DNA of 64,000 nt from Eledone cirrhosa (taxonomy: Eukaryota). The notes under the pieces are model-generated. The model saw nothing but the letters and a program-made list of their open reading frames with translations. It did no database searches and had not been told where the DNA came from. Each line of letters starts with the position of its first letter. Positions within the stretch are counted from its first letter, which is position 1. Where the stretch lies: the NCBI GenBank assembly GCA_964016885.1, contig OZ024742.1, forward strand, positions 47,616,001-47,680,000, read 5' to 3'. Both the position numbers and the translations under genes were made by a program. This document shows positions 1 through 64,000 of this stretch, in pieces.

Positions 1-19
1 GGCGGACAAATTGGACAAT

Positions 20-125
20 CACGCATGCGAGGAATTGAACCTGCATATTACAGAGAGTGGTGAAGTGCTTCAATCACCATACCGGAATGCGGGCCGGCCA
101 CCAATTCCATCTTTACTGATATTCT
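20..125 (-). mobile_element. tRNA-derived SINE head remnant
   Basis: Minus strand has the B-box-like GGTTCAATTCC downstream of a tRNA-like GC-richer segment. Confidence 0.4.
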
Positions 126-999
126 GAATAATTATACAAAGCTGATTGTTTATATTATTATTAACGTTTGAACGTAGTCTCTATAACATGTTTTTACATC
201 TAACACTATATCCGAATAAACACAATAACCAGACGAAACATCTTTTTAAATTGTTCTAATTACATACGGGATTTAGCAAATAACAAATTGAGAATTTATA
301 ATGGATTATGAAATGACAAATGATACAAAAAATAGAACGTGTAAACCTTTTATTCAAATAAGAAGTTCAGAGAGAACATCATTGTCCTACGGTGACTTCC
401 ATTAATATATTAGACCTGAAAGTATTTCATACAATTTCAAACGATATCACGCTGTCTGTGACTAGCAGCAATAAACTCCATACCATACATCTAAAAATAT
501 ATTTTAGGAAACATGTCTGCAAAATTATCTCATGTTTACAAAATTGTTGCAGAACCTTCTCAAATTAATGTAATGTTGTGAAGAAATTAACACGCAATAG
601 GATGCTATAGGAAATTAATGTTTCGAAAATGCTTTTATACGTCACTATGGATATGTTTTTATATTGTTTGCATAAAAGAAAAAAAAAAGCTTTTGTCTTC
701 TAAATCTATATATTTAGTTCATATGATCTTAAAACGTAAATGCGCGTCGCTTAAATATGGAGCTACATATAAAATGTCACTCATAATATTATCTGTATAT
801 GAAGAAAAGACCCAAGGAAATCATTTTCAATGTATATGTAACCATATATATATGAATATTTAGAGATAAGTAGAGAGTAGCTATTCATTCAAAGATATTA
901 TTATATGTAAACACGCTTGCTCTCCAGTGTGACCATTTTTATTAAGGATTTGTCGTATTTCCATATCAGGTCTTTACGCTAGGGTTCTAAATACATGTG

Positions 1000-1034
1000 T
1001 GCATTAACGTTTCAAAGTCCTGTCTTCAGAAGCA
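1000..1034 (-). ncRNA. Degenerate minimal hammerhead-like motif
   Basis: Minus: tgctt-CTGAAGA-caggacttt-GAAA-cg-TT-aatgca; stem I bulged, stem II weak. Confidence 0.3.
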
Positions 1035-2520
1035 GAATGGTCATACACTGGCGTAATGGTCACTTTCTTAGTCGATTACACTAACTAATACAGCACAAGT
1101 GAAACCTATAATCATAATTACCAGTCTTCAGATGAGAATTTTAAATAAGGCGTTGGTGATACTGAAACCTTCACATGATATTTTGCGACCACTTATAAGC
1201 CAGGAGCCTGATGTATACGAGTGGGACCATTCTGATTCTAAATATGGAGATCTAAATATTTTAAAACGTTAATAAGCATATGGATTTAGGAATGCGATTA
1301 TTCTAAATTGTGCGTAAATAACTAATAAGGTAATACGAAATTCCTTAATAAATAAGGATCAACCTGGAGGATAATAATAGATTCACACTCTCACCTCTTC
1401 CTCTCTCTCTCTATATATATGCATATAATACATATATTTGTACATATATACTTACATCTAATTACATGAATGTGTGTATGTATAAAACAAGACATAGGGG
1501 GAGAAACAGAAAAATAGCTAGGCAAAATAGAGAGCTAGATTAATATTTGCTCATGTATCTATGTAAGTAAGGCTGGAGAGAAAAAAAGTAATCCAAAATA
1601 TAGGCATATACAGTTGATCAATGCGGGTTCACAAAGACATAAGTTATATGGTCAATTACGCATTATGTGTTTCTCATGTATTGCTACACACCATGCATAG
1701 TTTAAGAATAAGAGTTATCTCCCTCTCGTCCAAAGATAGTTTATCGCAAGTGTAAACATATTTGAGTTCATAATGAAAATATAATTTCTTCATATATGCT
1801 GTGAATTTTAGATAAGATTTAGCTTCTCACATCGTGTTATTTCTGGCATGGGTGTACTTTAATTAAGTTAGTACACATCAGTAATTCATTGGATTGATAC
1901 TCCATACTACCTAGAACAAAACCAAGATAATGAGACAATAATATTCCCTGCAGAAGTGGCAAGCCAGTGAAACATTGTTAAGGTTTTCGCAAGATAAATT
2001 AGTTTATTGTATAATTACTGATATTGTTAAAATATAGGAGTTTATAGATTATACATTCCATTAGCGATATATAAGTATTATGAATATTCAGCATGTGTAA
2101 ACAAGTGTATGTTTCGGAGATGGTTTACGCGGATTTCGCCGAATTTCGCGAGCCATCTCCGGATCAAGTTATTTCTCTGTTTGTGCTTTCCGTAATTCAT
2201 TTGATTGATTAACGGATTATGCCATCTGAACTTGACGATGTCGGCAATGACTCGAGTCATGATCGAATGACGTAACTTGTCCATTGAAATATGTCTAATG
2301 AATTTTGCAATATTAAACTTTTAATGGGATATTTACAGTCCGGGCTTCTTATGTTTTAAATAAATACTTAACTTGGTTTCTGTACCAGTCATTGGATTCA
2401 ATTCTACGATGGATGAGTTGCATAACGTAGGGTGTGTTCTTACTATTACATAAGTAATTATTAACCTGAATGACCAATGCAACCTGTTGGTAAACCATAC
2501 AACATCAATGGCACACACTC

Positions 2521-2551
<31 letters not shown>

Positions 2552-3853
2552 CATATATATATATATGTATATAGGTAAATGAGAAGGTAAAAAGAGATAA
2601 GAAAGCAAACGACACAGTATATTGAAGCCACTCTTTTGGAATAAGTCACCACCCCTCTACACGGGGCCTACTCTTCAAAAAGGGCTCAAGCTAATTATTA
2701 AGAAGTGATACATAACCGTCTATTAGAGAGAATGTTTTTAAAAATATATTTTAATGTTGCTTTGTGCAAATTTATCAAAGTTTCTCTACTTTAGAGAGAA
2801 CAGTTGATGAAAGTAGGGGGCACAGGATTTATATGGTGCATATGTAGACATGTGCATGAGTGTATGTATATGCGCATGTATAGTTATACAACGATGTTGC
2901 TTGTTGTCTATATATATCTATGTGTGTGTATACGTGGTTATATGCTTCTGGGAGTATTTAGACAATAACCACTCATCTCTAATCACAAGGATTTCACCAC
3001 ATGAGCTGGTAATGGACTGATGTATTTGAAATTTAAAGCGATCCAAAGCAATGTAAAAGCTTATCTGCTTTATTCAGTCGTTGCTCTCTCTCTCTTTTTC
3101 TCTCTCCTACATTCTTTCTCTCTCTCTCTCTATTTATTTATCGCCTTCTTAAAATCAGCCAAACATTTGTCACAATAATTAATTGCTACTCATATATAAG
3201 TAAATCATTTAACGATTTGAAGATTTGATAAAATATATCTTAAAAACATGAATTTATTTTACTTGCATATTAAAATCTTTCCTACAAATGGTATCCGCTC
3301 CATAACATTTTATGACAGCTGGGGGCTTGTAAAGATCCCCACGCTATCCTGTGCTGTCATTTCTGGCGCCTCACCCCGAAAGTATGTATCCGGTAGAATC
3401 TAGTTTCTTCCACTAGTTCCATACCTGTAAGGATTGTGATGTGCCAGGTTCCAATTTTCAGGTTTTGCTACATTTTTAACCCTCTTTGGGGTCTTGGTAT
3501 ACGCAAACTTTGAGAGCCAATCCTCCGCCATCCGGGACAGGTCGGAAGACCATCGCTTGATTTTAAAGAAGAAAAAGAAGAATTTTAGAATGTAACCTTT
3601 CCAAAGTAGTATAGTTTGATACCAAGCCAACTAAAATACAAAATTGTTTAAAAAATCTTCAATAAAAATATATAAAACCTTTATAATATTGTATTCAAAA
3701 CAATGAGAAAGTCATTTTTTTTTTATGTCTAAATTATCACGTGCAATAAATGTAATTTAATATGTAATTTGGTAATTTACAGTTTATTAAAAGTTTTGCC
3801 TGTAAGGGATTCATATATTCATGTATGCATGTAAGTAATTGTAGAGTACTTAC

Positions 3854-3911
<58 letters not shown>

Positions 3912-3913
<2 letters not shown>

Positions 3914-4402
3914 GTCAACTCTGGATGTTGGTGAGCATGTCCAGCTAACCTCAGTCTCCTCTGTATCACTTTTGAGCTCACTTTTGGGAGGCTCCCATAC
4001 AGCTCTGAGTTTTTCATCCTCAGTGTATACAGATTAATGTGCAGAGCCATCCTCAGCATTCTCGTGTATCATCCATCCACCATCTGAATGGGTTTCTTGG
4101 ACAGTGTCCAAGTCTCAGACCCGTACAACAGCACAGACTCCACTACAACAATGAAGAGGCGGATTTTCAGGTCTTTACGAAGGTCCGACATCCAGAGTTG
4201 ACATTGCACTCAGTGCTCCTGTGGGAGCCCCTACATGGACACACTGGAAGAGGAAGTCCAAGGTTAACGTATTTTGATACCCTAAGGACAGACACTGGTC
4301 TGTTGGAGACGCAGGAAATGGCAGCGATAATGAGGGACAGAGACCGCTGGAGAGAACTCGTCCATGGATCTCGGAAATTTTACCCGCCCTAGAAAAAAAA
4401 AA
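3912..4402 (+). mobile_element. RTE-type LINE 3' fragment with 5' inversion
   Basis: Minus 4204->3912 reads KIRLFIVVVESVLLYGSETWTL..DG*YTRMLRMAL..RRLRLAGH..HPELT; plus strand continues HPELTLHSVLLWEP..RDRDRWRELV; A-run at 4393-4402. Confidence 0.8.
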
Positions 4403-4434
<32 letters not shown>

Positions 4435-5039
4435 TATGGAGGGGAAGGTGTTTGTAGCTATATCGATGAAGTTATTGGATGTTGATGTGTCAATATGTGC
4501 TTGTGTATGTGTGCGCATTCGTGTGTATGTGTAGACAATCAACAATCGTCTCCTAACTCTATTATTTGACTTCATGACTTGGTAGAGAAATGAGGTATTT
4601 GAAATTCAAATAGATGTGAAATTTTATCCTGACTATTGATGCTCTGCTGCCGTTCGCTCTCTCCTTTCCTCTCCTATCACCTTTTCATCTACTTCCACTT
4701 TTATCTTTTCTTCGCCCACGTTGGTAGCGTTGTTGGGACAGAGTCCTCAAATACTCCTTCCAGCGGGTCCTGTCAGAAGCCACACTCTCCAACTGATCTG
4801 TTTTGATCCCTTAACGAAACCAACCAAGCTCATGGATGTTATTTTGCATAGACAAAGAAATATTGTGTGAACTATATACCTGTGCTGCGTATAGTATGTA
4901 TTTATTAATATTGTGGTTACAATGTAGCTAAACGGAGTGGGAATGAGATTCCATTGCTTAAAATGTGCTTCTTGTGCGCCACAAATAGTCTTTGGCAACC
5001 AAATCCAAATATTGGCCTTCTCGTATGGCATAACATGCA

Positions 5040-6680
5040 AGCCAGGTGGAATAGTAGAAGGGCTGTGGATATGTTCTGGCGTCTACAAAACAAGCGATGC
5101 GGGTAGATGGAACTCATCGGCCTAGCAGGGCACCCATTTTTGAGAATGCAATCTCTGATTATAAAACTCCACTGCATTGCAGCTATACACATCTTTGGAA
5201 ATTTCTTCTGGAATAGGACCTGAGGATAAATCGGGATTCGGATTCACTAAGGCTGCATGCACTGAGGGCGACATAGAACAACAAAGAGACAGCGGTACCC
5301 TGAGCAAATGACTACTTGTCACAGCTATGCGAAGGCATCATGTTTTCATTTGACACAGGCAAAATTTGCGGAATGTATGAGGGTACCAATGACGCTGTCT
5401 GTTCGAACAAGAACAAGATTGCTTCACTCAACACATCAGGTGAGGTCAACACAGGCAAACCAAAGCAGAGGGAAGGATTGGTGTATCATTACTTCGCAGT
5501 TTACACTAGATAAAAGGCACTAGACACCGTGGACCACATACCCGTTATGGAGGTGCTTGACGCATTGCTGGCCACAGCAGTGAGCAGAGCCATTGAGAGA
5601 TTGACCATTGAGAATGCGCCTGAATTAGATGGCTTCCCATCAGAGTTAATCAGCCAGGAAACGCCATTTTTTCAGTGGTGAAAGGAGGGTACAATCTCGC
5701 ATGACATGAGACTAAAGCAATGTCACCGGTTCGAAGAACAAAGGAGTCACAAGTGACTGTAATAGCTACCGAGGCATCATGCTGGTAAGCGTCGTTTAGG
5801 AGGTCTATACCATATGTTGCTGAAAAGATTATAGAAAATCATTGAATAGGTACAACCCGAATCTCATTGTGGATTCAGCTGAGAATGCTCCACCATCGAT
5901 ATTATCCTTTCCCTTCGACAGCTACAAGAGAAGTGCTGACAGCACTTCCTGAACTTAAAAATCAGCAAGCAGCCTCCGCATTCGCCTGGCTGTCCAAAAG
6001 AGTCGGAGGAGAGGACAGATTAATGATAAATAACACCAAAATAGATGTCTTAATTTGCGACAGCGAGACAGAGAGGTTTACTCCAGACAATTATCGGCAT
6101 CTCAATAGCTTCGATCCTCGTAACCTGATATGCATTTTCAATGTCAAGTGGAAAGACTAATTCAGTAACACTGAAGTCCTCAATCGTGCTAAGATACCCA
6201 GCATATTCACCTTGTCTCATCAGTGTCCTCGAAGGGGGTTACGTCACGTACATCATATGACAGATGGACGGGAGTTTTCCTCCCAAAGCTACAGTATGGG
6301 GAACTTGAGAAGTCACGTGAACATGAGGACGTCTGCATTTTCGTTTCAAATTATTCTGCAAAGGGGATATAAAGTCTCTAAATCTAGACGTCCACAGATG
6401 AGCAGAGGTCACAAATAATCGCCCACCCTGGAGACGAGTATTACGGAAGGATATGGAGCGACGGAGAGAGAAACTGGATTTTACAGCGGAGGAAAAAAAC
6501 CTGCTCGAATGTAGGACAACACAGTAACACTGGTGGATGGTATCTTTAAATGCAATCATTGCATACGAGACAGTCACTCACGAGTGGGCCTGTGCAGCCA
6601 CGGCTGATAATGTACAACCATCAGCTGTTGAAACAGAATTCTTCAAGCACAGATCCATGGTCTTCCGAGACAGAGGAATG
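5040..6680 (+). mobile_element. Degenerate, internally deleted RTE/BovB-like LINE
   Basis: Frameshifted motifs DTGKICGMYEG, DCNSYRGIMLVS, PESHCGF..STIDIILSLRQLQEKC, AASAFAWLSKRV; C-terminal C..C..HSRVGL.SH; 3' end ccatggtcttccgagacagagg. Confidence 0.8.
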
Positions 6681-7444
6681 TTAATATTGAATATTATATG
6701 GATCGATCATTTACACTTGGCTTCTTCTATTTCAGTGTTTTCTTTCTGTATAAACAATTATCTTTCACAATATTCAAACACGTATATGAATATATACATA
6801 CAGATAGACACGCATGCATATGTATGGATGTATGAAGGTATATATATATATATATGTATTTATGTGTGTATGTATATACGTTTGTATGTAGAAATCATAT
6901 ATTTTAAGGGAGCGCTTGGATGATTTGAAATATGAAATGTGGGAATCCCAAACGCAAAAGATAAATGTAACAACAGTCGATCCCTATAGATCTGGTACAA
7001 ACACCTAAAGGAAGAAAACAGTGGCCAGCAGCCTAGTGCTCGCCACGTTTCTCCGTCCCTATGTGCATTTTACGCGATTTTCTAAAGCTATAAATTTTGT
7101 ACCAACAGCTGCCACATTTTTCAATCGCTAAATATATTTTACCCAATTTACAAAGATTAATCTGTATCGCGACAGACTGTTAATACAGTTAATTTCTAGG
7201 TTTCCATCCTCGCATTTCAAATACAACTACAAGCCCACACAAACACTCACATAGATATATACATACATTTATAAACACATATATGTAAAATTATATGTAT
7301 ATGTGTATGTGGGAATGTTTATGCATTTGTGTGTCCATGTACAAGAATATTGAATCATTTTAAATTACTGAATATAAGTGTTCGAATGCTATACGATAAA
7401 ACGAAACACACCCACCCGTATACACACATACCTCCCTCATATAC

Positions 7445-7486
<42 letters not shown>

Positions 7487-8945
7487 ATATATATATATAT
7501 CTATAAACATATATTTAAGTATACATATATATAGATATATTTGTATGTGTGTATATATATATATATACATACAGTACATACATATGCGCGTGTGTGTGAG
7601 TATTTATTTAATTTCATATGCGTTTCAACTCTTTGAATATATGTGATATCGATATTTTGATTTTAATGCTTGAATTCACAATTTTCAAAGTCACAGCGTA
7701 TATTATCATTATATTGGTCTGAAATTAGAATAAAAGAAATCATAATTTTATTTGTCGAACCATACATTCTGTAATAGTTCATACACCTAAATCTCTGAAC
7801 TGACGTCAGCTGAAAAAGAGCTTTTTCAAATTATTTTAAACTCATGGAATTATGTTGGTTGGACATCTACATCATCTATAAAAATATATTGTTTTTAACT
7901 GACGTAGCTTGTGTACTTTGTTGTACAACCTGTTATCTACCTGAACTACATTGAAACATATGACCAGTAAGAGTTGGCAAAGTGTAGCGAATTTTACAAT
8001 GTCAGAAATGTACATTTGCCTTCGTTAGAGTATATAGCATCTTGTGAAAAATATGTTATTCAGTTACAATCGTAGCATCACTAAAGTTAAAGAAGAAAAG
8101 AAACGGGAAATAAAATTAAGTGGGTTGAAAAGGGATAAGAAAAAAACACCATTTGCAATTGTCTCAACATTTTGTATACCATTACCTATACAATGTTGTA
8201 TATAAACTTCAAATTTTTGTTAATTTCCAGGAGGAAGATTTGCAGCAATAATAATATAATTCATTGCAAGAAGGATGCGTAAAGAGAAGAAACTATTAAT
8301 ATATCGTAGAAGGAATTAGTGTAGCACAGTGTCCATGTGATATAAAGTATTTATTAATAGAAATTCTGTTTAGTGAATGCGGGCCGCAATACTGTGTAGC
8401 GAGTACTCATGTTGGTCATTTTATTATATGAATTCATTTCATGGTTTAAGTTTGTAGGACGAAATAATATTTGGATATTTGCTAATGTTAGCGTCATCTC
8501 AAAATATCTCTACAATATGAAGTAAAGATCGATCCAATTTCTATCAATATCGCCTTATATTCTAGAAATTAGCGTCCGTTATTATGAAGCATGTAGGATG
8601 AGTAGGAGCAAAAATTTAACAGCGTATATAATTTGGTTGACATAAGAAACTTAGAATTTGAATCTTCGGATCGTAATGCAAGGGACAATAAGGAAAGTAG
8701 ATGTGTGCCGAAAGACTTTGCAGACTAAATAACCCTCTGGTTACTAAACTGACTGTCGAATGGATTAGTTACCTGAATATTAATAATAAAAGTGAAGTGA
8801 AATTAACTGGTGAGTGAATTTTATTACCGGTTGCTCCCTCATAGAATTCAACAAAAATACACATACACCCACACACAGACACACATATATAGGATTATAT
8901 TACCAAGAGGTTCCTCATAGCATTTAACACACACACACACACACA

Positions 8946-9014
<69 letters not shown>

Positions 9015-9016
<2 letters not shown>

Positions 9017-9612
9017 AAGGAAAACAGAAATAACAACACCATCGGTACAGTATATAGAAGGAATATATTAGAATGACGCTCCAAATAGCAGGAAGAGTTT
9101 CTTAACGTTTCGGGCGCTAGTCTTTCATCAGAAGAATGAATGGAAAATTAGAAAGATTGCATGAGCGGCAGGGTGGAATAGGAAAAAAATGTGTTTTCAG
9201 AGAAAAATATCATGCCCATTTATGTTGCTATCTCTTGGAAAACTGTTGACGCTGGCGTTTTGTGTATGATACACATTTTTAGAGAAGTGGATGATGGAGT
9301 GCGTCTACCTGAAATGAAAATAACTGTTTTGTATATATAGCTATATATCCGCGCGCGCGAGCGTGTGTTTGTTATTATACGTCTGTACAAAGCTAAGAGG
9401 ATATGAGTGTGTATATGTAAATAAAAAATGTGTGTGTACTTATATGTACGAAACTGTGAGCAAAAGTATGTTAAAAAAGGGAATGTGTGTGTGTGTGAAT
9501 ACAGAGCTGCGAAGGGAAAAGTAGAGGTGCGTGTGCCTATTTTGTTGGTCTGTGTCAACTGTAAGAGTATATGTTTCTGACCATAAAAAGACATAGGAAT
9601 CTAGGGGTGAAT
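9015..9612 (-). mobile_element. Penelope-like element 3' UTR/pLTR fragment
   Basis: Reverse complement aligns by eye with 41985-42440, which follows a GIY-YIG remnant; contains a hammerhead; abuts (TA)n. Confidence 0.7.
9099..9136 (-). ncRNA. Minimal type I hammerhead ribozyme
   Basis: Minus: ttctt-CTGATGA-aagactagcgccc-GAAA-cg-TT-aagaa; 5-bp stem I, palindromic minimal stem III, stem II eroded. Confidence 0.65.
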
Positions 9613-9695
9613 GTACAAACGCGTCCGTAATACAGAAAATAACGGAAAATCGAGTTCATTGAAAATCTTATAAAATGGAGAAAAATGCCGAATGC

Positions 9696-9865
9696 CGGTA
9701 GAGGGTTGGACACCATGCTTTGTAGTATAGTTACGTCACATTACGGTCTGAGTTCAAATCCCGTCGAGCTTAACTTTGCCTTTCATCCTTACAGGGTCGA
9801 TAAAATAAAGTACCAGTAATGTAATGCGTAATTGCTGGCCTTGTGCCAAAAGTAGAAACAATTAT
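9696..9865 (+). mobile_element. tRNA-derived SINE (main family)
   Basis: gagttcaaatccc B-box; core ctttgcctttcatccttacagggtcgataaaataaagtaccag; tail ggccttgtgccaaaagtagaaacaatt. Confidence 0.85.
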
Positions 9866-10877
9866 ATTTAAACCTGCAATTTAGCTTCTATTTAAACGGC
9901 GTTTGTTGACAGGATTCTTTTAAATACATGGCACAGACAGTAATTGAGATGTACAGACTTCGATTCGCCGCAGTGGGTGCTGACCACGTTTTCCATCTAT
10001 AGCGGTATTCTATTCGATTTCTGAGCTATCATTTATAGTAATCATCTGCGTTCCCAGCTATTTTCTGCGTTCGAGATTTTCTACATTTTAATTGTTTTCT
10101 CTCTCTATATATATCTAATACGAGAAAGTTCAACCCCGACGGCAGTGCTCAAGCCTTGTCGACTGCTATTTCATATATATATATAGCCTATGTTTTAATG
10201 TTTCTTTTAGTAACATATCACACAAATTTAATTTGTAGCAAAAATTGACATCCATGAAAGTTATATCATTTAAATAACATATCTATAAACGTGTTTATTT
10301 AATATTTTAATTTGAGCATAAATATAGTTTTCTTAATTTGAGTGCCTGATAAAAATGCACTTTTAACTTCTTTCATAAAAGTCACGGTAGTTAATCAAGA
10401 AGTTAGACGATGTTTTTAAGTCAGGTTTTATAGCTGCAATCCTCGATGAAACCAGTTGTTGTTAGCAGTTTTGATATCTGTTGGTTTTCATAGTTAACAT
10501 TTTGAAGCCCTTTCATCCATCATATCAAAGAAAAGGATAATCCATTTTCAAAACAATTAATTGCACCGTTGTCTTTATAATCATACTCAAGTTGTTCATA
10601 TCGTTTCATGGTGGAATTAATGAGATGCCCTGCTTTATAATTATAATAATTATTTTAATTACTATAAAAAGGCAGCGGATTAACAAATATTACAGCGGCA
10701 AACAAAAGCCTCTATGATATTTAAGTTGTTTTACTTAATGCGTTTAGAACCTGCTCGTGTGAAGTTTGACGTTTATACTTAGTGAAGCATCTATATCAGT
10801 ACCGAGCAACAAGTGGATACATTATACTACATAGAACGTAAACAATCATTGTTAATCGTTGTTGTTATTATTATAGA

Positions 10878-11070
10878 GGGGCGGTGGATTGGCAGTATCA
10901 GTAGAGGGTCGGACGCCATAATGTGATGCATAGAGTTACGGCCCTTGCCAATCTGAGTTCATATCCCGCCGAGGTTAACTTTGCCTTTCATCCTTAAGGG
11001 GTCGATAAATTAAAGTACCAGTAATGCACTGGTTATTTGCTGGCCTTGTGCCAAAAGTAGAAACAATTAT
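10878..11070 (+). mobile_element. tRNA-derived SINE (main family)
   Basis: Full head ggcggtggattggcagtatc, B-box, core and tail; imperfect attatt..atagag flanking duplication. Confidence 0.9.
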
Positions 11071-11169
11071 TAATATAGAGTCGATTAAATCGACCTCAAT
11101 ACTAGTAATGTACGGACATCTATGTAATCGACTTTCGACAATCCCCAGAATTGATTGATTTTTGCTTAA

Positions 11170-11460
11170 ATCATCATCTTCAGGGGTAATGCCTCAGCCT
11201 GATCTCTTCGCCATATGGGATCTAGGAAACCCAGTCTTCTAACATTTATGACGTCTTTAATCCTTCTCAGGTCACCGTATAGAGACTCATTTATACGGTG
11301 CTCCTTTTCTGAGACATTTCGCCCTTTCCTCGGTAGTCTTGTATATGTGCCATCTAATCGTCTTTTAATCCGCCCCATACACGATCACACATTAAACTCA
11401 TAATCGAACGAACTTAACCTTTATTTGATTTCTAAATGACATCCATTTTGTTGCAACTGT
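11170..11460 (-). mobile_element. RTE-type LINE C-terminal fragment
   Basis: RRLDGTYTRL..HRINESLYGDLRRIKDVINVRRLGF. Confidence 0.7.
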
Positions 11461-11499
11461 CTAGGCTAAGTCAATGAAATTAATGGTAGAAATAATACA

Positions 11500-12200
11500 T
11501 CAACATGCAAGATAAAACGCCAAAACAACGCCTTCAAAATTAAAATGACCACTTACAAAATCTTGGTTAAGCAGCTATTATAAGAGAACAAAATATCATA
11601 CGCGTAGTTGGCAGTACATTACTAATCGTTGATGATAATTTCACAAACGACGAACTATTGAAAACAATTAAATCCTTCAAAAACGGGAAAGAAGTAAGAC
11701 TCGATGACATTTCAATCGAGGTCTGGAAAATCGAAGCGTTAGTTGACATACTACTCGAAGTGTACAATAAAATATTTCGTGAATATAAGCCAACAATCTG
11801 TAGTAAAAGCGGTATAACTCCATTTTTAAAAAAAGGTGATCTTAATGATGTAAAATGTTACCCTGAAATTAGTCTCACAGTAATAGCATCTAAAGTCCAC
11901 AACAAATTGCTACTGAATTGAATTAGATCTCGTTTATAACCAATTTATCGCATGGATATCGTTCAAATTCATCAACGCTGAGGCCAACTTCCAACTGTTA
12001 TCACATTCATTGATTTCGATGCCCATCATAATGGAAGTGTATGGAATTCCGAGGAGAATTGTGACAGCAGGACGTGTTCTCTACGACCACCATGCACCAA
12101 AAGTAGTGTCCCTTTGTGGTGAAACTAACTTCTTCAAACTGAAATACTCTAGTTCCGTTCCTCTTCATACTATCACTCGATTATGCAATGAGACAAACCT
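11500..12200 (+). mobile_element. RTE-type LINE reverse transcriptase fragment
   Basis: KSFKNGK..DDISIEVWK, PFLKKGDLNDVKCYPEISLTVIASKVHNKLLLN, TLVPFLFILSLDYAMR. Confidence 0.75.
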
Positions 12201-12244
12201 AAATCAGAAACAGTTATTCATATAGACTAATTTTCTTTTTTATA

Positions 12245-12586
12245 TTGCGTACATTTACTGCAGAATCGAGCGCAACTGCCATTTCTTTAAAGGTGGATGA
12301 ATATGTGGCTGAATATCTAGATTGGAGGGGTGAACTGCGAGAGGGCACTTATAATGGCAGTTACGGTTACTGCGGCTTTTCGTCGACTTGTTCGATGAGA
12401 TACTCTCGGAAGTTCACTCCACTTGGACAATTTTCTACCCTTTGAATTATTTTTACATGTTTCACATTTTTATACTATCACACGTGTTACACGCAAAACC
12501 CCACTCTATTTACTTGTGCCCTGTCTACATCATATTTCCTGTTTTCTCGATGCTAGCCCTGTGTGGGTAATAAAGAAACCATTATT
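12245..12586 (+). mobile_element. Tx1-like LINE 3' end remnant
   Basis: Ends gccctgtgtgggtaataaagaaaccattatt, like the four larger Tx1-like copies. Confidence 0.55.
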
Positions 12587-12616
12587 GTTATGAATATGAT
12601 GGATAACTAGTTCCGT

Positions 12617-12822
12617 CGATTGGCAGTATCGGTGGAACGTCTGAGAAGGTGCTTTATGACATAGAGTTACGTCTCTTTACTTCCATAGTTCAAATCATGC
12701 CGAGGTTTGTTTTGCCTTTCACATCATTATAGGGTCGATAATGTAATACACTGGGGTCGATTTAGTCGACTGTCCCTCCCCCAAAACTGTTGGCCTTATG
12801 CCTAAATCAGAAACCATTATTA
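12617..12822 (+). mobile_element. tRNA-derived SINE (long variant)
   Basis: Same head, core and tail plus an extra ctggggtcgatttagtcgactgtccctcccc segment. Confidence 0.8.
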
Positions 12823-12827
12823 TGGAT

Positions 12828-13012
12828 GATTGGAAGTATCGGTAGAGGGACTGACGCCATGCTTTAACGCATAGAGTTATGGCCATTGCCATTCTGAGTT
12901 CAAATCCCGCCCAGGTTTAACTTTGCCTTTCATCCTTACGGGGTCGATAAAATAAAGTACCAGTAATGCACCGGATAATTGCTGGCTTTGTGCCAAAAGT
13001 AGAAACCATTAT
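12828..13012 (+). mobile_element. tRNA-derived SINE (main family)
   Basis: Head, core and tail; attattatggatgattgg duplicated on both sides. Confidence 0.88.
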
Positions 13013-13022
13013 TATGGATGAT

Positions 13023-15805
13023 TGGCTTTTGAAGATGTCTTATTATAAGCTCCGAAATATTTGTCTTTTTAAGTTGATTGAGGGGTGAAATAATATTGTT
13101 ACAAACTATCCACAGAGCAACATACATTGCCCTCCGAAAAGGTGACCCCATAATGTTTTTGCATTTGGGCCAAATGTTTAAAGTTTATTCTCTAAAGTTT
13201 CACACCTACAAACGTTTTATTTAAAAAAAATGGAGGCAAAGACACGCCCATCCTCTTGTAGCCAGATGCCACGTGACAACAACTGGCATTCGAGCCTAAA
13301 ATTCGACAATAACGTCACCATCACCTCCAGCAGCTCCACCACCAATACAGACACACACCCTCATTCGCAACAACAGCAAATACAAAAAAAAAAGCAAAAA
13401 AAAAAAGACAAACTTCACAAACTACACAGCAATAAGCACTGGCAACAGGAAACTGCATAATAACACCATTACAGAAAAATACGACACACGCCAACAATTT
13501 ACTCTACCTTCAAACATACAAATCATAAAAACCTCACATGTAAATTCTCCGATTCAATTGGAATCTTCCGAAAAACTCTTTAAAAGAATTTATACCGACA
13601 TTTTGGTGCGGGAGCCCACAATTATCCGGAAGGGCAGATCAACCGTCCCGGCCTCTAAAAATATCAGGTAAGTAGTCCGACCCACTTTTTCCACCTCTTT
13701 ATCCGACATGGCCTTACTCAGAACAGGCTGTGTAAATGCATGTGACATGGAGGTGTCTTGGAACCAGAGCGACCTGTTCAACGATTTCACTTCACTGGAC
13801 ATAGATGTGATGGTAATAAGCGAGACGATAATCTCAGAGGCACAAGCCTTCGCACTCATTTTCGCCGGCTATGATGTCTACGCAACTACAAACCGCCCGG
13901 GATCTGGAGTCACTGTGAGGTTTCGGAAATGCTTGGAAACCAAAATACGCACCATCTTCCTGAACCAAGAATGAAGTTACTGATGCTGGATCTGATTGAC
14001 AGCCAAGGGTTTTCCTTCAGGTGTGTGGCTGCCTATGACCCGGCAGCAGCAAGAGAGGATGAATTCTTCAGGCTCATCGAGACAATTCTATGAACGTACA
14101 CCTCTTTCGTGTTAGTGGGCGCCTGGAACTATATCGTAGATTCACTTTGGGATTGTGTGGGGCAAACAGAGAGGAGATAAACGTGTAAAATCTTCACAAA
14201 CCTGCTAAAACATTTCTCATTATCTCTGAGGTGCCGAATGGATTTCCCGAATGCGCTAATATGTACAAGGACAAACTGCATCGCGTCATACAGATCGTAT
14301 CTAGATAAGACATGTTTTTATCTGTATAATCGACTTAGATAGGCTTCGTAGAACGGGACCCAGTTACTAGAAGCTGAAGGCTTGCTTTTCCTGCACGCAA
14401 AACCTACATGGAGAAGATTAGTGAATTTGTTAAGCGGGCGTTGACGTGAGTATTCTTTAAAAAAAAAGAATATCGATTTTTCCAGAAAAGGGCAATCAGA
14501 CATATTCGAGTTTTGTAATGGAGTAGTGATAGAAAACTAGACTGGTGAGCTCGCTGGAATTCTAGTAGAGGTTCTTATTAAAGGCAACTAAACTGATGTA
14601 ATTGAGATTTATTCACGACTAATTCGTCCACGTAAAGCTCAAAGGCTGCGTTCTCAGAACTAGGGGGCCACTTCTTAAGCATGAAGTGACGAAAGCCGTT
14701 CGATTTGTCTGAGTGACGAGGGCACGGCGTTGTAACAAATCAGATTTTTGGCGGATCACGAAAGGCACATGCTACTCGAAACTAATCGGGTGTGTGCGGC
14801 TTTACAGTGTCACTTTGCTGAACTGTCCTGGTTTGTTGGGAGTGGGGGGACGTAAGATGGACTTTAGCTGCTGAGATGCATGCGGTGATGATTGAATGTA
14901 CGAGGGGCAAATTGCCTGGTTAGATTGTCTGCCCTCCGAGCTTTACATCTATATGCCAGACTTTATCGGTTACATCTTTGCAGACGTCTACTTCAACTAG
15001 GAGCAGACCTGGAGAATTCTCAGTTTTGTGTACCGTGGACTCGTGGAACTGCTGTGAAAGGACCTGAACATAATGTGGGCCTCATAACTCTGCTAAATGC
15101 AGTGTTTTGAACTTTGACCAAGGGGTTAGCGGCGGGGTTGGCACTTGTCTCTGGTTTTCTGATGCGGGAGGCGCAAAGATATGCCATCACAAATATATTC
15201 ATCCACTTGATATGATACATCATAAAGAGGGTGGATAAAAAGATTGGCAATGGTGAGGCCCTCATTAACATGGATTATGCGAAATATTTCGAGAGGTTCC
15301 ACTGGTGATACCTGACAGCAGTCATCAAGGCAGCCAGCTTCAGACCCAGTTTCAGGGACCTGGATTTCTGCAATCCACAGAGACATTTGCTCTGTGGTTA
15401 GAATGGACCATTTACTTTATGCGTTCGGTCCGCCACTATTGTCCTCTCTCGTCTGTTTTTTTTACGTACTAATACTCGAGTCATTATTACGCAAATTGGA
15501 GTCGTTGAGAGTGACTGAGTATGCTTGAGTACTGACGTGTTCTGACTTTGCCTCTGTATGTAGGAGGAGAAAGACCGAGAGAGGGTACAATCCTTAGCTG
15601 TCAGGGTCACCGCGAATTTTCGTGGGCTTTCTCCATGTGTGACATGCGGAATTCCCTCAACTTATTTATCTTCCTGGGTTTTTACATATTCTCCTTGTTT
15701 TAGTTAAAACATTTTACACGCTAAAGTCCACACTATACTGTACTGTGCTGGCATGTGCTGTCCGTATTTTTTTCCTTATTTGAGTCCTGCGTGGCTAATA
15801 AAGAA

Positions 15806-15844
<39 letters not shown>

Positions 15845-15845
15845 T
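13023..15845 (+). mobile_element. Degenerate Tx1/L1-clade LINE (copy A)
   Basis: ORF2 start MALLRTGCVNA..DVMVISET (APE endonuclease) at 13708; RT remnants; 3' end gtggctaataaagaaa(tta)n. Confidence 0.8.
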
Positions 15846-16040
15846 TGGCAGTATTGGTAGGGCGTCAGACAACATGCTTTGCAGCATAGAGTTATGGCGC
15901 TTTACGTTCTGAGTTCAAATCCGCCTTACGCAGTGATAAAATAAAGCACCAGTAACGTACTGGGACGATTTAATCGACTTTCACCTTCCCCCAAATTACT
16001 GGCCTTGTGTCTATACTAGAAATCATCATTATTATTATTA
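15846..16040 (+). mobile_element. tRNA-derived SINE (long variant, internal deletion)
   Basis: ttggcagtattggtagggcgtcagac head, B-box, tail ggccttgtgtctatactagaaatc(att)n. Confidence 0.8.
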
Positions 16041-16042
16041 TT

Positions 16043-16228
16043 TTGGCAGTATCGGTAGAGCGTCAGACAACATGCTTTGCACCATAGAGTAATGGCCCTT
16101 TATGTCCTGAGTTCAAATCCCGCCGAAGTTAACTATGCCTTTCATCCTTACGGGGTCGATATAATAAAGCACCAGTAATACACTGGTATAATTGCTGACC
16201 TTGTGCCAATAAGTAGAAACAATTATTT
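16043..16228 (+). mobile_element. tRNA-derived SINE (main family)
   Basis: Head, B-box, core and tail all present. Confidence 0.88.
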
Positions 16229-16234
16229 GTTATT

Positions 16235-19200
16235 GGTGTGATCGGACGTTGTTTTGCTCGCTCTCGTAATTTTGTTATTTACCTGTCATAAATCATTTAT
16301 CGTAAATTTTTGTTCTCGTGAAAGGGACATAAGCCGTTGGACTTTGCCCTGTGAAGGGGAAATTATCATACTTGGGACTTTTGTTCCAAATATTTGAACT
16401 TTGTTTAAAACAAAATATTTTTTTTTTCGTAGAAATTTGAGTCTGCTGTCATCTAACAGCAGTTTAAACGTTGTTGAGAATAACGCTTCCCCTCCCACAA
16501 CAAATATGAACACTAACACCACATTAGGCAGTATAGCCAACAGCAGCACCAACAACAACAACACAAACAATAACGACAACACCACCAACAGCAGCAACGG
16601 CGACAATAACACCGACAACAGTGAAAATACAAATGTGAAGAAAAATGACAACACCAGTGATAGTAGCAATAACGACAACAGCAACATCACCAAGAAGAAC
16701 AACGACAACACCACCTACAATAATAAGAACAGTAGCAACAACAAGAACAATTTCGCTGAGGCAGCAGCCAAAAGGAGGCCATGATTCTGCATTGACCTCA
16801 CGAATAAAAATGAAAAGTTGGCACAGGCCTGGAAGCTCATCAAACAAGAGCAAACCTGGGCCAACTTAACTGTCCCGACAGACGCCATTGCAGCAGTGGA
16901 GCGTTAAACGGTTCATTTCAGATGCATCTCAGCAGAAACAAAGAAGGGGGGGGGGGCTTTAATTGACAGGCAGATGATGAAGCCACACTGAGGTACATCA
17001 GGTACGACACATAGCGAGGGGAAGACAATACGGCACCATTTTGGTGCTTTTTAAGTCAGAAGCCCTCGCTGTAAAACATGCAATGACCCCTTGCAAAACC
17101 AGCAAGGTCATAAGGTACCCCGATCACATGGGAACACGAACATCTCATCTCCGCATTCCCATGATCCCATCAGGACCACTTGTGGTTGCTCCTGGCACAT
17201 GTAATTGTGGAGGGGACCGATACCGTCCCGTTAGATGTCCCAAGGACTGCTAGGAAGGACTTGTCTGTGGTTCACCTGGAGATACTTCTCTAGATTAGGC
17301 CTGAGAATGTAAAAACTATCCCGTACCACATACAACTTCAGAACGGGATGGTGCTACATATAATATCTGAGGGCAAAAGGCTGCATTGTTTCGTTTGCGG
17401 AGTAACAATCCATTTGCGAGCCTTCGCCCTCAACTGCTGAAAGGTGCAAGGGGTCGAATAGCTCCACTGCTGCCGACACTGGGGCGAGGAGCACCACCGC
17501 CATCAGCACCGACAAAACCACCATACAACACCAACTTTTGTCACCCAGAGGGGAAACGAGGAAAGCTGTCCAATCCCCCCCCCCCATAATATACACATAA
17601 AAACATAAATACACACATACACACTTACAGCCCCATACCATTAATCTTCCAATAGTGAAGATGAGGCAAAACCACCACAGTCACGCAAACAAATAAAACC
17701 GCACCAAAAAAACATGTGCTAGCGGCGAGAATGCCATTACACCATTTCTTCAATGCGAAACAAGAATGTTCTGCGGTCAAGCTAAGACACGTGTTCTGAG
17801 AAACGAGGGAACCAAAGCTGTTCGGTGGGGCCGTGTTGCAGAGGCACAGCGTGGTAATAAACCACACCAGCCGAGCGATTCCAGGCGGATGTGTGAGGCC
17901 TTTCGGCAGCAATTGCTATATTGTTCGTGGGGTGTGGTGGGTCAGAGATAGTAGTGGACTTCATTCCCTACCTTGACGGCTTGCCGCACCTCTTGACGGC
18001 CGACGCTGAGTGCTGAGAAAGACCGATAACTTCAATCGAATTTAAGGATGTACTTTGTCGGCTGCACGAGGCGCAAGTCAACCAGTTTGGACGGTCTGCC
18101 TTACGACCTTTATGTAAATATGTCAGATTTGTTCTCCGATGTCCTTGAAGCGCTCTACTGCAACTGACAGCAGAACCGGAGTATTTCCAATGCTGTAAGA
18201 CTGGGTGTCGTGACACTGATAAGAATAGACGAGAAAAGTGGTGTTAGCGAAGAGGTTGGCGCTTGTAGTTGGAAATGTGGCTGGAGAGGCGCAAACTTGT
18301 GCAATCCTGACCAGGTCTATACACGACAACCTCTATCTCATGCGATACATCATAGAGAAGATAGGGTATAAACCTGGCTTCGGTGGGGCTCCGATCAATT
18401 CGGTAGGTTCAACCATTGATACGTGGAGGCTGTCTTCAAGGTAGCTGGCTTCGGCCCCGTCTTCAGTAGCTGGATCGCTGCAATGCACAGCGGCATCTGT
18501 TCGGTAGTCAAAGTTAATGACCACCTCTCGGAAATGATTCAGATCTCTCGATCGGTCCGTCAAGGGTGCCCTCTCTCCTCCCTTCTGTACGTATTGATTC
18601 TCGAGCCCTTACTCAGGAAGCTCGAGTTGGTTGAGGGTATCCAGATCGAATCCGGACGCGGAAAGTCTGTGTCAAATTATGCGAAAAACATCACTGTGAG
18701 GATGTCGGACACCTCGGAAATCGAGGTGGTCACCACCTTATTAGAAGAATATGAAAGAATACGAAACTTAACACGGAAAGGTCGGTGGCTTTGCAGCTTG
18801 GCACCTGGAGAAACAAGTCCATGCCGTCCAACAGCGTCGTTGGCGTGAGATGGACGGACAGGCAAAACTACTCCTATTTAGTTTCGGCTCAGACCTCCAG
18901 GGGGATAAGAATTTGGGACGAGGTGACGATGAGGGAAGCGAGTCTGTCCCTGACATGGGTTGCGAGGAAGCTGTAACTAAAATTCGGTTGTAGGTGGCGA
19001 ATGCGTACATAAGCTATGCTATCTACTACCGTCTGACCGTCGGGTATTGCTCCCGTCCGCGCCTCACTAACATGGACCGCTTCCTCTTCAACTCTTGTGG
19101 ATGGGACAGGTTCCGTTGGTGAGGCGATCCTACCTACACGGAGCGCTGGGCATGCCGTAGCTAATGTGGCGCAGACATACGCTGATGCTGCGGCATCTCC

Positions 19201-20293
19201 AGATATTCTGCCTAAACTGTGAACTGGTGTGGTCAACATTTGTCAGACGGGCTTTTCGACAGCTCATGTCTTTGACTGAGCTGTAGTCCTGGACCAAGTA
19301 GAGACCAAGACTGGGTGACTGGCATCTGGAATGTTGCCAGGCACTCACTGCCCTCTACCAGGTGAGCAATCCAGTCAGTTGAACTTCCACTTTTGAGTTC
19401 TTTAGAGGATTAGAGGTGGGCAAGTGCGACGTCAAAATCGGCGAGGCTCTAGGCGTCGACGAGGTCGAATTAACCAGTCTGTTCCGGAGGACTTTCAAGC
19501 AGGACACCATGGATAATTTCCAGAAATCCATCGCTTCGCATAGCTACCGGGAGTGGTACTGCCGATTTGGGATAAACTCTACAGGCACAGAATTGCTGTC
19601 AGACAGACTTGACCGAGATGAGAGCAGAGTAACGAAATCATTCTGCACGCATTCGTCCAATGTCCATTCATTACTGACTTGTGGAGTTATGTCGATAAGC
19701 TGTTGTCACGTGTAGAACGGATCCGGCTATCGGCCGAGTTCATAGCGAAGCTCGACCCACCGCCTCCTTAGGACCAGGAAGGAAGGAGAGGGAATTTTCC
19801 TCTGCCTGGTGGCAGTTGCGAAAGAGTTTGTATGGTGGACCAGGTTGAAAGGACTGAAAACAGATACGTTTCTCTTCGGCCAATCCCTCATTAACCTTTT
19901 TGAATTTTCGCTTGGAAAGGAAGGTGAAGATGCAGTGAGAAGTGCTGCCTCCCAGAACATTTGCTGAAAAGTGGGGCAATGTGTTGCGGGAATAGCCCGT
20001 GTGAGTGGGCCTACTCCGATCATGCGACTGTAGGTTGAGGAGAGGGGTGCTCTAGAAGAGTTGGGTGGTTCAGGATTATAGGGTACTTGTGTTGCCCCTG
20101 GGTCGTTCACTCCCTATTGGGGAAATTATTTTCTTATTTTTATACAGTTTAATTTTATATTTTTTTCATTGTTAAATTGGTTTTGTTATTTTTGCATTTT
20201 TACTCAGTCTTATTGTAAACACCCACTTTCCGTGTCTTTGTATCGTCTTTTACATGTTGTCCCTTGTGGCCAATAAATGAAATCATTATTATT
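16235..20293 (+). mobile_element. Tx1/L1-clade LINE (copy B), endonuclease region deleted
   Basis: Asn-rich ORF1 remnant from ~16400; jump into ORF2 near 17715; RT motif RSVRQGCPLSSLLYVLILEPL; 3' end cccttgtggccaataaatgaaatcattatt. Confidence 0.88.
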
Positions 20294-20665
20294 AATTGTT
20301 TTATTACAAAATTAATGATTTCTTATATTTTTAAGTAATGATTTATTTTATTAATGAGTTTGGTTTTGCTCTTGCTGATGCTATTCTCGCTGAATTGTTT
20401 TATCTTCTGTTCATCCTTCAAATATTTCGCTTCGTTTAATATTGATGGAATTAACTTCTATTTTTGTTTAAATTAGAAAACAAGCGAGAAAATATTTCTC
20501 TTCAGAAACCATTAAAAAGTCTCTTTATTACGAAATTCTATTTCTGTTTACGGTTAATTGCAGTTTGAAGCCCAGTAAACTGTTTCCTTATTCTTTTCTT
20601 CTTGGCATGCCATCTAACAAATGAAGCACCATTTCATAAACAGTGTCTCAATGCGATCGCCCTAC

Positions 20666-20764
20666 CTGCTGGAGATAACAGTTTACAAATGAAAATAGTG
20701 CTGAAACAAACGAGGATGGATGTAGGCTGTAACACATTTCATTATAGTGTTCATTCAGTATGAA
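20666..20764 (-). other. Possible 99-nt host exon
   Basis: Minus: poly-T + gtag acceptor, 33 open codons FILNEHYNEMC..CYLQQ, donor CAG|gtaggg; no homology recognised. Confidence 0.25.
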
Positions 20765-20988
20765 CTACAAAAAAAAAAAAAAAAATTATATATCTTCATG
20801 TGGAACATAACTTAATGAGAGGTAAATTGAAGTGTTCACAGACTTAGCGTATCTTTGGCTCTCATTACTGTGATGTTGCCAGTGACGGTTTAAATATCCA
20901 TTTTAGATTAATCAAACTAATATTAGTGAGATTTGGACTGTTGAATTTTCACTGCATACAAAGCCAGACACAATAGAATAACCATATA

Positions 20989-21177
20989 TAATTGTTTCTA
21001 TTTTTGGCACAATGCCAGCAATTATCCCAGTACGTACTGGTGCTTTATTTTATCAACCCCGTAAGGATTAAAAGCAAAGTTAACCTTGGCGGGATTTGAA
21101 CTCAGGCCATAAAGAGGCGTAACTCTATGCTGCAAAGCATGGTGTCCGACGCTCTACCCATACTGCCAATCCATCCC
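20989..21177 (-). mobile_element. tRNA-derived SINE (main family)
   Basis: Reverse complement of the family consensus; attatatat on both flanks. Confidence 0.88.
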
Positions 21178-22442
21178 TAATATATAATAACGACTGTCTT
21201 GGTTTGTTTGTTGGTCCGGTGTCAGATGTCACACTTGACAACATATAAAATGAGGGAATTGGAGAGTAAACGAGTAATAGAGAGGGAATTGACATACAGT
21301 AATTTACATACCGACTAAAGAGACAGGTAACTAAGGAAAGAGGTAGACGAGTCCGTACACACGCACACAGGTTTACATGTAATTGTTGTCTATTTGGACG
21401 ACATGAATGTTTGTTCTTAAGTTATATATTTTGATCATCTCTGTATTAAAGAATGCGACAAGCATATATCAAAATATACATCACTTTACTTAAAATATTT
21501 TTCATAATCTTACAAATAGATGCTTTATTTAATACATTATTTATAGTGATTTTATGTGAGCAGTGAACTACACTGTGTAAGCCAAATACAAGAGTAGTAC
21601 ATATAAACGTTTTTTTTAAAATTTAGTTATCCACAAAATCAATCGCATACTCTCAAAATTATTTGACATTTGACGAGTAACATTCTCGTCAACTATAATA
21701 TTAATTGACAAGTCATAATTATATTTCATGTTAGTAAATTTTTTAGAAAAGAAAAAAAAAACAAAAGATTAATCTTTCACTTTATGAAAGTAGTGAAAAA
21801 CACAGCTAATGTTAAGCTCTTGTAGATTCGAAACCGTAACTCGATGCTCGTTGTTTGATTACAAATGTAGATATTTGGCATTTATGTTTATACAACATTG
21901 GTGACACTAATATCTGTTAGACACGCAGTGACTAACAACAGGATGTTTTAAGTATGCGTGTCTGTGATGACATAATGTGATGATGACATACATGCGTAGC
22001 TTGTGAATAGAAAATTCAAGGGGTATCACTGGCCGTGGTGATGCCTCCTAAACATCTTTTGTAATGTATCGTCTTATTGGCTATTTCATCGTCTTATTGG
22101 TAATCCACCAACGAGAGTAATTGTTGCTCAAAAGCATCCGCCACATTGTTTCCACGTTTATTTATCCTTTCGCTTTCGAATCTTCCTCCAGTATTTCGTC
22201 GTTTTATCATCAAAATATTTTTCTCGTTTTGGTAAGTTATATTGTTAATTTATACATGATTTTTTAAATTTATATTAACTATTAAAAGTCTGAAAATAGT
22301 TCTATACATCTTACAATAATATTTATAAGATCATTTATAAAATGACAATTATATTATCTAATTACATTACAACGATAATTTATTATTAATATATATCATG
22401 TCTAACTAGAGTTATTACAAACGTTACCCTTAAACAATATTA

Positions 22443-22891
22443 AACTAGACCTGAAAAATGTGCAAACTCAAAAGAGCCACAGAATGTTATAATAAACCTT
22501 CAAAAGTGTGGGACTAGAGTTGTTGGTCAAAAATATTGTAATCATTATCTATCGTACACTCTGTGGCATCCTCTTATAAAAAAGAGACTCATAACGCACT
22601 CAAGGCGACACGATAATTATTTAAGCGAATTTATAATATAGAATTCGGTTTAAGTGCATTTCGTATTAATCATTACTAAACATCTAATATGAGATATTGA
22701 ACATTAGCTTAAATAATTATCGTGTCGTCTTGAGTTCGTTATGAGTCTCTAATGTTATAAAAGGATGCGACAGAGTGTACGATAGATATGGATTACAATA
22801 TTTTTTAGCAACAACTCTAGTCCCACACTTTTGAAGGTTTATTATAACATTATGTGGCTCCTTTGAGCTTGCGCATTTTTCAGGTCTAGTT
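22443..22891. repeat. Long inverted repeat / fold-back MITE-like element
   Basis: Arms 22443-22626 and 22707-22891 are near-perfect reverse complements; ~80-bp spacer. Confidence 0.85.
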
Positions 22892-24570
22892 ATATTATTA
22901 GTGTCCGTTTACAGTTGTCAACTGAAAGGAATTGGTATGTTACTGTATGTGTTGTTAAAAGCATTGACGAAGTTTGGAATGAAAATCACATAAAACCAAA
23001 ATAATATAAAGCGTTTTAACATGATGTTTTACTGTATTTAATTCTGCATATATGTCTGCATAAACGTTCCTAAAATTATAAATTTCTTTTCACAATTATC
23101 TATTAAATGATATTTATTTTTTGAAGTCATAAATCAGTTGTATGCTTCGATTATTGGGACACATTTACCTCTGAATATATAAACAAAAATAAACTTAAAC
23201 AGTTTTCCTCGAAAGAATGATGGAATATATTAATCTTGAACTCAACCAAGACGTGTAGCAATGGACACAGGAAAATATTAGTCGCGCAATATGGATAATG
23301 CACCACAATACATTTAACGAATTTTAGTCGAACATACCGAACTCTCAGTAATCACACATTCCATAGGATTGAATACAATTATCAGATTCCTTAAACCTAA
23401 CCAGTTAATGTTTCCCGCTCTATCTTATTTTCAGTGTCAACGTCATTTTTAATGCACTCGTTTTATAAAAAAATACAAGTGTTTCATATATAAGTGCTTT
23501 ATTTAGATGGATCTCCGTGTTGAAAAAAAAAAAAAGGCGGCAGAAAATAGAAATCAAAGAAAATGTAAACTGAACAAAAGAGAAATTGATTACAAACTCA
23601 GAGTTCATTGAACATTTCATTTTGAAAGCAACTACTTATATATTTATGGAACCAAAACAGTGGAGAAATTTATGGATTTATCCACGTAATATTATATTCA
23701 GTGATTGACTGAGCAGCATAAATTAATTAACACTAAAAATAAAACATAAAAATGTCTATGCAAGTATCAACCCCAATACAAAAATAAATATAAAATAATC
23801 TGAACGAACATAATCTATCATACTAAAATTGATTTGTATGGGGTAGAACTCGATGAGAAAAAAATAATAAACTAAAACGTAAAATGTAAAAGAGATCTTA
23901 GAACGTGATCTAACGATGGTGATAATTATTAGTATGTGTATTTAATAATGAGTTGCGTACCAAAAATTATATGTACATTCATAGTATCATTTTGGTTATC
24001 TAAGAATAAACCTGATTGTATACAGAGAAATTCATGACAAGTTAACACAATATGAAATCTAAAATTAATGTGCCGTCGCCGTTAATTTTAGTATCACTAA
24101 TAATTAATGAGAAGGATCATTGTCACGTAATAACTTCTCATGAGACGTCATTGAAGTTGACGTTCATTATCAAGGTTCCGGTGTGAGAAAAAATAGGGTA
24201 TGTACTATACTTACATTTAAATCCGACGGTTCATTTTGAAAACAGCGGCCTAGATCTACCAAATATTGGAAAATTTACGTCTCATATAGAGTTGAAACAT
24301 ATCCTATTGAGGAGGAGTCCATCTAAGGACAAGGAATCTAAAACAAAATTCCCCATCTCATTTTAGGTTGAATAAAACATTTTTCAATTCTAATTTAATA
24401 ACCCAGCAAATCCCAGGTCCTAAATATCATATGAATTAAACAAATCAAATATTTCAAGGGTTACAAATTAAGAAGAAGAAATAGACTATAGAAACGACAC
24501 AAAGACATGACGATTTCGTAATTTCGTAATCAACATTGGTTAAGGTCTTAACAATCAGGGTTCGGGAAAC

Positions 24571-24621
<51 letters not shown>

Positions 24622-25532
24622 TTTAAAAAATGAAAAAAAATGACTTCACTTGTAGTTCTAAACAATTTTATTTAATTTTATATTTTGATTTTTACCATTT
24701 GGTTTTGTAGAATTAGTAAGTTCTTTGTTAATTTCGGTGGGGAGATTTTTAAAGATTCCTGGTTAAATTTGTCCCATTCGTCGGTGGCGAATGTCAAACT
24801 GAGATCAGGTTGTGTTGTGATGTGTGACTCTATAAATAATAGAGATTCAGGTGTGTCTTGGGAGGGGTTGTTAATGGCTGAAGGAGTGTTGATGTAGGAA
24901 TTAAAGCATATATATATATATATATATATATGCACAATAAAGTATGTCCATAGAATAATTTGATAAAATATATACATTATCTCCTCTCCCAATCAACATA
25001 ATCAACCACACAAAAAAACAATTAAACAAGGCTATAAGATTATAAGGCACCTATGAAGAAATAATAGATAAATAAACGTCAGCTATCTATCCGCGATCAA
25101 CAGCTATAGAATATTTACCCAGCATTTCTAATAGCACGTGGAAATCGATTAAATATATCGTCAACCATACACGATTAGGTATAAAATCAAAGTTAGAAGA
25201 AAAAATGTATATAAACATACCGAAATTATGTTTCTACCCCATGAGATTTTATTCGCTTTTTGTAAATATCTGATCAAGGATAAATTCACGAGTTTCGAAA
25301 TCATCAGGAAACAGACTCATTTGGACGAAGATTTTTCTTAAATGACCCCCGCCAGAAATGAATTCAAAATGGCTAAGAGCTGTGAGGTGGCAGTGGTCAA
25401 GTCAGAAAGAATGTGATTGGTGCGTTACGGCGAGTGTTGCTAGAAAGCGCAGCCAAATACTGCCTAAATTGCATCTCAACCATATGGGAGATTTTCAAAT
25501 ATAAAGATTTACATATATTTCACTAGACAAAG

Positions 25533-25627
<95 letters not shown>

Positions 25628-25702
25628 GCTACCATTCACGATGTGTCTCAATGACGAATTAATTAATTAAATAATCAACAATCAGAGCAATATACAATAA
25701 AG

Positions 25703-25739
<37 letters not shown>

Positions 25740-25743
<4 letters not shown>

Positions 25744-25871
25744 TCTGAAGACAGCATATATATGTGTATGTATGTATATTCCCTCTGATAGTTTGTAAAA
25801 CTTTTACATAGATCTATATGATATACATACCAACACACACATATGTATCCTAGAAACGATCGTAAAATGAT
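25740..25871 (+). ncRNA. Hammerhead ribozyme with ~100-nt stem II
   Basis: CTGAAGA at 25745, long self-complementary insert, GAAA at 25853, palindromic cgatcg, TA, aaatgat; 5' strand of stem I partly replaced by (TA)n. Confidence 0.65.
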
Positions 25872-26429
25872 GAATTTTTTAATATAAGGAACTGTTTCTT
25901 TGTTTTTATTCATTGTTTTTATTAATTTATCTTCACTCTGTTTTTCTGTGTTTTTCATCGAAAAAATGTTGTATACATCTTCTCTTTTCATGATATTTGG
26001 ATTACATTGAGTTCTTCATACGGATTGTACACTACGGTATATTTAGGTAGATTTATCTATTTATATATATATATATATATATGTATACAGAAAATAATGA
26101 ATGGTAACAGCGAGATAATTGATTGGGAGTGAGTTGGTGTGTTTAAAAAGGCGTTGTAAAAGTGCCCTATTGGTGCCCTATTGGTTCCATTTCAATAAAT
26201 GGCCTTCGATAAATATAATGGCAGGATGTTTTTCAAGTTTTTTCTTCTAGCTGAATCAACTAAATTAAATTTATAAATAATACCTTCAACAATTTTCTAT
26301 ATTATTGAATTTGGGTGTGCGTCTGGTGGTGGTGGTGGTGGGGTTAATGAGGTTTATGATACATGTCTTTTGTTAAAAATAGGATGACAGCAATTAGAAA
26401 AATAAGGATAGTTTTGGAATATTATATCT

Positions 26430-29400
26430 GTTAGTCGGCCGGACAGGGGAGGTGGGGTGTCAGTGCTGTTTAGGAAAGGTCTGGATCTCGAGGTAAGGTT
26501 GACCTTCCGGAACCCGGACGGTAAGTTGATGGACCTGGACTTCAACAATAGCGAAGGTGGTGTATTTATTTGGTGGCCGTCTACGCACTTACCAGGGCTG
26601 GCCAGGCTTTTTCTGGACGGCTGAAAGCCTTTCGGTGTACGTCTCGCACTTTACTGTTAGCGGGTTACTGGAACGGTATCTTAGACGCACGCTGTGATTA
26701 TGTGAGTGTAGCTGATAGGAGCAGGGGGTGCAAAAGTCTCAAGTACGAACTATCTGTCAGGTACCCACTAGATACCTAATGCAGCAGTGTGGACCTCGAC
26801 CAACCACATAGGGTCTTCCAGATCATATATAGACGGGAATATTTTCTTTAGGAAAATAGATAGAAAATGTGCAGGCTATCCATAATTTAAAACGGTCGCC
26901 TATTCAGATCACGAGTTTGTGATCTGTATGGTCGACCTAGATAAGACTCGTAGGTTAGGATCTGCTTACTGGAAACTGAACATGTCGTTTACGGCACGTA
27001 AGGCTTTTAGAGACCGAACCAACAATTTAGTTAAGCAAAAGTTGACAGGCTGCGGTCCGCAACAACAGATGGTGGGGGGGGGGGGGGCGGGCTCTCAAAA
27101 GAGAGATGAGAGTAATTTCGATAGGGTTTAGTAAAGAAGTAGCTTTAGAGGAAATAGAAAGGAGTGGGTAGCTGGTAGCTAAGTTAGACGAGACTGTTCG
27201 TAATGGCATTGCAACTGACGTTCTAACAGCGAGAATGGCATTAGTAAATTTCTTCAATGCGAAACAGGAAGGCTGCATTGTCAGAGCTAAGTCGCGTGCT
27301 CTGAGAATCGAGGGAACCAAAGCTGTTCGATGGGCCCGAGTGACAGAGGCGCAGCGTGGTAATAAAACCAAAATTCCGTCTTTGATGGACCTAGACGGAC
27401 ACGAGCTGAGTGATTCCAAGTGGATGAGTGAGGCCTTCCGCCAGCATTTTGTGCGGTTGTTCCGGGAATGTGGTGGGTCAGAGACGTTGCAGCACTTCAG
27501 TCCCTAGCTTGACGGCTTGCCGCGCCACTCGACGGCCGGGCCTGAGCGCTGAGAAAGGCAGATTACTTTAGCCGAAATGCAGGATGCACTTGTCGGCTGC
27601 AGAAGCAAAAGTCATCCGGTTTGTATAGTGTGCCCCACGAACTTTACGTAAATATGCCAGACTTGGTCTCCGATGTCCTCGAAGCGCTCTACTGCAACTG
27701 CCAGCAGAATAGGAGTATTGCCAGTTGTGTGAACCGGAGCTAAGTGATGCTGATAAGGAAAGATGAGAACAAGTAGGGCACATTCAATAACTTTAAGGCC
27801 AATAACTCTGCTCAACACAGAGTTTAACATTTTGGCCAAGGTGTTTGCGAAGAGGTTGGCGCTTGTCATCGAAGATTTGGTTGGGGCGGAGCAAACTTGC
27901 AAAATTCCGACCAGCTCCATACATGACCAATTCCACCTCATGCGATATATCATACAGAGGGTAGGGTGTAAACCATGTTTCGATGGGCATCTGATAAATT
28001 TAGATCAATCGAAAGCATTTGATAGGGTCGGCCATCGGGACTGGAGGTTGTTGTCAAGACAGCTGGCTTCCGCCCGTCTTCAGAAGCTGCAATGCACAGC
28101 GGCATCTGTTCGTTGATCAAATTTAATGGTCACCTCTCCGAACCGTTTCAGATTTCCCGTTTGGTCCGTCGAAGGTGCCCTCTCTCTTCCCATCTGTACG
28201 TATTGACTCTCGAGCCTTTACTGCAGAAGCTGGAGCTGTTGCGGGGCATCCCGTTCGAACCGGGACGTGGAAAATCTGTGTTGGCTTATGCGGACGACAT
28301 CACCGTAATGGTGTCGGACACCTCAAAAATCGAGGTGGTTGGTAAGATATTGGAGGAAAATGTAAGTTTGACGGGAGCGAATCTTAACCCGGAAAAGTCG
28401 GTGACCTTGGAGAGCGGCAGCTGGAGAGGCAGGTTCATGCCGTTCAACAGCGTCCTCGGGTGCTGCACGGACGGAACAGTAATGTTGGTCGGGGTTTGGT
28501 TCGGACCAGACCTCCAGGAGGAAAGACTGGCTACTGAGCTCGTTACCAGGATAGCCAGTCTCAGCCATAAATGGGCTGCGAGGAAGCTATCACTGAAAGA
28601 TCAGGCGGAGGTGGCAAACGCGTACATCGCATCCGTCATCTACTACCGCGTGACCGTCTGGCTTTGTCCCCGTCCGTGCCTCGCCAACTTGGGACGGCTC
28701 CTCTTCAATTCTTGTGGAGGGGACAGGTCAGTTGGTGAGGCAGTCCATCTGCTGCCAGCACCCTCTACGTAGAGCGCTGGGCATGCCATGTATAATGATG
28801 CTCAGACATGTGCTGACACTGCGGTATCTCCAGATATTCTGCCTAAACACTGAACATGTCTTGTCAACGTTTACAAGACGGGACTCTCCACAACTCATCT
28901 CTTTGACTGAGCTGCAGTCCAGGGTCAAGAAAAAACCGAGACTGAGTGACTGGGATCTGGAATGTTGCCAGGCACTCACTGCCCTCTACCTGGCGGACAA
29001 TGCGGTCAGTGGAACTTCCACTCTCTAGTTCTATAGAGGATTAGTGGTGGGCAAGTGCGACGATACATTGGGAGAGGCTCTGGGTGTCGACGAAGTCGAA
29101 CTGACCAGTCTGTTACAGAGGACATTTGAGCCGGTGAACCTGCATAATTTCAAAAGATCCGTCGCTTGGCAATACTACTGGTGGAACAGCCGGTTTGATA
29201 TAAACGCTACAGCCACGGAAGTGCTGTCAGACAGACCTGACCGAGAAGCGCGCAGAGTGACGAAACCGTTCTGCACGCACTCGTTCAGTGTCGGTGCATT
29301 AATGACTTGTGGAGTAATTCGAAAAGCTGTTGTCGCGTGTAGGACGGATCTGACTATCCGCCGAGTCCGCAGTGAAGATCGCCTCATGCCTTCATTTGGC

Positions 29401-29940
29401 CAGGAATGGCAAGCAATTTTCCTCTGCCTAGTGGCAGTTGCGAAAGAGATTGTGTGGTGGACCTTGTTGAATGGACTGAAGAGAAACACTTTTCTCTTCA
29501 ACCAATCCCTCATCAACTTTTCCAAATTTCACTTAGAAAGGTAGGTGGTGGTGGAGAGAGAAGTGCTGCCCCCTAGTACATTTGCTGACAGTTGGGTGAA
29601 TGTGGCGAGAATGGCCCGTGTGAGTAGGCCTACTCTGATCATGCACCCGTATGCTGTTGGATTTGAGGAGTGGAGTTCCCTTTCCGGTTGCCCTTCAATT
29701 GTGGGGTGGTTGAGGATTGGTGGTTACCCCCCTCCCTATTGGGGCATTTTCATTGTTGTATTTTTCCTGTTTATTATTATTGTTTTCCTATTGTTTACAT
29801 GATTTTTTATGTAAAACCCCCACTGTCTGTACCCCCCACAGTCCGTGTCTATTGTATTGTCCCCTATATGTCGGCCCTTGTGACCAATAAATGAAATATT
29901 TATTACTATTATTATTATTATTATTATTATTATTATCATT
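26430..29940 (+). mobile_element. 5'-truncated Tx1/L1-clade LINE (copy C)
   Basis: Endonuclease motifs (SDHEFV, YWKLN); RT motifs RPITLLNTEFNILAK, LDQSKAFDRV, YADD; family 3' end followed by (att)n. Confidence 0.9.
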
Positions 29941-30155
29941 GGTTGGTGAATCCACGCTTCTTATCGCCTCAAGTCTTTTTCAACGTTTTACCTCTTTTCT
30001 AACCGTTCTAAACCTTTTATTCAAGTTTTAAATTTGATAAAAGTTTAGAAGACGTGACTCACCTAATACAGGGGTTCACTAGTAAATAATACGGCACCCC
30101 TTTACGGGGTATCGTATTCGTAATTGTGTAAAAATATTTTTTGAAATATTTCAAC

Positions 30156-32023
30156 ATGGATAACACAAAAAAGAGAGAGAGCGCTGTCAGACAACACAGA
30201 GAGAGAGCGCTGTCAGACAACACAGAGAGAGGGATACTTTATCAGCATGTCAACAAGACAGCGTTCCAGCGGAGGTAAATTTAAACGAAAATATTACAAA
30301 GGAAAAAAAGATTGTTACAGATTTAAAATTAACAAATATTTCTAACACCAACAACACCAACAATAACACCAACAACATCACCAAAAATAACAGAGGCAAA
30401 GTCGAGAACGACAATAACAAATATAACAGCGGTAAGGTTGAGAACGACAATAACAAAAATAACAGCGGTAAGGTCGAGAACGACAATAACAATGACAATA
30501 ACAACAGCCACAACAACAATAATAGTAGGAACAGTATCAACAAAAACAACAATAATAACAACAGCCACAATAACAATAACAGCAGCAACAGTATCATGGC
30601 AGTCGCAAGGGCCATGGTGACAAGAAGCGGAAATAGAGTTTCCCTGAAACCTCCAACCGATTTTTTCAAGGACCAGCAGCTACGAACGGTGACTTACCGC
30701 ACCGTAAGCCAAATCTCACATCGAGTGGAAAGAGCCACGGAGGCTCAAACCCAAAAGGCCTTGGGGTGCGTCTGGGCACGCAAAACCCACATCACCCGAG
30801 GCAGAAAGTACGCCACAGTAGATGTACTTTTCGCCACCCCCTATGAAGCAAAGTCTCACTCTTTGAAAACCCTAAAGAGTGAGGAGTTAGTCTTGGTGCC
30901 CTCCTACTGCGGGCAGAAAATTGTGAGGGTCAAAGTGACCCAGGTCCCACCAATGGTGCCCATACGTTGGCTGGCGGAGCCTGTCCTTGCTGGAATTGAG
31001 AAGAGGGCGACCATGCTGCAAGTAGAAAAAATATGGAGAGAGAACTGGTCAGGTATAGGCATGCAAATGCCTATACAAACTGACCAGGAATGTATCGAGG
31101 CTATCCCCGATATCATAGACTTTGAGGAAGGACTCCAACTCCCTATAAGTGTAGAATGAAGACGGCCAAAATGCTGTGGGTCGAAATGTCACCTCAGGGC
31201 CTTTTGCCCGCAGAAGACACCGAAGAGGGCCCCTCTCCTTCCAATACCTGGTCGGCTCCTACCAAGAGCAGGACAGGCAACAAACGAAGAAGCCCCTTTC
31301 ACGGTGAGTAGGAGCGCAACGTCCGTAGCCCCCGTACCAAGGCCACGGATAACTAAAGCAGCATCATCAGTAGCGGCAACACCAATAGCTACATTTGAAA
31401 TAGCTACACCAGCAACAACATTGCCGAAGAGGGCTCCACTGCCACCACCAACAGCCGTGGAGCACATACCCCTCCCAGACGCCACAGAATCCGACATGGA
31501 GTTTGAGGCGGGAGTAACGTGGCAAACAGTCTGCCCCTAAAAACAAAAAACAAAAAAGACCTTAGATTCACCCTCCAAAAGCGAATGCATACAAAGAGGG
31601 GTAAAGGCAGCAAGGAAACTTGCAGCAACTCCACCACAAACACCAACAACGCAAACGCAACAAGACACACACACCAAACAGCAACAAGAAGAAAACGGCA
31701 ACAAAATCACGCCTCCCCCCCAAAAGTACACAGCCATAAACATAGCAAAAAAAGAACTCGTAAAATATATAAAGCAGCACACAGACATCACGGAAAAAAA
31801 TTACTACACCCCACCAACACCAAGAACTCTCCCGACAAACATAAGCATCATCGAAATCTCAATAGAACAATACAAACCTTTAAAACAAAAATTCCCCAAC
31901 GCAGTTGGAGACTTCAGTGGGACGGTTACCAAGAGGATATACACTGACATCCTCTTGGAAACACCCATGACCAGCGAAAGGGACGGTTCTACTGTCCCTT
32001 CACCACACGAACAAGGTAAGTGA
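30156..32023 (+). pseudogene. LINE ORF1 (Asn-rich N-terminus, degenerate CCHC knuckle), disrupted
   Basis: ATG at 30156; NNN repeats; RRPKCCGSKCHLRAFCP knuckle remnant; Pro/Thr-rich tail; stops and frameshifts. Confidence 0.7.
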
Positions 32024-32055
32024 CCCTTTCTCATTTGCCCCGTTTCTCATCCAAC

Positions 32056-35000
32056 ATGGCTGTACTCAGAATAGGCAGTATAAATGCACGTAGCCTGGGG
32101 TCATCTTGGAAGCAGGGTCATCTGCTCAATGACCTCAGGTCACTAAACAGATGTGGTGGCCATAAGTGAAACCAGAATCTCCGAGGCACAGGCCTTCGCA
32201 CCGATCTTCGGCGGCTACGATGTATACGCATCTCCCAGCCGTCCAGGATCGGGGGGAGGGGTTGCCGTCCTTTTTCGGAGAGGCTTGGATCTCGCGATAC
32301 GGGCCATCTTCCTGGACCCAGAAGGTTAGTCGGTGGTGCTGGACGTGACCGGCAGCGAAGGCAATGCTTTCAGGCTAGTAGCCGCCTACGCCCCAACAGG
32401 GGCAGGATGGCCAGATTTCTTCAGACGTCTAGAGACCGCTCGTTAATGTTAGTGGGAGACTGGAACGGGATCTTGGATGCACGCTGGGATCGTGTGGGGC
32501 TAGTGGATAGGGGAGGAGGGTGCAAGAGCCTCACCAACCTGCTCAGACATTTTGAACTGTCTGACAGGTATCGACTGGATCACCCGAATTGCCAATGTGG
32601 ACATGGACAAACCGCATCGGGTCATCCAGATCGTATCTAGATAGGGTATTCTGCAGGGAACTAGATAAGGCTAGTATAAGTTGTCCACAATTTAAAATAG
32701 TCGACTACACAGACCACAAATATGTGATCTGTGAGATCGGCATATACAGACTTCATAGACAAGGGCCTGGTTACTGGAAGCTGAACGCCTCTTTCCCAGC
32801 GGGCAAGGCCTACAGAGACCGGATTAGCGTAATAGTTAAGTGGGCGTTGACGGGAGCGGTCGTCAACAACAGGTGGTGGTTCGCCCTGAAAAGGGCAATT
32901 AAAGTAGAGTCGATTAGGTTTAGTAAAGGAGTAGTGATAGAGGAAAATAGAGTAGAGGGAGAGCTAGTCAGAAAGCTAGAAGAGGTATTTAGGACAGGCA
33001 TCGCAACCGACGTGCTTGCGGCGAGATTGGCACTCGACCAATTCTTCAACGCAATGAACGAAGGCTGCGGTGTCAGAGCTAGAGCGCGTGCTCTGAAACA
33101 CGAGGGGACAAAAGCCGTCCAATGGGCGCGAGTGGCAGAGGCGCGACGTGGCAATAAAGCCACAATTCGGTCTTTGTCTGACCAAAACGGGTGCGTGATG
33201 CTCGAACCCGAGCGGATGTGTGAAGCTTTTCAGCAGCACTTTGCTGAACTGATCGGGAGCGGCCGCGGCCCGGAAGGGGCATGGACTTCAGTGCATACCT
33301 CGACGGACTGCCTCGGCTCTCGACGATCATCACAGCACAGTGTTAAGAAAAGCCTATAACAGCCGGTGAAATACGGGAAGCGATGGCTAACTGCACAAGA
33401 GGTAAACCGCCAGGTTTAGATGGTCTGCCCTACGCGCTTTATGCATTTATGCCAGACTTGTTCGGTGACCTCTTGGCAGACGTCTACTGCAACTGGCAAC
33501 AGAACGGGAGCATTCCCAGTTTTGTGAGCCGGGGAGCAGTGGCGCTGCTGAGAAAAGACCCGAACAAGGGGGATGTTATTGATAATTTCAGGCCCATAAC
33601 CCTGCTAAACGCAGAGTTCAAGATTTTGGCCAAGGTGTTAGCAACGAGGTTGGCACTTACGTATTGGCTCTCGAGCCGTTACTGCACAAACTGGGGGAGA
33701 TGAGGGGCGTCCCACGCGAACTAGGATGTGGGAAATCCGAGTCGGCTTACGCTGACGACGTCACCGTGGTAGTGTCGAGCACCAGACACGTCCAGATGCT
33801 CGGCACCGCTCTCAAGGAATACGAAACGGTGACAGGAGCAAAGATAAACCAGGAAAAGTCGGTGGGCTTGCAGCTAGGCACCTGGAGAGGCAAGTCCATG
33901 CCGTCCGACAGCGTCGTGGGGCGTTGGACAGACGGACCGGTTAAATTGCTAGGGGTCTGGTTCGGACCGGATCTCCAGATGGAGAAAAACTGGAACGAGG
34001 TGACGAGCCGGGTGGCCTCCCTCACCCAGATCTGGGCTGAGAGGAAGCTGTCCCTGAAAGGCCGGGCGGAAGTGGCGAATGCGTACATCGCATCCGTCAT
34101 CTGCTACCGCCTCAGCGTCGTCCCTTGCTCCAGCCCAACTCTCACCAAAATGGAGCGCCTCAACTTCCGCTTTTTGTGGAAGGGACGCGCTCCCATGGTT
34201 AGACGATCCATCTGCTGTCAACACCCGTTGCGTGGAGGACTGGGCATGCCATGGCTGTTGATGCGCAAACATGCGCTGAGGCTGTGACATCTCTGGTGCT
34301 TACTTGATCGTGAACGGGTGTGGTCGCCGTTCGCCAGGCACATTTTCCCACAGCTCGTCTCCTTGACGGAGCTGCAGTCCTGGGTCAGAAAAAGACCGAG
34401 GGATAGCCCTTGGAAACTGAAATGTCTCCAGGCGCTCACTGCCCTCTCCCGGTTGGGCACCAGTATCGGTGGAACATCCACCTCGGCGTTCTATAGAGGA
34501 CGAGTGGAGGGGAAGAGCGACAACGTTCTCGGAGAGATCCTGGGCGTCGTAGAAGATCAGCTGCTTGCTCTCTTCCGGAGAACTTTCAGCCCGGGGCCTA
34601 TGGATAACTTCCAAAAATCCCTGGCCTGGCAGTGCTACCGGGGAACGCTGCCGGTTCGAGATAAGCTCTACAGGCACGGAAGTGCCGTCAGCCGGGCCTG
34701 TCCGAGATGTGCGCATATCGACGAAACCGTTGTGCACGCACTCGTTCAGTGCCGGAGCATTGCTGACTTGTGGAGCTATGTCGAACAGTTGCTGTCACGT
34801 GTGGGACTGATCCGGTTGTCGACTGAGTCCATTGTGCAGATGGTCTCGCCGTCTTCCTTTTCGGAGGAAGGGCAGGCGGTTTTCATCTGCCTGGTGGCCA
34901 TGGCGAAAGAGATTGTGTGGTGGACAAGGTTATAAGGATTAAAGACAAACACTTTCCTCTTCGGCGAATCCCTGATTAACTTGAAGAGGAAAATCATGGT

Positions 35001-35100
35001 GGAAAGGCAAGTGCTGCTTTCTAGCAAGTTTGTTGAAAGGTGGGTGAATGTAGCGAGAATGGTCCGAGTGAACGGGACCACTCTGAATATACGTCTGTAG
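32056..35100 (+). pseudogene. LINE ORF2 (APE endonuclease, RT, zinc finger), disrupted
   Basis: MAVLRIGSINARSL, GDWN, YLDRV, TDH, PGLDGLP, FRPITLLN, YADD, CPRC..ETVVHALVQC; RT deletion near 33655. Confidence 0.9.
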
Positions 35101-35473
35101 TTTGAGAGATGGAAAAATTGAGAGAGGGCGCTTGCCCTGGTAGTCAGGGTGGCCGTGGTCTTTTGTGTGGTTTTCGCCACGAGTAACCATCGGAGGTTTC
35201 CCCACCTATTGGGGAATTTTTCATTGTCTCAATTTTCATTTTATTGTTTATATATATATATGTTTTATGTCTTTTTTCTAAATAATAAAGATATTTACAG
35301 GCACAAAACCCACATCGTACCGTCCTGTTCCGTCTGTGATGTTTTTCTTGATGTCAGCCCTTGTGGCCATTAAAGAAATCATTATTATTATCATTAGCAT
35401 TATTATTATCATTATTATTAGCATCATTATTATCATTATTATCATCTTCATCATTATTATTATTAATGTGTCA

Positions 35474-35667
35474 GGGTGGTGGATTGGCAGTATCGCTAGA
35501 GGGTCGGACGCCATGCTTTCCAGCATAGTTACGTCCCTTTGCGGTCTGAGTTCAAATCCGACCGAGGTTAACTTTGCCTTTCATCCTTACGGGGTCGATA
35601 AAATAAAGTACCAGTAATGCACTGGGTAATTGATGGCCTTGTGCCAAAAGTAGAAACAATTATTATT
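35474..35667 (+). mobile_element. tRNA-derived SINE (main family)
   Basis: Full consensus; attattattaatgt on both flanks. Confidence 0.9.
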
Positions 35668-36001
35668 AATGTTGTTGTTGTTGTTGTTGTTATATCAATA
35701 AAGAAGAGAAGTTAAATATATACTCTCTCAAGTTAGAGGAACACATTTTGACAATTTGTCTCCAAGGCAGAAATTCATTGCTACACGTCTACATTGCTGA
35801 TGATTTAAGATGATTTCCTTATCACGGTTAAAATAATTTGTATCTTGGGAACTGTAGCCAGCAGAGCAGTAATAATTGTAGCATTTACCCTAACACAGAC
35901 AAGAAATTTTGCATAAAAAATATATTTTAAGAATTAAATTCGATAATAGCCATATAGACATCCGTGATGTACATACACCAGGATGTTAATGGAAGTTCAA
36001 G

Positions 36002-36053
<52 letters not shown>

Positions 36054-36608
36054 ATGTGTGTGTGCGTATGTATATATATATTAGTTCGATAATGGCGGAA
36101 AAAAAGAAATAAACGACGAAAATTACATTTTGATGAGACGAACGTGCAGACCTACTACGAATAATTACTAAAATTTAGTAAGGTTATATCTAAGACGATG
36201 GTGTCAGCATAATAGCTAAGAAAAGAATTTGATCAAACATTTAATAATATACTTATTATATGGTTCGGAATTACCAAACACATGTATAGGAATTTCAATC
36301 AAATCCAAGAACTATGTTGAGGCACTGAAATGTACCAGTTTTCCATGATTATAAAAGCGATTTAACGGCTGAAACTTAGCTCCCGTCTGAGATCTATAAA
36401 TAAAAGTGGAAAAGAATAAGTAACGTACTTTCTTTCTTTCTGGTGATGATCATATCCATATATCCAGAAATATGTCCAATTTATTTATACAACTTTCATC
36501 AATAATATATTTATACTGGCTACGCATTTATTAAAACTAAAGTTTATTTATGAAATACATTTGAAATATTATGAAATAAATAACTATATTTTATTATTAT
36601 CCACAATT

Positions 36609-36795
36609 AGGGCGGTGAATTAGCATCAACGGTATCGCAGAATTCAGTCACGACCTTCTGCGTTCTGAGTTCAAATGGGGTCGAAGCCAACTTTTAACCT
36701 TCAATCTTCTAGAGGTGATAAAATAATGTATGAGTTAATTACGTGTAAATCGATTTTCCCTTCTCGCAAATATATGCCAATATTAGAAATAATTG
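36609..36795 (+). mobile_element. Old diverged SINE copy (long variant)
   Basis: gggcggtgaattagca head, ctgagttcaaat, degraded core and tail. Confidence 0.6.
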
Positions 36796-37629
36796 TAAGA
36801 CTGAATTAATTGTTCATGGATTAAAAACATATAACAACAAAAGATTGCATAATTTAAATCTAACAAAAAACATTTGTATAATCCACGTGGCAGATTTAGA
36901 CTGTTGAGAGCATTCGTTTAATATTATACTTCTGGAATCTATATCCTAAATTACTAATCAAGTACAGGTTTTGATATCATCTACTATCTATTGTCTAATA
37001 ATGAAATTCCGGGTAATTATATTGGATGGCTATTGTTGGCACACTTTAAAACATCTCAAAATCCCGGTAGTAACAATTCAAAGAGACGGGGATGGTAATG
37101 GGTATAGAATTATTAAAAGAAGAGAATGTCTAACACAAATGTTTATAGACAGATACTCAATAACTTCTGTCTCAGCCGGAAGAGTCCAGCGATACGATTA
37201 AAAACATTTAAAGAAATTAGGGTTTCATCTCCAACCAGGGAGCACACGTAAATATCAGACTAGGTGTAAGGAGTTTATACGTTGGACTGACAGCTTTAGT
37301 AGATCGAGTATATCATATCTCATTCTAAATCACAGGCCAAACAAATACTGCCTGTAGGGAATGAAAACGTCGCTACATCAACCAGCTCAATGTTGAAATT
37401 TGGGCCTGGTATTTATTTGTAGCAAAAGCTGCGATCAACGCAATAACCAAAAGACATAGTCTTTCACTTCAGAAAAGTGCATGTGGAACATAAACTTAAT
37501 GGATTAATGCATTCAGAAAAGAACATAAACTTAATGCATTAATTTTATCCGATTTTTTCACATTCAGTCAATACTATTTTCACTTAGACTATAACAGCTT
37601 TAATTACACACACACAGACACACATCACA

Positions 37630-37632
<3 letters not shown>

Positions 37633-37707
<75 letters not shown>

Positions 37708-37711
37708 TATA

Positions 37712-37798
<87 letters not shown>
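37633..37798. repeat. (TA)n microsatellite
   Basis: Seen directly; many more (TA)n tracts occur across the window. Confidence 0.97.
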
Positions 37799-37802
<4 letters not shown>

Positions 37803-38205
37803 GTGTGTATGTGATACTTACAGACATATATACATGCACACATATACATGTGTTGATGTATGTATGTCTGTATGTTTCCCATGGCTCTATTACTGGCAGA
37901 AATACAAACAATTAAAGTTTTGCACAGGCAAACAACTAACACACAACCACAGACATACGTATATACATCCATATCCACTCTAAATAGAAAAGGATTTCTT
38001 TCCATTTAACACGATATAGTTGCCTTTGATCACAGCTTTTTAATGGACGGCCAACCTAACTTCTTACACTGTAAAAGCATCTATCACCAGTTTTTCAAGA
38101 GATGTTGAAATGCATGGACCTGATTCTCCCCGAGGAGATTTATTTCGTTTATGCCCATAGTGATTCTTCTCTCTACTTTCATTTCTTCCTTAACTTCCTA
38201 TCATA

Positions 38206-38241
38206 TTTTCTGATGAAGGACTAACGACCGAAATGTTAAGA
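38206..38241 (+). ncRNA. Degenerate minimal hammerhead (similar to 9099-9136)
   Basis: tttt-CTGATGA-aggactaacgacc-GAAA-tg-TT-aaga. Confidence 0.5.
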
Positions 38242-39908
38242 CCTGTACTACTCTAATATATGTACGTGTGTGCATGCGCATATTGTTCTACTCATTAAAC
38301 TACCGAATGATGTAAATATCGAAGGGAAAGCTAAAACAATATTGCTGCTCTTTGCAATATATATTCTGCAACGTTTACTAAAAATCACATTGTTCTTTAA
38401 CCGTTATTCCACCGCTGTCGTTTACCAATAGCTATATAAATTACGCGAATATATAAAAACAACGGGATATATAACGATGTTCAGAAGTATTATATTTATA
38501 CACAAATGAATGAGCACACAGATTCACGGAGATCATGCATACACAGAGATCATGCATATAAAAATCACACAGGTACATATATACAAACAGACTGGCACAC
38601 ATATGTTTAAGCAATAACGTTTACACAATTTCATTTAAATATATGTGTTTGTTTAATTTACTGCTGTCTCAGGACTGCACACACATGTTTATGTTCTCAG
38701 GTAAGTTATTTATAAATACATTACTTAGATTAATTTAATGTCAAGAGAAATCCCATACCAAAATGCGTTCGACCGTACAATCTTCATTAAAACGGAAGTT
38801 AGAAATACATGACTGGCATTCTTATCAATCTTATATTTTGCCTAAAAGCATGAACATTTATTCTGTACAAATTACTATAAAAGCATGCAATTAGAAATAC
38901 ACACATACACTAACACACAGTTATAAACACACGCCTAGAAATGTAGCTATACACACACATACACACATGCACACACACACATATATACACATTTATATAT
39001 ATGCTTTTCCTCTCCCTTCCATACACACACCTACACGCGCACACACACACTCACAAACGCACACGCACACGCACATACATACATACATACATACAGACAC
39101 ACACACACACACGCACACACACACACACATATATATATATATACATATATGATTTTTAAGAATTATCGAACCGATGAGACTATGTGAAATCGGAAAATGT
39201 GAAAGCCACACACGCAGACATAAACTGTTATAATATTTGAGCTGCACACGATAGATAGTAGTGCGAAAAATATATTAACAATTAAATCAGTTTAGCAATC
39301 TCATATTTATCAATGAATATTATATATATAATATATAACAATGATACTTCGAATAAATTGTATCAATCTTGAAATTATCGATACCGTATTGATTTTCAGA
39401 CCTTGATTGAGTAGCTGGGACCGTCCCTTGTTTTTCTATTGTTTTGTCTTGTGCGCCACTTAAATTGAATTTATATCGCTACGAAGGCTTTAAAAAATCT
39501 ATCATATTATAGACATCACACGGCCCTGTGTTTCATACTCTATTCTCTGTTCTTTCCTTTTCTACGCCTCTGTGTCATTTGTCTTTGACTGCAAGTTGGA
39601 CTGCGGTTATTTGTTACCATTTCTCTCCTTTATATATTTTTATCCATTGACTACGCACTTGCACACCGTTTCCGCCTTCAAATAGGATATTTTTCATTTA
39701 TATTTGTGTAATTCGCCTAAAGACATAACTTATCCTGCCTTTATATTTACCTATTTTGTTATCCCCCAACGTGCTCTTGAACGAACGGTGGCAATCTTAA
39801 TTCACGGAAATCTATGTGATTTCCAGAGATTGACTGAGGAGATGGACTGGCCGGCTTTTAGTTGTTTGACGTGTGCGCCGCTTAATTTGAATACATATTC
39901 TAACTATT

Positions 39909-39950
<42 letters not shown>

Positions 39951-40820
39951 GAGATAACGAGGAAGTATCATTAATATACACATACATGCACACGCACACA
40001 CACACACACACAGACACATATATATATATAAATGTTTATATATTATATCATATTGTATTATATATGTGTGTGTATCTGTGTGTGTGTATGTGTGAATATT
40101 ATTGTGTCCAGACATGCATAGAAGCCTTATGCATATATTTCTCGGTGGTATCTCTCTCGCTCTCTGTTTCATGCTTTCATATTGCCCTACCTGTACATTT
40201 CCACTTTCACTGCACCTATACATATCTTTGTCACTTCGGATTACGTACGGAAATTAATAATAAAACGTGAAACCTAGAGTTTTTTTAAATACATTTTTTA
40301 TTTTGTTTAAGTTTCTTCCAGCAACATTTATATTTTCCCTATTATCTCAGATTTTTAGGATGAATTATATAATTTCGATTGGAAATCAGGTGAGCTAATA
40401 TCAGCAGAACAAATTTATTTATACCTGATCTTTAAAATATTTTATAAAACATTGTCTTGCAGAAATAAATTATGTTGTTAAAGTGCATCTATACTAATTT
40501 TGTTTGTTATTAATATAATGTTTTCCTGTATAATACCTCTCTTGTAAATCAATCAAATTGATATGGAAACAATTCTGCAAAATTTAATTGTATTTAATAT
40601 TAATTATTGATATAATGGTAGCAATATGTCACAAAAATAGTGATAGCCAACATCAATTAACAAATTAGTAGTAATTATTTATTTTTCCATGACAGTCCAA
40701 ACATTCTTTTACTTTCTCATTTTACAAAGTCGTTATACCACACTTTACAGCATGCTTATTTAGCTTCACAATTATGTGTCCATTTTCACACATCATTTAT
40801 ATATATATACATATATATAT

Positions 40821-40855
<35 letters not shown>

Positions 40856-41096
40856 CATATGTGTGTGTGTGTGTGTTTATGTGTGTGTGTCTGTGTGTGT
40901 CTGTGTGTAATCATCAGGTCTACATATCAGTAGACCCTCTGAGCAACCAGATTTGCATATCAGCAGATAGGCCATTCAGTTTCATGTATACGATCGATTA
41001 ATTGTCGGGTTTGTCATATTCAAATAACTAACACATAGTTTTATCGCTCTATATGGCTGAATACAATAAGTATAATCTGAGCTTTTCGCATATATA

Positions 41097-41158
41097 TAAT
41101 TGTTCTAGTTTTGGCACAAGGCCAGCAATTACCCAGTGCATTACTGGTACTTTATTTT
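41097..41158 (-). mobile_element. SINE 3' fragment
   Basis: Reverse complement of aataaagtaccagtaatgcactgggtaattgctggccttgtgccaaaac. Confidence 0.8.
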
Positions 41159-41429
41159 GTGGCGTTACGTCTAGCCGATTTTTCCGAAATTCGAAGGCAT
41201 GTTCTGCACATAAAAAAATTCATTTTCATGATCCCTAGGGCCCGCATTAGGTAAAAACCTGCATTTTTACTGCTTCATCGAGGAAAATCTTAAAGATTAT
41301 CCAGCCATCAGAGTATTCGGTTCATTTTCTTTACATATTGTCCAGGCATGCAGTTTTTCAACGATTAGGTTTGTTGGTGGGCCGCGTTCCAAAATACCTT
41401 AAACCATGCAACGCCGGGTACCACTGCTA

Positions 41430-41430
<1 letters not shown>
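41159..41430 (+). mobile_element. Non-autonomous Helitron-like fragment (3' end)
   Basis: Ends ccatgcaacgccgggtaccactgCTAG|T, a GC-rich subterminal motif plus CTAG terminus. Confidence 0.55.
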
Positions 41431-41469
<39 letters not shown>

Positions 41470-41471
<2 letters not shown>

Positions 41472-42450
41472 CTTCTCGTCCTCTCCTACGACTCCACTCA
41501 GCTCTCATCCATGTTCTCGTCCCCGCTACAACACTTGTCCTTTCATTTCAATTTCACCACTTTCTCACAGGCCCTAACGGTTCATTCCGTATCCGCCATT
41601 CCTTCACCTACACCTCCACTCATGTTGCCTATGCCCTTCTGTGTTCCCTTGGCGGCTCATTATACATCGGACAAATAGGACGCCGCTTGGCGGACCGTTT
41701 TGCTGAACATTTGAGGGACATAAGACACAGCATGGATACTGCTGTCGCCCGTCATTGCTGTTTCCCAGGTCACTGTTCCCTACATATCTAAGTCCTTGGT
41801 GTCCATTTACATCACGGATCACATGCCTCCCGCAGTAGGACTTAACACAGTCTGATTTATCACCTTATGTCCTGTTTTCCGCATGGACTCAATTTCTTTA
41901 ATATGACACATATACGTTCGTGCTTACTTCGATAATCTTTACCTCCGTCACATTTACCACGTCTGTTATCAGACACGCGCTTGCATATTCACCCCTAGAT
42001 TCATATGGCCCAGTCATGGTCAGAAATATATACTCTTACAGCTGATATAGAGAAAATACCCAGAAACTCTACTTTTCCCGTCACAGCTCTGTACACACAC
42101 ACACACACATACACACACACACACCCTTATATTAACATACTTTTACTCACAGATTCGTACTTACAAGCACACACACACACTTTTCACTTATATATACACA
42201 CACATATCCTCTTAGCATCGTACGGACGTATAATAATACATACACACATACACACACGCATACGCACGCGCACACGTATACAAAACAGTTTTCCAAGATA
42301 TGCCAACATTAATGGACCTCTTATTTTTCTCTAAAAATATTGCGCCCGTCCCTTCAATCTTTCTAATTTCTCATTCTTCTTGTAATTTCAAGCGTTAACC
42401 TGATATAATCCTTTCGTATACTGTACCGATTATGTTGTTATCTCTGTTGT
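41470..42450 (+). mobile_element. Penelope-like element 3' fragment (GIY-YIG endonuclease remnant plus UTR), Neptune-like
   Basis: CSRPRYNTCPFI..FTYTSTHVAYALLC..LYIGQIGRRLADRFAEHLRDI..VARH; bounded by (TA)n on both sides. Confidence 0.8.
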
Positions 42451-42462
42451 ACCTTTACATAT

Positions 42463-42575
<113 letters not shown>

Positions 42576-43014
42576 CACACATATATATATACACACGTAC
42601 ATATTTATATACACACATATATATATACACACGTACATATTTATATATATATATATATATATATATAGATAGATACACACATACATACACACACACACAC
42701 ATATATATGTATATATATATATATATATATATAAATATATATATATATTATTTTTTTCGATATACGTTGGTTGTTTACCGACACCTCAATATGCACATTG
42801 GAGCACTCGACGAAGTACGCAGGTTGGTTTGGTTACTCCAGAGTATGTAAAATAATGTCAAATATTTAAAATTTGGCTTCGTTTATTAAAGTTGTACAGT
42901 TATATATATTTCGGTGACAGCCATCATTGGCTGTGACCTCTTCAGGCAGTCCGAATTGCTGTGGTAGAGACAGGTACACATGTTGTTAAAGTGTTTTACT
43001 CCGTTAATACTCTG

Positions 43015-43121
43015 ATATATCCAGCTCCTGGTTGGGTTGTTATATCTCTGAGGAACTGGAATCATATGCTATGATTCCAGTTCCTGAGAGAAAAAACAAC
43101 CCAACCAGGTGCTGGACATAT
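43015..43121. repeat. ~105-bp near-perfect hairpin
   Basis: ccagctcctggttgggttgtt..ggaactggaatcata / tatgattccagttcc..aacaacccaaccaggtgctgg. Confidence 0.85.
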
Positions 43122-43379
43122 TGATATAAAATTTGTGGTCTTGCTTTGCTTAACTAATGAATATTTCCAGCTCTGTGCACCTAACCTCTGCATGAACCCA
43201 GACACCTAGCTGCCTTCCACTGCATATTGCACATTGAGCACACGCCTTTACGCTTTGGCTTCTAACTAAATCACCAATCTCTCTTCTCCACTTCTATCTC
43301 CTCTTCTATCTCCATCTCTCTCTTTAAGATTGGTTACTCTTGAACTGTGTATATATATATATATTTATATATATATATA

Positions 43380-44706
43380 GTAATAATAATAAATTTGAAG
43401 ACTAAAATCGAAAGAGGGCTCGATAAGGATACATTTATATCAAATATATAAAAACCGTAGGGCAAATATTTGTTAGTTTCAGAAGATCACGTTAAGGGTG
43501 AAAGCAGCAATTCTTAGCTACCCCATCAAGACTTAAAATATCCGCGTATATTTTACATCGTGATGTGGTAGCTAAGTATATGTTATGTTTATACCATTAC
43601 GTATTTGTATAGGTAAGTATATATTACCTGTATGTTTATTGAAGTTACGTATACTCTCTCGTACGTATATTTGATTGTATATGTTATGGCGTATATATTA
43701 TATATTCTGGTACATATGCTTTTGGTTATGTGTATACGTGAGTTTCGCGTTTGTGTGAGTATGCGGGTTCGTACGTATGTAGGGTGTGTGTATATGTGTA
43801 CTTTGTGTTTTGGTTGACGTACATCTCCGAACATATGTATATTTACATGTAGGTATGTGTGTGCGCTTGTTATATACGTATTTATTTATTTATATACGTT
43901 TATTTAATTATATGTATACACGCACACACACATATATATATATCTTTTTTTTATATATATTTTTATGTGAACTTGGTGTATACATTCGTATGCGTGCGGG
44001 TACAGGCGTTACGTGGGTTCTGTAAGTGCGTGCGGGTTTTTTTTTGTATTTTTTTTTGTGTACGTGCGTGTATTTGTATACCTATGGCGAGTGTTTTCGC
44101 GTATGCGTGTGTATGTATTTATTTAATTTCAGTTACCTCTGTATTTTATTTACTTTATTCTTAAATCTGAAGCTAAGAATCATTCGGTTTCCTAGTTAGA
44201 ATTCTTGTCTACGACTACAGTTATACCATTTACATGGTTTTGTCTTTGCGTGCAATTGTTCTCCCCGCACCACACATTTTCTTCGTTTTTTCCGTTCATT
44301 GCCAGAGAACGTCTCTATGAACCACCTAATAGAATATTAGTCTACGACTTCTTTTATACCGTAAACGTGGTTTTTGTCTTTGCGTGTAATTGTTTTTCAC
44401 CGCTCCAAATAATGACGTATTATATTCGTTTTTTTCCCGTTCTTTGCCAGGGAACGTTTCTACGAACCAAAGTATCGTCTTCCTGTCTTCCTCCGGTTGC
44501 AACGTTTTTTTAAATATTCACATCTGCGTTCACATATTGACTTTGTTAGTTTCAGAAGATCCCGTTAAGGGTGAAAGCAGCGATTGTTTGCTTAAACTTT
44601 AATCTGTTATTTTAATAAATACTTGCTCTACGGTTCTTATATATTTGATAAATATTTATCCGTATCGAGCCCTGTTTGGATTTTAGTCTCCAAATTTATT
44701 ATATAT

Positions 44707-44710
<4 letters not shown>
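43380..44710 (+). mobile_element. Non-coding PLE-like element with inverted terminal copy
   Basis: 43380-43469 is an inverted copy of 44618-44710; direct repeat 43469-43512 / 44542-44585; (TA)n on both sides. Confidence 0.65.
44548..44598 (+). ncRNA. Variant hammerhead-like motif (CAGAAGA core)
   Basis: agttt-CAGAAGA-tcccgttaagggt-GAAA-gca..tgc-TT-aaact; all three stems can form. Confidence 0.45.
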
Positions 44711-44769
<59 letters not shown>

Positions 44770-45803
44770 AGTAGTGTGGTGCAAATTTATACGGGAACAA
44801 AACAGAGAGGCAGACAAATAAAGGTTTATCAGGGTCACGCTACTGAGAGTGGGGATGGGGGTATGAAAATATGAAAAAAAAAGAAGTTAGAATTTTATTT
44901 CTCAACTAAGCACAGTTGATACATAAATGTATGTATGCATACATACACACACAAAAACAAACACACACAAACACACACACACTCACACACACACACACAC
45001 GCCCACACATGCTCACATATATATATATATGCATATATACATACACACATATGTGCATATAGTTTATATCGAGTCCCAATTCACCCCCACCGGTCTTAAC
45101 TTGTAATTTTTTTTAAATTTTTGATTTTTGATTTTTAATTTTTAATTTTAATTGCTAACTCTAAATCATAATTTCCACTGTGAAACCATAATATCTAGAA
45201 ATAAGTATATATTCTCTTAGCGGGTGATGGTCAATTCTATCGTCCATGGTTAATTTAGGGGGTAGTATTCAGATCTATTGAAACTCATACTCTCCCACCC
45301 CACTAGCTTTCAGCCAACTATCACTGGCAGGGTGACTAGCAGTAAACTATAACCGTGTCATATTACAGACCTGGATGGTGTGATTGTTTGGTTGAGAGAG
45401 GGACCTGCCTCGGCGAGTTTCGTAGAATTTTGGGACAGTTGATGGTCGACTTCCTTCGGACTTGCGCCTGCGCAGACCGTTGGGGTTGAATTGGGACTCA
45501 CAAAGGAACGGGCGAAGGATTCAAGAGCACACGCGTTGTCCTTTCCCATGTCGATTCAATTTGGATTGCCTCGGAAACATAACCTTATTATGTAAGAAGC
45601 TGTCTGATGATGTCACGGCACTGGGCACACCGAAGCGTGTGGGAACTGTCATCATTGAAATATGTATCACAGCATTAATATTAAAGGACTTTAACATCTG
45701 AAACTACTTCGCTTGTTCTTCTTATTCGATATATACTCCGTCACTCCTATGTGGAAAAAGTACGTTGAGTGCTTGAATTGAATTGCATCAATGTTTACCT
45801 TAA

Positions 45804-46538
<735 letters not shown>

Positions 46539-48054
46539 GCTATTGCCGATAGCATTAAATTATGCACTCATGTGTATTATGCACACAAATTTCGTATCTA
46601 TTCTGTAAAAGTAGAATAAAATAGTTTGATGATTATAGACTTTATTTTCAAAAGCTGAATAAAAATACTTTAATGTTATTTGTTCTCAGACTTATCATTA
46701 CATGTTGAGTAATAGGAACCTAGCAGGAAAAGAACGGTGTTATAAAGAGATCGCTTTGTGTGCCGAATAATAATAGCCGATATAATGGTTGCAATTCCAT
46801 AGTAAGTGCCAAAGCATTAAGTGAACATTTTCTAGGAATAATTTGTCCTACATCTTTATGCATATCTAGTCACGAAGATATCTGCATGTCTAATTTAACG
46901 TTCGTAGCATACTATGTTCAATAATTAAAAACAACATTAAATACTGGATTAAAACGTAATTGAAATTGACATCTTGCAGGGAAAAAAATCTTTCATCACA
47001 TTTCGTGGTTATAGTGTTCCAAATATATTTGTTTAACATCTTTGACATTTTCAATATAATTCATAATTAATATTCTATATAGATTTAAATAAATGTTCGT
47101 TTTTATGAGATTTTGTTCAACTTTGAAAGAGGTCACTGTTTGGTACATGTTTATACCACCAATTGTTCCTTTTCACGTCGAAGTGAAGCTATATTTCCCA
47201 ATGGATATAACCGTCAACTCAATCATATCTGTGTGTATATTCAAAGTAGTCACAGACAACTCTACATAAGATAATGTAGTCAATCATCTGATGGTAGATT
47301 CCTGTTAGTTCTAAACATTTTTTGGGACAAACATAAGATCGTCGGTCTTTGCTTTTAGTCCGGAAATGTTCAGATTTTCACTTAGATATACTTGATTAGA
47401 AAACTCCATTTACATGTTCTTTTCTCCTTAACCTTGTATTTGTATTGTTATCTAAATCTGTTTCTTCGGTGTCATTTGCTTCTGACAACATGTCAGTAAG
47501 TTTTGACCATAGAGGAAATAAAACAGACACTTTACATGGTGATTTCAATGGAACAGAAGCATAAAACCTGGGTGTGGTTACAAGTGGAATGTAGTGTATC
47601 GCAAAGTAGCCAAACTTCTGGATCCGATATGAACACGTTCGCCGCAAAGGAGAAACAACTGATAGCATAGTAAGACAAATTTCATCTCGTCATTGAAAAA
47701 CAAATTCTCTTTCTTTTCCTTTATTTCAACTGATGTCAGTAATGTATACACTTTTTTTCTATCCCTCTCTATACTATCCATATGTGGTGTACTTGGGCTG
47801 TTGGACCCTCTGTTCCTTTTGGTATTTATTATTTACGTAAGCTTCCTTTTAGCAGCACCTCTCTATCACTCGGTCAGATAGAAGCTAAAGTTAAGATATA
47901 CAACTGATAAAAAAAGTAACTCAACTTTACATTTCACTTCATTTCGTTATGGAAAATCATTTTTTTCTCTCCTTTTTTGCCTTCATATCAGTTCATCACA
48001 TTAATGTATATATATATATATATATATTCTGGGGAAATCATCAGGAAGCAGGGG

Positions 48055-48121
<67 letters not shown>

Positions 48122-48175
48122 AATTAATAAAATAATGAATAAAGAAAGAACCAGTTCCTTATATTAAAAAAATTC

Positions 48176-48313
48176 ATCATTTTACGAGCGTTTCTAGGAT
48201 ATATATGTGTTAGAGTTGGTATGCATATTCTATAGATCTATGTACAATATTTATACAAACTATCAGAGGGAATATACATACCTACACATATATATTCTGT
48301 CTTCAGAAATAAT
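48176..48313 (-). ncRNA. Hammerhead ribozyme with ~105-nt stem II (family of 25740)
   Basis: Minus: attattt-CTGAAGA-[long hairpin]-GAAA-cgctcg-TA-aaatgat; 7-bp stem I. Confidence 0.7.
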
Positions 48314-49007
48314 GATATTTGTTTATTGAAAAAACAAAGATTCAATACAATAGGTCTGTTTGGGAACAGGTTTTGAATTGACCAATAGAAAGATAGTGAG
48401 GGTCAGGAGAGTAATACAGTAGTAGAAGAACCTTAAATTATGGGTAGAGGAAGGTAGATTTCAGTTTTGGATGGAAAAGAATATTATGAATGAAGGATTA
48501 TTTTAGGAAAGAAATAGGTCTTATGCTGACCTCAGAAATAATTTTATTTTTTCATTGAATAAAACCAACAAAGATCTAATATATTCTGTCTGTTTGGTAA
48601 GAGGTTTAGAATTAACCAATAGAAAGTTAATAATTGGTCAAATGGTAAAATAGTAGTAATTGATGGTTATTTTAGGGGTGAAAATAGGTCAGGTGGTCAG
48701 TAAAAGGTATACAAGCAGTTGCTGTTATAAAATAGTAATGCCAATACAAATATCTAAGGTGACTAAAGTTTTAAGATAAGAATGTTTGTAAAAAAAATAT
48801 ACATCTATGAAAAGAATATAAATTAATTTAATTGATGGGTATATTTATATTGATAAAATTATACTAATACATATAGATATAATAAATAAGAGTTAGATGC
48901 AGTTGAAAAGTGGTGTTAAAGATGAGGGGAAATTAAAAGTATATAAAAATAATATATATATATATATATACTTATACATATATATATATATACATATATA
49001 TACACAT

Positions 49008-49044
<37 letters not shown>

Positions 49045-49130
49045 CACTTATATATACATATATATATACATATATATACATACACACACACATACACACA
49101 TATATACATATACATATACATATATATAGA

Positions 49131-49173
<43 letters not shown>

Positions 49174-49188
49174 ATATATATAGCCCCT

Positions 49189-49237
49189 GCTTCCTGATGA
49201 TTTCCCCCGAATGAAACAGTCCTAGACCTGTAGAAGC
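49189..49237 (+). ncRNA. Type I hammerhead ribozyme
   Basis: gcttc-CTGATGA-tttcccccgaat-GAAA-cagtcctagacctg-TA-gaagc; inverted partial copy at 48027-48057. Confidence 0.75.
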
Positions 49238-49689
49238 CATTTATATATATTGTTTTCCTTTCTCTCTTTCTTCATAATATCACCATGTGGTTTATTTGAT
49301 CTGTTGGACCCTCTGTCTTTTTTATGGTTATTCTCTATGTAAGCTTACTTTTAGCAACACCCCTCTATTACTCATTTTTTGGTTACACTTCTCTCGGTAA
49401 ACCCAAGATTTGTGATCAGGCAAGAGCAATACGCAAACACGGTTGGCTATATAACATTGAAATTGCATTGTTAAATAAAAATATAAGGTAGGTGGGTGTG
49501 AAGGATTTAGAAGTTTAGGATGCTGGAGATTCAAATAGAGATGAGAGTAGGGAAACTGATGGAATTCATTAGGAAGAAGAGGAACTGTATATTCGACATG
49601 AGACGGTAGGTGACATTAACATTGATGAACTAAAGTTCATATCAGAAAAAGACTGACGGATGATTGCCGATATATCGCAGATCTCTAAA

Positions 49690-50720
49690 TAAGGAGGCAG
49701 TAATCCAAAAAATTAAAGAAGAAAATCAATGTCAAATAACTAACAGCATCCTTGACAAGGCGCTAACTAGAAATATCACTGAAACCAACAATCTAATTAG
49801 CACTGCACAAGTATCTACTGTGAATTATGCTTGAAACAAACTATACAAAAGCAGATCAAAGGACAGTTGTGGATAAACATAATTCAAGGGGACATCAAAT
49901 TGCTTAGGAAAGATATTAATATTCTGGAAAGGAAAAAAAGAAGGAGGGAAATGAAGAAAAAAAGGAAAATATTGAACAACTTACATGGAATTTCAATATC
50001 AAGAAAAAGAAGATGACTACGGTAATTGAAGAGCTGGCACAAAAGGTTGTTGTCAAAGCTGCAAAGATTATGAGATATGAACAAAGGATCTCGCAGTATA
50101 AACAGAATGTACATTTAGAGAAAATCAGTAGATATTCTATCAGGTGGTAGATGACATGGTTAGGAATGGTTATGTATTGCCCGATGGTGTTAAAATAAGA
50201 CATTTTGGAGAGATATATGAACAGTAGTAAAAGAGCAAAATAGAAGTTTGGAGTGGCTGTCTAACATAAAATATGGCTACTTAAGAGGGATACTTAAGAG
50301 AGCGAATTGGAGATAACAACTGATATGTTAGCTATCCAGTGTATAAAGATACCGTCAGAGACTATGCGTAAGGTTGAAAACATTGAGAGCCATTCATGGG
50401 AGAATTGCTGAGCAACTGAATAAGGTATTCATTGGAAGCTCTGTCGTAAGTATGACATGCGTAGAAGGGAGAAATGGTATGGTAACCAACCGGAAAGGGT
50501 GGCTAAAAATGAACAGTATAAGATTTTGTGGGACATGACCATCCAGAGCGAACATTTTATCGTGACTAGAAAGCCTCACATTTTTGTAGAGGTAAAGAAG
50601 CATAACAATGCACGTATTGTGGATATTGCTTCACCGTCGGTCTACAGAGTGAATGGGAAGGGAAGTGAGAAAGTTGAGAAATACCGCGAGCTGAATATAG
50701 AAATCAGGAAACTTAGAAAC
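49690..50720 (+). mobile_element. R4/Dong-clade non-LTR remnant (restriction-like endonuclease), RT largely deleted
   Basis: EELAQKVVVKAAKIMRYEQRI; WY..QPERVAKNEQYKILWDMTIQSEHFIVTRKPHI..IVDIASP..EKVEKYREL (PD-(D/E)xK-like). Confidence 0.75.
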
Positions 50721-50810
50721 GAAGAAGAAGAAGAAGAAGAAGAAGAAGAAGAAGAAGAAGAAGAAGAAGAAGAAGAAAAAGAAGAAGAAGAAGAAGAAGA
50801 AGAAAATAAA

Positions 50811-50897
<87 letters not shown>

Positions 50898-50945
50898 AAG
50901 AAGAAGAAGAAGAAGAAGAAGAAAAAAGAAGAAGAAGAAGAAGAA

Positions 50946-50976
<31 letters not shown>

Positions 50977-51030
50977 AAGAAGAAGAAGAAGAAGAAGAAG
51001 AAGAAGAAGAAGAAGAAGAAGAAGAAGAAG
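50721..51030. repeat. (GAA)n(TAA)n(GAA)n compound microsatellite
   Basis: Seen directly. Confidence 0.97.
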
Positions 51031-54000
51031 GAACACGACGACGACGACGATGATGTTGACAGCAGCAACAACTACAACAGTCACGATAATAAAATATTAC
51101 ATCAAATGGTATTTTATATTTTCAAGCAATATTTATCGTTGAAATATTGAAAACAATGTAAAAAATGTTGAATAATAAAATCGACGAGACAATGAATGCA
51201 AGAGAATAACATATAATGTGAAGTGAAATTATGTACGTGTAATCAAACAACGAATTAAAAAAGTTAACAAACAAATAATTTAAACGAAATCATGTAGAAT
51301 GCATCTGGAGTGGTTGTGTAATACAACATGAAATATATATCAAAGTACATTGAATCAACTCTTACTGACGAATTATATGTGAAGTGATATATTTAGGATG
51401 GTCATAGCAGAAGCCGAAAGATATTTCAAAATGGCGTGGGTCAAAAATGTCATGAATTCTGTATACATATTTGTGAGTAGAGAACTGATGTAATCAAGAA
51501 AAGAAAAATCTATATGAAATTATAGTACTAAATATAAAGAAAAACAATGGAGAGAAATGGCATTCTGATTTGAATATATTTGCATGTATGTTTTAATGCC
51601 TAAAGGTTAATAACTGATTATTCATGACATATTGGAAGTCATCCTTAATACAAACATATGATTGAAACGAGTAATTAACTATTCATATGTTTAATGCAAT
51701 TCTAGATGTTTGAAGAGGGAACAAAAGAAATGGCAGTTTGATAAAAATTGCGAAAAAAGGCACATAAAATATAACATTGGCAGAAACTAACAAAATGATA
51801 AATAGAAGCCATATAGCAAATACGAAGAGACAACATAACAATACATCAGAACTTGATATAAGTGATACAAAACAATGTTGAAGCAGGTGAAGGTTAGGAA
51901 AGTTTAAATAGGTAAATATCAGTTAAGCACTCCTGTGCGCAATCTTCAAGTGTAAGAGCTTATGAAGTTATGCAGTCTGAACGCATTTCATCATTTCTGG
52001 CACCGCTCCCTTTATTTTTGTAATTTTAGAATGTTTCCTAATTAATACTTTATAACTTCAATAAACTTAAGGACTCATTTCTTATGACATAATAGAAGCT
52101 TAGCGTATTTTCCAAAGAAGAAAATATGCACTTCAATACTATTCGTTAAATATCGATCTCAGATGAGTTTATTGTAAAAGAGAAAAATTTAATGATAATA
52201 GGATATTATTATCATGTATAAATAACGGTATGATCAGAGGGAATCTAAGCAGAAACTAATTCAATGTTGTCATATATACTCAGAAATACCTCTAATAATA
52301 TAAAAAATGTCAAAGCATATTGTATTGTAGAGGCAAATAAATATATCTGTAAATTAAAAATGTTAATAATTTATTTATACAAATATAATAGATTATATTT
52401 TTTCTCCTCATATTTATCAATCCCGGTAAATTTGATGTTAGCGATTTGCTTAATGGATGGGTGCAATTTATTTCTGTAGGTGTCGGAACGCTAAAAGTTT
52501 TGGCATTACGATGATTTTCTCTTAATATACGGTAAGTCTTACATGTGAGGTTTCTGTTTCTTTTCATTTTTGTCGTATGTAATGAGGAAGCCATCTAATA
52601 TATTCCTAGAATTGTAAAATTGTTCTGGTTACTTCCATTTGTAGTATGTCAGCAAGATGTACAGTTATGTCTATCAACAACGATTTGTTTATTTGTTTAT
52701 TTGTTTATTGTTATTATACTATTCTCGTTCGTGGCGTTAAAACAACTGTCAGTACTCATTCATCATTATGTTGGTATTTGCATTACAAAATAATTTATGT
52801 TATTTTATCTCCATAGTTCTATAGCAAAAACCATTTCGACCCCGCAAAAAACATGCGAATTTTTATTTTCATAACGTTCAATTCTTTGTATTTGGGTAAT
52901 ATATTATATTTGTTGGAAATGTTTTAGAATTATTCTGGATGCTTACGTTTTTGATACGTCTTACAATTTCAGCATTTGTTTCGATTTTCCATCATTTGGT
53001 CCCAATATCATTCATATGTGAGGGAATATCTTATAATTGTTCTTATTACTTTGCTTCTTTTCCACGATGAATTCAGGAGCTTTGAAGATCTCATATGAAA
53101 TATTTTTCGGAAGTCCTTAATTTCTGTATTGACTAAATAGGTTTCTTCGTAGATTAGTTCATTACTGTTGGCCATATTTATACTTCTACTTATACAGCCA
53201 CTACAACCACCAACCTTTTTACTACAGTCTGTGATACATGTCTGCAGCCAATGTTAGTTGCGGTGGTAGTAACGTGCATATGCAGTTGCAAGTTAATTTA
53301 ATTCGAACAAAATCAGATGGCTTATTTATTCGACGTCGGATCCAACGGGGCTTCAACATTTCTATTTCAAGACTTGCGGCAAGTACCTATTAGTCCTATT
53401 CAGTGAAACATTGCCTTTATTATACTTGAAGCAGTGATTGTAACAAACATCCCTTGAGTGAAAGTAGCTGAGACTATTGCTAATATACGTTACAACATTG
53501 CTTGTCACATTGCAAAAGTTCATATACAACTAAAACCAATCCTATGTATATCGTACTAATTCTCTGTTTTTGTTGCGAAGATCAAACGTGTTAATATACG
53601 TGTTCTGTCTAAATTCTCTATTTTGGGGGGAAGTTCAATATGTTGAACAATACTACGGTTCTTGAATTTTTCTAATCGTAATTGTTAAATTTTTTATGTC
53701 CTCCGTACTATTTACAAATGTTACCTTCTCATCATATCCTGTTATTTCAAATTATGTTAAAACGTAATGAAATAAATTTTCTGCAAACCTCCAAGCAACA
53801 TTTTGCGTGGGAAGTGTAATTGGTTTATAGATACAAAATTCACATATCTCCAAATAATTTATTCCAGGCAGACACAGTTTCATATATAAATATTAGTTTA
53901 TTTGTTTTATTGGGTGGGTTGGTGTGTTGCTCTTGTAAGTACGTACTTCGCCTTGGTGTATAATATTCTATATTTATCGAACCATTAGATTACACCCCAT

Positions 54001-54058
54001 ACCATAATAACTGTTTAGTAGCAGTGAATATAAAGACTAAAAGGAATGTATGCCCCCA

Positions 54059-54093
<35 letters not shown>

Positions 54094-54181
54094 GGAGGTG
54101 AGTTTTATTGTAGTACAATAAAGCAATGCAGATATCGGATAAGTACCACTCTACAGTTTGTAGGACTGGAGTATAAATAAG

Positions 54182-56078
54182 ATATAAGATCAAAAGATGG
54201 TTAAAAGAGTTCCATGTATTTTATTATGCGCATTTCAAAAACAAATATCATCATGCGATTACATTTGCGTTTTCGTCAGATAAAATAGGGAGACGTGATA
54301 TGAAGGTTAAAAAACACTTGTGAATAGTGCAATAGTGCAGTTTTAAATCAACATATGAAAAGTAGTTTTAGACTGATGTGTGATATTGAGAACAAAATTG
54401 AGGGGGGGGGATTGGAAAGGATGAAAAAGAGGAGCAGATGAGAGTAAAGAATGGAGAGGGAGGAGTATAATAAGGAAGGATGAGATAGGAGGAGAGATGG
54501 GTGATAGAGAGAGAGATAGCTTTTATAACTGAGAAAAATGTATTGTTTTACATAGAGAGGTTAAAAAACCGTTGGAAGATAATATATAAATTAAAAGAAT
54601 TTGAAAATTAACGAAGAGAAAATTTTTAGAATAATGTTAAATTAAAGTTTGTGTATTGAAGGGTTTAATAATATGTGCGATGAAAAGAAATTGTTAATAT
54701 GTATTATTAAAAAAATATAAAAATATAACAATAGTAATGTAATTAAGGATATATTGTGCAAAGAAGTAGAAAAGTGGATGAATAAGTGTAATATGTATAA
54801 GATAGATGAGCATGAAAGGCAGAAAAAATAATGAATTGAGGATGAATAATCTAACGTCAAAAAAATGTTTATGTTTACGAAGGATTTTTCAAGGTGATAT
54901 TATAAAGTATTTAAAAGCGTAAGGATATATTGTGGTGATTAATAATGAGAATTGAGAAGTATCAAGGAAGAAAGGTACAGATTGGAGGTTAGAAATTAAA
55001 AGAAAAAGAAAAAAAGAAAAAAGGAAAAAATAAAGAAAGGGAAGTGATAAATAGGAGTGATATAGAGTGAGTAACTAGTATTATATAATGTATAATAAAT
55101 AACATTGAAATAATGTAGAAAGATGGGTATATTTTAAAGAAATATATATGTATATATATATGTGCCTTTGAGAAAATGATTTTAAATTGGTAAAGTATTA
55201 GATATTAGCTGTATACTTTATGGAATGTTCTGTGGAATTTATGCAAGCAGAGAGAAAACAAGTTAGTGTGTCTATTTATTATAGAATCTGAATTAGATAT
55301 AATGGTAAATTTCTCACATAAACAGACATTACATGTCTTGGATAGATAACCATTCAAGTATGGATAAGCAGAAAAAACCTTCCTCCAAGAGATGTTATAG
55401 TTAATATTTTTGTCTTTCAAGGACCATATGAGTTCTGAGAGTGCCGTGTTGGTTCTTTTAAGTTGGTATTTAAAAGACGAATGATGATTATAAAGACGAG
55501 CTTTAAAGGATGTGGAAGTGGAGTCAAAATAGGTAAAGGAATTGGTGTCAGTTATAACTTAACATTCGTAGATTAAGTTTTTTTCAAGACAATGGTTGTT
55601 GAGAGGACATTTATTTTTAACAGGGCAATTACAATTGCGATTAGAGAAATTAACAGAATTATTAATAAGTGACCTAGTGTTATCTATAGGAGGAATTGGA
55701 TTGGAGAAGTTATTTACGATAGGAATAATAGTTTCTTGATTTAGAATGGGATTAAGAACATTTAACGAAGTTGCGTTTGACGTTGTATTTGGGTTTGCAG
55801 AAATTAGCCTAGAGTTAACAATGACGTCGGGAGTACTATTACTATTATTATGATATTCAGTGTTGGAAGGAAGAGATTTAGTATTTAGTATTTTATTGTT
55901 GTGTTTAGAGATAATGTTGGAGATGTTGGAGGAGGTCGTATAGGAACATTTTATAGTGTGTTTGTTAAATATTTTACTATAGATATGTGAGGGAGGAAAG
56001 CATTTATTTAAAGCACTAAAGAATAATTTAGGAATATTATTATTAATAGAGATAGAGAAAGGAGCATTATACCAGATT
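54182..56078 (-). mobile_element. Penelope-like element, left (inverted) arm
   Basis: Reverse complement of 56277-58417; ORF WYNAPFS..KIFNKHTIKCSY..CNCPVKNKCPL..; TCNVCLCEK. Confidence 0.9.
54217..54287 (-). ncRNA. Minimal type I hammerhead in PLE terminal region
   Basis: Minus: tattttat-CTGACGA-stem II-GAAA-tgcgca-TA-ataaaata. Confidence 0.8.
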
Positions 56079-57278
56079 TTGATTTCGGTCCAATCTATCA
56101 TCTAATTAAAACATCTTTGATGCTAACGCCAATTACTATAATAACGCGCTTTCTAAAGCCGGTTATCCTGAAAAAATCCAATATAGTAAAGAAACAAATT
56201 TTAGGTGATCTTACAGTAGAATAATTAATCATGATAATTCCAATAACTTTAATAAAAGACCTAGATACAAAAACATAATCTGGTATAATATTCCTTTCTC
56301 CATCTCTATTAATAATAATATTCCTGAATTATTCTTTAGTGCCTTAAATAAATGCTTCCCTCCCTCACATATCTATAGTAAAATATTTAACAAACACACT
56401 ATACAATTTTCCTATTCGACCTCCTCCAACATCTCCAACATTATCTCTAAACACAACAATAACATGCTAAATACTAAATCTCTTCCTTCCAACACTGAAT
56501 ATCATAATAATAGTAATAATACTCCCGACGTCATTGTTAACTCTAGGCTAATTTCTGCAAACCCAAATACAACGTCAAACGCAGCTTCGTTAAATGTTCT
56601 TCATCCCATTCTAAATCAAGAATCTATTATTCCTATCGTAAATAACTTCTCCAATCCAATTCCTTCTATAGATAACACTAGGTCACTTGTTAATAACTCT
56701 GTTAATTTCTCTAATCGCAATTGTAATTGCCCTGTTAAAAATAAATGTCCTCTCAACAACCATTGTCTTGAAAAAAACTTAATCTACGAATGTAAAGTTA
56801 TAACTGACACCAATTCCTTTACCTATGTTGGCTCCAGTTCCACATCCTTTAAAGCTCGTCTTTATAATCATCATTCGTCTTTTAAATACCAACTTAAAAG
56901 AACCAACACGGCACTCTCAGGACTCATATGGTCCTTGAAAGACAAAAATATTAACTATAACATCTCTTGGAGGAAGGTTTGTTCTGCTTATCCATACTTG
57001 AATGGTTATCTATCCATGTAATCTCTGTTTATGTGAGAAATTTACCATTATATATAATTTAGATACTATAATAAATAGACACACTAACTTGTTTTCTCTT
57101 TGCTTGCACAGAATTCCACAGAACATTCCATAAAGTATACAGCTAATATCTAATACTTTACCAATTTAAAATCATTTTCTAAAAGGCACATATATATACA
57201 TATATATTTCTTTAAAAATATACCCATCTTTCTACCTTATTTCAATGTTATTTATTATACATTATATAATACTAGTTA

Positions 57279-57465
57279 GGGCGGTGGATTGGCAGTATCG
57301 GTAGAGGGTCGGACGCCACGCTTTCCAGCGTGTTATGTCCCTTAGCGAACTGAGTTCAAATCCCGCCGAGGTTGACTTTGCCTTTCATCCTTACGGGGTC
57401 GATAAAATAAAGTACCAGTAATGCACTGGGTAATTGCTGGCCTTGTGCCTAAAGTAGAAACAATT
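57279..57465 (+). mobile_element. SINE inserted in the PLE arm with an 18-bp target-site duplication
   Basis: attatataatactagtta at 57261-57278 and 57463-57480; empty site present in the left arm near 55070-55090. Confidence 0.93.
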
Positions 57466-58311
57466 ATATAATACTAGTTACTCATTCTATATCACTCCTA
57501 TTTATCACTTCCCTTTCTTTATTTTTTTCCTTTTTTCTTTTTTTCTTTTTCTTTTAATTTCTAACCTCTAATATTTTCTTCCTAGATACCTCTCAATTCT
57601 CATTATCAATCGCCACAATATATCCTTACCCTTTTAAATACTTTATAATATCACCTTAAAAAATCCTTCGCAAACATAAACTTTTTTTGACGTTAGATCA
57701 TTCATCCTCAATTCATTATATTTCTCCCTTTCATGCTCATCTAACTTATACATATTACACTTATTCATCCACTCTTCTACTTCTTTTCACAATATATCAT
57801 TAATTACATTACTATTGTTATATTTTTATATTTTCTTAATAATACATATCAACAATTTCTTTCCATCGCACATATTATTAAACCCTTAAATATTATTCTT
57901 AATATATATTAACAATTTCTTTTCATCGCACATATTATTAAACCCTTCAATACACAAACTTTAATTTAACATTATTCTAAAATTTTTCTCTTCGTTAATT
58001 TTCAAATTCTTTTAATTTATATATTATCTTCCAACGGTTTTTTAACCTCTCTATGTAAATCAATATATTTTTCTCAGTTATAAAAGCTATCTCTCTCTCT
58101 CTCTATAACCCATCTCTCCTCCTATCTCATCCTTCGTCATTATACTGCTCCCCCTCCATTCTTTACTCTCATCACCTCTTTTTCATCCTTTCCACCCCCA
58201 CCCCCCTCAATTTTTTCCCAATATCACACATCAATCTAAAACTACTTTTCATATGTTGATTTAAAACTGCACTATTCACAAGTGTTTTTTAACCTTCATA
58301 TCATGTCTCCC

Positions 58312-58382
58312 TATTTTATCTGACGAAAACGCAAATGTCATCGCATGATGATATTTGTTTTTGAAATGCGCATAATAAAATA
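58312..58382 (+). ncRNA. Minimal type I hammerhead in PLE terminal region
   Basis: 8-bp stem I; CTGACGA; ~15-bp stem II aaacgcaaatgtcatc/gatgatatttgttttt; GAAA; palindromic tgcgca; TA. Confidence 0.85.
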
Positions 58383-58412
58383 CATGGAACTCTTTTAACC
58401 ATCTTTTGATCT

Positions 58413-58483
<71 letters not shown>

Positions 58484-58636
58484 ATCATGTCGTTAGAATT
58501 ATTACATAAAATATATACCATTTCCTCTCCCAATTAGCATAATTAACCATATAAAAAAATCAATTAGACCAGGCTATAAAATTAAAGGCTCCTATGAAGA
58601 AATATTTGATAAATATATATTATATATATATATGTT

Positions 58637-58706
<70 letters not shown>

Positions 58707-58754
58707 ATATATGTATATATATGTGTGTGTGTGTGTGTATATATATTTATAAAG

Positions 58755-58830
58755 TAGACATGTGTCCAAGGGACCACGAAGCGGACTTGAATCCAGAACA
58801 TTTTAACCGCGCATCAATGCTTCCGCCATT
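58755..58830 (-). mobile_element. Remnant of a second tRNA-derived SINE family
   Basis: Minus: tggcggaagcattgatgcgcgg..ggattcaagtcc..cccttggacac. Confidence 0.4.
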
Positions 58831-58916
58831 TCATACACACAAATGACTGCACGGAAGCACGCTCACTCTCTCTCTACTTCTCTCTCTCACACACACACAC
58901 ACATACACACACACAC

Positions 58917-58947
<31 letters not shown>

Positions 58948-59827
58948 CACATATACAGACACATCTCCCGTGAACGACTGTATGATAGCTTTTGCACTGC
59001 TTGCATCTTTGGAAGCATAACTCAATTATTAGTATTGATATTTTATTTTTTATTACCGTAAGTTTATTCATATCGACAGTGATATTTGCGTCTAGTTTAA
59101 AAATCTACAAAAAAAATAAAACAGTTATAATTGTTCGCCAAAAGAATATTGATCTTATTCAAACATTTCGTGATATACTGTATAACTTTTTACTTAGGCT
59201 TAATAATATATTGACCTTGTTTTTAACTAATATCTAACACCTAAGAATTATACAATATACAAAATACCTTGGCAATCAATGTTCCACTTAAATGTTTTCT
59301 GCCTGTTATTTCTATTAAGATTCTATAACTCTGTGCATCTTGCAGTTCTTTTGCCAATTTGTGCCTGCTAATTCTATTAAAGGCTGCCAAGATTATTTGT
59401 TAAATATTTTGAGATTTCAAATGATCTTTTCATTTTTGTTCTATAATATTTTTCTTTATATTGTAGTAATTGGATATATATATTGTAATAATTCAAAGTT
59501 AAACTGAGATGGAGTTTTTTGATGTAATGTTTGGGGGTGGAATACTTGATAAAACACCATGACGGAGATGTGTCTCAATCAATATTCTCATACATTAGAC
59601 CATTAATATCAATCGAAGAAAAAGATATTCATACACATAATATCAACAAGATTTAACTAATTAAACTCCTTCTTTGACACATAATTGCATCGTATATCGG
59701 AGGATTCATTCAACAAATTTCCGTTCTGTTTAGAACATATTATTGAGGTACCATAGTACAGATCTATTTACAGGGAATTTAAATTATTTACCCTGTTTTT
59801 ATCCATTTTTGTTCGTTATATTTAAAT

Positions 59828-60035
59828 TCTTCTTCTTCTTCTTCTTCTTCTTCTTCTTCTTCTTCTTCTTCTTCTTCTTCTTCTTCTTCTTCTTCTTCTT
59901 CTTCTTCTTCTTCTTCTTCTTCTTCTTCTAAAAAAGTTACTCCAAAGACCCTTCGAAGGACTCCCATTTCGGCCGCTTGTATCCACGATCGTATTCTCTC
60001 GGTCATTACCCAACATTCATGATTATAGTTAAGGC
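59828..60035 (-). mobile_element. RTE LINE fragment abutting (TTC)n
   Basis: ECWVMTERIRSWIQAAEMGVLRRVFGVT, next to (TTC)n at 59828-59928. Confidence 0.65.
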
Positions 60036-61673
60036 TTGGCTCGAAAACCGAAACAAAATAAAAAAATATGTAATTGCAGATTAACTCCACGTGTTGATAT
60101 CATGGATTTATTTTCGTAATAAACCCAACATGTTCAATGTTAATTATTTTCCAGTGTGTCTATGACCTACCATCATTGTCTTCAACGTTTGTATATTGCA
60201 AGTTGATTTATTGAAACTTTATAATTTCGATGAATGTATGTGCATGTGGTTGTTTATTGCTATAGAATATAATCCCAGTACATTGTAAATATTACCAACA
60301 GCTGCACACATTCTTCAGCAAATTGCTTAAATTGTTTTTCATTTGTTTTTAAGACCGTTCATTTCTTCAATACTATGAACCAGTAAATATCTGTTTAGCA
60401 TTTTGGAATGTAAATGACGTTTTCCATACATATACAATACATTTCCAAATAAAAAACGGAAAATATTGATCTGGGTTTATTTGATCTAAGAGGACGGAGT
60501 AGCCGGAACTATACCCCAACGCATTCTAACCGACGCTTAAACGAACATGACTCTTCGCATATATATGCAAATACCATACGCATGCGATATCCATTTCTAA
60601 ATACTGTAAAGTTAATATTGATCCATTGCAATATATATATTATTTGAGTGAAACCTGATAAAACAAAATTTTTGAGTGTGATTTCTATTTCATTTCATCC
60701 ATCAAAATATGATAAGGTGTTTAAATATATATGACGCATTTTAGATAGGTATGGAAGTTTTATTTCTGTTATAAGTGATTGTATTAAATTCTTACAAATT
60801 AGTTTCGAATCTTACAAAACAATTCCAAAAATTAATAAAATCTAGCGAGAAATCTGTAAGCAGGTTTAGCGACCTATTTAAATTTTTGTATCACTGTTTC
60901 ATGCGTTTACCACTCGTCCTCACAAATGTTGAAGCACACTTGGAATATATAAAGCTTTATGAACATCCGATTGAAATTCCAGAAAGTATATTTCTACAAC
61001 GATGCTGCCCCATTTATTTCTTCTTTCTATCGGCATTTCCACCAAATTTTCATCACATATAAATCATGTTAAAACCTGAAGTATTATTAGATACAACTGA
61101 ATTTTTAAAAATCCAAACAATAAAATCCATTTGTTTAGAGAGCTAACAGAACAAAATCGCTATATTATCTGTTAAAAATATTCTTGTATTTGTCTTGATT
61201 TTAAAGACATTTTAAAATTATTTTTGTCATCATTCTACATCAATTATATGCACATGTACTACACGCACTGTCTCCTATACAGGCATCATATAAACAACAC
61301 CATTTCTTATTTCGACTTTTTCTCTCTAACCAGTTCTAATATTTCCATCATTTCTATAAGAGACATTACAGAAGTCCAAGACTAGTTTTTCTCCTGTTTT
61401 TGTGTGGAAATGTTAACAACGTTTTCATTTATTTTCTTTTATGGCGAATGATCATTAAAACTTGTAACATCTCCAAAGAAGACCGAGTCATGAAATATAT
61501 CAGACTAAACAAACTTTGTTATATTTGCTCTTCCTTTATGTGTCTTATTGTGCTTGTCGATCTTGATTAAACATGACTAAGATACAACGAACTCTCTGGC
61601 GGGAAACAAAATACAGTCTGAATAAATAGTTAAATATATACACTATGACGTGAAAATAAAAATATAAAGATAT

Positions 61674-61713
61674 AGCAACACGATGTAATTGAAAATGAGA
61701 ACTACATCTTCAG

Positions 61714-61805
<92 letters not shown>

Positions 61806-61869
61806 GAATATAAGTATATATATATAAAACTGAAGATGTAGTTCTCATTTTCAATTACATCGTGTTGCT
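61674..61869. repeat. Perfect 40-bp inverted repeat enclosing (TA)n
   Basis: 61674-61713 is the exact reverse complement of 61830-61869. Confidence 0.9.
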
Positions 61870-61874
61870 CTTTT

Positions 61875-62567
<693 letters not shown>

Positions 62568-62650
62568 TCCTATTTTCCAATCTACTACCCGTAACTATTT
62601 TGTACTCTGGTACATTTTGGTCCATCTGCTCCCTTACCACAATTCCTTTG

Positions 62651-62717
<67 letters not shown>

Positions 62718-63071
62718 CCACTATTCTGATGTTATGCTAAGATTATAAAGCTATTGATAGAAGTTAAAACAAAATACACATGCAATATAGCAACATTTTC
62801 CTCCTCCTTTATATCTGAAACATTTACACATTTGAAAAGAGAAAAATTGATAGAAACTATATTTATACGTATCTATTTAAGGATTTTTATCTTTTTACTT
62901 TCTGATATCGTGCCGAGACATGTTTTTCCAGTTTACACCACGAATTGTCACCTAATATCAGGAATTCACTGATTAGTTCCCACGTATACTCACACAAGCA
63001 TACAAATATATGTAACACACATATATAGACGCACGAAGCACATGAACATGCACATTCGCACACACACGCAC

Positions 63072-63179
<108 letters not shown>

Positions 63180-63422
63180 ACACACACATATATAAATGGG
63201 TAAAATGAAACTTACTTCTCAATCTTAGTACGGCTGATACTTAAATGTAAGTATGTATACGTACATACATATATGTATACAGACGTACAGTAGTATGTAT
63301 ATACATACATTCAGATATATATATATATATGTATATATATATTTTTCTAAACAAACAGCCCGAATTAAGCCGTACAGTGTTCGGCAACCATCGTTGCCCT
63401 TTTGTTCAACCCTGACAAAGGA

Positions 63423-63465
63423 ACGATGAACTAGTTTCTAGCTTATTCGCTGTCATCAGCACCGT
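63423..63465 (-). ncRNA. Minimal type I hammerhead ribozyme
   Basis: Minus: acggtg-CTGATGA-cagcgaataagcta-GAAA-ctag-TT-catcgt; stem I extends (ctgaca..aagg / cctt..tgtcag). Confidence 0.8.
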
Positions 63466-63855
63466 ATACCTTCCTGTCAGTCGATTGAACGTTTGAAAAT
63501 ATATACTTTCCTTATGCATATTAACGGCTGAGCAGCCTAATTTGCATATTGAGTGAGTTAGTCGGCCGGGTGTACCCATACGTACATATATATATATATA
63601 TATATATGTGTGCATGTATGTATGTATATACATACTACTGTACGTCTGTATACATATATGTATGTACGTATACATACTTACATTTAAGTAACAGCCGTAC
63701 TAAGAGTGAGAAATAAAATTTCATGTTTTCCATTTATCGTTTTCGGTACACCCGACCGACTGACTCACTCGATATGCAAATTAGGCTGCTCAACCGTTAA
63801 TATGCATAAGGAAAGTATATACTTTCAAACGTTCAATCGACTGACAGGAAGGTAT

Positions 63856-63898
63856 ACGGTGCTGATGACAGCTAATAAGCTAGAGAATAGTTCATCGT
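63856..63898 (+). ncRNA. Mutated copy of the same hammerhead
   Basis: GAAA->GAGA and ctag->atag; otherwise the same architecture. Confidence 0.6.
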
Positions 63899-64000
63899 TC
63901 CTTTGTCAGTGTTGAACAAATGGGCAACGATGGTTGCCGAACACACTATGGCTAATAATTCGGGCTGTTTGCTTAGAAACAAACCGAGCATTATAATAAA

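Follow-up and report, generated by a model that had tools for sequence, protein, structure and literature searches.

Architecture of the Inverted Locus

At the right-hand end of the window (the whole stretch of 64,000 nucleotides of Eledone cirrhosa DNA analyzed here), two copies of a short unit carrying a hammerhead motif lie head-to-head beside a microsatellite, raising the question of how a repeat devoid of any long open reading frame was inserted in this form. The left arm (63192..63576, minus strand) comprises approximately one unit, from unit position ~283 to 274, and lacks a 40-nt segment designated segment C. The right arm (63574..64000, plus strand) comprises approximately 1.25 units, from unit position 119 to ~220 of the next lap, and runs ~100 nt past the end of the window to window-equivalent position ~64098, where it stops at the proximal (short) 3′ site and is followed by (TA)n; this end was placed by hand because a 16-nt deletion halted the segmenter early. 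The outer end of the left arm, on the minus strand, is the distal 3′ site, i.e., the long end, and carries a ~50-nt tail (63192..63242, minus strand) found on this arm only. The adjacent flank (63060..63191), a short (TA)n followed by (CA)n, is the likely target tract. At the junction of the two arms (63574..63576), three nucleotides, ACC, can be read in either arm (microhomology). In the right arm, a long UA/CA-rich hairpin (63578..63677, plus strand), for which an equivalent is predicted in the sister family described below, directly precedes the proximal end site, and an internal copy of both end sites (63677..63737, plus strand; proximal at ~63685, distal at 63737) encloses the ~50-nt tail. 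A ATGCAAAT motif, kept in both families, is located at 63774..63781 on the plus strand and 63547-63540 on the minus strand; we take it to be an octamer with a putative promoter role.

The first-pass annotation had described this locus as two copies of a ~380-nt unit made of two blocks, A and B, with a TA patch on one strand. The arms were indeed found at these places and in this order (minus strand, B-TA-A; plus strand, TA-A-B), but the unit length had to be corrected to ~429 nt, segment C and the TA patch being parts of the unit and the patch not a spacer. The inverted repeats are 63368-63576/63745-63953 (209 nt, 94% identity) and 63212-63342/63586-63716 (131 nt, 92% identity). One rare variant was common to the two arms by automated count, and a second by eye. 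The window copy is an old, half-decayed member of its family.

An origin of the inversion as an artefact of assembly or of a chimeric read is hardly credible. When contigs of four sequencing runs were placed on the locus, the repeat family was found in them, and the junction, within a repeat stretch (63573-63683) that was skipped in read placement, was not bridged. However, the two arms differ at 18/294 columns and by the 40-nt deletion of segment C in the left arm, and 43 of the 88 insertions analyzed below share this simple architecture; their junctions are distinct, and their ends follow a biological rule.

A Predicted Hammerhead Ribozyme with a Short Helix III

The minus-strand copy (63424..63464, predicted cut between 63429 and 63428) is a type I hammerhead whose core is intact. 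It comprises stem I CGGUG/CAUCG, CUGAUGA, a stem II mismatched (C.A) at 10.1-11.1, GAAA, and a palindromic ACUAGU helix III, and its cleavage triplet is GUU. The plus-strand copy (63857..63897) reads GAGAAUAGUU where the family, by column counts, reads GAAACUAGUU, and it is predicted to be inactive because of two core substitutions, A14G (63885) and C15.2A (63887). Fold prediction places an extended stem I around it (63832..63916, plus strand), in which 63832-63850 pairs with 63898-63916. The hammerhead previously noted in block B was thus correctly described as to its type, its extended stem I, and its GUU triplet, while an intact core is present only in the minus-strand copy.

The core CUGANGA/GAAA/UH and its three helices are present in this copy and in the majority of the family. 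An Rfam scan of 58000-64000 gave no hammerhead match at E ≤ 1; its 31 matches all fell below the gathering score and on simple repeats, the miRNA-like ones being noise. The identification therefore rests on motif, pairing, and covariation. Among 11 natural variants of the hammerhead, 95% of the cells were paired and 6 of the 11 pairs of stems I and II changed on both sides, and the core varied only at N7, 10.1/11.1, and H17, the catalytic positions being invariant. As the variants come from two to three lineages, this covariation indicates conservation of the fold rather than many independent events, and the ribozyme fold appears to be under selection in the family. The G10.1-C11.1 pair is C.A in the window subfamily, U.U in a larger subfamily, and G-C in the sister family; a U.U mismatch at the base of helix II, comparable to the mismatch in the window family, has been reported in HHR_Amex2 of the axolotl (PMC7229834). 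Helix III is short, an architecture in which two hammerheads were described as necessary (PMC4209133), and the window hammerhead is likewise predicted to need a second copy, i.e., a dimer.

A wider stem-II pattern gave 85 matches, by eye nearly all indel variants of the families already found. Hammerhead-like cores with an ACUAGU helix III and a different stem II were also seen at L274 (G000:C2:277889821-277889857), whose flanks gave no PLE (Penelope-like element) protein match and were by eye unlike the unit, and at G000:C7:79607779-79607816. At G000:C3:203532321, C4:315615731, C4:375754515, and C28:59431439, rare insertions or substitutions inside the hammerhead recur in neighbouring units of the same array.

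A New Family of Non-Coding Retrozymes and Its Young Sister

The unit, numbered from the base after GUU, measures 429 nt between successive predicted cleavage sites, as read in a natural tandem (L003), and related subfamilies have a spacing of 420-516 nt between units. A DNA search of the genome gave 2,805 first-look candidates, 40 of which were scored. Exact 40-nt patterns had 471 and 753 matches and the reversed controls none, and with 471 exact genomic matches of a 40-nt core against 0, the locus is not a product of chance. Degenerate core patterns had 24,560 matches for the window family, subfamilies included, and 9,469 for a sister family whose unit of 466-469 nt aligns end to end with the 429-nt unit. 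The best copies of the sister family are 100% identical, and this family is very young; its head-to-tail tandem arrays reach 31 units. Young head-to-head sister arrays were seen at L153-L160, L191-L199, and L211-L213 (e.g., G000:C2:210041000-210047500 and C1:5738000-5752800).

No ORF of at least 150 aa was found over the window locus, which bears out the earlier remark that it holds no recognisable protein. Judged from ORFs, protein matches, and the mapped copies, the unit has no protein-coding capacity, no ORF combining reverse transcriptase (RT) and GIY-YIG domains, and no LTR structure. Compared with 60 dinucleotide shuffles, the predicted circular folds have z = −7.8 and −11.9, values that are compatible with a circle and do not prove one. 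On every feature testable from sequence, the locus is a member of a new family of metazoan non-LTR retrozymes, an element type that is already known. Like previously reported elements of this type (PMC7229834), the family consists of non-coding, AT-rich tandem units of a few hundred nucleotides with a type I hammerhead and a short palindromic helix III, present in thousands of copies as monomers to tens of units. Non-LTR retrozyme units measure ~150-450 nt, compared with 429 nt here and 466-469 nt in the sister family. Circles and cleavage were demonstrated for the retrozymes of that report (PMC7229834), whereas in the present family both are predicted from sequence.

Contigs from sequencing runs of two other organisms are roughly 90% identical to parts of the unit, and the retrozyme family may predate or cross species boundaries. 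Four near-identical loci ~27-28 kb apart (L117-L120, G000:C4:352.20-352.28 Mb), each with a PLE and a retrozyme copy, are probably a segmental tandem duplication.

Insertions End at Two Sites, and Opposite Arms Use Opposite Sites

We mapped 91 loci on a circular two-strand model of the unit. After removal of eight duplicates, 83 loci with 88 insertions were retained: 43 simple head-to-head pairs, 41 single arms, and four complex clusters. Their junctions were head-to-head in 49 cases and tail-to-tail in four, all of the latter in complex clusters. Most free 3′ ends (110/133) fell at two sites ~50 nt apart, 52 at unit positions 213-226 and 58 at 263-274, each directly 3′ of a predicted hairpin in both families. 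A (TA)3 was found within 25 nt of 99 of these 110 ends, which run into (TA)n, where a target site duplication cannot be read.

In contrast to the 3′ ends, the 141 5′ starts were spread over the unit, and only one coincided with the cleavage site, in a count biased by the selection of L001-L061 on the hammerhead region. In a sample selected on segment C only, 27/35 arms crossed the cleavage site and one started there. The peak of 5′ ends at the cleavage site that would be expected for linear cleaved monomers was absent in both samples. As the arms cross this site, the template was usually continuous there, either sealed or uncut. The genomic copies include tandem arrays, as the first-pass annotation had led us to look for, but the points of permutation do not vary freely: the apparent circular permutation is random 5′ truncation combined with two fixed 3′ ends. 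Together with the partial tandems, the head-to-head inversion, and a tail at one end only, this variable 5′ truncation forms a PLE-type footprint.

The two sites are not used independently. Both outer ends were at the two sites in 25 of the 43 simple head-to-head insertions, and at different sites in 23 of these 25. The same was observed in the sister family (6/6 two-armed insertions, from eight loci) and, by alignment, in 17/17 scorable insertions among 20 further loci picked from the match lists as adjacent minus/plus hammerheads. Pooled, opposite sites were used in 46/48 scorable insertions (p ~8 × 10^−12 against 50:50).

The Two Arms of an Insertion Share Variants

The two inverted arms of an insertion had 27% of their variants in common (64 pairs) and tandem laps 30% (39 pairs), compared with 7% for arms from different loci (13,324 pairs), and the subfamily agreed in 23/24 inverted pairs. 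At young sister loci the sharing was complete: L153 contains 10.74 + 3.05 units with 0 mismatches, L199 contains 6 + at least 12 identical 468-nt units across its two arms, and six variants run throughout L160. At L156, a variant absent from the other seven sister loci was present in 10/10 units of one arm and in 1/1 of the other. Gene conversion between neighbouring arms could add to this sharing. Conversely, variants were shuffled in a 30-unit arm, among whose units 19 were distinct, and mosaicism was also seen in a 13-unit array. The older long arrays being mosaic, arrays also change after insertion, and length alone is no proof of rolling-circle copying. Nevertheless, insertion from a multimeric or circular template, as proposed at the outset, gains support from the arrays of up to 31 units, from the 10.7 units without a mismatch, and from the arms that cross the cleavage site.

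The second part of that proposal, a fold-back template switch, fared less well. In its fullest form, fold-back or self-priming would make an inverted-repeat intermediate, and the two ends would be staggered endonuclease cuts that resolve it. Such a scheme would account for the sharing of haplotypes between arms, and a staggered cut could also place the ends at different sites; antisense self-priming has been proposed for rotifer Penelope elements (PMC3846280), and so has endonuclease resolution of the tail (PMC8557442). However, a folded cDNA can copy only what it contains, so that simple fold-back fails where neither arm contains the other, which is the case in 12/25 scorable insertions, the window locus included. 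The paired 5′ starts are not mirror-symmetric either (distances of 0-214 nt, n = 43; 9/43 within 30 nt), the printed junctions are abrupt or have short inserts, and the two 3′ sites are family-wide, the tail boundaries corresponding to RT start sites in vitro (PMC11167929). We therefore regard fold-back as a decidedly improbable origin of the inversion.

Penelope-like Families in the Same Genome

An ORF-bearing PLE family with 52,376 first-look candidates has one copy in the window (~54100-58420), itself head-to-head, with endonuclease regions at 55340-55642 (minus) and 56713-57015 (plus), hammerheads starting at 54279 (minus) and 58320 (plus), and a long end on one side and a short end on the other. 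Its hammerhead, in which stem II is long and helix III is the palindrome AUGCGCAU, is unrelated to that of the retrozyme unit. The family targets (TA)n and has two ends ~95 nt apart; as with the retrozyme arms, different ends were used in nearly all adjacent minus/plus pairs (12/13, from 20 loci), a footprint that speaks for the model proposed below. The atlas clusters nearest to its protein carry HTH_animal and GIY-YIG; searches of Pfam and PDB with the PLE protein sequences gave no match, and the PLE label therefore rests on these atlas neighbours and on known motifs. The protein also has a cysteine motif that we take to be Neptune-like. A second PLE family (L234-L258; 30,637 first-look candidates) has endonuclease regions that are 99-100% identical, open frames of up to 1,213 aa, and its own hammerhead-like motif, and it also ends in (TA)n; it is a candidate helper for the retrozymes.

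Neither of these two abundant families showed homology to the retrozyme unit. Both were compared with it as a possible parent and set aside, each having its own unrelated hammerhead. The 5′ flanks of the 41 single arms had no shared upstream body, and held only other repeats or more copies of the unit in the match list. PLE protein matches were found in 8/83 loci and lay upstream in the same orientation only at L050, separated from the unit by other sequence and (TA)n.

These data bear on the possibility that the copies are 5′-truncated terminal repeats (pLTRs) of a long autonomous PLE. Their ends, tail, inversion, and target match those of PLE stubs, and, two PLE families having been compared, a homologous parent could lie elsewhere. 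However, head-to-tail arrays of up to 31 units leave no room for an ORF, the 5′ starts cycle round the unit instead of extending into upstream sequence, and the one PLE protein match upstream in the same orientation is separated from it. This explanation, which the first-pass annotation had named among those that would overturn its own, is largely refuted and seems very improbable.

A Proposed Two-Strand Priming on One RNA

We propose, with a probability of roughly 0.6, that a non-coding ~429-nt retrozyme was pasted into (TA)n by a PLE enzyme, both nicked strands priming one probably circular RNA at two sites. Tandem copies would be transcribed and cut as double hammerheads, and the monomers ligated into circles. 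A PLE RT/GIY-YIG complex would nick both strands of (TA)n and prime from each, using the proximal site for one strand and the distal site for the other; both sites lie immediately 3′ of a hairpin. Each cDNA would then go round the RNA a varying number of times, crossing the sealed cleavage site, and the two cDNA ends would be joined with little or no homology, so that the insert is head-to-head and tailed on one side only. The polarity would be head-to-head because two target strands prime and both 3′ ends face outward. An independent choice of two RNAs would give matching ends approximately half of the time; from the near-strict use of opposite sites and the shared haplotypes, we infer that both primings may engage one RNA, asymmetrically bound. 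A circle would also be a simpler source than a linear RNA of many identical laps on both arms.

Against this model, the window subfamily has a non-canonical C.A at 10.1-11.1, and neither of the two PLE families examined is homologous to the unit. Work in vitro with an anole PLE (PMC11167929) is relevant on both sides. That enzyme nicks and extends both strands and starts reverse transcription at two internal sites that bound the tail; in the same system, hammerhead cleavage was dispensable, unprocessed RNA was the main template, and priming took place without homology.

As cleavage was unnecessary and unprocessed RNA dominant for that element, a linear template stays alive as an alternative. 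Here, two-strand PLE priming would act on linear, uncleaved multimeric transcripts, arrays would lengthen later by unequal exchange, and circles would be by-products. The substrate preference of the anole enzyme (PMC11167929), the turnover after insertion seen in the mosaic 30- and 13-unit arrays, and the short helix III, which predicts weak cleavage of monomers, all favour this possibility. However, aged source arrays should provide laps and arms with differing private variants, and tandem laps and opposite arms were found to share them. Moreover, to yield 10.7 units with 0 mismatches in one arm, or 6 + 12 identical units across two, every haplotype would have to be supplied as a long, homogeneous transcript left uncut in spite of the conserved ribozyme. 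On balance, we consider linear multimers an unlikely template.

More tentatively, and with somewhat less than an even chance of being right, the insertions may record a two-headed rolling-circle reverse transcription, in which a PLE dimer would grip one ribozyme-made circle at two hairpins, each subunit priming one nicked (TA)n strand and copying many laps. If this were true, a single mechanism would underlie the tandem arrangement, the inverted head-to-head copies, and the tail on one side of PLEs, and PLEs would mobilise in trans retrozymes that resemble them in structure and not in sequence.

Comparison with Known Systems

Target-primed reverse transcription of retrozyme circles by PLEs has already been proposed (PMC7229834). 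We found no mapping of insertion ends in that report, and the word "inverted" does not occur in its main text, whereas here approximately half of the insertions are head-to-head, with 3′ ends fixed at two sites and lying in (TA)n. Li, Clavereau and Pollet (2026, bioRxiv 10.64898/2026.07.22.740005) argued for PLE mobilisation of retrozymes, mostly in vertebrates, from co-occurrence and pLTR homology; our evidence is instead the insertion footprint, with no homologous pLTR in two PLE families. Our literature search found no mapping of retrozyme ends and no count of opposite ends, although supplements and subscription papers may hold such data.

Insertions of the present family resemble those reported for EN+ PLEs (PMC8557442, PMC3846280, PMC11167929): they are truncated at the 5′ end, include partial tandems and head-to-head inversions, carry a tail at only one end, lie in microsatellite or AT-rich targets, and have two internal (here putative) RT starts near a stem-loop. 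They differ from these elements in having no ORF and multi-lap arms, and the tail is ~50-75 nt here compared with 30-40 in the EN+ PLEs described there. Unlike in those descriptions, the one-end tail is here a near-strict rule, tied to the sharing of haplotypes between arms.

In the twin priming of L1, two target strands prime one RNA and an inversion results, the arms being adjacent, non-overlapping parts of a linear RNA. Here, in contrast, the overlap between the arms can extend to many units, and each arm starts from a fixed internal site. The promoter of newt satellite 2 is said to include an octamer. This satellite, a hammerhead tandem unit with a weak helix III that works as a dimer (PMC7229834), resembles the present unit; an snRNA-type promoter has been reported for it (cited in PMC2220036), and ATGCAAAT, a putative promoter motif, is kept in both of our families.

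How retrozymes re-enter genomes, and why PLE insertions show tandem copies, inversion, and a one-sided tail, have been stated as open questions (PMC7229834, PMC8557442, PMC11167929). The present family offers a large natural data set governed by a clear-cut rule, namely opposite arms, opposite end sites, and the same haplotype. The very young 466-nt sister family and the two abundant resident PLE families provide material for testing the insertion mechanism, and circular versus linear templates, as well as the priming of one RNA by two primers, could be tested directly with no more than a candidate protein, a short RNA, and a (TA)n target.

Other Repeats in the Window

A near-perfect palindrome of ~115 nt with a ~65-nt extension lies between (TA)n tracts at 62461-62640. 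A hammerhead scan of this palindrome found none; similar copies occur in eight other loci, and it may be another non-autonomous element. Further upstream, 28000-35000 contains ORF fragments of a non-LTR retrotransposon in at least two copies, with motifs that we presume to be endonuclease- and RT-like.
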